The notes under the pieces are model-generated. The model did no database searches and was not told the origin of the DNA. It saw nothing but the letters and a program-made list of their open reading frames with translations. Below are positions 1 through 64,000 of a stretch of DNA of 64,000 bases, piece by piece. Position 1 is the first letter of the stretch; every line of letters begins with the position of its first letter. A program made the translations under genes and the position numbers. This DNA comes from Eledone cirrhosa (taxonomy: Eukaryota), in the NCBI GenBank assembly GCA_964016885.1, contig OZ024741.1, forward strand, positions 313,348,001-313,412,000. Reading direction: 5' to 3'.

Positions 1-35
1 TGTATGTGTGTGTGTGTGCGTGTGCGTGTGTGTGT

Positions 36-73
<38 letters not shown>

Positions 74-298
74 CTGTGTGTGTGTGTGTTTATTTCAACG
101 TAAAAATATCGCAAATACATATCGTAGTAACTGATAAAATATGGTGTAAATTTGAAGGATTATATTTGTTGTCTCCTATGATATTGTTTGTTTCATTCAT
201 TATGTTATATGTATATATATATATTATATGTATATATATGTATGTATGTATGTGTGTGTGTAAGTGTGTATGTATGCATTTATATATGTATATTTATA

Positions 299-395
<97 letters not shown>

Positions 396-997
396 CATAT
401 ATATATACAGTATATATTATATATATGCAAAAGGTAAATAGAAATAACAAGACAATCGGTACAGTATATGGAAGGGATATATTAGGATAACGTTTAATAT
501 AGCAGGAATAGCGTCTCAGCATTTTGGACATTAGTCCTTCATTAGAAGAAAGAATGAGAAATAAAATAGAATGAGGGGACGGTTGAGTTTGAATTGGAAA
601 AATATCCTCAGATAAAAATAACAGCTTCATTTATGTTGACAGCTCTTGCATTGTGTGTGTGTATGTACGTGAGTGTGTGTTTATTTAAATGTAAGAATGT
701 CGCAATTACATATCGTGGTAACTGGTAGAATATGGTAAGATTTGGAAGGATTATATATGTTGTTTTTCTTATAATATTTTTTGTTTCTTTCATAATTCTT
801 TTTTAACATTGCATTTAACTGAACTAAAAATCCATGTATATTTTATAGAGGATCGATATAATATTCAATAAATATATGAGTGCATTTGTTTATCACAATA
901 ACAATATAATCTGAAACTTTCGTATGAAATTGTATCATTGATATCTGTATGTAATTAATGATATCTTCAACATTATCATATATATTGATTTTTTTAG

Positions 998-1132
998 AAT
1001 GCCCAGTAGGATCGTTTGGTTTTGCTTGTAAAGGGACCTGCCATTGTATCAACAATATTAACTGTGACAAGCGAAATGGAATATGTTCAGATGGATGTTC
1101 TGAAGGTTATATTGGTGTCAATTGCCAAGAAG
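998..1132 (+). CDS. EGF-like repeat exon 1 (intact) of a multi-EGF (MEGF10/Draper/SREC-type) gene
   Basis: tttttAG|AATGC...CAAGAAG|GTatat; 135 bp, phase 1-1; ECPVGSFGFACKGTCHCINNINCDKRNGICSDGCSEGYIGVNCQE, 8 Cys. Confidence 0.8.
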
Positions 1133-2119
1133 GTATATCATAAAACAGTTACCTACTTACTATACACACCCACACACACATACACACACACACACTTACA
1201 CACACACACACACACATACATACACACACATATCTATTCATATATATGTATTTATACATAAAAAAAATATATATACCGTATATGCCGATTTAAAAGTTGA
1301 TCCGCTGCATAGGTCGACACATCAAATTTTGTGGTGTAATTCACGTTGAGGCCTATATACGCTTATGAGACGACACCCCAGGTATAAGGCATTACCATCT
1401 CCCCAGCCGTAGATATGCTTGCCGTTGTTTATTTGCACAAAATATAAAATATTGAAATAAACACTAAATAGTTGTAAAATAAAAATGCATGTGAGGAAAG
1501 TACATTTTGTAAAATTTATTTTTCATTTAACAAAAAGATTTAACTGAACTGTTTTATTAGTAAACAACATGCTACCACACTGCCACTTGATATGCGCTAA
1601 TTTTAAAAACCTAAATATTCGTTATCCAATGTGTATCAGCATTACATGGCGATATATTTTTATTTCGACCTGTTTTGTTTCCTGGGGAAATTACCGGAGA
1701 TTTTCCGACAGTTTAGATAATTCAGTGAATCAGTATACCAATAACCTTATAATAATGATATTCATGATAATATTATATATATATATATATAAATATATGT
1801 ATGTGTGTGTGTGTGTGAGTGTGTGTATGTGTGTGTATGTGTGTGTGTATGTATATATGTATGTATGTATGTATTTGTGTGAGTATGTTTGTATATATGC
1901 AATTATATCTATCCAGTATATATCATATATATATTTGTGTGTTTGTGTGTGTGTGTGTGTATATGTGTGTAGGGGTGTGGGTGTGTGCGTGTCTGTGTGT
2001 GTTTATTTAAATGTGAGAATGTCGCAAATACATATCGTAGTAACTGGCAGAATATGGTAAGATCTTGGAAGGATTATATATGTTGTTTTTCTAATAATAT
2101 TGTTTGTTTCCTTCATAAT

Positions 2120-2224
2120 TGTTTCTATTTTAGGCACAAGGCCAGCAAAAAAACCAGTACATTACTGGTACTTTATTTTATCGACCCCGTAAGGATAAAA
2201 GGCAAAGTTAACCTCGGCGGCATA
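2120..2224 (-). mobile_element. 5'-truncated SINE
   Basis: Reverse complement of the 3' half of the SINEs at 17078-17469; 12-bp TSD ttccttcataat at 2108-2119 and 2225-2236. Confidence 0.8.
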
Positions 2225-2269
2225 TTCCTTCATAATGTTATGAACATTGCATTTAATTGAACTAAAAAT

Positions 2270-5200
2270 GTCAGGTATTGACAATTATTTCATTGATCAG
2301 GTGAGTCTAGAGTTCGCTAATCGCTCGAAGTTGCGTCACTAGATCTCCATGGACAATATTTACTTCAGACCAACTCCACATATTACAAAAACAATTCTCT
2401 CAAGCAAGATATATAGAGAGAAATAGTGTAAATCAAAACAATAACATCAATAATAAAATATATATGACAAATAGGTAGAGAGGTTACAGGTGTAAAAAAT
2501 AAATAGTAAAAGATAAGAAAAAGGGTACAGTAAAAAAGTAAGAAAATGGAAAAAATATAAAGAACTAAGGATAAGTTAGATCAAGTAAGTACAGAATATG
2601 ATAGTGGTGGTGGTGAGTAAATGTTCGTATAAGGATTCTGTGTTGGGTTTATTCCTAACATGAAAAGTCATATTCGAAACATACATAGATACGTGTAGAG
2701 ATACTGATGTAGTGACAGATACTAGAAAAAGCATAAATTAGAGATTAATTGGGATATACTAGTATGAGATTTAAGGGCAAAGGGTGGATGGTGAAGGGAG
2801 GTTTGACAAATGTGTGTGGTAACTGTTTTGCTGATTGTCTTGTCTTAATGGGTTTGATGCTGTTTCAGGGAGAGGGGGTGAAAGAGATGTTAAGATATTT
2901 ATGATCTAGTGACCAGTTGGTCGTTTGGCATCTAAGAGCGGAGTGATGGTGTCTATTCCATACGTTGAAATTCTGGTGGTTCAGTTCTAAATTTGGTATT
3001 GTTGGCTCGAATCATGGTGGTTTAAAGTTTGTGAAATTGGTAGCTATTTTATGCCTACAGAAAAATGATCTTTCTATTTTGCTGTTAAGCAGCATCTTAC
3101 TGTACCTTAAAATATGGTATATCTCCATATTACAAAGTCTGCAGTGGGACATCCCATTGGTCGTAAGCCCTTGTTTTCGATAATTTGACCAGCTAATCCT
3201 ATATTCCTAGTTTGTGTTTTTAAGCTGCCAGATTTTATTGGCGAGCGATATAGAATACTCCAGTCTACGGTTCTTCATGGAGTGTCTGTGGACGTACCAC
3301 CTTTTTTTAACTCCCCAGTCGTGAAATCTCTGTCGTGCCAAGTAGAATTGCCTGAATTTACAGTAAACAGGTACACCATACACGAATCCACCATTCTATT
3401 TTGCAGTGTGCACTTATCAGATAGGTGGCAATTACAGTTGGAGGCTTTCCTGTGTGCCGGTTCTCCGTTGCGGTTTTGTATGTTATTGTAGATGGGTTGA
3501 TATTTAGGACTATTAGTGTTTTGTTGTGATGCGCCCTGATGTGTTTGTGATTGCGATGTTATGTGTTTGCGTTTTGTGTTTAGTGCTATGATGTATATTG
3601 GTAGGTTATTTTCTTTAGAGATGTGTTTGTGGTTGATTTTATGTATGTGTGATTCTATATTGGCTGCAGTAGAGTAATATTGTTTGATAGTTCTTCTATT
3701 AAAGATTCTATGGTATTTGAGGAGTTTAACAAAATGTTTGTCTATTAGCTTAAATAATGTAGAAGGTAGTTTGGATGTTATAGAGGAGTTGAATATTGGA
3801 TTGAACCATAGGTATTTTCTATCTCTGAATTTTCTATAGTTCTTAGCGGTCCTTATATTAGTGTTCGGTTCAGTTAAATTTGGTACTCCTTTTCTAATTA
3901 TATGCTTAGTTATATGCTTGTTATTTTTATAGGTGTGGGTTGTGTAGTTGTCGTTAGGTTTGTTGCTGCTGTCCCTATATGGTATGTATTCCAAACCCTC
4001 TTTACATCCTGCCTTATGTAAAGCTATGTTATAATTGTTTGCGTGTTCGTTAAAAATCTCTAGGTTAGAAGATAGGCGGGATATTCTGATGGATATACTA
4101 TGTGCTATGGAGTTAATTATGGATCGGGCGTGGTTTGAGTTATAACTAATGTAGGCTAGATTCTCGTTAATTTTATGGAAGGGATCTGTTAATCCTGTGA
4201 TTACTTTGAGTGTTACATCTAAGAAGTTTGATTTTTTAGAATTAAGTTCGAAAGTGATACCTAGGCCTAGTTTGTTGAAGAAGACTCTGCTGATTTTTCG
4301 TAATTTTTCCATGTGTTGATTATTTAAATTTTTGGCTTAAAGTAATCTGTCGTCTTTATAAATTCATCGCTCGAGGTTATTGAATCCCTTATGTAAATTG
4401 TGCGCTATCTATATTCCCACGAATTCCGTTACCTGTGCCGAGTCGTTAGATCCCCTTGTGATATTGAAGCTATTCTGTCTGTTCTTTCGTTCCCACTAAC
4501 TATTTTCGAATCTAATGATACTTCTCCTAGCAGCTTTGTTATTTTAATTTCGTTGGAGGTAAGGTCTGAATTTTTCTGGGCAGTGGTTAGTGCTTTATCT
4601 AGGGTGACTGGGGATATGGATGAGTAGTAGTTATTAATGTCGAGCTGTACCCAGTTGGATGTTTCTCAGCTGCCTATTTTGCTGAACCAGTCTATTGCTT
4701 CGTTAGTGTTACCCCATACCTTAATTACTAGTTCGTCCTTGATTTGTGCGATTACACTATCTAGTATATAATTGGCAATTCTACCTATATACGAGTTCGA
4801 TGGACATATTAATCTAATTGCGGGGTCTATTTCGAAATTATATTTGTCATCCTTTAGGTTAAATGTGGCGTTACATGGTGTTAGAGCGTTGGTTCTATCA
4901 TATATTTTCAGTTTTTTAGAATGCTAAGTCCTTCTTTATTAATGCTAGTGAGTGCAGATTCTGTTGTTTGTTTGTATTTGTTGTGCAGTTCACGACGTAT
5001 ACAATTATTGTATGTATTAAGGCTCATGGTGTATATGCTTCATGTTTTGTCCGCTTTTACTATAATACCGTTGGTGTTGCGTATTTTTATTTGTAGTGCA
5101 TTGATGTCGTTTTGCAATTTGTTGTGATGTGACCGTCCTTATAAATTGGTTCCACTTATCATGTTCATGAGGTCGAATCCTAAGGCATCGAGCTGGTGGT

Positions 5201-6090
5201 TATTCGGGGGATATGAATCCGTATTTTTTCCTAGTGAATTCCTCCTTGATATTAGCATGTCGTTTATCGTAATGATAGGCCTTCCATCGGATTCGAAGGA
5301 TGAAGTCATTGCTCCTTGTTTATATGTCTAGGTATGTTTTTCAATGACATACCTATGTGGTGCTTTTCCATTTTAGTGCCGTGCGTTAAGGTTGTTGCTC
5401 AACCTAGTGGGAGCTGGGTATATAGGGTAACAAGTTATCGTTATATATAATCCAGTTAGAGGTTGTGAGTACACTGCGTCATGGATAGTTTTAACGTAGT
5501 GCTTTGTTTAACTCAACAAGATGTCTCCATAGTTAGGCAAGGAGTCCGCGGTAATTCCTATGTAGATTATACTTGGAGTAATAATAGGGAAAGAATGAAG
5601 AGTAACATGGTTGGCTCTACATCAAGGGCTTTTTATGTTTCGAATATGACATTTTCATGTTAGCAATAAACCCAACAAAATCCTTATACGAACACTTACT
5701 CACCACCACCAATATCATACTCTGTACTTACATGGTCTCACTTATTCTTATTACTTTATATTTTTCCATTTTCTTACTTTTTTACTGTATCTTTTTCTCA
5801 TCTTTTACTTTTTACTTTTTACATCTGTAACCTCTCTACCTATTTATCATATATATTTTATTATTGATGTTATTGTTTTGATTATACGCTATTTCTCTCT
5901 ATATATCTTGCCTTGAGAGATTTGTTTTTGTATTATGGGGAGTTGGTCAGAGGTAAATAATGTAATGGAGATCGAGTGACGCAGCTTCGATCGATTATCG
6001 ACCTCTAGACTAACCTGATCAATTAAACAATGTCAATGACAGAAATAAGGCCAGTTTTACAACCAACCATGTAACTCTTCATCCTTTCAC
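2270..6090 (-). mobile_element. Decayed Naiad-like Penelope-like element (PLE-A) with inverted 5' pLTR
   Basis: Minus-strand RT remnants from ~5350 (MSLKNIP) through ORF 3275..4312 (NFLDVTL, SNH, WFNP, CNCx5C, degenerate GIY-YIG); ~2275-2685 is inverted relative to ~5635-6040; abuts (TA)n. Confidence 0.85.
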
Positions 6091-6113
6091 TATATATATA
6101 TATATATATATAA

Positions 6114-6195
<82 letters not shown>

Positions 6196-6602
6196 TTATA
6201 TATGTACCGTGTATGCCGGTGTAAAATTTGGTCCGCTGCATATGTCGACCCATTAAATATTGTGGTGTAAGTTATGTTGAGGCCAATATACACCGGTTGA
6301 TATGACACCCCAGGTATAAGGCATTACCATCTGCCCAGCCGTAGATATGCTAGCCGTTAACAAAATGATTTAACTGAACATGCTACCACACCGTGACTTC
6401 ACATGCGGAATTAAAAAAAAAACTAAATATTCCTTATCCAGTGTGTATCCTTATTACGTGGCGATATGATTTTACTTTCGACATGTTTTGTTTCGTGGGG
6501 GAATTACCGGAGATATTCCGATAGTTCAGATAATTCAGTGAATCAGTATAACATTCATATTATAACTATGCTATCCATGATAATATGATAGGTATATATG
6601 TG

Positions 6603-6802
6603 TGAGATCTTTCTGCACTTGTCGTCACATGGTATCACGGGCCCCGCACTATGTGTCAATAATTGTCACAAGTGTAGAGTTTGTACCAGAGTTTTCAAGT
6701 TGCTGGCTGGACTAAAATATCACACTCGTTCAGCGTATCGGTAGGGGTTCTCCTACATGGATATAAAGCAGTGGCCGTACTCGAAGACGAGTTGGCAGCA
6801 AC
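6603..6802 (-). mobile_element. Fragment of the unclassified short element at 14303-14912
   Basis: Reverse complement of ~14303-14500. Confidence 0.7.
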
Positions 6803-7151
6803 TATGTATGTATGTATTTATATATGTATGTGTGTGTGTATGTGTGTATGTATGCATTTTTATATATATACAGTATATTATATATATATTGAAGTATATG
6901 GTAATATTTGGAAGGTTTATATATGATATTTTTCTTATAATATTGTTTGTAACTTTCATAATGTTATTAACATTGCATTTAATTGAACTAAAAATCATAG
7001 TATTTTTTATAAAGGATCGATATAATATTCAATAAATCTACAACTTCATTTGTTTGGCACTTTAATCTTGAATTTAATATAAAATTGTATCATTGATATA
7101 TTATGTAATTAATGATATCTTCAACATTATAATATATATTGATAATTTTAG

Positions 7152-7217
7152 AATGCCGAGCAGAAAAACTTTGGTGTTGCTTGTAATGGGACCCGTCATT
7201 GTATCAACAATATGAAC
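7152..7217 (+). pseudogene. Truncated, frameshifted EGF exon relic (exon 2)
   Basis: Same acceptor context; +1 frameshift after CRAE; TGC>CGT; sequence switches to the RTE fragment after INNMN, so no donor. Confidence 0.75.
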
Positions 7218-8200
7218 AAGCCATAACAGAGGAGTTTAAGACTAGACGCCCATTGGAACGTCTCTTTGCTGATGATCTGGTTCTTATAGCAGATTCAGTA
7301 GAGGAGCTAGAGAATAGAATATGGCTATGGAAACAGCAGTTGGAATCAAGAGGCTTGAGAGTGAACAAAGCTAAAACAAAAGTGTTGATCAGCAGAAGAG
7401 AGGACAATGCTCTGATTCTATCAGGGAATTGGCCATGTTAGATATATAGGAAAGGAACTGGCATAAATTACATAGAATGTACGCAGTTCCGATCTTGGAG
7501 ACACAAGAGATGTAGTGGGTTAGCAGCAAACTAACAGGTAGGGAAAACTACGTATGCAATAGAGGTACAGAGAAAGTTGGCAGTAGTACTTGCTGTGATA
7601 GACTCATGTTTCCAATGCAGGTGGGTTCTATAGAAGTAGTTGATAGCTTTCGGTACCTAGTTGATCAGATAAGCATAGGAAGAGGGTGTTCCACGTCCAT
7701 ACTATCTAGAATAAGGACTGGTTGGAAGAAGTTTATGGAGCTTCTTCCTCTGTTGACAAAGAAGCGTTTCTCCCTGCGTACAGAAGACGGTTATATTATA
7801 CCTGTGTGAGATGAGAGGTTGCTGCATGGTAGTTAGAAATGGACAGCAACTGCTGAAGTTATGCGGCGGCTGGAGAGAAATGTTAATGTGCGTGAACGAT
7901 CAAGCATAGACGAGTTGAGAAGGAAACTGGATATAAGAAGGATAAGTTGTAGTGTGCAGGAGAGAAGGCTGAGATGGTATGGACATATGACGTGCATGGG
8001 GGTTGAATGCTGGGTGAAGAAGTGCCAGGAAGTGCAAGAGGCGGGGAGAAGCAGTATAGGTAGACCAGAGAAACATGGGCGGAGCTGGTGAAACTCACCG
8101 AGGAGATGACAAAGGACCGTGACAAGTGTGGAGATGCTGTTCTGAATAGGACCCGTCAAACCATTGCACGCTGGGAAAAGCGGGCGGAAAAATGATAATG
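7217..8200 (+). mobile_element. RTE-clade LINE 3' fragment
   Basis: AITEEFKT..LFADDLVLIAD, LRVNKAKTK, RRLRWYGH; many stops and frameshifts. Confidence 0.85.
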
Positions 8201-8610
8201 AATAAAAATGAATGTGAAGAAAGTACAATTTGCCAAATATACTTTTCAGTTAACAAAATGATTTAACTGAACAGTTTTATTGGTAAGCAACTTGCTACCA
8301 CACCACCACTTGATAAGCCGTAAATTTAAAAACCTAAATATTCCTTATCCAGTGTGTATCATTATTACGTGGCGATATGATTTTACTTTCGACCTGTTTT
8401 GTTTCGTGGGGAAATTACCGGAGATTTTGCGATAGTTTAGATAATTCAGTGAAACAATATACCATTCATATTATAAATATGATATTCATGATAATGTTAT
8501 AGATATAAATTTGTGTATATATGTATGTACGTATTTATGTATGTATGTGTGTGTGTATGTGTGTATGTATGCATTTATATATATACAGTATATTATATAT
8601 ATATATATAT

Positions 8611-10816
8611 AAATATACGTCACTATGGATTTATTCGAACTGGATTAGACCCTGAAGAACATTCCAACTCCCTCCAACCATGTTTACCAAAAGCTCCTAC
8701 CATAAAAAGCGGAAGATATCGTCAGACGCTTAAGATGCCGAGCCCTAGCTTTTGACGGCAAAATTACAGGCACCAGCAACACCTTCAACCTAAAAGCGAG
8801 ACCTTACCCTCCTAAGGTGACTGAACTTCTCCTTTCGACGCGGACCTTCTTGACTTAGTAGCTAACATTTCCTTTCACAAACACACTAACACCTTTCAAA
8901 CGAAACTCAGAAATGATATTAAGAAATTTAGATCTTCGTATAACACCGTTCTTTCTGACAAAACTAATAATATTAACGAAGTCGACACCACCACTTTGCG
9001 CCACCTGGCCCATAACGCTATTACTTCTAAATATAAGGAAGCTAACTCTATGGCCTACCAAGGCAAAGAACTTGCCGCCAACCTAAAGGTAGATAAGAAG
9101 CTACAATCTCTAGCTAAGCGGGAGGCGTTCCTCATCCTGAAAGATCACAAGGTAGCTTTTACTTCTAACCCCACATGTAGACTAATATACCCGGCACGCA
9201 CATATATGGGACTAGTCAGTAAGGCCACACTTAGAAACATAGTTAAGACCATTAGGACCAAGTCCAACCTCTCAGTGGGAGAACAGCGACTTAGTAATTA
9301 AGTGGTTTATCTCCTTAAAATCCAAAAATGCGAAGTTCACGCAGTTTGATATTGTCGATGTTTACCCGTCGATCTCAGAGACCCTGTTAAACAAAGTGCT
9401 GGACTTCGCTACTACTTATACCACCGTAGATGGTTTAGAGAAGGAAATCATCGCTCACTGCCGGAACACTGTCCTATTCAACGACGGGGTAGCCTGGGCA
9501 AAGAAGTCTATAACTTCAGACCTTTTCGTCGTCTCCATGGGATCTTTTGACAGTTTTGACTTATGTGACTTGGTTGGCCTATATATCTTAGACATATTAC
9601 GTGTTAGATTCCCGGACTTCCACACGGGCATATACCGCGACGATGGACTGATTTTATCGATCCAAAAAAGTCGTCACGACTTCGACCGGTTTAAAGAAGA
9701 CTTAGCTTCTACCTTCAATGAGTTAAGACTTAGAATAACAGTAGCCACAACCTCTCTAACGTAGATTTCTTAGACATGAATTTAGACCTTGGCACACACA
9801 CCCACATACCCTTTATTAAACTAAACAAGAAACTCAATTACATTCACAAGGACAAATGCCACCCTCCCCCTTCGTTAAGAATATCAGTACTAGAATCTCA
9901 ACCTCTCCTCTAATAAGGCTACTATAACACCCTACTATAACACGGCGTTGGCTAACAGCGGCTTCTCACAACCTATCACCTACTCTCCCACTAGCAACAA
10001 CACCATTAAGAAAAGTAAGCGCATCAAAAGACAAACTATCTGGTTCTCTCCTCCCTTCTCACTCAACGTTAACACCAATGTAGGAAACAAATGTCTAGCC
10101 CTCTTAGATAGACACTTTCCCATTGTTCATAAATACCGCTCCATCTTTAACCGACACAAAATTAAACTAGGATACTCCTGCACTAACAATATGAAGGCCC
10201 ACGTCACCTGTAGCCCTATGAACAACACCCCATCAGGGCGCTCTTACCGTAAACCAGAAGTTTGCCCCCTTCAACAGCAATGCAACACACCAGCTGTAAT
10301 TTATGAAGCTGTGGTCACTTCCAACCAACCAAACGAACAACAGTATGTCAAATCCTATGTGGGCATGACGGAGGGCCGATTTAAGGAACGTTTCCTGTAC
10401 CATCAAGTGTAGACTACTCCATCCAATGGAAAGCCATCACTAAGTCCAATCGATACGCAAGTGGAAATCCGACGTGTGGCTTATGTATTGACGAACGAAT
10501 AACTATTGAAAAGAGATTACGCAATAGTGATTGCTCAACACTAAAAATTAATTTTTCACACGTTGTCCACACGTCGCCAAACACCTAATGCATAACTACA
10601 AAGCTCCGGACTGATTCCTTGTAATTTTATTTTCAACTGAAAATTTTCAAACTTTCACATTCTAGTATTGCCTGTGTGAGTTGACCGGGTTTCTGCGCAT
10701 GCGCGTTCGTACGGTTGTTTTTCCTGTTCCTATAACCATGCCTATTACGAGCTGAGGATCCGCTAAGGTGAAACATTTTTTCTCGGTATGGTGAACTAAC
10801 TGTTATGTAACCACTT
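8611..10816 (+). mobile_element. Naiad-like PLE-B, older diverged copy
   Basis: RT (QFDI, MGSFD, GIYRDD), WFSPPFS, GIY-YIG (VIY..YVG); internal deletion in EN; pLTR hammerhead 10735-10792 with mutated stem III. Confidence 0.9.
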
Positions 10817-11040
10817 CTATATATATCTATCTATATATATGCGTGTGTGTGTGTGTGTCTGTTTTTATTTACATGTAAGAATGTCGCAAACACATATCGT
10901 AGCAACTGGTAGAATATGATAATATTTGGAACGATTTTATATCATTTTTTCTTATAATACTGTTTATTTCTTTCATAATATTTTTAACATTGCATTTAAC
11001 TAAAAAGCCATGTATGTTTTTAGAGAATCGTTATAGAGAA

Positions 11041-11680
11041 TCTCTATATATATAAAACTTAGGATGTCTGTCTGTGTGTCTGTGTGTCTGTGAGTTTGAA
11101 TCCCTAAAACTCGAGATGTACCGAACCGATTTTTTCAAAGTTTACATCTGTATTACGTATGTTTCAGGGAATGTTATGCACATACAATTCAACTTTGGTG
11201 ATCCTTAATACCCGCATTAGGTGAAAAAGTGCGTTTTATTTCAGATTTTAGGGTTGTTTTGAGGCGTTACGTCAGACCGATTTTGTTGAAATTGTAACTA
11301 TGTATTAGTCAGTCTCTTCTTCATACCGGGAGCATAGAAAATCCAACTTTTCTATTGCCTAGGGTCCGCATTAGGGGAGACATTTTAGCTTTTTAGGGCC
11401 TTTTCGAGGCGTTACGTCTAGCCGAAATTTCCGAAACTTCAAGGCATATTATGCACATAAAAACAATTCATTTTCTTGATTCTCTAGGGCCCACATTAGG
11501 TGAAAACCTGTATTTTTCCGGCTTCATCGAGGAAAATCTTAATGATTATCCAGCCATCAGAGTATTCGGTTTATTTTCTTTACATATTGTCCACGCATGC
11601 AGTTTTTTCTACGATTAAATCTGTTGGCGGCCCGCGTTCCAAAATAACTTTTCCCGTGCAACGCCGGGTAACACTGCTAG
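11041..11680 (+). mobile_element. Non-autonomous Helitron
   Basis: 5' TC, 3' hairpin cccgtgcaacgccggg then CTAG; sits between A and T of the repeated intron site (a|tattcaataa); no TSD; internal repeats of gcattagg. Confidence 0.85.
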
Positions 11681-11815
11681 TATTCAATAAATATGCACGT
11701 TCAATTATTTATCACAAGACCACTTTAATCGTAAAATTTTGTATAAAATTGTATCATTGATATCTAGATGTAATTAATGATATATGCAACGTTATCACAT
11801 ATAGTGTATATTTAG

Positions 11816-11950
11816 AATGCCGAGCAGGAACGTTAGGTGTTGCTTGTAATGGGACATGCCATTGTATCAACAGCATAAACTGTGACAAGCGAAATGAAAC
11901 AAGTTCAGATGGTTGTTCTGCAGGTTATACTGTTGTCAATTCCCAAGAAG
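11816..11950 (+). pseudogene. EGF pseudo-exon 3
   Basis: 135 bp, ECRAGTLGVACNGTCHCINSINCDKRNETSSDGCSAGYTVVNSQE; two Cys lost; donor GT>AT. Confidence 0.75.
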
Positions 11951-12067
11951 ATATCCCATAAAATTGTTACTACTTACTGCACACACAGACACGCACACAC
12001 AACCACATACTCCCCCACACACAAATACACACACACACACACACACATACACATATATATAAATATG

Positions 12068-12168
<101 letters not shown>

Positions 12169-12351
12169 ATCTACCAAATATACGGTAGTGTCCACTCCGT
12201 ATGAAGAACTCAATGTAATCCAAATATCATAAAAAGAGAAGATGTATTCAAAAATCTTTTCGATGATAATCACAAGAAAAACAGAGTGAAGATAAATTAA
12301 TAAAATCAATGAATTAAAACAAAGAAATAGTTCCTTATATTATAAAATTCC

Positions 12352-12486
12352 TCATTTTACGATCGTTTCTAGTATATATATGTGTGTGTTGGTATGTATC
12401 ACATATAGATCTATGTAAACATTTTACAAACTATCAGAGGAAATATACATACCTACACATATATATGCTGTCTTCAGAAATAATGA
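12352..12486 (-). ncRNA. Type I hammerhead ribozyme with long stem II (PLE-D inverted pLTR)
   Basis: Minus strand: tcattattt CTGAAGA [~100-nt stem II: atatatatgtgt..acacatatatat] GAAA CGATCG TA aaatga. Confidence 0.7.
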
Positions 12487-14302
12487 TATTTGTTTATTGA
12501 AAAAAGGCCAACAAAGATTTAATATAATATGTCTGTTTGGAACAGGTTTTGAATTGACCAATAGAAAGGTAGTAAGTGGTCAAGTTAATCGAATAGTAGT
12601 AGTAGAAATTTAATTTAGGGGTTGAGTAATGCAGACTTCAGTTTTTAAAGGAAAGAATACTTTGAATGAAAAGATTACTCTGGGGATGAAAAGAGGTCAA
12701 GCCGGTGAAAGGTACTCGAACATTTGATGTTATTAAAGGATAATGCTAATGCTAAAATCGAAGGAGAATAACATTTTAGGGTAAATGTGTTAGTTAAAAA
12801 TACCAATCTTATTTAAAATACAAGGAATTTAGATCTATAACAAGAAATTAAATTAATTTAATTGATAGGTATACTTATAGGGATACATTTATATTAATTC
12901 ATATAGATGTGATAAATAAGATTAGATGTTATTAAAAAACGAAGGAAAAAAATTGTTGGTATAAATGTATTAGTGAGAATAAAAAATCTATATAGACTAC
13001 AAGGAATTTAGATTCATAAACGGAAATTAAAATAGTTTATATGTATACTTATAGGCATTCATTTTTGGAAAATATAGCTGTAAAAGGGAAATACAATTAT
13101 GAAGTTCTCAGTAGTAAAATACTAATTATAGGTTAACTAAGTTAAAAAAACTAATTTTAATAATTTGTAAAATATAAATGTAAGGTGTATAATAATTAGG
13201 TTTATACTACTTGAAAGTTCTTATAATTCTATGATTGCACGATATAATTCATTCTTGTTGCGCTTATTTAATAGGATTTCCTTAGATTTCATTATTTCAA
13301 AAAGTTCCTGGGAGCATAATCTCACTCATATCTATTATTTTGATAAAGGGTGGCCCGTTTTGAGCACACTCCAGGTCAGGGTATAATCGATATTCTTTTT
13401 TCTATAATTATTAATTATTTCAGCCAAGGATGTTGTATTAGCTGATGCGGCATTTTAAAACTATGTTTGTGGGCATTACACCTTACTTTAAATTGGTTAG
13501 AAGTAGTTCCTATATATGAATAAGTTGAGTCCTTAGTGCTAATTATACATTTATATACTATGTTATTAATAAGACAATTTCCTTTTAATTGGCAATTTCC
13601 TTTATTTCTACAGTTACAACCATTCGTGAATATTATATCAGGGGAGATAGTCAAATTTGGTCTGGAATTTACTCGACTTGTTATATATGAAGAAGATGGT
13701 AGTTTGTTGCGGTTTATTTTAATATTATGGTTAGTTTGATGTGTTGGTGGTATATTCATGTTTTTTTAACATTTATATGCATTGTAGGCACTTATATTTT
13801 GTTGTATGTTTTTGGTAGTGGAGTAGGACAATTTGATAGTATTTTCCCAGAGTGGTAAATTAATATGTTTTCTTAATTGTGGGATGACATAACTGTAAAT
13901 CTGTACCACGTGGATATTGATAATTACAATGAGTTCATTTATAAAGAACTCAGGAAAAATTATAAAAATACAAATAATGCGGCTCTTAATAATATCAACA
14001 GCAAAACACACAACATAGTAAATAAACTCAATATTGAAGATAGAACTGAACCTTTGGCACTGAAAAATACCACACTTTAACGTGAACGATTACAAATCTA
14101 ACTTTAACTCTAATCCTTCTATAATACGTATATGCCCTTCCAAATCTGACCTTGGCATCATTAGTAAATAAATTTTAGACAGAGTCATCCCACAATTAAG
14201 AAAACATGTTAATTTACCACTCTGGGAAAACACATACCAGGTAATTAACTGGTTTACTAATATTAGAAATAAATCATCTGCTTCATATCTACAATTCGAT
14301 AT

Positions 14303-14912
14303 GGTGGCTGCCAACTCGTTTTCGAGTACGGCCACTACTTTATATCCATGTAGGAGAACGCCTACCGATGCGCTAAACAAGTGTGACTTTTTAGTCCAGC
14401 CAGTGACTTGAAAACTCTGGTACAAACACTACACTTGTGACAATTATTGACACATAGTGCAGGGCCCTTGGTACCATGTGATGACAAGTGCAGAGAGATC
14501 TCCAGATATAAAGCAATGCTTGTGCCGTGAAGCTTTTATAGTGAGCAAAGGCACTGCACAAAGCCAGTCCCACTCTCTTAACCAAGATGATATTTACCAA
14601 AAAGAAGAACAAGTCAACATCATTGGATACCATCAGAGTTGCAGGTGTTATATCAGAGTTTTCCTTCTCCTAGAATTCTGCCTTGACAAAGGCTAAGGGG
14701 TCATCTCTCCCGGTGATTTTGGATGACCATTGACTCTTAAGAGCTCCTTTGCCCTTTGACAGGTTTTGTTTTTAGTCCTGCAGGATGTCCAAAGTCACCA
14801 TCCTCACCAAGAAACCTTGGTGGGGTTGCCAGTTTAGTCGCCAACGACCCGACCATGAGACAGGTTGTACTGGGATACATGTTACCAGTAGCACCAACTG
14901 GTGACCTGACAT
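14303..14912. mobile_element. Unclassified 610-bp non-coding insertion in the PLE-D RT
   Basis: 10-bp TSD aattcgatat (14293-14302, 14913-14922) splitting the QFDI-D motif; partial second copy at ~6603-6802. Confidence 0.8.
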
Positions 14913-17077
14913 AATTCGATATAGATGCTTATTAACCCACTATTTCACTCATACTCCTGAACAAAGCCTTGATATTTGCCAACAATAGATCAAACTTAAC
15001 TATGGATGACATTAATATTATCACGCACGCTAGACAAACACTACTGGAATTTCAGAAGGAATACTGGACCAGAAATACATACAGCAATTATTCGACATTA
15101 CTATGGGTTCTAGTGATTCTGCCCAAATTACCGATCTTGTGGGCCTCTTTCTTCTATTTAACATAAATGCTTCTTTTCCCCACATTAAAGGTGGTTTATA
15201 TCGCGATTACTGTCTTCTTCTCTCCACTAACCTTAACCTATGATAAATTGAAAAAAATAAAACACTTAGAACTTTCCTCAAAGACTATTATAGTCTCACT
15301 ATTACATTTGAAAACCCCAGTAAAGTAGTTAATTTCTTTGATATAACTTTAGACTTATCTACGGGTATCTACCAACCTTACCATAAACCTAACCAAAACT
15401 TACATCACATACACTCACAATCCAATCACCCTAGATCTATAACATTCCTAATAATCAGACTAAAACACCTAAATCAGTTAACCTAACTAAACCTATATAT
15501 AATAAATTCACTAATACTAACTCTCTTAGTAAACATCCTGAGACATCGTATAAATATAAAAAACAACATCGACACCGTAATAGACAAGTTACTTGGTATA
15601 ATGCTCCATTTAACCTACATATTAAAGATAACATCCCTAAAAAAATGTTTACTATCCTAGAGAAAAATTTCCCGCCAAACCATAAATACTATCACATTTT
15701 AAATAGATCAACGGCCAAATTTTCCTAGTCCAGTAACAAAAACATACAACAAAATATAAGTGCCTACAATGCATATAAATGTAAAAAAAACATGAATATA
15801 CCACCAGCACATCAAACTAACCATAATATTAAAATAAACCGCAACAAACCACCATCTCCTTCACATATAAGAAGTCTAGTAAATTACACACCGAATTTGA
15901 CTAACTCCGCTGATATAATATTCACGAATGGTTGTAACTGTAGAAACAAAGGAAATTGTCTTATTAATAACATAGTATATACATGTATAATTAGCACTAA
16001 GGACTCAACTTATTCATATATAGGAGCTACTTCTAACCAATTTAAAGTATGATTTAATACCCACAAACATAGTTTTAAAATGCCGCATTAGCTAATACAA
16101 CATCATTGGCTGAAATAATTAATAATTATAGAAAAAAAGAATATCGATTATAACCTGACCTGGAGTGTGCTCAAAAGGGGCCACCCCTTAACAAAATAAC
16201 AGATACGAGTGTAGATTATGCTCCCAGGACATTTTTGAAATAATGAAATCTAAGGATATCCTATGAAATAAGCGACAATAATTAATTATATCGTGCAATC
16301 ATAGAATTAGAAGAACTTTCAAATATTATAAACCTAATTAATATACACCTTACATTTATATTTTACAAATTATTATAATTATTTGTTTAATATAGTTAAC
16401 CCATAAGTAGTATTTTACTACTGACAACTTCATAATTTTATTTCCCTTTTACAGGTATCTTTTCCTAAAATTAATACCTATAAGTATAGATATAAACTAT
16501 TTTAATTTCCTGTTATGAATCTAAATTCCTTGTAGTCTATATAAGTTTGTGATTTCTCACTAATACATTTATGCCAACATTTTTTTTCCTTCGTTTTTAA
16601 CAACATTCTTTAATAACATCTAACTCTTATTTATCAAATCTATATAAATTAAAATAAATTTATCCCTATAAGTATACCTATCAATTAAATTAATTTAATT
16701 TCTTGTTATAGATCTAAATTCCTTGTATTTTAAATAAGATTTGTATTTCGCACGAACACATTTACCCTAAAATTTTATTCTCCTTCTATTTTAACATTAG
16801 CATTATCCTTTAATAACATCAAATTTTCGTGTACCTTTCACCGGCTTGACCTCTTTTCATCCCCAAAGTAATCTTTTCATTCAAAGTATTCTTTCCATTC
16901 AAAACTGAGGTCTGAATTCCTCTACCGCTCAATTAAATTCCTACTACTACTATTCTATCAACTTGACCACTTACTACTTTTCTACTGGTCAATTCAAAAC
17001 CTGTTCCAAACAGACCTATTATATTAAATCTCTGTTGGCCTTTTTTTAATAAACAAATATCATTATTTCTGAAGACA

Positions 17078-17469
17078 AGGCGGTGAATTGGCAGTATCGG
17101 TAGAGGGTCGGAGACCATGCGTTGACGCATAGAGTTACGGGCCTTGCCATTCTGAGTTCAAATCCCGCCGAAGTTTACCTTGCCTTTCATCCTTACGGGG
17201 TCGATAAAATCAAGTACCAGTAATGCACTAGGTAATTGCTGGCCTTGTGCCAAAAGTAGAAACAATTATTTCTGAAGACAAGGAAGGGGATTGGCAGTAT
17301 CGGTAGAGGGTCGGACGTCATGCTTTGAAGCATAGAGTTACGGCCCTTTATGGTCTGATTTCAAATCCCGCCGAGGTTAACTTTGCCTTTCATCCTTACG
17401 GGGTCGATAAAATAAAGTACCAGTAATGTACTGAGTAATTTTCTGGCCTTGTGCCAAAAAGTAGAAACA
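17078..17469 (+). mobile_element. Two tandem SINEs (tRNA-like head)
   Basis: Copies 17078-17264 and 17281-17469; A-box-like tggcagtatcgg, B-box-like gagttcaaatccc; 16-bp repeat attatttctgaagaca at 17062, 17265 and 17470. Confidence 0.85.
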
Positions 17470-17605
17470 ATTATTTCTGAAGACAGCATATATATGTGTA
17501 GGTATGTATATTTCGTCTGATAGTTTGTAAAATGTTTACATAGATCTATATGAGATACATACCAACACACACATATATATCCTAGAAACGATCGTAATAT
17601 GATGA
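17470..17605 (+). ncRNA. Hammerhead ribozyme, PLE-D 3' pLTR
   Basis: CTGAAGA 17477-17483, long stem II, GAAA CGATCG TA 17585-17596; stem I weakened. Confidence 0.55.
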
Positions 17606-17656
17606 ATTTTTTAATATAAGGAACTATTTCTTTGTTTTTATTCATTGTTTTTATTA

Positions 17657-17741
<85 letters not shown>

Positions 17742-17769
17742 TATAAATACATATATAGATACATATATA

Positions 17770-19925
17770 TAGTCTAAAAAAGTTCTTTCGTTGCACATCT
17801 GCAACACCATATGTGGTACTATTATGTATCCCCATCTGTTGTATTGCAAGTCTACGCCACTTTTATTTTATCTGTTTATTTATTTATTTTTATTTATGTT
17901 TGTCTTCGTCCCTGCGCATGCGTTGGCGTGTGTGTATAGTGTTTGGTGTGTGTGTTCGCGTTTGGGTAACTGTGTTTTGATTATTGGATTCTATCTTAGT
18001 TTATTAGTGTGTCTTTATATGTCTTTCTTGTTATTGTGCTTGTGTATTTATTCATTTATTATTTATTTATATTTCTATTAAGTCAGTATTGTTTGTTTGG
18101 GTGTTGTTATTCCATTCATTTTTTTCTGTTTAGCTTTGTCTTTTTAAGCTCTGTTTCTTTTAATTCCCCCCAATGTTGGTCTATACTTTCTCCTATGCAT
18201 CGAGCTGTCGGGCCTATGTATGGTGTTGTCATGTTTCTGCAACTAGCCTCTGTACATCTTAAGCTATAGACTACATTTCTAGTTTTACAGTTTATCTGGA
18301 TGTTTACTTTACATATAGCACATTTCTTATTTGTACAGTGGGGTTTCTTAAAAGGGTGTGTTTTGTTGATTAGGGATTTCATGGTATTTCCTGGTTTTTC
18401 TAACTCTTTAATCTTTAAGTGGGTCTTTCTCAGGGCCTTTCTACATCGGTTAGCTAATTTCCCTCCAGGGGTAGCGTCCACGAATATGACACTCTGGTAT
18501 CTCTGGTTGTGGTACCATGAGGTCGCTTGCCTATCTTATGTCTAGTCCTATCTAAGCTATTCCGTGATTTGCTCCTGTATAATGGGCAAATTCCTTTCAT
18601 CTCCAGTTCTATGGGGGTCTTATACTTCTCAGTGGTTCCTTTGTATACTCTGATTCTGTCTCTTTGGTTGTAGCCAGAGAAATGCAAGCGCTTTATGAAG
18701 TGTTGGATGTGTCTTTCCATTTCTGTTGGGTCGCACATGCGGGACAGGTTCTTAATCACTCGTAGCAAGTCTGCGATCAGAATATTAAAATTAGCAGTAC
18801 TGAACATTGCTGAGTATTTGAGTAACATGTATTTGGACGCCATGGGTTTAGCGTAGTGTGAGTGGGGAATTTCGAGTCTGTCGTATATAGTGTTAATCCA
18901 CAGTTCCGTGTCTAATACAGGTAGTCTATTATTAGGGTGATCGGAAGGGTATTCAATAGTTGAAGGGTATTCAATCCATTGTGCTATATTCTAATTTTTA
19001 TTCGTTAGTATTCTCTTGTGGCGGTGTCCTTTTTACTATATTAATATTGACTGCGTAACGAGAGTATATGATGAGGTCAATGGAGCTCTCTTCAAGGAGA
19101 TTTTTGAGTCTCATTTCCCACCAAACCATAAAAAGGTTGGCAACATCACCAGCTATGCTGATCCAAATGGCTGCTGCCTCATTTTGGGTGTACATCTTTA
19201 CGTTAAATTTTACTATATAGGCCTTTAGGGTAGGTTTAACACGAGCCCCCATTTAATGCGCGACCATTTGTCTCACCTGATCATTGTTTTGGGGTGTTGG
19301 TATGCCTTTAGTCCACCAAATTCACCCTCCCATGGGAGTCGTTTTTGCCATTGAGGTTATGGGTCTACTAGGGAAGAAACTGATAAGAACACGGCTGTCT
19401 AGGTACTCGGTGTCCTAGGTAAGTCTAAGTATGAGGCCCAGTTCATCTGAGTCGACGTTGCAGACCACAACCTCACTCTCACTGATTAACTCCACAAGTT
19501 TCCACAGCAAAATCATTGTTAATGGATGGTTATAGAGATACAACCTCCATACTGTGTATTATGCAGTTAGATAGGTTTTTGTTTTTGTTGCACTCATTGA
19601 TTCGGCTGAGGAGTTCTTTTGTACTGTCACATAAATCTGGGGACATCTTGGTTATGGGGCGCATAACCACTGAGTGGAACTAGGAGATCCTGTAGTTACT
19701 AGCGATATTGGCTCCGCATACAAGCCTTGTTGGTAGATCTGTCGTCGGGTCGTCGAGTATCTTATGGTCTTTGAAGAGCACATATAAGGGTGGTATGTCA
19801 TTGTTAGACGCGTGGATGTTCATAGCAGTTGGTCTGCTTAGCTTTAGGATGTCGGTCCTCATCATCATGTGAGCGTTGACGATCTCCTCTCACCCCTCAT
19901 GTGTTTGTTGTGTAATTTCGCCTGG
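17770..19925 (-). mobile_element. Decayed Neptune-like PLE-E, copy 1
   Basis: Minus ORFs: ISIAGDVANLFM, IYSRY, linker CTNKKCAIC, EN NVVYSLRC-x4-C..YIG. Confidence 0.8.
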
Positions 19926-20566
19926 CGATATATTTGTTTGTATGTGTGTGTGTGTGTGTTTATATATATATATATACAGTATATATTATATATATGTAAA
20001 AGGTAAACTGAAATAACAAGACAATCGGTAGAGTATATGGAAGGGATATATTAGGTTAAAGTTGATAAAGCAGGAATAGCGTCTCAGCATTTTGGACATT
20101 AGTCCTTCATTAGAAGAAAGAATGAGAAATGAAATAGATTGAGGGGAGGGTTGCGTTGGAATTGGAAAACATGTCCTCAGATAAAAATAACAAGTTCATT
20201 TATGTTGAGATCTCTTGCAGTGTGTGTATGTATGTGCATGCGTGTGTGTTTATTTAAATGTAAGAAAGTTGCAATTACATATCGTAGTAACTGGTAGAAC
20301 ATGGGAAGATTTGGAAAGATTATATATGTTTTTTTGTTCTTATAATATTGTTTGTTTCTTTTATAATGTTTGTAATATTGCATTTAACTGAACTAAATAT
20401 CCATGTATATTTTATAGAGGATCCATATAATATTCAATAAATATATAAGTTCATTTGTTTATCACAAGAACAATATAATCTGAAAATTTCGTATGGAATT
20501 GTATCATTGATATCTGTATGTAATTAATAATATCTTCAACATTATCATATATATTGATAGTTTTAG

Positions 20567-20701
20567 AATGCCCAGCAGGAACGTTTGGTGTTGCTTGTAA
20601 AGGGACCTGCCATTGTATCAATAATATTAACTGTGACAAGCGAAATGGAATATGTTTAGATGGATGTTCTGCAGATTATATTGGTGTCAATTGCCAAGAA
20701 G
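20567..20701 (+). pseudogene. EGF exon 4, open frame but donor mutated
   Basis: ECPAGTFGVACKGTCHCINNINCDKRNGICLDGCSADYIGVNCQE, all 8 Cys; donor reads CT (GAAG|ctatct); a GC donor one base earlier would frameshift. Confidence 0.65.
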
Positions 20702-20747
20702 CTATCTCATAAAATTGTTACGTACTTACTACACACACACACACACA

Positions 20748-20781
<34 letters not shown>

Positions 20782-20823
20782 TACGCACACACACACACAC
20801 ACACGCGCACGCACACACACACA

Positions 20824-20871
<48 letters not shown>

Positions 20872-21431
20872 CATACACACACATATATATATATATATAT
20901 ATGTAAATATACATTTATATATATACAGTATATGCCGGTTTCAAAGTTGATCCGTTGCATAGGTCTACCCATCAAATGTTGTGGTATAATTCAGGTTGAG
21001 ACCTATATACGCCGGTTGAGACGACACCCCAGGTATAAGCCATTACCACCTCCCCAGCCGTAGATATGCTTGCTGTTGTTTATTTGCACTAAATATAAAA
21101 TATGGAAATTAACACTAAATAGTTGTAAAATATAAATGCATGTGGGAAAGTACAATTGGTAAAATTTATTTATTATTTAACAAAAAGACTTAACTGAACT
21201 GTTTTATTAGTAAACAACATGCTACCACACCGTCACTTGATATATGCTAATTTAAAAAACCTAAATATTCCTTACCCAATGTATAACAGCATAACATGGC
21301 GATAACTGTTTATTTGCTCCGGTTTTGTTTTGTGGGGAAATTAGAGCAGATTTTCCGACAGTTTAGGTAATTCAGTGAATCAGTATACCATTAATCTTAT
21401 AACTATGATATTCATTATAATATTATATATG

Positions 21432-21526
<95 letters not shown>

Positions 21527-21529
<3 letters not shown>

Positions 21530-22240
21530 ATTGGAGGCTTAGTAAAATCGAATCTTTGGCGGTGTGCAAGCAAATTCGACCTGCGATATGAATGAGTTAG
21601 CAAATCACTCGACATGGTAGCTCCTTACAGTAATAACATATGTTTAAATAGATTGACAAATTGAACATTGTGTTAGGAAAAACCTATCACACAATACCAA
21701 AGTAACGAAAGAACTAACAGGTTGAAGAAATACACCTGGACAAATCAAACATTATACGTTTAAAGTGTTTCTATGAATCCGAAATCAAATATCAGACTTA
21801 CGTAGATGGCAAGTTCGTAGTATTCATGATCGAACAGAGGACTCATTTTATCAACATAAATTTCTGTCTACCAAAGAACGGGGCGAAACACTGAATGGTG
21901 CCGCTAACAGCAGCTATTCGAACATTCAGTTGTCACGTGTTATCTCCAACAAGGGAAATAACCCCCGGCTTTTTTGCGGGTCTTTCAAAGTGTTAGACAT
22001 AGGAAATATTATAATTCCTGCTAACATACAGTATAAGCTGTCAACCAGATGTTATTAAACAAACACAAATAATTAACCAATCAACAGTATTGTCGAATTA
22101 AATTAATTAGTTAATTATTAAATCTAGGAGAAAATAATATAATAATATAATTGGAGGGTTAGTAAAATCGAATCACTGGCGATAAGAATGAGTTAACAAA
22201 CCACTCGACAAGGTAGGTCCTTAGAGTAGTAACATACGTT

Positions 22241-22246
<6 letters not shown>
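21527..22246. mobile_element. Non-coding element with ~125-bp terminal direct repeats in (TA)n, copy 1
   Basis: ataattggagg..gtttaaat at both ends; no ORF; second copy at 60958-61693. Confidence 0.7.
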
Positions 22247-22310
<64 letters not shown>

Positions 22311-22313
<3 letters not shown>

Positions 22314-22684
22314 GATATTAAATAAATGGAAACTATATTTATAAAACCATATCTATTTCATTATATATATTTCAGGGATATCATATTAACAATATGCTAT
22401 GCCTTCCTCAGACAAAATACAATATAAACAGTTTTATAGATAAATAGTTTTGACATACCGTAAAACATCGACTTGTATTTGAAAAGTTGAATTGGACTGC
22501 CAATTCAACTTTTCAAATACAAGTCGATGTTGTACGGTATGTCAAATCTATTTATCTATAAAACTGTTTATATTGTATTTTGTCTGAGGAAGGCATAGCA
22601 TATTGTTAATATGATATCCCTGAAATATATATAATGAAATAGATATGGTTTTATAAATATAGTTTCCATTTATTTAATATCGTA
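22311..22684. repeat. 374-bp near-perfect palindrome (inverted PLE pLTR fragment)
   Basis: 185-bp arms 22311-22495 and 22500-22684, loop actg, 2 mismatches by eye. Confidence 0.95.
22576..22641 (+). ncRNA. Type I hammerhead ribozyme in the palindrome arm (mirror copy on minus strand)
   Basis: tattttgt CTGAGGA [agg..catatt gtt aatatg..cct] GAAA TATATA TA atgaaata; 8-bp stem I with two G-U pairs. Confidence 0.7.
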
Positions 22685-22770
22685 AATATACTCCAAATAC
22701 TTGTCGAGTGCTTTTATATCAGTTATAAATATTTACTAGTTGTAACCCAACAATTTAAATATAACTTTCC

Positions 22771-22895
<125 letters not shown>

Positions 22896-23298
22896 TGAGA
22901 GTATGTTTGTAAATATGTAATTATATCTATACAGTATATATTATATATATATTTGTGTGTATGTGTGTGTGTCTGTGTGTGTTTTATTTAAATGTAAGAA
23001 TGTCAAAAATACATATCGCAGTAACTGGTAGAATATGTTAATATTTGGAAGGATTATAGATAATATTTTTCTTATAATATTGTATGTTACTTTCATAATG
23101 TTATTAACATTGCATTTAATTGAACTAAAAAACCAAGTATTTTTTATAAAGGATCGATATGATATTCAATAAATCTACAACTTCAATTGTTTAACACCTG
23201 ATCACTTTAACCTTGAAATTTAATATAAAATTGTATCATTGTTATATGTATGTAATTAATGATATCTTCAACATTATCATATATATTGATATTTTTAG

Positions 23299-23433
23299 AA
23301 TGCCGAGTAGGACACTTTGGTTTTGCTTGCAATGGGACATGTCATTGTATCAACAATATTAACTGTGACAAGCGAAATGGAAGATGTTTAGATGGATGTT
23401 CTGCAGGTTATACTGGTTTCAATTGCCAAGAAG
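23299..23433 (+). CDS. EGF-like repeat exon 5 (intact)
   Basis: AG/GT intact, 135 bp; [45 protein letters not shown]. Confidence 0.8.
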
Positions 23434-23660
23434 GTATCTTATATAATTGTTACGTAATTATTATACACACGCACACACACATACACAGACCCACAGACAC
23501 ACAGATACACACATATACATATATATATATATGAAATATTTAGGGTGTATATAAAAAATACTTATAACTGCATAAGGTTTTGTATTTACATAACCATAAA
23601 TAGTATAACTAATACTATTAACTGCTCCATATCGTTGAGCTGACATATAATATTGCCAAT

Positions 23661-26120
23661 ATGCTAATCAAAGACCAACTCCCCATGTCAACCAAGAACA
23701 TACCAATACCATCCAGGAATACATATGAGAAATTGCTGATCAACAGTGTAAATTCATTTATCAATAGAGTGAGATGGAGGATATTCCATTATGATAGAAA
23801 CAGATCTAACAACTTGAATAATACTAACAATTTTGACTCCTTCGGCTTTAAAACCTTTAAAAGCCCCCCTCATAACACACTACTTAACTCCTTTGAAAAT
23901 GACCTAGTTAAACTAGTTAAGAACATTAAATACAATAAGCACCATATTAGAAGCAACACCTTCTTAAACAAACTTAACACCTCTATTAATGGATTCAAAA
24001 CTAGTAATAAAATTATTGTACACGCAGATAAAACTAATAACATATACAGCATAGATTATAATACTTATAGAAAGTTTATATATAATGAACTACATAAAAG
24101 CTACAAAAAAAACACCTTGAAAAACATAGAAGATATTAATGTAGAGGGTTATAATATAGTGTCTAAACTAGGACTGCAGAGGCATACACAACCATTCACG
24201 CCAAACCCCCCTAGATTCTCTCTGAAGGACCATAAGGAGAACTTCATCAGCAACCCCACGATAAGACTTATCTGCCCTTCCAAGTCCGACATTGGTATTA
24301 TCAGCAAGAAGATTTTGGATAAAATCATCCCACAAATTAAGCACAAGATACACCTTAAACAATGGGGAAATACGGGTGAAGTGATTGAATGGTTCAAGGA
24401 TATCAAGAATAATAAGGACAAACAATTTATTCAATTTGATATCAATTCATACTACACCTCTATTTCCCCTATCCTATTAAATAAGGCACTTATCATGGCC
24501 ATGAGCAATAGCGACCTGACTAGAGCCCAGATTGATGTCATCCTTGCGGCCCGTAAAACCATAATCACCTTCGAGGACCAACTATGGACACGCAAGGATA
24601 CGCACAACAACTTCGACATAACCATGGGATCTAGTGACTCGAAGCAGGTCACTGATTTGGTCGGCCTATACCTTCTCAATGAAATCCATAAGGACCGCCC
24701 TTACCTCAACGGTGGTTTGTACCGCGATGATGCACTTCTACTTATAGAATATAAAAAATTTAATATAGAAAGAACTAGAAAACATTGCATAAGACATTCA
24801 AAAACTTTAACCTTAGTATTACCATGGACAAAAACACTAAAAATGTTAACTTCCTAGACGCCACACTATACCTAGACTCAAAAATATATACACCTTTCCA
24901 TAAGCCTAACGAGAAACTTATTTATGTAGATACCAAGTCTAATCACCCTAGATCAATATTAAACTCTATCTCTAAGGGGGTGTCCAATAGAATCTCTAGT
25001 CTGTCCTATGACGCAAACATATTTAGCAAAAACTCACAATATTACAATCAAGCATTAGCTAGCTCCGGCCATAATATAGAAATTGAGTTCCTACCTAAGA
25101 AAACACATAGCTACAACATCATCTCGCACAACATGTCCATGAGGAAACCTAATAATAGGAATAGCAACCACAAGTACACCAAAGCGGTGGGTGCCACTGG
25201 AAGTAACCATTACCACGGAAACTACTGTGGGGCCTTAGGAAGAAGCAACACACCAAACACTAAAAGCAAAAATAGAAGAAGAAATAATACATTTTTCAAC
25301 CCTCCTTTCAACCTAAATGTCTCCACCAACATACCTAGGGCTTTCTTCTCACTACTAGATAAAAACTTCCCTCAAGGACACGAGTACCACAACCTCTTAA
25401 ACAAAAACACCATTAAAATCTCATACTCTACGACGCCTAACTTAGCATACCACATAGCTAGCAGCAATAATAGTAAAATTAATTCTTACTTCCAACAAAC
25501 AAAATCACAACATGATGCAAACCCTCTAAATACCTCTGTAGCAAGCAACCATAGCAACGGCAGTAACAATAGAAATAACACTAGTATAAGTAATAACACC
25601 AGGGTTGACAACCCGATCGCCCAAAATCCTATAGCTACCACACAGACTCCCGCACTGCATTATAACCAGCGGACTAACGCACAGGATAATTGTAACTGTA
25701 GAGCTAATAGAACCTGCCCTTTAGATTAAAAAATGCCTAACCAAGGATATCATATACTCATGCACCGTCACGACTAGCAACTCTTCAGAAAACTATGTAG
25801 GCTCCACTTCTAACTGCTTCAAAATCAGATATAATTCGCACATCCACTCGTTCAAAAAGCACAGCCTAGCAAACTCCACCTCACTTTCTAGCTACATACA
25901 CTATCTAAAAACTAAAAATAAACCATACACACTCAAATGGGAAGTGATAGGCAGCGCGACCTCGTACAAACCACCTAATAAATTTTGTAACCTCTGTATA
26001 CTAGAGACACACAATATTATCTTCTCCAACCGTAACCTACTTAACAAAAAATCTGAGGTGTTTGCAACTTGCCAGCACCGCCTCAGACATTCCTTCCAAA
26101 ACTTTAAGCCCAATGTATAG
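23661..26120 (+). pseudogene. PLE-C RT/GIY-YIG endonuclease ORF with two frameshifts
   Basis: STKNIP, ADKT, QFDINSYY, MGSSD, GGLYRDD, FLD, FFNPPF, CNCRANRTCPL, IIY..YVG, CNLC, CQH; shifts near 24785 and 25728, both in A-runs; stop TAG 26118-26120. Confidence 0.9.
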
Positions 26121-27537
26121 CAATGTCGGACTGGAACCTAACACCACATCTAGCATCAAACACCAGAGGCACACCTTATACTACATACCCAACACTAACT
26201 GATCTAATATAACACAAACAACGACATCCCTCTGGAACCCTTCGCAGGGAGGATACCCGTTTATACCTCTACGTCAGGTGTGACAACATCCACCCACTTG
26301 AACTACACTACACCGCTCTATAGGTAATTTAAGCATGAATTGATCGGTTTGATAGTGTTGTGCAGAGGAAGCACCTTCCTTAGACAGATGAAACACGATT
26401 TAATCTAGTAACGCTGTTGAGCAGTAGGACCAGGATGCTCAGCGCATTGCAACTGGCGTGTGGGTTGTACATATATGGATGATCTGGCGGTCAGAGAGGG
26501 GTCGCGAGGACTGCGGATTGACCTCTGACCGGCCTGGAGATGATTATCTTTCGACATCCAATGTAGCAAGCGATGACCCAGAACTTACCAGAGATCACTG
26601 GGTCCTGAAGCAATCCTGCAATCACCGCGCTCGGTCCTATTAGTAGACTACAACCACAGAGATCATTAATTTAGAATCCTCGCTCATCATCTATAATATC
26701 CATTTGTGGCCCCTTACGATGGGGGTTAATCCACCATAATAATATGAACACCTTCAGCATAACTTAAATAAACTACTCAATAGTTAATACACTTTATGCT
26801 TTAAACATTTTTTTGGGAGGATACGCATCACCATAGAAATTAGGGTCTACATTGTGACACATTTTAATAGCTAGGTATAGAAACCCCGGAGTTAACTCCC
26901 CTTAGCCACACACACACTTCCGGTTGGTATTCAATGGCGTTTCTCGCAACGTAACAGCCTCCTGTATTGAACTAATGAACACCAGACTACGATTCTCCGA
27001 CTCGATTGTCAAACGCTCAATATCGAATTGTCGTGGATTATGTGAGGGGCATATAATCGAAAAATACACTCCCCTGACAATGAAAATGTCGAAGTACATG
27101 AAATACTTGACATCCCTTCGCTATGCATCTCCAATTCTTTTAACACTTTTAATGCCTGCACTATTTTTAATGCTTATAACATTTCTCCACACACAGACTA
27201 TATCAATCATATAAAGAATTTGCCACCAGATCTACCAACCTAACACTCTTGTTTACCTACCTAAGTGCCTCTACCACACATATCTCTCTGCCACACTATA
27301 TAAACAAGACGCACATGCGTGCCACACATATAACATTTGCACTATATAACCGCTTATCTTCATGTATTTTAACCTGTATTTTTTGATTTTTGATTGTACC
27401 TCTTAATATGAATGTAATCTCGAAGTGTGTACTGCCACTCTAAATTCTGTAATGAATGTTGACCCACAATATTTGCATATGTATCGGTATGTCTCTTGGC
27501 TGAAAAGGAGGTCATATAACTGTCCATGCATTAATAA

Positions 27538-27590
27538 ATTGCTCCGAAGAATCCAAAACTCGGTTTGGAGGAAACAGCTGTAAGCACAAT
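27538..27590 (+). ncRNA. Type I hammerhead ribozyme, PLE-C pLTR
   Basis: tgct CCGAAGA a[tccaaa..tttgga]g GAAA CAGCTG TA agca; core carries U4>C. Confidence 0.7.
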
Positions 27591-27792
27591 AATGTTTTGA
27601 ACAGTTCTTTGATACTTATATTTCATATAACTGCTCTGTAAATCATCTGATGTTTTTACATTGAGCTACTTAACTTACTGGTAATAAGGTAGTAATACAT
27701 TACTGCCTACCACTATTTAGGGTGTATATAAAAAATACTTATAACTGCATAAGGTTTTGTATTTACATAACCATAAATAGTATAACTAATAC

Positions 27793-27845
<53 letters not shown>

Positions 27846-27848
<3 letters not shown>

Positions 27849-28034
27849 TAAACAGAATAGAAAATGCTGACAAATTGTTCACTGCTGAAAAATGGTTTAA
27901 TTAGGAATAAAAGAGTATTAGTGATTGTACGGGTTAGTATTCAGTTGTGGTTTTAAGTTTTTAAGTTTTTACCGGTTGCGCATTTCTAAATGCTTTTCAA
28001 AAATAATTTTGAGATAGAGTGTCCGTGTTGTTTG

Positions 28035-28035
<1 letters not shown>
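27846..28035 (+). mobile_element. Terminal fragment of the foldback element
   Basis: Matches the start of the left arm at ~52420-52600. Confidence 0.75.
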
Positions 28036-28090
<55 letters not shown>

Positions 28091-28614
28091 ATATATATAC
28101 ATATATAAACAGAAATATATTTATAATATATACCGCATATTCCGGTGTAAAATTTGATCCGCTGCATATCTCGACCCATCAAATTTTGTGGTACAAATCA
28201 GGTTTAGGCCTATATACGCCAGTTTAGACGACACCCCCGGTATAACGGTTTACCTTCTTCCCAGCCTTAGATATGTTTGCCGTTGTTTATTTGCATAAAA
28301 TAGAAAACATTAAAATAAACACTAAATAGTTGTAAAATAAAAATACACGTGAAGAAAGTACAAGTTGCAAAATTTATTTTTCAGTTAACAAAATTATTTA
28401 ACTGAACTGTTATATTAGTAAACAATATCCTACCGCACCGTGACTTGATACGCGGGAATTTTAAAAGCCTAACTATTCCTTATCCTAAATATTACTTATC
28501 CAGCTTAGATGGCGATATATATTAACTTTCGACCTGTTATGTTTCGTGAGGAAATTACAGTTTTTTTCCGATAATTTAGATAATTCAGTGAATCAGTATA
28601 CTATTAATACTAAT

Positions 28615-29750
28615 AGGAATCGCTTTTGAGGACAATGCAAGCTATGTACAGGGGTGTTGTCAGTAAAGTGACACTATAAATGGAGTTTAGTGAGGAATTT
28701 CAGATACAAGTAGGTGTGCATAAAGGTTCGCTCCTCAGCCAATCTTATTCATTATAGTCCTCCAAGCCATAACTGAGGAATTTAAGACTGGCTGCCCATG
28801 GGAACTTCTCGATGCTGATGATCTGGTTCTTATAGCAGATTCACTAGAGGAGCAAGAGAATAAATTCTGGCTATGGAAACAGCAGTTGGAATCAAGAGGC
28901 CTGAGAGTGAAGATAGGTACATCAAACGTGTTGATAAGTAGAAGAGAGGACAATGCTCTGATTCCATCGGAGAATTGGACATTTTAGTTATATAGGAAAG
29001 GAACTGGCATACATTCCATAAAATTTACGCAATGTTGATCTTGTAGACACAAGAGATGTAGTGGGATATCATGCTAACTAAGAGGTAGGGAAAATTTCGT
29101 ATGCAATAGAGGTACAGGGCACGATGGCAGTAGTAATCGCTGTGATATACTCATTTTTCCAATGCAGGTGGGTTCTAGAGAAGAGGTTGATAGCTTCCGG
29201 AACCTAGGTGATCAGATAAGCATCGGAGTAGGGTGTTCCGCGTGCATAGTATCTAGAATAAGGACGGTTTGGAAGAAGTTTATGGAGCTGCTTCTTCTTT
29301 TGTCAAAGGCGCGTTTCTCCCTGCGTAGAAAATGACGGTTATATGATACCTGTGTGAGATGCGAGGATGCTGCATTGTAGTTAGAAATGGACAGCAACTG
29401 CTGAAGATATGCGATGGCTGGAGAGAAATGAAGCAAGTATGCAAAGTTTGAGGTGCAATTTTAATGTGTGTGAAAGACCAAGCATAGACGAGTTGAAAAG
29501 TAAACTGGGTATAAGGGGGATAAGTTGTGGTGTGAGAAGATAAGGCTGAGATGGTATGGACATATGATGTGCATGGAAGTGCCAGGAAGTCCAAGTGGAT
29601 GGAAGACACAGTAGAGGTAGACCACGAAAACATGGGCGGCGCTGGTGAAACTCATCGAGGAGACGACAAAGGATCGTGGCAAGTGGGGAGATGCTGTGCT
29701 GAATAGGACCCGTCCCACCGCAGAGTAAAGCGGGCGGAAAAGTGATAATA
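28615..29750 (+). mobile_element. RTE-clade LINE 3' fragment (unit A)
   Basis: QVGVH-GS-LS, CPWELL-ADDLVLI, SRGRPRK; decayed. Confidence 0.85.
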
Positions 29751-30171
29751 AATAAAAATGATTGTGAAGAGAGTACAATTTGCCAAATATACTTTTCAGT
29801 TAACAAAATGCTTTAACTGAACAGTTTTAATAGTAAACAACATGCTACCACACCATCACTTGATACGCGGTAAATTTAAAACCTAAATATTCCTTATCCA
29901 ATGTGTATCATTATTACGTGCCGATATGATTTTACATTCGACCTGCTTTGTTTCGTGGGGAAATTACCGTATATTTTCCGATAGTTTAGATAATTCAGTG
30001 AATCATTATACCATTCATATTATAACTATGATATTCATGATAATATTATAGATATAAATATGTGTATATATGTATGTATGTATGAATTAATGTATGTATG
30101 TGTGTGTGTATGTGTGTATGTATGCATTTATATATATATACAGTATATTATAAATATATATATATATATAT

Positions 30172-32523
30172 AAATACACGTCAGTATGGATTTATACGAA
30201 CTGGATTACACCCTGAAGTACATTCCAACTCACTCCAACCATGCTCACCAAAGGCTCCTCCCACAAAAAGCGCAAGATGTCGTCGGACGCTTAAGATGCC
30301 GAGCCCTAGCTTTTGAAGGCAAAATTACAGGCACCAAGAACAGCTACAACCTGAAATCAAGAGCCTACCCTCCTAAGGTATCTGAACTTGCTCCTTTCGA
30401 GACGGACCTTCTTGCCTTAGTCGCTAACATTTCCTTTCGCAAACACACTAACACCTTTCAAACTAAACTCAGAAATGATATAAAGTAATTTAGGTCTTCT
30501 AATAACACCTTCATTCTTTCCGACAAAACTAATAATATATACGAAGTCGACAAGACCACTTTGCGCCACCTGGCCCATAACGCTATTACTTCTAAATATA
30601 AAAAAATCTAACCCTATGGCCTACCACGACATTAATACAGAATCCAGGGGACTTGCTGCCGACCTTAAATTAAATAAGAAGCTACAATCTCTAGCTAAGC
30701 GGGAGGCGTTCCTCATCCTGAAAGATCACAAGGTAGCTTTTTACATCTAACCCCACATGTAGACTAATAAACCCGGCACGCACAGATATGGGACTAGTCA
30801 GTAAGGCCATACGTAGAAACATAGTTAAGACCATTAGGACCAAGTCCAGCCTTCCCCAGTGGGAGAACAGCGACTCCGTAATTAAGTGGTTTAACCTCTT
30901 AAAATCCAAAAAAGCGAAGTTCACACAGTTTGACACTGTCGATTTTATCCGTCGATCTCAGAGACCCTGTTAAACAAAGCGTTGGACTTCGCTACCACTT
31001 ATACCACTGTAGATGGTTTAGACAGGGAAAACGTGGCTCACTGCCGGAAAACCTTCCTCTTCGACGACGGAATAGCCTGGGCAAAGAAGTCTACAACTTC
31101 AGACCTATTCAACGACTCCATGGGATCGTTTGACAGTGCTGACGTATGTGAATCGGTTGGCATATTTATCACAGACATATTACGTGTCAGATTCCCGGAC
31201 TTCCACACGGGAATATACGGCGACGATGGACTGATTTTATCGTTCCATAAAAGTGGTCACGACTTCGACCGGTTTAAAAAAGACTTAGCTTCTACCTTCA
31301 ATGAATTAGAACTTAGAATAACAGTAGCCACCAAGCTCTCTAGCGTAGATTTCTTAGACGTTAATTTAGACCTTCGCACACACACCCACATACCCTTCCA
31401 TAAATTAAACGAGAAACTCAATTACATTCACAAGGACTGATGCCACCCTCCCACTGTTTTTAGAAACTTCGTTTAGAATATCAGTACTAGAATCTCAAAC
31501 CTCTCCTCTAATAAGGCTATCTTTGACAGGGCGGCACCCTACTATAACAGGGCGTTGGTTAACAGCGGGTTCTCACACCCTATCACCTACTCTCCCACTA
31601 GCAACAATACCATTCAGAAAAGTAAGCGCAACAATAGACAAAATACGTGGTTCTCTCCTCCTGTCTCACTCAACGTTAAAACCAATGAAGGAAAAAAGAT
31701 GTCTGGCCCTCTTAGATAGACACTTTCCCATAGGTCATAAATACCGCTCCATCCTTAACCGACACAAAGTTAAACTAGGATACTCATACACTAAGATCAT
31801 GAAGGCCCACATCACCAGCAGACCTAGCAAAAACACCCCACCACGGTGCTCTTGCCGTAAGCACGAAGCTTACCTCATTCAACAGTAATGCAACACACCA
31901 GTTATAATTTATGAAGCTGTGGTCACATCCAACCGACCAAACGAACCACAGGATGTCAAATCCTATGTGGGCATGGCGGGAGGCCGATTTAAGGAAGTTT
32001 CCTGAACCACCAGTCTACCTTAAGGTACACGGACATACATCCACGAAACTCGTGAGCAACGTATGGTCCCTCAAGGACTCAAGTATAGACTACTCCATCC
32101 AATGGAAGGCCATAACTATGTCTAAGCCATACGCAAGGGGAAATCCGACGTGTGGCTTATGTATTGACGAACGAATAACTATTCTAAAGAGATTACGCAA
32201 TAGTGATTGCCTAAACACGAGAAATGAATTTTTCACACGTGGTCCACACGTCGCCAAACACCTCTTGAATAACTACAAATCTCTGGACTGATTCCTTGTA
32301 ATTTTATTTTCAACTAACATTTTTCGGACTTTCACAGTTATCTCCCTTACGCGTCTCGCACGCATCTAGCATTGCCTCTGTGAGGTGACCGGATGTCTGC
32401 GCATGCGCGTTCGTACGGTTGTCCTTCCTGTTCCTATAACCATGCCCATTACGAGCTGAGGATCTGCTAGGGTGAAACAATTGTTCTCGGTATGGTAAAC
32501 TAACTGTTGTGTAAATACCACTT
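30172..32523 (+). mobile_element. Naiad-like PLE-B (unit A)
   Basis: From MDLYELDYTLKYIP through RT, CSCRK, GIY-YIG, CGLC to pLTR; flanked by (TA)n; disrupted. Confidence 0.92.
32439..32496 (+). ncRNA. Minimal type I hammerhead ribozyme, PLE-B
   Basis: accatgcc..cgag CTGAGGA tctgctagggt GAAA CAATTG TT ctcg gtatggt. Confidence 0.75.
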
Positions 32524-32633
32524 ATATATATTTATATATATATATATATATATATAACGAAGGAAAAGTAGTAAGGAACCAGGTGGACCATAACGCACCA
32601 AAGTACTCAATACTTGAGGTAGTAGAGTGGGTA

Positions 32634-32742
32634 ATAGGAACCAGTAAGACCCCGACAGCTGAGCTCAAGCCGTTTCGACGGCTAATTCAGCTGAATTAGC
32701 CGTCGAAACGGCTTGAGCTCAGCTGTCGGGGTCTTACTGGTT

Positions 32743-32747
<5 letters not shown>
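32634..32747. repeat. Perfect 114-bp loopless palindrome in a short pLTR-like insert (~32557-32747)
   Basis: 57-bp arms centred at cag|ctg (32690/32691), no mismatches. Confidence 0.95.
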
Positions 32748-32791
<44 letters not shown>

Positions 32792-33238
32792 ATGTGTGTG
32801 TGTGTGTGTATGTGTGTGTGTGTACGTATTTGTGAGAGTATGTATGTAAATATGTAATTATATCTATACAGTATATACTATATATATATTTGTGTGTATG
32901 TGTGTGTGTCTGTGTGTGTTTTATTTAAATGTAAGAATGTCAAAAATACATATCGCAGTAATAACGGCTAGAATATGTTAATATTTGGAAGGATTATAGA
33001 TAATATTTTTCTTAGAATATTGTATGTTACTTTCATAATGTTATTAACATTGCATTTAATTGAACTAAAAAACGAAGTATTTTTTATAAACGATCGATAT
33101 GATATTCAATAAATCTACAACTTCATTTCTTTAACAAAAGATCACTTTAATCTTGAAATTTAATATAAAATTGTATCATTGATATATGTATGTAATTAAT
33201 GATATCTTCAACATTATCATATATATTGATAATTTTAG

Positions 33239-33373
33239 AATGCCCAGCAGGAAGGTTTGGTGTTGATTGTAATGGGATCTGCCATTGTATCTACAACAGG
33301 CACTGTGACAAGCAAAATGGAAGATGTTCACATGGATGTTCTCCAGGTTATAGTGGTTTCAATTGCCAAGAAG
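33239..33373 (+). CDS. EGF-like repeat exon 6 (intact)
   Basis: AG/GT intact; [45 protein letters not shown]. Confidence 0.8.
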
Positions 33374-33459
33374 GTATCTTATATAATTGTTACGTAATTA
33401 TTATACACACGCACACACACATACACAGACCCACAGATACACAGATACACACATATACA

Positions 33460-33552
<93 letters not shown>

Positions 33553-34084
33553 GTATATATATATTTATACATATATAAACAGAAATAAATTTATAATATA
33601 TACCGTATATGCCGGTGTAAAATTGTGACCCGCTGCATATCTCGACCCATCAAATTTTGTGGTACAAATCAGGTTTAGGCCTATATACGCCAGTTTAGAC
33701 GACACCCCTGGTATAAGGGTTTACCTTCTTCCCAGTCTTAGATATGTTTGCCGTTGTTTAGTTGCATCAAATAGAAAACATTAAAATAAACACTAAATAG
33801 TTGTAAAATAAAAATACACGTGAAGAAAGTACAAGTTGCAAAATTTATTTTTCAGTTAACAAAATTATTTAACTGAACTGTTATATTAGTAAACAATATT
33901 CTACCGCACCGTGACTTGATACGCGGGAATTTTAAAAGCCTAAATATTCCTTATCCTAAATATTAATTATCCAGCTTAGATGGCGATATATATTTACTTT
34001 CGACCTGTTATGTTTCGTGAGGAAATTACAGTAGTTTTCCGATAATTTAGATAATTCAGTGAATCAGTATACTATTAATACTAA

Positions 34085-35245
34085 TAGGAATCGCTTTTGA
34101 GGACAATGCAAGCTATGTACAGGGGTCCTGTCGGTAAAGTGACAATAGAAATGGAGTTTAGTGAGGAATTTCAGATACATGTAGGTGTGCATAAAGATTA
34201 GCTCCTCAGCCAATCTTATTCATTATAGTCCTCCAAGCCATAACTGAGAAGTTTAAGACTGGCTGCCCATGGGAACTTCTAAATGCTGATGATCTGGTTC
34301 TTATAGCAGATTCAGTAGAGGAACTAGAGAATAAATTCTGGCTATGGAAACAGCAGTTGGAATCAAGAGGCCTGAGAGTGAAGATAGGTAAATCAAAAGT
34401 GTTGATAAGTAGAAGAGAGGACAATGCTCTGATTCCATCGGAGAATTGGCCATTTTAGATATATAGGAAAGTAACTGGCATAAATTCCATAAAATTTACG
34501 CAATGTTGATCTTGGAGACACAAGAGATGTAGTGGGATATCAGGCTAACTAAGAGGTCGGGAAAATTACGTATGCAATAGAGGTACAGGGCACGATGGCA
34601 GTAGTAATCGCTGTGATACAATCATTTCTCCAATGCAGGTGGGTTCTAGAGAAGAGGTTGATAGCTTCCTGAACCTAGGTAATCAGATAAGCATGGGAGT
34701 AGGGTGTTCCGCGTCCATAGTATCTAGAATAAGGACGGTTTGGAAGAAGTTTATGGAGCTGCTTCTTCTTTTGTCAAAGGCGCGTTTCTCCCTGCATAGA
34801 AAATGACGGTCATATGATACCTGTGTGAGATGCGAGGATGCTGCATTATAGTTAGAAATGGACAGAAACTGCTGAAGATATGCGACGGCTGGAGAGAAAT
34901 GAAGCAAGTATGCAAAGTTCGAGGTGCAATTTTAATGTGTGTGAACGACCAAGCATATACGAGTTTAAAAGGAAACTGGGTATAAGTGGGATAAGTTGTG
35001 GTGTCAAGAGATAAGGCTGAGATGGTATGGACATATGATGTGCATGGAGGATGAGCGCTGAGTAAAGAAGTGCCAGGAAGTCCAAGTGGAGGGAAGACAC
35101 AGTAGAGGTAGACCACGAAAGACATGGGCGGCGCTGGTGAAACTCACCGAGGAGATGACAAAGGATCGTGACAAGTGGGGAAATTTCTGTGCTGAATAGG
35201 ACCCGTCCCACCGCAGGGTAAAGCGGGCGGAAAAGTGATAATAAA
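34085..35245 (+). mobile_element. RTE-clade LINE 3' fragment (unit B)
   Basis: Paralog of 28615-29750 with the same junctions. Confidence 0.85.
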
Positions 35246-35658
35246 TAAAAATGATTGTAAAGAGAGTACAATTTGCCAAATATACATTTCAGTTAACAAA
35301 ATGCTTTAACTGAACAGATTTATTAGTAAACAACATGCTACCACACCATCACTTGATACGCGGTAAATTTAAAACCTAAATATTCCTTATCCAATATGTA
35401 TCATTATTACGTGGCGATATGATTTTACTTTCGACATACTTTGTTTCGTGGGGAAATTACCGCATATTTTCCGATAGTTTAGATAATTCAGTGAATCATT
35501 ATACCATTCATATTATAACTATGATATTCATGATAATATTATAGATATAAATATGTGTATATATGTATGTATGTATTTATGTATGTATGTGTGTGCGTAT
35601 GTGTGTATGTATACATTTATATATATACAGTTTATTATAAATATATATATATATATAT

Positions 35659-38009
35659 AAATACACGTCAGTATGGATTTATACGAACTGGATTACACCC
35701 TGAAGTACATTCCAACTCACCCCAACCATGCTCACCAAAGGCTCCTCCCACAAAAAGCGCAATATATCGTCGGACGCTTAAGATGCCGAGCCCTAGCTTT
35801 TGACGGCACAATTACAGGCACCAAGAACAGCTACAACCTGAAATCAAGAGCCTACCCTCCTAAGGTATCTGAACTTGCTCCTTTCGAGACGGACCTTCTT
35901 GCCTTAGTCGCTAACATTTCCTTTCGCAAACACACTAACACCTTTCAAACTAAACTCAGAAATGATATAAAGTAATTTAGGTCTTCTAATAACACCTTCA
36001 TTATTTCCGACAAAACTAATAATATATACGAAGTCGACAACACCACTTTGCGCCACCTGGCCCATAACGCTATTACTTCTAAATATAAAAAAATCTAACC
36101 CTATGGCCTACCACGACATTAATACAGAATCCAGGGGACTTGCTGCCGACCTTAAATTAAATAAGAAGCTACAATCTCTAGCTAAGCGGGAGGCGTTCCT
36201 CATCCTGAAAGATCACAATGTAGCTTTTACTTCTAACCCCACATGTAGACTAATAAACCCGGCACGCACAGATATGGGACTAGTCAGTAAGGCCATACAT
36301 AGAAACATAGTTAAGACCATTAGGACCAAGTCCAACCTGCCCCAGTGGGAGAACAGCGACTCCGTAATTAAGTGGTTTAACTCCTTAAAATCCCAAAAAG
36401 CGAAGTTCACACAGTTTGACATTGTCGATTTTTAAACGTCGATTTTAGAGACCCTGTTAAACAAAGCGTTGGACTTCGCTACCAATTATACCACCGTAGA
36501 TGGTTTAGACAGGGAAAACGTGGCTCACTGCCGGAAAACCTTCCTCTTCAACGACGGAATAGCCTGGGCAAAGAAGTCTACAACTTCAGACCTATTCAAC
36601 GACTTCATGGGATCGTTTGACAGTGCTGACGTATGTGAATTGGTTGACATATTTATCTCAGACATATTACGTGTTAGATTCCCGGACTTCCACACGGGAA
36701 TATACCGCGACGATGGACTGATTTTATCGATCCATAAAGGTGGCCACGACTTCGACCGGTTTGAAAAAGACTTAGCTTCTACCTTCAATGAATTAGAACT
36801 TAGAATAACAGTAGCCACCAAGCTCTCTAGCGTAGATTTCTTAGACGTTAATTTAGACCTTCGCACACACACCCACAGACCCTTCCATAAATTAAACGAG
36901 AAACTCAATTACATTCACAAGGACTCATGCCACCCTCCCACTGTTTTTAGAAACTTCGTTAAGAATATCAGTAATAGAATCTCAAACCTCTCCTCTAATA
37001 AGGATATCTTTGACAGGGCGGCACCCTACTATAACAGGGCGTTGGTTAACAGCGGGTTCTCACACCCTATCACCTACTCTCCCACTAGCAAGAATACCAT
37101 TCAGAAAAGTAAGCGCAACAATAGACAAAATACGTGGTTCTCTCCTCCCGTCTCACTCAACGTTAAAACCAATGAAGGAAAAAAGATGTCTAGGCCTCTT
37201 AAATAGACACTTTCCCATAGGTCATAAATACCGCTCCATCCTTAATCGACACAAAGTTAAACTAAGATACTCCTACACTAAGATCATGAAGGCCCACATC
37301 ACCAGCAGCCCTAGCAAAAACACCCCACCAGGGTGCTCTTGCCGTAAGCACGAAGCTTGCCTCCTTCAACAGCAATGCAACACACCAGCTATAATTTATG
37401 AAGCTGTGGTCACTTCCAACCGACTAAACGAACCACAGGATCTCAAATACTATGTGGGCATGGCGGGAGGCCGATTTAAGGAAGTTTCCTGAACCACCAG
37501 TCTACCTTAAGGTACCCGGACATACATCCACGAAACTCGTGAGCAACGTATGGTCCCTCAAGGACTCAAGTATAGACTACTCCATCCAATGGAAGGCCAT
37601 AACTATGTCTAAGCCATACGCAAGGGGAAACCCGACGCGTGGCTTATGTATTGACGAACGAATAACTATTCTAAAGAGATTACGCAATAGTGATGGCCTA
37701 AACACGAGAAATGAATTTTTCACACGTGGTCCACACGTCGCCAAACACCTCTTGAATAACTACAAATCTCCGGACTGATTCCTCGTAATTTTATTTTCAA
37801 CTAACATTTTTCGGACTTTCACAGTTATCTCCCTTACGCGTCTCGCACGCATCTAGCATTGCCTCTGTGAGGTGACCGGATGTATGCGCATGCGCGTTCG
37901 TACGGTTGTCCTTCCTGTTCCTATAACCATGCCCATTACGAGCTGAGGATCTGCTAGGGTGAAACAATTGTTCTCGGTATGGTAAACTAACTGTTGTGTA
38001 AACACCACT

Positions 38010-38010
<1 letters not shown>
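35659..38010 (+). mobile_element. Naiad-like PLE-B (unit B)
   Basis: ORFs 35673..35975, 36103..36435, 36469..37206, 37010..37492, 37452..37778; GIYRDD. Confidence 0.92.
37926..37983 (+). ncRNA. Minimal type I hammerhead ribozyme, PLE-B
   Basis: Same sequence as 32439-32496. Confidence 0.75.
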
Positions 38011-38097
<87 letters not shown>

Positions 38098-38498
38098 AGT
38101 ATGTTTGTAAATATGTGATTATATCTATACAGTATATACTATATATATATTTGTGTGTATGTGTGTGTGTATGTGTGTGTTTTATTTAAATGTAAGAATG
38201 TCGCAAATACATATCGCAGTAATAACTGCTAGAATATGTTAATATTTGGAAGGATTATAGATAATATTTTTCTTATAATATTGTATGTTACTTTCATAAT
38301 GTTATTAACATTGCATTTAATTGAACTAAAAAAACAAGTATTTTTATGAAGGATCGATATGATATTCAACAAATCTACAACTTCATTTCTTTAACACAAG
38401 ATCACTTTAATCTTGAAATTTAATATAAAATTGTATCATTGTTATATGTATGTAATTAATGATATCTTCAACATTATCATATATATTGATAATTTTAG

Positions 38499-38633
38499 GA
38501 TGCCCAGTAGGAAGGTTTGGTGTTGATTGTAATGGGATCTGCCATTGTATCTACAACAGGCACTGTTACAGGGAAGATGGAAGATGTGCAGATGGATGTG
38601 CTGCAGGTTATACTGGTTTCAATTGCCAAGAAG
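38499..38633 (+). CDS. EGF-like repeat exon 7 (intact)
   Basis: AG/GT intact; [45 protein letters not shown]. Confidence 0.8.
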
Positions 38634-38721
38634 GTATCTTATATAATTGTTACGTAATTATTATACACACGCACACACACATACACAGACCCACAGATAC
38701 ACAGATACACACATATATATA

Positions 38722-38841
<120 letters not shown>

Positions 38842-39350
38842 TAAACAGAAATAAATTTATAATATATACCGTATATGCCGGTGTAAAATTGTGATCCGCT
38901 GCATATCTCGACCCATCAAATTTTGTGGTACAAATCAGATTTAGACCTATATACGCCAGTTTAGACGACACCCCTGGTATAAGGGTTTACCTTCTTCCCA
39001 GTCTTAGATATGTTTGCCGTTGTTTATTTGCATCAAATAGAAAACATTAAAATAAACACTAAATAGTTGTAAAATAAAAATACACGTAAAAAAAGTACAA
39101 GTTGCAAAATTTATTTTTCAGTTAACAAAATTATTTAACTGAACTGTTTTATTAGTAAACAATATTCTACCGCACCGTGACTTGATACGCGGGAATTTTA
39201 AAAGCCTAAATATTCCTTATCCTAAATATTACTTATCCAGCTTAGATGGCGATATATATTTACTTTCGACCTGTTATGTTTCGTGAGGAAATTACAGTAG
39301 TTTTCCGATAATTTACATAATTCAGTGAATCAGTATACTATTAATACTAA

Positions 39351-40510
39351 TAGGAATCGCTTTTGAGGACAATGCAAGCTATGTACAGGGGTGCTGTCAG
39401 TAAAGTGACGAGAGAAATGGAGTTTAGTGAGGAATTTCAGATACAAGTAGGTGTGCATAAAGGTTCGCTCCTCAGCCAATCTTATTCATTATAGTCCTCC
39501 AAGCCATAACTGAGAAGTTTAAGGCTGGCTGCCCATGGAAACTTCTAAATGCTGATGATATGGTTCTTATAGCAGATTCAGTAGAGGAACTAGAGAATAA
39601 ATTCTGGCTATGGAAACAGCAGTTGGAATCAAGAGGCCTGAGAGTGAAGATAGGTAAATCAAAAGTGTTGATAAGTAGAAGAGAGGACAATGCTCTGATT
39701 CCATCGGAGAATTGGCCATTTTAGATATATAGGAACGGAACTGGCATAAATTCCATAAAACTTACGCAATGTTGATCTTGGAGACACAAGAGATGTAGTG
39801 GGATATCAGGCTAACTAAGAGGTAGGGAAATGTCCGTATGCAATAGAGGTACAGGGCACGATGGCTGTAGTAATCGCTGTGATACAATCATTTCTCCAAT
39901 GCAGGTGGGTTCTAGAGAAGAGGTTGATAGCTTCCTGAACCTAGGTGATCAGATAAGCATGGGAGTAGGGTGTTCCGCGTCCATAGTATCTAGAATAAGG
40001 ACGGTTTGGAAGAGGTTTATGGAGCTGCTTCTTCTTTTGTCAAAGGCGCGTTTCTCCCTGCATAGAAAATGACGGTCATATGATACTTGTGTGAGATGCG
40101 AGGATGCTGCATTATAGTTAGAAATGGACAGAAACTGCTGAAGATATGCGACGGCTGGAGAGAAATGAAGCAAGTATGCAAAGTTCGAGGTGCAATTTTA
40201 ATGTGTGTGAACGACCAAGCATATACGAGTTTAAAAGGAAACTGGGTATAAGTGGGATAAGTTGTGGTGTGAGGAGATAAGGCTGAGATGGTATGGACAT
40301 ATGATGTGCATGGAGGATGAGCGCTGGGTAAAGAAGTGCCATGAAGTCCAAGTGGAGGGAAGACACGGTAGAGGTAGACCACGAAAGACATAGGCGGCGC
40401 TGGTGAAACTCACCGAGGAGATGACAAAGGATCGTGACAAGTGGGGAAATTTCTGTGCTGAATAGGACTCGTGCCACCGCAGGGTAAAGCGGGCGGAAAA
40501 GTGATAATAA
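39351..40510 (+). mobile_element. RTE-clade LINE 3' fragment (unit C)
   Basis: Paralog with the same junctions. Confidence 0.85.
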
Positions 40511-40885
40511 ATAAAAATGATTGTGAAGAGAGTACAATTTGCCAAATATAATTTTCAGTTAACAAAATGCTTTAAGTGAACAGTTTTATTAGTAAACAAC
40601 ATGCTACCACACCATCACTTGATACGCGGTAAATTTAAAACCTAAATATTCCTTATCCAATATGTATAATTATTACGTGCCGATATGATTTTACTTTCGA
40701 CCTGCTTTGTTTCGTGGGGAAATTACCGCATATTTTCCGATAGTTTAGATAATTCAGTGAATCATTATACCATTCATATTATAACTATGATATTCATGAT
40801 AATATTATAGATATAAATATGTGTATATATGTATGTATGTGTGTGTGTATGTGTGTATGTATGCATTTATATATATACAGTATAT

Positions 40886-43406
<2,521 letters not shown>

Positions 43407-43410
43407 GTGT

Positions 43411-43488
<78 letters not shown>

Positions 43489-43885
43489 ATTTGTGAGAGT
43501 ATGTTTGTAAATATGTATTTATATCTATACAGTATATATTTGTGTGTATGTGTGTGTGTCTGTGTGTTTTTTATTTAAATGTAAGAATGTCGCAAATACA
43601 TATCGCAGTAACTGGTAGAATATGTTAATATTTGGAAGGATTATAGATAATATTTTTCTTATAATATTGTATGTTACTTTCATAATGTTATTAACATTGC
43701 ATTTAATTGAACTAAAAAACCAAGTATTTTTTATAAAGGATCGATATGATATTCAATAAATCTACAACATCAATTGTTTAACACCTGATCACTTTAACCT
43801 TGAAATTTAATATAAAATTGTATCATTGTTATATGTATGTAATTAATGATATCTTCAACATTATCATATATATTGATATTTTTAG

Positions 43886-44020
43886 AATGCCGAGTAGGAC
43901 ACTTTGGTTTTGCTTGCAATGGGACATGTCATTGTATCAACAATATTAACTGTGACAAGCGAAATGGAAGATGTTTAGATGGATGTTCTGCAGGTTATAC
44001 TGGTTTCAATTGCCAAGAAG
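43886..44020 (+). CDS. EGF-like repeat exon 8 (intact, identical to exon 5)
   Basis: AG/GT intact; nucleotide sequence identical to 23299-23433. Confidence 0.8.
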
Positions 44021-44098
44021 GTATCTTATATAATTGTTACGTAATTATTATACACACGCACACACACATACACAGACCCACAGACACACAGATACACG

Positions 44099-44138
<40 letters not shown>

Positions 44139-44738
44139 TAAAAGTTTGCTACCTTGTATATATATATATATATATATATTCACATATATATATATATATA
44201 TTTATATATATATTTATATATATACATATAAAAACAGAAATTAATTTATAATATATACCGTATATGCCGGTGTAAAATTTAATCCGCTGCATATCTCGAC
44301 CCATCAAATTTTGTGGTACAAATCAGGTTTAGGCCTATATACGCCAGTTTAGACGACACCCCTGGTATAAGGGTTTACCTTCTTCCCAGTCTTAGATATG
44401 TTTGCCGTTGTTTATTTGCATCAAATAGAAAACATTAAAATAAACACTAAATAGTTGTAAAATAAAAATACACGTGAAGAAAGTACAAGTTGCAACATTT
44501 ATTTTTCAGTTAACAAAATTATTTAAGTGAACTGTTTTATTAGTAAACAATATCCTACCTCACCGTGACTTGATACGCGGGAATTTTAAAAGCCTAAATA
44601 TTCCTTATCCTAAATATTACTTATCCAGCTTAGATGGCGATATATATTTACTTTCGACCTGTTATGTTTCGTGAGGAAATTACAGTAGTTTTCCGATAAT
44701 TTAGATAATTCAGTGAATCAGTTTACTATTAATACTAA

Positions 44739-45900
44739 TAGGAATCGCTTTTGAGGACAATGCAAGCTATGTAAAGGGGTGCTGTCAGTAAAGTGACGAT
44801 AGAAATGGAGTTTAGTGAGGAATTTCAGATACAAGTAGGTGTGCATAAAGGTTCGCTCCTCAGCCAATCTTATTCATTATAGTCCTCCAAGCCATAACTG
44901 AGGAGTTTAAGACTGGCTGCCCATGGGAACTTCTCGATGCTGATGATCTGTTTCTTATAGCAGATTCACTAGAGGAGCTAGAGAATAAATTCTGGCTATG
45001 GAAACACCAGTTGGAATCAAGAGCCCTGAGTGTGAAGATAGGTAAATCAAAAGTGTTGATAAGTAGAAGAGAGAACAATGCTCTGATTCCATCGGAGAAT
45101 TGGCCATTTTAGATATATAGGAAAGGAACTGGCATAAATCCCATAAAATTTACGCAATGTTGATCTTGGAGACACAAGAGATGTAGTGGGATATCAGGCT
45201 AACTAAGAGGTAGGGAAAATTACGTATGCACTAGAGGTAAAGGGCACGATGGCAGTAGTAATCGCTGTGATATAATCATTTTTCCAATGCAGGTGGGTTC
45301 TAGAGAAGAGGTTGATAGCTTCCTGAACCTAGGTGATCAGATAAGCATGGGAGTAGGGTGTTCCGCGTCCATAGTATCTAGAATAAGGACTGTTTGGAAG
45401 AAGTTTATGGAGCTGCTTCTTCTTTTGTCAAAGGCGCGTTACTCCCTGCGTAGAAAATGACGATTATATGATACCTGTGTGAGATGCGAGGATGCTACAT
45501 TGTAGTTAGAAATGGACAGCAACTGCTGAAGATATGCGATGGCTGGAGAGAAATGAAGCAAGTATGCAAAGTTCGAAGTGCAATTTTAACGTGTGTGAAC
45601 GACCAAGCATATACAAGTTGAAAAGGAAACTGGGTATAAGGGGGATAAGTTCTGGTGTGAGGAGATAAGGCTGAGATGGTATGGGCATATGATGTGCATG
45701 GAGGATGAGCGCTGGGTAAAGAAGTGCCAGGAAGTCCAAATGGAGGGAAGACACAGTAGAGATAGACCACGAAAAACATGGGCGGCGCTGGTGAAACTCA
45801 CCGAGGAGATGATAAAGGATCGTGACAAGTGGGGAGATGCTGTGCTGAATAGGACCCGTCCCACCGCAGGGTAAATCGGGTGGAAAAGTTTATAATAAAT
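44739..45900 (+). mobile_element. RTE-clade LINE 3' fragment (unit D)
   Basis: Paralog; ORF 45689..45874 contains EGRHSRDRPRKTW. Confidence 0.85.
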
Positions 45901-46283
45901 AAAAATGATTGTGAAGAAAGTACAATTTGCCAAATATACTTTTCAGTTAACAAAATGCTTTAACTGAACAGTTTTATTAGTAAACAACATGCTACCACAC
46001 CATCACTTGATACGCGGTAAATTTAAAACCTAAATATTACTTATCCAATCTGTATCATTATTACGTGGCGATATGATTTTACTTTCGACATACTTTGTTT
46101 CGTGGGGAAATTACCGCATATTTTCCGATAGTTTAGATAATTCAGTGAATCATTATACCATTCATATTATAACTATGATATTCATGATAATATTATAGAT
46201 ATAAATATGTGTATATATGTATGTATGTGTGTGTGTATGTGTGTATGTATGCATTTATATATATACAGTATATATATATATAT

Positions 46284-48641
46284 AAATACACGTCAGTATG
46301 GATTTATACGAACTGGATTACACCCTGAAGTACATTCCAACTCACTCCAACCATGCTCACCAAAGGCTCCTCCCACAAAAAGCGCAAGATGTCGTCGGAC
46401 GCTTAAGATGCCGAGCCCTAGCTTTTAACGGCAAAATTACAGGCACCAAGAACAGCTTCAACCTGAAATCTAAAGCCTACCCTCCTAAGGTATCTGAACT
46501 TGCTCCTTTCGAGACGGACCTTCTTGCCTTAGTCGCTAACATTTCCTTTCGCAAACACACTAACACATTTCAAACTAAACTCAGAAATGATATAAAGTAA
46601 TTTAGGTCTTCTAATAACACCTTCATTCTTTCCGACAAAACTAATAATATATACGAAGTCGACAAGACCACTTTGCGCCACCTGGCCCATAACGCTATTA
46701 CTTCTAAATATAAAAAAATCTAACCCTATAGCCTACCACGACATTAATACAGAATCCAGGGGACTTGCTGCCGACCTTAAAGTAATTAAGAAGCTACAAT
46801 CTCTAGCTAAGCGGGAGGCGTTCCTCATCCTGAAAGATCACAAGGTAGCTTTTACTTCTAACCCCACATGTAGACTAATAAACCCGGCACGCACAGATAT
46901 GGGACTAGTCAGTAAGGCCATACATTGAAACATAGTTAAGACCATTAGGACCAAGTCCAACCTGCCCCAGTGGGAGAACAGCGACTCCGTAATTAAGTGG
47001 TTTAACTCCTTAAAATCCCCAAAAGCGAAGTTCACACAGTTTGATATTGTCGATTTTTACCCGTCGATCTCAGAGACCCTGTTAAACAAAGCGTTGGACT
47101 TCGCTACCACTTATACCACCGTAGATGGTTTAGACAGGGAAAACGTGGCTCACTGCCGGAATACCTTCCTCTTCAATGACGGAATAGCCTGGGCAAAGAA
47201 GTCTACAACTTCAGACCTATTCAACGACTCCATGGGATCGTTTGACAGTGCTGACGTATGTGAATTGGTTGGCATATTTATCTCAGACATATTACGTGTT
47301 AGATTCCCGGACTTCCACACGGGAATATACCGCGACGATGGACTGATTTTATCGATCCATAAAAGTGGTCACGACTGCGACAGGTTTAAAAAAGACTTAG
47401 CTTCTACCTTCAATGAATTAGAACTTAGAATAACAGTTGCCACCAAGCTCTCTAGCGTAGATTTCTTAGACGTTAATTTAGACCTTCGCACACACACACA
47501 ACACACACACAGACCCTTCCATAAACTAAACGAGAAACTCAATTACATTCACAAGGACTCATGCCACCCTCTCACTGTTTTTAGAAACTTCGTTAAGAAT
47601 ATCAGTACTAGAATCTCAAACCTCTCCTCTAATAAGGCTATCTTTGACAGGGCGGCACCCTACTATAACAGAGCGTTGGTTAACAGCGGCTTCTCACAAC
47701 CTATCACCTACTCTCCCACTAGCAAGAATACCATTCAGAAAAGTAAGCGTAACAATAGACAAAATACGTGCTTCTCTCCTTCCGTCTCACTCAACGTTAA
47801 AACCAATGAAGGAAAAAAGATGTCTAGCCCTCTTAGATAGACACTTTCCCATAGGTCATAAATACCGCTCCATCCTTAACCGACACAAATTTAAACTAGG
47901 ATACTCCTACACTAAGATCCTGAAGGCCCACATCACCAGCAGCCTTAGCAAAAACACCCAACCAGGGTGCTCTTGCCGTAAGCACGAAGCTTGCCTCCCT
48001 CAACAGCAATGCAACACACCAGCTATAATTTATGAAGCTGTGGTCACTTCCAACCGACCAAACGAACCACAGGATCTCAAATCCTATGTGGGCATGGCGG
48101 GAGGCCGATTTAAGGAAGTTTCCTGAACCACCAGTCTAACTTAAGGTACCCGGACATACATCCACGAAACTCGTGAGCAACGTATGGTCCCTCAAGGACT
48201 CAAGTATAGACTACTCCATCCAATGGAAGGCCATAACTATGTCTAAGCCATACGCAAGGGGAAATCCGACGTGTGGCTTATGTATTGACGAACGAATAAC
48301 TATTCTAAAGAGATTACGCAATAGTGATGGCCTAAACACGAGAAATGAATTTTTCACACGTTGTCCACACGTGGCCAAACACCTCTTGAATAACTACAAA
48401 TCCCCGGACTGATTCCTTGTAATTTTATTTTCAACTAAAATTGTTCGGACTTTCACAGTTATCTCCCTTACGCCTCTCGCACGCATCTAGTATTGCCTCT
48501 GTGAGGTGACCGGATTTCGGCGCATGCGCGTTCGTACGGTTGTCCTTCCTGTTCCTATAACCATGCCCATTACGAGCTGAGGATCTGCTAGGGTGAAACA
48601 ATTGTTCTCGGTATGGTAAACTAACTGTTGTGTAACCACCA

Positions 48642-48644
<3 letters not shown>
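46284..48644 (+). mobile_element. Naiad-like PLE-B (unit D)
   Basis: ORF 47094..47840 contains the RT core; CSCRKHEAC; CGLC..CPH. Confidence 0.92.
48560..48617 (+). ncRNA. Minimal type I hammerhead ribozyme, PLE-B
   Basis: Same sequence as 32439-32496. Confidence 0.75.
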
Positions 48645-48678
<34 letters not shown>

Positions 48679-48685
48679 TCAGAAA

Positions 48686-48749
<64 letters not shown>

Positions 48750-48752
<3 letters not shown>

Positions 48753-50150
48753 CAAAATATGTTTAAAATAGTTCCATGTATTTTATTATGCGCATTTCAA
48801 AACAAATATCATCATGAGTTGACATTTGCGTTATCGTCAGATAAAATAGGGATACATGATATGAAGGGTTCAAAACACTTGTGAATAGAGAAGTTTTAAA
48901 TCAACATATGAAACGTAATTTAAGATTGATGTGTGATATTGGGAAAAAAGTGAGGGGGGTGATGGTGGAAAGGGTGAAAAAGAGGAAGAGATGAGAGTAA
49001 AGAATGGTGGGGGAGGAGTATAATAAGGAAGGCTGAGATAGGAGGAGAGATGGGTGATAGAAAGAGAGAGATAGCCTTTATAACTGAGAACAAATATATA
49101 TTGTTTCACAGAGAGAGGTTAAAAATCATTTGGAAGATAATATATAATTAAAAGAATTTGAAAATAAAGAGTTGATGAAGAGAAAAAAATTAAGAATAAT
49201 TTTAAATTAAGGTTTGTATATTGAAGGGTTTAATAATATGTGCGATGAAAAGAAATTGTTAATATTAAAACAAAAATATTAATGTTATTAAGGATATAAT
49301 GTGAAAAGAAGTAGAAGAGTGGATGAATTATGAATTCAAAGGAATTAGTTAGTGTTTAAGTTTGTTTTTATGTAATGTAATATGTATGCGTAATATATGT
49401 AAATAGTTTGTTTACAAATGAGCGCAGAAAGCAAAGAAGAAAATATTGTTTAAGGAAGAGAAGACTCTAACACCAAAATATATATGTTTATGATATTTTC
49501 TAATGGTAATAATATAAAGTAATAAAGGAGATTAGTTAGGGTTTAAGTTTGTTTTGATGTATTGTGATATGTAATATGTAAAAGTAAAAGGAGCATGAAA
49601 GGGAGAAAAATATAATGAACTGAGGAGGAATAATCTAACGTCAAAAAAATATTTATGTTTACGAATGATTTTTAAATGTAATGCTATAAAGTATTTAAGA
49701 GGTAATAATAATTTTTATGGCCAATGATATGAATAAAGATGGAAGAGTGGATATGTTGTGGTGAGTAATAATAAGAATTAAGAAGTGTTTAGGAAGAAAA
49801 AGTACTGATTAGAGGTTAGAAATTAAAAGAAAAGAGGAAGAAAGGAAAGTGATAAATAGGAATGATATAGAATGAGTAACTAGTATTATATGATGTATAA
49901 TAAATAATATTGAAATAAGGTAGAAAGATAGGTATATTTTTAAAGAAATATATATATAAGCCTTTGGGAAAAAGGATTTTAAACTAGTAAAGTATTAGAT
50001 ATTAGCTGTATATTTTAGATCTGTATCTGATTTAGATTCTATAATAAATAGACGCACTGACTTATATTCTCTCTGCTTGCAAACATTCCACAGAACATTC
50101 CATAAAGTATACAGCTAATATCTAATACTTTACCAGTTTAAAATCCTATA
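48750..50150 (-). mobile_element. Non-coding PLE 3'/pLTR fragment with short inverted 5' end
   Basis: Hammerhead near the (TA)n end; strong strand bias; ~49972-50012 is inverted relative to ~50108-50147. Confidence 0.65.
48779..48848 (-). ncRNA. Canonical type I hammerhead ribozyme
   Basis: Minus strand: tattttat CTGACGA [gcaaatgtca..tgatatttgt] GAAA TGCGCA TA ataaaata; perfect 8-bp stem I. Confidence 0.85.
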
Positions 50151-50189
50151 TCAGTATACCATTAATATAATAACTATAATATTAATACT

Positions 50190-51268
50190 AATAGGAAAGG
50201 CTTGTGAGGACAATGCAAGCTACGTACAGGGGTGCTGTCAGTAAAGTGACAATAGAAATGGAGTTTAGTGAGGAATTCTACATACAAGTAGGTGTCCATC
50301 AAGGTTCGCTTCCCAGCCAAATCTTGTTCATTATAGTCCTCCAAGCCATAACAGAGGAGTATAAGACTGGCTGCCCATGGGAACTTCTCTATGATGATGA
50401 TCTGGTTCTTATAGCAGATTCAGTAGAGGTGCTATTGAATACATTATGGGTATGGAAACATCAGTTGGAATCAAGAGGCCTCAGAGTGAACATAGCTAAA
50501 ACAAAAGTGTTGATAAGTAGAAGAGAGGACAATGCTCTGATTCTATCAGGGAATTGGCCATGTTAGATATATAGGAAAGGAACTGGCATAAATTCCATAA
50601 AATGTACGCAATGCTGATCTTGGAGACACAAGAGATGTAGTGGGATATCAGGCAAACTAACAGGTAGGGAAAACTACGTATGCAATAGTGGTACAGGGAA
50701 AGTTGGCAGTAGTAATCGCTGTGATAGTCTCATTTTTCCAATGCAGATGGCTTCTATAGAAGTGGTTGATATGCTTCCGGTACTTTGCGCGATCAGATAA
50801 ACATGGAGGAAGGTGTTCCGCGTCCATAGTATCTAGAATGACGACGAGTTGGAAGAAATTTATAGAGTTGCTTCCTCTATTGACAAAGAAGCGTAGAAAA
50901 GGACGGTTATATGATACATGTTTGAGATGCGAGGATGCTGCATTGTAGTTATAATTGGACAGCAACTGCTGAATATATGCGACGGCTGGAGAGAAATGAA
51001 GCAAGTATGCTCCGTTGGATGTGCAATTTTAATATGCGAGAACGACCAAGCATAGACGAGTTGAAAAGGAAACTGGGTATACGAGGGATAAGTTGTGGTG
51101 TGCAGGAGAGAAGGCTGAGATGGTATGGATATATGATGTGCATGGAGGATGAGCGCTGGGTGAAGAAATGCCAGAAGTCCAAGTGGAGGGAAGACGCAGT
51201 AGAGGTAGACCACAAAAAACATGGGCGAAAGTGGCGAAACTCACCGAGGAGATGGTGAATAGGACCCC
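50190..51268 (+). mobile_element. RTE-clade LINE 3' fragment
   Basis: ORF 50204..50566 QVGVHQGS..CPWELLYDDDLVLI; RRLRWYG; GRRSRGRPQKTW. Confidence 0.9.
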
Positions 51269-51361
51269 TCTTATAATACTGTTTGTTTCTTTCAAAATAT
51301 TTTTTACATTGCATGTAACTGAACTAAAAATCCATGTATGTTTTATAGAGAATAGTTATAA

Positions 51362-51990
51362 TCTATATATATAAAACTGAGAGTGTCTGTATGTTTGTGT
51401 GTGTGTGTCTGTGAGTTTGAATCCCTAAAATTCGAGACGTACCGAACCGATTTTTTGAAAGTTTACATGTCTACTTATGTTTCAAGGAATGTTAGGCACA
51501 TACAATTCAACATTTTGGATCTCTTAGGACCGTGCATTAGGTGAATAATTGCGTTTTATTTCAGATTTTAGGGGTATCATGAGGCGTTACGTCAGAGCGA
51601 TTTTCTTGAAATTGTAACTATGTATTAGTCAGTCTCTTCTTCATACCGGGAGCAACGTAAATCCAACTTTTTTATTGCCTAGTGTCCGCATTAGGTGAGC
51701 TTTTTATGGCTTTTTTGAGGCGTTACGTCTAGCCGAATTTCCCGAAACTTCAAGGCATATTATGCACAGAAAAACAATTCATTTTCTTGATCCCCTAGGG
51801 TACACATTAGGTGAATAACTCTATTTTTCCTGCTTCTTCGAGGAAAATCTTGAAGATTATCCAGCCATCAGAGTATTCGGTTTATCTTCTTTACATATTG
51901 TCCAGGCATTAAGTTTTTCCACTATTAAGTCTGTTGGCGGCACGCGTTCCAAAATACCTTACCTCGTGCAATGTCGGGTACTATTGCTAG
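51362..51990 (+). mobile_element. Non-autonomous Helitron, paralog of 11041-11680
   Basis: a|TC..CTAG|t at the same intronic site. Confidence 0.85.
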
Positions 51991-52125
51991 TATTCAATAA
52001 ATATACACGTTCATTTCTTTATTCTAAGACCATCTAATCGTAAAATTTTGTATAAAATTGTATCATTGATATCTAGATGTAATTAATGATTTATGAAACA
52101 TTATCACATATAGTGATATATTTAG

Positions 52126-52260
52126 TATGCCGAGCAGAAACGTTTGGTGTTACTTGTAATGAGACATGCCATTGTATCAACAGCATACATTTTGACAAGT
52201 GAAATGAAACATGTTCATATGGATGTTCTGCAGGTTATACTGTTGTCAATTGCCAAGAAG
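52126..52260 (+). pseudogene. EGF pseudo-exon 9
   Basis: In-frame TGA (from CGA), Cys>Phe, donor GT>AT; paralog of exon 3 (same AT donor, same upstream Helitron). Confidence 0.8.
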
Positions 52261-52366
52261 ATATCTTATAAAATTGTTACGTACTTACTACACACTCACA
52301 CATACACACAACCACATACGCACACCGACACATACATACACACACACACACAAATGCACACACACG

Positions 52367-52418
<52 letters not shown>

Positions 52419-52419
<1 letters not shown>

Positions 52420-53056
52420 TGGTAAACGGAATAGAAAATGCTGACAAATTGTTCACAGTGAAAAATATTTTAATTAGGAATAAGTGATAATTAGTAATAG
52501 TATTGGTCAGTATTAAGTTTTGATTTTAAGTTTTACCGGTTGCGTATTTCTAATGCTTTTCAAAAATAATTTTGAGATAGAGCATCCGTGATGTTTGCTC
52601 TGATCTGATTAGTTTTGGGAATTCTACCTGTTTTTATGTTTAAAAATGGCTCCAGCGGTATTAAAATAAGTTTTGCGCCAATTCGTGTTTCAAAAATTCT
52701 TGTGGTGAAAACAATTTTGATTGGTCGGTAGAGGTCATGTGAATGTAAAACATTGATTTTGCGCCAAATGTAGGTTTGTGTCGGCTGACTGAGAGATAAG
52801 TCTTTCACAACAAATGTGTGTGTGTGTAGTAGTAGTAAAGAGGTTCGTTGTTGTGATAATGGTCAGCAGGGATGTGTGTGCGAACCGCAGCCTGTTGATA
52901 GTTCAAATGCCTATTAAGACAAGTGTGTGTGTGTGTGTGTGTGTGTAGCAGAGTAATTCGTGGTAGAGGGATGGTCAGTAGGAATGTGTCTGTATGTGTG
53001 TGGGGGATATTTTAACATGTTAAAAGATATTTTTTCAGCTCTTGTCTTATACGGAG

Positions 53057-53141
<85 letters not shown>

Positions 53142-53260
53142 TGTGTGTGTATGTGTGTGTGTGTGTGTGTGTCTTTGTATGTTAGTGTGTCTGTAAGTGT
53201 GTGGGGGATATTTTAACATGCTAAAAGATATGTTTTCAGCTATTGACTCATACGGAGAAT

Positions 53261-53293
<33 letters not shown>

Positions 53294-54066
53294 ATCTCTT
53301 TGTATGTTAATGTACGCGTGTGTATGTGTGTGTGTGTATATATGTGCGTGTGTGTGGGAGAGAGAGAATGTGTGTGTGGGTGGATCAGTATTTATTTATG
53401 TTAAAATGGTGTACATTATTCGATATTTTCAGTAAAATCGATTCTCTCAATAGAACATCAAAAACCTTAATAGTAAAAGGTGTGAAATGATATATAGTAT
53501 TCCAATACGGCAAGGCCTAATGAATTCCCTTTGCAGTACGTACAATCTGGACATACTCCAGATACATATGTGTGCACAGGTATACAATTTGTGCACGGGT
53601 ATACAATTTCTGGACACACTCAGATACATATTTATGCACAGGTATTCCAACACGGCAAGGCCTAATGAATCCCCCTTGCAATACGTACAATCTGGACACA
53701 CTCACACACACCTTGGTATTTAACCAATACTATATATCATTTCACACCTTTTATTATTAAGGTTTTTGATGTTCTATTGAGAGAATCGATTTTACTGAAA
53801 ATATCGAATAATGTACACCATTTTAACATAAATAAATACGCCCCCCCCACACACACATTCTCTCATACACACATATATATACACACACACATACACACGC
53901 GTACATTAACATACAAAGAGACTTACACACACAAACACACACACACACACACTTCTCCGTATAAGACAAGAGCTGAACAAATATCTTTTAACATGTTAAA
54001 ATATCCCCCACACACTTACAGACACACTAACATACACATAGACACACACACGCACACACACATACA

Positions 54067-54099
<33 letters not shown>

Positions 54100-54613
54100 T
54101 TGTCTTAATAGGCATTTGAACTGTCAACAGGCTGCGGTTCGCACACACATCCCTGCTGACCATTATCACAACAACGAACCTCTTTACTACTCCTACACAC
54201 ACACGCACACACACATATTTGTTGTGAAAGACTTATCTCTCAGTCAGCCGACACAAACCTACATTTGGCGCAAAATCAATTTTTTACATTCACATCACCT
54301 CTACCGACCAATCAGAATTGTTTTGACCACAAGAATTTTGGCAACACGAATTGGCGCAAAACTTATTTTAATACCGCCGAACCCACTTTTTTAACATAAA
54401 AACAGGTAGAATTCCCCAAACTAATCAGATCTGAGCAAACATCACGGACGCTCTATCTCAAAATTATTTTTGAAAAGCATTAGAAATGCGCAACCGGTAA
54501 AACTTAAAACCAAAACTTAATACTAACCAATACTATTACTAATTATCACTTATTCCTAATTAAACTATTTTTAACTGTGAACAATTTGTCAGCATTTTCT
54601 ATTCCGTTTACTA
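52419..54613. mobile_element. ~2.2-kb foldback/MITE-like element
   Basis: Long inverted arms ~52419-53500 and ~53726-54613 containing (GT)n/(CA)n; central spacer with a ~60-bp direct repeat; no ORF. Confidence 0.8.
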
Positions 54614-54652
54614 ATATATCATAACTTGTGTGTTACACCTCTATTCTTTTAA

Positions 54653-54726
<74 letters not shown>

Positions 54727-54922
54727 TATATATTCAGTTTTGAGATTCACCACTGGATAGAGCTGGTTAATTCCGTATGGTCAATCTCAATGTAATAATA
54801 TAGAGAGTACTCAACGTAAAGCAGTTCAACCGTCTTTGTTTTTGTAGTTGGTGGTGCTATTACGGAGTTAAATATTATAATGACATGACAGGAGGCTGGA
54901 TTTGTGTAAATCCTTGAAAGGT

Positions 54923-54999
54923 TTATTATACTATGATCATTTCAATGACCGGGTTCCGTATGAATCCGGTGATATCATCAGGTATTCAAAATATAATAA
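54923..54999 (-). ncRNA. Type I hammerhead ribozyme (inverted copy)
   Basis: Minus strand: atac CTGATGA [accggattc..gaacccggt] GAAA TGATCA TA gtat. Confidence 0.8.
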
Positions 55000-56917
55000 G
55001 TGATTGTAATAGATAAAATCCATGGGGCTGAAAATCAAAGACCCGAGGGCGACCGCCATCCAGCATCTTCTACTTTGCCGGTCGCCCCCGAGTGACGTCG
55101 ATAAAGCTTACAGTGTGCTACTACCGGTCAAATAAAGGAAAATAGAAAGGGATAGGAACATAAGTTAACGTTAATATCATGCCACAAGAAAAAAGAAAGA
55201 AAGAAAGAAAGAAGAGAGAAGAAGGGGGAAGGAAGAAGAAGAGAAGCCAGGGTTAATGTACATGTATAAGGAGAAAGATAGAAAGAAAGAGGAGGAAACG
55301 TCGGTATTACAGTCAGGCCAGGAATGTCGCGAAATGTTGCTAACTTGTACCCATTAGCACACGACACTAGAATGTCCCCCCCCCTGAGAACAAAAATAAA
55401 TATTACCCGACTATATCCCTTACTCTACATCCCACTAGGATAACTTATAGAAGATCTACATAATACAATTAACGTTTCTTCATAAAATATTCTCTTTAAC
55501 TAAACTCCGCAACCCAAAACCTTAAAAACGTTTTTTGTTTGTTCAATTCTCAATCTTCTTACTCTTTAATTTTATAATGTTATTCTGAATTCTTTCAACT
55601 TCATCCTATAAATTTAAACAATATTTTAACGTTCCAACTTTCTGTCGGACTGTTGGGTTGGTATCCTGGCGGCGGGACCGGCCCCCTGGCACATAGGCCT
55701 ACCTTGAGTGCTTGGAAAAATAAATTTCCCCTTCTTTCGGTAAATGAAACTACTCGGAGTGGCTTCATTCGCCCCAGGGGCCCGGCCCGCAGCCGGTTTT
55801 TTAACCGCCATATAGTACCTTTAAATTACAGATCAAATCAGAACTATTAGATATATCACGCCTCCCTCTACTTAAGCAAACCCCCCTCCTAGGTAAAGGA
55901 ATAGTACTGGTTTTGTACAAGAATGGCATAACGATGAGGGCTGACTTCCTGCTGGCGCAACTGAAGCCTGTTATACATTTCTAGAGTGCTCGGAAAAATC
56001 GATTTCCATATCTTTCGCTAGGCGATATCACTCGGAGTGATGGGCTGCCCAAGCTTGTAGTCGCCGCATGCTATTTGATGGCTAAACAAAGACATAATCT
56101 TTACTCTATAATTAAATTTAAGTGTCTTCATAAAAGACTCTTTATTTGATTAAACCTCGCAACCTGAAAAATGTTAAACTGTTTAACTTTAAATTTTCTA
56201 ATTTCTTTAATTTTATAATGTTTATGTTAAATATTAATGTTTTAACTTCATCCTATAAGTCTAAACAAAAATGTAATGTTCCAATCTTCTGCTCACACAT
56301 TATAACACACTGACTCCACTATATTTACCTCTGTTAAAATACGGGTCCCTTTGAACATTTTTTTCGCACCATTCCTGGCCTGACTGTAGTCTGACGTTAA
56401 TGTCGACCTTTCTTCCTCTTTCTTTCCATCTTTCTTCTTGTAGCCACCAACCCTGACCTTTCTTCCTCTCTTCTCCCTTCTTTCTGTCTTCCTACCGCTG
56501 ACTTATCCTCCTTCCCCTTTTTGTTTGCCTATATTTGACCGGTAGTAGTTATTAAGATACGGGACCCTTAGAATAAACATTTTTTCGCGACATTCCTGGA
56601 CTGACTGTAATACCGACCTTTCCTCCTCTTTCTTTCTATCTTTCTCCTTATAGCTGACATTAACCCTGGCTTCTCTTCTTCTTCCTTCCCCCTTCTTCTC
56701 TCTTCTTTCTTTCTTTCTTTCTTTTTTCTTCTGGCATGATATTAACGATAACTTATGTTCCAATCCCTTTCTATTTTCCTTTATTTGACCGATAGTAGCA
56801 CACTGTAAGCTTTAGCAACGTCACTCGAGGGCAACCGGCAAAGGTAGAAGATGCTAGATGGCGGTCGCCCTCGGGTCTTTGATTTTCTGCCCCATGGATT
56901 TTATCTATTACATTCAC

Positions 56918-56995
56918 TTATTATATTTCGAATACCTGATGATATCACCGGATTCATACGGAACCCGGACATTGAAATGATCATAGTATAATAAA
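56918..56995 (+). ncRNA. Type I hammerhead ribozyme
   Basis: CTGATGA 56936-56942; GAAA TGATCA TA 56974-56985; stem I atac/gtat with distal extension ttatt/aataa. Confidence 0.8.
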
Positions 56996-57239
56996 CCTTT
57001 CAAGGATTTACACAAATCCAGCCTCCAGTCATTTCATTATAATATATATTAATATATATATAGTTATACTTGAGGAGGGTCATATTGTAATAATTTTGCC
57101 ATAAATAATAACAGAACACACCCACTCTTTGTTTGGTTTTCGCTTTTGTATGTTTTATATCTCCATAGTTAATTCAGTCAGCTATCAATGTATATAATTG
57201 ATTGACCAACGGTCAAACATACAGATATAAATACATATA

Positions 57240-59420
57240 TATAGTCTAAAAAAGTTCTTTCATTGCACATCTGCAACTTAATCAGTGGTACTATTATATA
57301 TCTCCCGCCCCCTGTTGTATTGTAAGTCTATGCCATTTTTATTTATATGTTTATTTATTTATTTTTATTTATTTTTGTATTCGTCCCTGCGCATGCGTTT
57401 GCGTGAGTGTATAGTGTTTGGTGTGTGTGTTCGCGTTTGGGTGACTATGTTTTGATTATTGTATTCTTTATTAGTGTGTTTTTATGTGTTTCTTGTTATT
57501 GTGCTTGTCTATGTTTAGATATTATTTTAATTTCTATGGTGTCTATGTTACCGTCATGTTGTAGTCTGGCATGTTCGTAGGAACAGAACCTTTTTTTCTT
57601 CTTTTAATTCCTCCCAATGTTGGTCTATACTTTCTCCTATGCATCGAGCTGTCTCGCCTATGTATGGTATTGTCATGTTTCTGCAAGTAGCCTCTGTACA
57701 TCTTATGCTATAGACTACATTTCTAGTTTTACAGTTTATCTGGGGGTTTACTTTACATATAGCATATTTCTTATTAGTACTGTGGGTTTTCTTAAAAGGG
57801 TGTGTATTGCTGATCAGGGATTTCGTGGTAGTTCCTGGTTTTTCGAAAACTTTAATCTATAAGTGGGTCTTTCTCATGGCCTTTCTACATTGGTTAGCTA
57901 ATTTCCCTCCAGGGGTAGCGTCTACGTATATGACACTCTGGTATCTTTGGTTGTGGTACCATGAGGTGGCTTTGCCTATCTTCTGTTTAGTACTATCTAA
58001 GCTATTCCATGATTTGCTCCTGTATAATGGGCAAATTCCTTTCGTGTCCAGTTCTATGAGGGTCTTATACTTCTCACTGGTTCCTTTGTATACTCTGATT
58101 CTGTCTCTTTGGTTGTAGCCAGAAGAATACATGCGCTTTATGAAGTGTTGGATGTGTCTTTCCATTTATTTTGGGTCGCACATGCGGGACACGTTCTTCA
58201 TCACTCGTACCAAGTCTGCGATCAGAATATTAAACTTACCACTACTAAACATTGCTGAGTATTTGACTAACATGTATTTGGAGGCCATTGGTTTAGCGCA
58301 GTGTGAGTGGGGAATTTTGGCCCTCTCGTATATACTGTTAATCCAGAGTTCCGTGTCTAATACAGGTGGTCTATTATTAGTCTGATTGGAAGGGTATTCA
58401 ATAGTTACAGTTATATTCTGGTGTATGGCGTTAGCTATCTACTGGATTATTTCCATCGTGCTATATTCTAATTTATATTCGTTAGTACTCTCTTGTGGCG
58501 GTGTCCGTATTACTATGTTAATATTGTCTACGTAACGAGAGTGCATGATGTGGTCTATGGAACTCTCTTCAAGGAGATTTTTGAGTGTCATTTCCTACCA
58601 AACCATAAACAGGTTGGCAACATCGCTAGCTATTCTGATCCAAATGGCTGATGCCTCATTTGGGTGTATATCTTTACGTTGAATTTGAATATATAGGCTT
58701 TTAGGGTAGTATTAATACTAGCCTCAATTGCATACGCAACAATTTTTCTTACCTGATCATTGTTTTGGGGTGTTGTTATGGCTTTCATCCACCCAATTCA
58801 CGCTCCCATGGGACTCCATTGAGGTTATGGTGGTGGGTCTACCTCTTATGGGTCTACTAGGGCAGAAACGGCTAAGAACACGGCTGTCTAGGTACTCGGT
58901 GTCATAGGTAAGTCTAAGTAGGAGGCCTAGTTCATCTGTGTCGACGTCGCAGATCTCAACCTCACTCTCACTGATTATCTCCACACATGTTTCCACAGAA
59001 AAATCAATGTTAATAGATGGGTATAGAGATACAACCTCCATACTGCGTATTATGGAGTTAGATAGGTTTTTGTTTTTGTTGCGCTCATTGATTCTGCTGA
59101 GGAGATCTTCTGTACTGTCACATAAATCTGGGGACATTTTCTTTATGGGGCGTATAACCACTGAGAGCCACTAGGAGATCCTGTAGTGGCTAGCGATATT
59201 GGCTCCGCATACAAGTCTTGTTGGTGGTCATGTCGTCGGGTCGTCGTGTATCTTATTGTCTTTGCGGAGCACATAGCACAAGGGTGGTATGTCATTGTTA
59301 GACGCGTCGATGTTCTTAGAAGTGGGTCTGCTTGGCTTTAGGATGTCGGTCCTCATCATCATGTGAGCGTTGACGATCTCCTCTCACTCCTCATGTCTTT
59401 GTTGTGTAATTTAGCCTTGC
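57240..59420 (-). mobile_element. Decayed Neptune-like PLE-E, copy 2
   Basis: Paralog of 17770-19925 with the same flanks; VVSLYPSI, SRYVD motifs. Confidence 0.8.
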
Positions 59421-59927
59421 AATATATTTGTCTGTACGTGTGTGTGTGTGTCTGTGTGTTTATATACATGTATATACAGTATATATTATATATATGTAAA
59501 AGGTAAACAGAAATAACAAGACAATCGGTGCAGTATATGGAAGGGATATATTAGGTTAACGTTTGATATAGCAGGAATAAGGTCTAAGCATTTTGGACAC
59601 TAGTCCTTCATTAGAAGAGGGAATGAGAAATAAAATAGATTGAGGGGACGGTTGGATTTGAATTGGAAAAAATGTCCTTAGATAAAAATAACAGTTTCTT
59701 ATAATATTGTTTGTTTCTTTTAGAATTTTTTTTTAACATTGCATTTAACTAAACTAAAAATCGATGTATATTTTATAGTGGATCGATATAATATTCAATA
59801 AATATATAAGTTCATTTGTTTATCACAAGGACAATATAATCTGAAAATTTCGTTTGAAATTGTATCATTGATATTTGTATGTAATTAATGATATCTTCAA
59901 CATTATCATAATTATTGATAGTTTTAG

Positions 59928-60062
59928 AATGCCAGGCAGGAACGTTTGGTGCTGCTTCTAAAGGGACTTGCCATTGTATCAACAATATTAACTGTAACAA
60001 GCGAAATGGAACATGTTTAGATGGATGTTCTGCAGGTTATATTGGTGTCAATTGCCAAGAAG
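59928..60062 (+). CDS. EGF-like repeat exon 10 (7 Cys, weak donor)
   Basis: ECQAGTFGAASKGTCHCINNINCNKRNGTCLDGCSAGYIGVNCQE; second Cys>Ser; donor GTTTTT; may be decaying. Confidence 0.55.
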
Positions 60063-60112
60063 GTTTTTCATAAAATTGTTACGTACTTACTATACACACA
60101 CTCCGACACACA

Positions 60113-60172
<60 letters not shown>

Positions 60173-60329
60173 CACACACACACACACAAGCACACACACA
60201 CATGTATTCATATATATTTATTCATACAAAAAAAATGTATATATATACCGTATATTCCGGTGTAAAAGTTGATCTGCTGAATATGTCGATAATTACTGTA
60301 CACACACACACACACAAACACACACACAA

Positions 60330-60404
<75 letters not shown>

Positions 60405-60957
60405 TATATATATATGTATATATACATTTATATATATACCGTATATGCCGTTTTAAAAGTTGATCGGCTGCATAGATTGACCCATCAAATGTTGTGGTGT
60501 AATTCAGGTTGAGGCCTATATACGCCGGTTGAGACGAGCCCCCAGGTATAAGGCATTAACATATTCCCAGCCGTAGATATGCTTGCCGTTGTTTATTTGC
60601 ACAAAATATAAAATATGGAAGTAAGCACTAAATAGTTGTAAAATAAAAATGCATGTGAAGAACGTTTAGTTTTGAACATTTATTTTCAGTTAATAAAATA
60701 ATTTAACTGAACTGTTTTATTAGTAAACAACATGCTACCATACCGTCACTTAATAAGCAGAAATTTAAAAAAACCTAAATATTCCTTATCCAATGTGTAT
60801 CAGCATTACATGGCGATATATTTTTATTTCGACCTGTTATGTTTCGTGGGTAAAATACAGCAGATTTTCCGACAGTTTAGATAAATCAGTGAATCAGTAT
60901 ACCATTAATCTTATAACTATGATATTCATGATAACATTATATATATATATATATATA

Positions 60958-61693
60958 TATAATTGGAGTCTTAGTAAAATCGAAACTTTGGCGGTGTGCA
61001 AGCAAATTCCATCTACGATATGAATGAGTTAGCAAAGCACTCGACAAGATAGGTCCTTAGAGTAATAACATACGTTTAAATAGCTTGACAAATTGAACAT
61101 TGTGGTAGGCAAAATCTAACACACCATACCAAAGTAACGAAAGACCTAACAGGTTTAGAAAATAAACCTGGACGAATCAAACATTATACGTTTCAAGTGT
61201 TTCTATGAATCCGAAATCTAATATCAGACTTACGTAGATGGCAAGTTCGTGGTATTCATGATCGAACAGAGGACTCATTTTATCAACAAGTATTTCGTTC
61301 TAACAAAGAACGGGGCGAAACAATGGATGGTGCCGCTAACTGCAGCTATTCGAACATTCAGTTGTCCCGTATTATTTCCAACAAGGGAAATAACCCCCGG
61401 TTTTGGGGCGGGTCATTCAAAGTGTTAGACAAAGGAAATATTATAATTTCCGCTAATATTCAGAATAAGCTGTCAACCAGATGTTATTAAACAAACACAA
61501 ATAATTAACCAATCAACAGAATTGTCTAATTAAATTAATTAGTTAATTATTAAATCTAGGAGAAAATAATATAATTGGAGGCTTAGTAAAATCGAATCTT
61601 TGGCGGTGTGCAAGCAATTTCGACCTACGATATGAATGAGTTAGCAAAGCACTCGACAAGGTAGGTCCTTAGAGTAATAACAAACGTTTAAAT
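60958..61693. mobile_element. Non-coding element with terminal direct repeats, copy 2
   Basis: Repeats ~60958-61082 and ~61571-61693; same site as copy 1 relative to the preceding exon. Confidence 0.7.
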
Positions 61694-61706
61694 ATATATA
61701 TATATA

Positions 61707-64000
61707 CTAGCAGATTTACCCGGCGTTGCTCGGGGTTTAAAATTATGCTAAGAATATACAGCTTGGAAGTAAAAGAAGAATATTATGTGTCCCCAACCTG
61801 TCAAAATAAGCAGAAGAATTAATGCTAACGAATATGGTTTGCAATCTTTGTACACATAAAACTATGCTGATAATGAAGGAAAACACTGAAAAGGATGTAG
61901 TTATACAAATGATTAAAGACAATACACGTTGCAAATCTTTAAAAAAAACAGGCAGTTTTGCTAAAGTACAAACAGTTGTAATGAAAGCAGAGTTGTATAC
62001 AAACAAAAAAAACAATGAGAGTAGAATAAGAGAAAATCTATTCTTTGAGAGCATCTTTTGCTGTGTATGGTTACATTTCTAACTTGTAATCCAAAATATC
62101 CGGCATGACATATTCATTGGTATGTTTTGTAATGAGTAAGATGAAGTCAAGGCAGAGTTGTAATAAGTTTGTTTTGTTAACTCTAAAGCACTTTAGGATA
62201 GACGATATTCTTTGTTTTTCTTTTCGGAAGAAACGCAAAGAGATTATCTCGACTGCCAACTCGTGAGCGGGCAACGTAGAATTGTCCGTGCGAAAAGCAA
62301 GGTTCATCCAAGTGAATTCCAGCGACGGACAGAGTTTGACCTTGCGACTTGTTTATGGACATCGCAAAGGCAACATGAAGGGGAAATTGGTTTCGGCGAA
62401 AGGAGAAGTGAGTATCCACGCCTGATGTAGTTAGGCTAAATTTTGTTATTATCACATCCTCACCTTTCCACATCTGGATAGAATGGTAACGTCAATACTA
62501 AGTGGAGACAGTTTTTTAACCACAAGGCGTGTACCATTGCATAGTTTTGAAGGAGTAATATTTCTCAGCAAAATAACTGGTATTCCCTCTTTCAGAACCA
62601 AATTATTAGGAGGTAAACCAGGAGGATTTAAATATTTCATAAATTCAACTGGATAATTGACCGCATCTTGTGGATCACATACAGTATCAATAGATTTATA
62701 TATCCGTGGACATCCACGAAGAAGCAGAAGAAGCTGATCGTTAATACAGCTAACTGTGATATTTTTGGGTGCAAGTATGACTCTTTCGCATAGCCAATCA
62801 AGATTCGTATAGTTATCACGCAAGTTCGGGAATACATTCGCCTTGAGATCATCGACAGTTTCAACTATATTGCAGATGTGATCAATTGCTATGTGTCCAT
62901 CTGTATCCGGAGGTAGGTTACCATCTCCTATTGTAAGAATGTCTCCAGAAAATGTTGATGACAGAGGGTCCCCAAGCAATCTTGCACGTATGTTGGTAGA
63001 TGGTCTTAATGATGTCACTTGTCGCCACAATGGTGGAGACTTAAGACACGCATTTACCGCATCTGCTCTTGTTCCTTTCGGTATTATAGGAAGAGTCTGT
63101 CTGAAGTCTCCTGATAGCAGAAGGGTGGCACCCCCCCCCCATAACATCACTGCAATCCCGTATGTCTTGCAAAGACCTGTCTAATGCCTCAAGAGCACCT
63201 TTGTGCGCCATTGTGCACTCATCCCAAACAATAAGGTGACACCTTCGCAGCAGATAAGCCCTTTCGGCGTCTTTTGTGATATGACAAGTAGGAGTTTCCA
63301 ATTTTGCCAAATCACTGGGCAATTTAAAAACTGGATGTGCCGTCTTTCCACCAGGGAGCAAAGTTGCTGCGATTCCAGAGGACACAACTGCTATTGCTAT
63401 GTCCTTATTCTGTCTTACCTTTGCAAGAAGAGGTTTAGTAACGAAAGTTTTTCCTGTCCCCCCTGGAGCATCGAGGAAAAATATGCCACCTCTTCTTTGA
63501 AATACCAATTCAGAAATGGTGGTAAAAGCCCGTCGCTGATCAGCTAGAAGCTTTGGCTCATTATCTGTGACGTAGAGGCTGAGATCATGGATGTCATAAG
63601 AAGTCTCCTGTATGATATATGTGGGAAGTTTGTTTGAGACTGTGCGATGAGTTTCTGGTAAACCGTAGTAACGTAAAAGCTTTCCTCCAATCAGAGCTAA
63701 CTTGTCCTCAATATCAATGAGAGCTCGCAAGGTCAGCAAAATACCGCAATAAATTTCTTAGGCTGGCAGGTGAATGTGAAAGAGCAACTTCCGCCATCAT
63801 TGCACCCCACTGCGAACCATCTTCCAGCAATCCACGCCTCAAACATGCCTTTGTGTATGTTGGAAGAACTTTTCCGTCTAAAGTTCGGAGATCATCAAAG
63901 CAGGTAGATCCACTGCCCTCATGTAGTAGCATGCGAAGATGGAAGCACTCGTTTGGTTTGGAGGCACAGTATAAACTCTGCCCAACTACTCGTTGAACTT
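61707..64000 (-). mobile_element. Helitron (RepHel-encoding), 3' part; continues past the window
   Basis: 3' end on minus: hairpin cccgagcaacgccggg (61719-61734) then CTAG|T; PIF1-family helicase upstream. Confidence 0.93.
62183..64000 (-). pseudogene. Helitron RepHel C-terminal PIF1-like helicase, frameshifted
   Basis: DAPGGTGKT, SSGIAATLL, WDE, GDFRQTLP, LCNGTRL, QFPL..AMSINKSQGQTL, SHGQFYVA spread over ORFs 63714..63932, 63041..63739, 62452..63150, 62183..62473. Confidence 0.9.

Follow-up and report, generated by a model that had tools for sequence, protein, structure and literature searches.

Exon copies in the window and their repeat type

The window, by which we mean the whole 64,000-nt stretch of DNA analysed, lies within an array of about 157 plus-strand EGF-like exon copies that extends across 0.9 Mb. 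Intact copies number 92 and broken or partial copies 61. The intact copies are symmetric phase-1/1 exons, each individually spliceable, as in Dscam-like arrays. All eight cysteines are preserved in 92 of the 96 open, spliceable copies, versus 21 of the 40 broken full-length copies. The sister exons that a preliminary description had numbered 6 and 7 are copies 44 and 45 of this far larger array; the original numbers are kept here as labels. Related copies form a 1.9-Mb minus-strand cluster on C2 and a cluster on another contig, C10. The array copies in the window are:

998..1132, plus strand: intact array copy 39
7152..7217, plus strand: truncated copy 40
11816..11950, plus strand: copy 41, donor AT in place of GT
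20567..20701, plus strand: copy 42, donor CT in place of GT
23299..23433, plus strand: exon 5 (copy 43), of the same four-unit subfamily as exons 6 and 7
33239..33373, plus strand: exon 6 (copy 44), a 135-nt phase-1/1, 8-Cys MEGF/SCARF-type EGF-like repeat without an N-glycan sequon
38499..38633, plus strand: exon 7 (copy 45), sister of exon 6 with 11 non-synonymous differences, without a sequon
43886..44020, plus strand: exon 8 (copy 46), identical to exon 5
52126..52260, plus strand: copy 47, with a stop codon and the donor lost
59928..60062, plus strand: copy 48, open and spliceable, 7 Cys

The repeat has the eight cysteines and the C-x-C and G-x-[FY]-G-x2-C spacing of the MEGF/SCARF/PEAR1 type, and was matched by sequence to PDB 6u11 (E 6e-6). 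Single array exons score under the Pfam cut-offs. For the laminin-EGF-like disulfide fold of this type, a structure model of a single repeat was of low confidence (pLDDT 56), too weak for variable sites to be placed on it, and Foldseek with this model returned no matches at E<=0.001, its weak rows being EGF-containing proteins. N-glycan sequons are present in 86 of the 92 intact copies and absent from exons 6 and 7.

Differences between exons 6 and 7

Exons 6 and 7 are each 135 nt long, of phase 1/1 and bounded by AG and GT. They differ at 11 of 135 bp (four transitions and seven transversions), and all 11 differences change the amino acid (E>G, A>V, D>Y, K>R, Q>E, N>D, S>A, H>D, S>A, P>A, S>T), while all eight cysteines and both splice sites are preserved, exactly as the preliminary description had it. 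None of the differences falls on a Cys or Gly codon or creates a stop; all lie in the remaining class of sites (P about 5e-4). With the direction of change taken from comparison with the array majority, seven of the 11 depart from it on the exon 7 side. Nine lie in the 3′ half, as previously described (P 0.03). The adjacent run DKQN>YRED does place four changes within 10 nt, but as a cluster it does not exceed chance (P 0.16). Synonymous differences were expected at 0.8 and observed at zero; the probability of none among 11 is 0.035–0.09, varying with kappa, which, taken alone, is weak evidence.

A 110-nt contig of a public DNA run matches 38509–38617 with one difference, and such a 109-nt exon-7-like stretch occurs in contigs of runs X1 and X2. 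Runs X1–X3 are genomic DNA, with contigs that span exon–intron borders, and X3 includes the 5′ junction of exon 7 itself without differences. That the exon-7-like contig has an upstream intron of its own was therefore rejected as only apparent; the lengths and depths of the records also agree with a second paralog that has 30 nt in common.

Divergence calibrated against the intron

The two sister exons arose through tandem duplication of a 5.3-kb unit, and the intron duplicated with them serves as the neutral reference:

32749..38180, plus strand: duplication unit with exon 6, about 5.3 kb, 96% identity to the next unit
34195..37775, plus strand: intronic open frames, retroelement-like and broken, common to the four sister units; neutral reference
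38010..43464, plus strand: sister duplication unit with exon 7

The intron frames may be RTE-like and Penelope-like. The frame at 34195–34455 matched RVT_1 below the Pfam cut-off (E 3e-4), and the remaining frames within 34195..37775 had no Pfam match.

The upstream introns of the two units differ at 11 of 299 aligned columns (3.7%), in line with the 4% first estimated. Non-synonymous sites of the exon pair differ at 11 of ~99, against 118 of 4533 sites over the whole intron, which is a 4.3-fold excess (Fisher P 8e-5). With the nearest 299 intron bases as reference the excess is 3.0-fold, and its P of 0.008 fails correction for 30 pairs. Intron windows of 135 columns contain at most 10 differences, and none reaches 11. 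When a 36-nt candidate conversion tract is excluded, the excess persists at 7/73 (P 0.003 against the whole intron, P 0.04 against the nearest 299 bases). The pair, which was chosen after the fact, is a clear outlier among 30 disjoint sister pairs, with 11 differences observed and 2.1 expected. The rate contrast with the intron is a stronger signal than the synonymous count. Strong acceleration is local, since the remaining 20 intact sister pairs have a pN/pS of 0.89 and the array-wide M0 omega is about 1.0.

Site models in the array and the C10 cluster

The preliminary description had proposed diversifying selection, a proposal that gains support from the intron-calibrated rate, from branch and site models and from a tree-free comparison. 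Over the full set dN/dS exceeds 1 at a subset of sites on a conserved scaffold, not on average. Among 72 unique intact array copies, the site model placed 45% of sites at omega 0.05 and 28% at omega 2.5 (2dl 27.4; 26.4 without the exon 6/7 pair), the omega being inflated because synonymous sites vary slightly below the intron rate (OR 0.71, not significant). Cys and Gly sites of intact copies had omega of about 0.05. For 17 intact copies of the C10 cluster, omega was 5.7 and 2dl 33.9. Recombination nulls reached a maximum 2dl of 20.2 (23 runs) and 15.9 (79 runs), lower than both the array and the C10 values. The fast sites in C10 (2, 5, 11, 20, 24, 25, 34 and 38) overlap with those of the array, and residues 20, 23–26, 34 and 38 are also fast-varying in other clusters.

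In a branch model that kept the structural sites conserved, 2dl against omega 1 was 8.9 for the two tips and 14.9 when the stem was added to them; against a background omega of about 1.9 the values were 5.7 and 9.8, respectively. Standard branch-site model A returned 2dl 0, its selected class falling to zero, a null that may be a local optimum because it came from a single start. Without a tree, sites picked from C10 were enriched for non-synonymous variants in the array, both relative to synonymous variants (OR 2.9, P 0.003) and relative to the intron (OR 1.95, P 0.018). At residues 23–26, 19 of 27 possible changes were seen in intact copies versus 7 of 27 in broken ones. Taken together, the non-structural sites of the array are as variable as the intron (OR 0.98). 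Broken copies also have more non-synonymous than synonymous variation at non-structural sites (OR 2.1, P 0.004) and a weak M2a signal (2dl 6.6–14.8). Among non-structural codons, those changed between exons 6 and 7 were not more diverse than unchanged ones in the outlying loci (P 0.32).

Gene conversion and other explanations

Exons 5 and 8 show gene conversion at work in the array. Copy 14, which lies 156 kb upstream, has the same first 69 nt as they do, including eight non-majority alleles, and the two exons are the same in sequence although their downstream introns differ by 3.5%. Exons 5 and 6 do show the 21 differences counted earlier, three of them plainly synonymous and one more in a multi-hit codon, but the comparison is confounded because of the tract shared with copy 14. 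Exon 7 contains a candidate tract of its own:

38577..38612, plus strand: 36-nt tract in exon 7 that matches the minus-strand paralog G000:C2:311056518 without a difference; possible conversion tract

This match, at exon offsets 78–113, is to a copy 2.3 Mb away that has Y23 as well, and four of the 11 differences between exons 6 and 7 may stem from conversion. Conversion from a more distant paralog, which the preliminary description had named among the findings that would refute its reading, is borne out in part. A patchwork of short tracts from older, diverged paralogs or alleles could dispense with pair-specific selection altogether, since family variation is already concentrated at non-synonymous sites and converted differences would look non-synonymous. 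Other sister pairs toggle shared variants (D9A, N20I, V3V), and the 1.9-Mb minus-strand and C10 clusters were sampled only in part. Yet among 213 copies, with those two clusters partly covered, no donor was found for the whole or half of either exon, and exon 7 is separated from its closest non-sister copies by at least 16 differences in 135 sites. Across the assembly, a 25-mer over Y18, R20 and H21 is confined to exons 6 and 7 even with two mismatches allowed, the 36-nt identity by itself falls short of significance when about 209 comparisons are taken into account (score 2.9), and the conversion in exon 5 brought three synonymous changes where the exon 6/7 pair has none. We consider conversion unlikely as the main explanation.

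Neutral drift at relaxed non-structural sites of a redundant array, with synonymous sites somewhat constrained and the pair a chance extreme of about 157 copies, would fit the M0 omega, the non-structural variation at the intron rate, the many broken copies, the modest probability attached to the missing synonymous changes and the branch-site null. Relaxed sites cannot, however, exceed the intron rate; the whole-intron P multiplied by 30 pairs is still about 0.002; the changes spare every Cys and Gly codon; and independent clusters are fast at the same sites. We consider such drift quite unlikely. An assembly error or a local mutational process is very improbable. It draws on a bias towards G, in that changes of non-G bases in exon 7 are to G in 6 of 6 cases versus 44 of 175 in introns, and on exon 6's own variants not being among the X1–X3 contigs, which cannot show absence. 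Against it stand the exon-7-like stretch in X1 and X2, the count of A>G changes (just three of seven on the exon 7 side) and the expectation that a mutational process would also strike synonymous and Cys sites. Conversion by A-to-I-edited cDNA was rejected, since A>G accounts for 4 of the 19 changes along the lineage of exons 6 and 7.

Relation to known receptors

The closest repeats, with an identical 8-Cys, 44-aa pattern, are held by molluscan receptor tyrosine phosphatases that combine galactose-binding/F-type-lectin and MEGF regions. Array exons are 61–68% identical to repeats in the Octopus members, those compared being P0001, P0008 and P0012 of Octopus sinensis and P0013, P0017 and P0020 of O. 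vulgaris. These proteins carry about 6–19 repeats, in which the array type is mixed with a shorter type, whereas the array has 92 intact copies of one type. Their likely orthologs in the assembly lie at C2:257.5 and 261.7 Mb. Unlike these receptors, the array has no PTP or same-strand lectin exon nearby: none of 82 PF00102 matches falls in C2:310–316 Mb or C10:25.8–27.4 Mb, a search that short diverged exons may escape; the retrieved DNA likewise contained no PTP exon, and no plus-strand galactose-binding/F5-8 domain was found in C2:312.89–314.13 Mb, the region further upstream being covered by the genome search only. The nearest lectin exons are at 314.02 Mb (minus strand) and 315.46 Mb (plus strand, downstream).

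The repeat type is also that of MEGF10/Draper/CED-1, PEAR1 and SCARF1/2 (PF23301 EGF_PEAR1L, PF00053 laminin EGF), from which the array differs in that an EMI domain, transmembrane segment and tail were not identified. Homology searches (tblastn and HMM) with Octopus and bivalve relatives assigned to the array no signal peptide or transmembrane exon of the kind expected for a single-pass SCARF-like receptor (LG5R subgroup 1A/1E), nor were terminal exons assigned by homology searches, by exons common to the C10 and C2 flanks or by genome searches for lectin and PTP domains. Repeat arrays with homogenised stalks and selected units, in which concerted evolution by conversion goes with positive selection on few residues or repeats, are known from Drosophila Eater/NimC1, abalone VERL, PRDM9 zinc fingers and Dscam exon arrays. 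In all four the domains or phyla differ from those of the array.

The Biomphalaria loci SudRes1 (PMC12297450) and LG5R, with its “scavenger class F-like receptors” (PMC13712769), are described as parasite-resistance loci. Their MEGF/SCARF-like genes resemble the array in being clustered and hyperdiverse, with numerous non-synonymous differences and loss of EGF domains, and some subgroups are presented there as lacking the lectin and PTP domains. The diversity described there is among separate genes and haplotypes, whereas here it is among exon copies of one same-strand 0.9-Mb array, which also differs in its higher-order repeats and about 60 pseudo-exons and is known from sequence, not phenotype. 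Haemocyte types of oyster are enriched for transcripts of draper-like and MEGF genes (PMC13070813). Our literature search, with supplements and most subscription journals beyond its reach, brought up no publication about an octopod array of EGF exons.

A putative recognition surface

On balance, we think it probable that positive selection has reshaped the surface of the exon 6 and 7 repeats that is predicted to be exposed and free of glycans, in what is probably an extracellular protein of recognition, and that some of the changes came from conversion. Purifying selection has kept the Cys, Gly and aromatic positions of spliceable copies, and the non-synonymous divergence of the pair is three to four times that of the intron, whose rate the synonymous sites share. 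If the array is spliced into protein, most repeats would form a glycosylated stalk and those of exons 6 and 7 would bind a variable partner; the MEGF receptors of snails suggest by analogy that this could be a pathogen or another non-self ligand. That the repeats form the surface with which an immune or allorecognition receptor binds its ligand, as originally proposed, stays an inference. A bolder and distinctly doubtful extension is that the array is one octopod gene of ~90 symmetric EGF exons, spliced combinatorially into a Dscam-like MEGF surface receptor, in which the glycan-free exons 6 and 7 and copies 59 and 159 (all Tyr18) would be the units that serve recognition and are under positive selection, with duplication, and conversion from clusters at megabase distances, renewing them.

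The MEGF/SCARF-like clusters of snails are candidate parasite-recognition genes, with the focus there on whole genes and lectin domains. The present locus suggests that the EGF repeats themselves are the diversified surface, and it names residues 18–26 and 30–38. The product of this exon array, of unusual size and in a probable cephalopod, could be a giant stalked protein, several genes or a set of combinatorial splice forms, and the locus offers a direct test case for whether cephalopods make receptor diversity through exon arrays.

Divergence of exons 6 and 7

Sister exons 6 (window 33239–33373) and 7 (window 38499–38633), copies 44 and 45 of the array, lie where the preliminary description placed them, with AG/GT splice sites, 135 nt and phase 1/1. 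All 11 differences between them are non-synonymous (11/11), and both retain eight cysteines. The earlier estimate of a few percent for zero synonymous changes in 11 was right in its count but is a weak statistic, because P is 0.035–0.09 for a synonymous share of mutational opportunity of 19–26%.

The exons are carried by 5.3-kb sister duplication units, which supply a large neutral reference. The introns of these units differ at 118/4533 sites (2.6%), with 11/299 directly upstream of the exons, 50/2021 in a downstream part common to many paralogs and 57/2213 in a near-unique part. Calibrated in this way, non-synonymous divergence (11 of ~99 sites) exceeds the neutral rate, being 4.3 times that of the whole intron (Fisher 8e-5) and 3.0 times that of the nearest upstream intron (P = 0.008), and synonymous sites are at intron level (0 observed vs 0.8 expected). 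None of the 135-column intron windows of the sister units has as many as 11 differences. An assembly error in exon 7 is unlikely, since an exon-7-like stretch (one difference in 109 nt) occurs in contigs of public DNA sequencing runs X1 and X2; exon 6 was not confirmed in the X1/X2 contigs examined. Changes from non-G bases in exon 7 are to G in 6/6, as noticed post hoc, and the same class is to G in 44/175 in four sister introns.

The 30 disjoint sister pairs compared have 500 or more aligned flank columns each. Apart from exons 6/7, 20 of them are intact, and these show 28.5 non-synonymous changes against 20.5 expected and 9.5 synonymous against 6.2 (pN/pS 0.89); exons 6/7 have 11 non-synonymous against 2.1. 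Polarized by the array majority, seven of the differences fall on the exon 7 side, three on the exon 6 side, and one is ambiguous. The two exons have in common eight further non-majority amino-acid changes (P2, R5, D9, I13, Y18, R20, H21 and loss of R25), accompanied by at most one synonymous change. With structural sites kept conserved, a branch model whose foreground was picked post hoc favoured very high omega on the exon 6/7 branches (2dl 8.9 for tips, 14.9 for tips plus stem); standard branch-site model A gave no signal on them. An N-x-S/T sequon is present in 86/92 intact copies and absent from exons 6 and 7 and copies 59 and 159, the only intact copies besides these two exons with Tyr18. 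Residues 24–27 are predicted to form a turn joining two short strands in a low-confidence structure model.

Organization of the array

The window lies at C2:313348001–313412000 in a 3.0-Gb genome, probably of an octopod as judged by the best protein matches. In the 1.06 Mb examined around it, 157 plus-strand exon copies span C2:313.04–313.93 Mb: 92 intact with eight cysteines, 4 open with fewer, and 61 broken or partial (copy 5, counted among the last, is a divergent intact exon). The right half contains a higher-order unit of ~7 copies per ~23 kb, repeated ~10 times (C2:313.48–313.72 Mb), and every repetition has its intact and its dead copies (stop, lost donor, 5′ truncation) at identical positions. 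Related clusters, each sampled in part, are:

C2:311.05–312.96 Mb, minus strand, related cluster
C2:314.67 Mb, related cluster
C10:25.88–27.33 Mb, related cluster

At C2:312.96–313.11 Mb the array and the minus-strand cluster begin head to head, and their exon orders mirror each other (a truncated copy, then ~4 kb on a divergent DCDPG-type copy). This arrangement suggests inverted duplication; a gene head was not found in the interval. The cluster on contig C10 is a second large one of the same exon, often spaced by just ~300 bp and mostly intact, and its residues 23–26 switch between basic and hydrophobic types. Thirteen near-identical intact copies ~2.6 kb apart (C2:313304468–313336758) adjoin the region's only assembly gap (313344136); the array may have expanded here recently, or the stretch may be sensitive to assembly. 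Broken open frames at window 35661–37775 resemble a Penelope-type retroelement by motif; a Pfam search of them returned no match. They were duplicated along with the four sister units, and the 1.06 Mb contain just 1–3 more copies.

Gene conversion

Shared tracts establish that gene conversion operates in the array, as judged by sequence comparison. Over their initial 69 nt, exons 5 (window 23299–23433) and 8 (43886–44020) are identical to copy 14, 156 kb distant, and synonymous changes came along. Exons 5 and 8 are identical, with ~1% difference in upstream and 3.5% in downstream introns (window 22794–23542 and 43392–44130), which is recent local conversion across 20 kb.

Conversion from a distant paralog, named in the preliminary description as the rival to selection, could account for part of the exon 6/7 divergence. 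Exon 7 offsets 78–113 are identical to a minus-strand paralog 2.3 Mb distant that also has Y23, and a single conversion from it could cover 4/11 differences. This tract by itself is not significant over ~209 comparisons, and with it excluded the excess persists (7/73; P = 0.003 against the intron rate, 0.04 against the upstream rate). No donors were found for YRED (exon 7 residues replacing DKQN), H31, P35, S38 or the IYNRH segment shared by exons 6 and 7; the 25-mer covering that segment occurred only in these two exons in an assembly-wide search.

Tests of selection across the array

All eight cysteines are kept in 92/96 open spliceable copies vs 21/40 broken full-length copies (72/76 vs 18/37 among unique sequences). 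Codon models, a kind of test proposed earlier, were fitted to 72 unique intact copies with a custom likelihood implementation (F1x4): M0 omega is 1.03, and M2a assigns 28% of sites omega 2.5 (2dl 27.4; 26.4 without exons 6 and 7), in addition to the 45% at omega 0.05 under M1a (all Cys, most Gly, F6, H15, Y37), and M8 vs M8a gives 2dl 23.9. Among 37 unique broken copies the conserved class is little or absent and the M2a signal weak (6.6; 14.8 under F3x4). For the 17 intact C10 copies sampled, omega reaches 5.7 (2dl 33.9; sites 2, 5, 11, 20, 24, 25, 34, 38). Under neutral simulation with heavy recombination, 2dl peaked at 20.2 for this array (23 runs) and at 15.9 for C10 (79 runs), so the array-wide signal stands modestly, and the C10 signal clearly, above the null. 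A tree-free count of the C10-picked sites in this array (OR 2.9 vs synonymous sites, P = 0.003; 1.95 vs intron, P = 0.018) supports these sites as shared between loci. Two results speak against selection: taken together, non-structural sites are as variable as the intron (OR 0.98), and N exceeds S at such sites in broken copies too (OR 2.1).

Repeat type and predicted function

The array repeat is of the MEGF/SCARF/PEAR1-type 8-Cys EGF-like kind. The closest repeats (61–68% identity) are in Octopus proteins that combine an F5/8 galactose-binding domain with EGF repeats, a transmembrane helix and a PTP domain. The resemblance found between the array and such a gene lies in the repeats: 0/82 PTP matches in a genome search lay close to it, likely orthologs of the Octopus proteins are 50 Mb away, and no lectin exon was found on the array strand in C2:312.89–314.13 Mb, the nearest being on the wrong strand or downstream:

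L102:2649–2915, C2:314.02 Mb, minus strand, galactose-binding/F5-8 lectin exon
L108 near 4900–6320, C2:315.46 Mb, plus strand, galactose-binding/F5-8 lectin exon preceded at 1.1 kb by an EGF exon

Contigs C16, C20, C23 and C27 also carry many copies of near-identical lectin exons.

The exon 6/7 observation is real, and positive selection is its likeliest reading, which we consider reasonably probable; the function is a predicted one. Repeat-built recognition proteins that evolve by positive selection together with conversion are already known, as are hyperdiverse molluscan MEGF receptors; no published exon array of such size was found in the literature searched, most subscription journals and all supplements being outside reach. 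Eater/NimC1 and VERL are analogous systems. Duplication, scaffold conservation, accelerated amino-acid change and conversion are all demonstrated in the array. Most repeats would form a glycosylated rod, on which a few glycan-free repeats may present a surface under selection for change. In Biomphalaria, schistosome resistance maps to clusters of related MEGF/SCARF-like genes (PMC12297450; PMC13712769), and oyster haemocyte types are enriched for draper-like and MEGF transcripts (PMC13070813). By analogy with these related genes, the most plausible partner of such a surface would be a pathogen or another non-self ligand.
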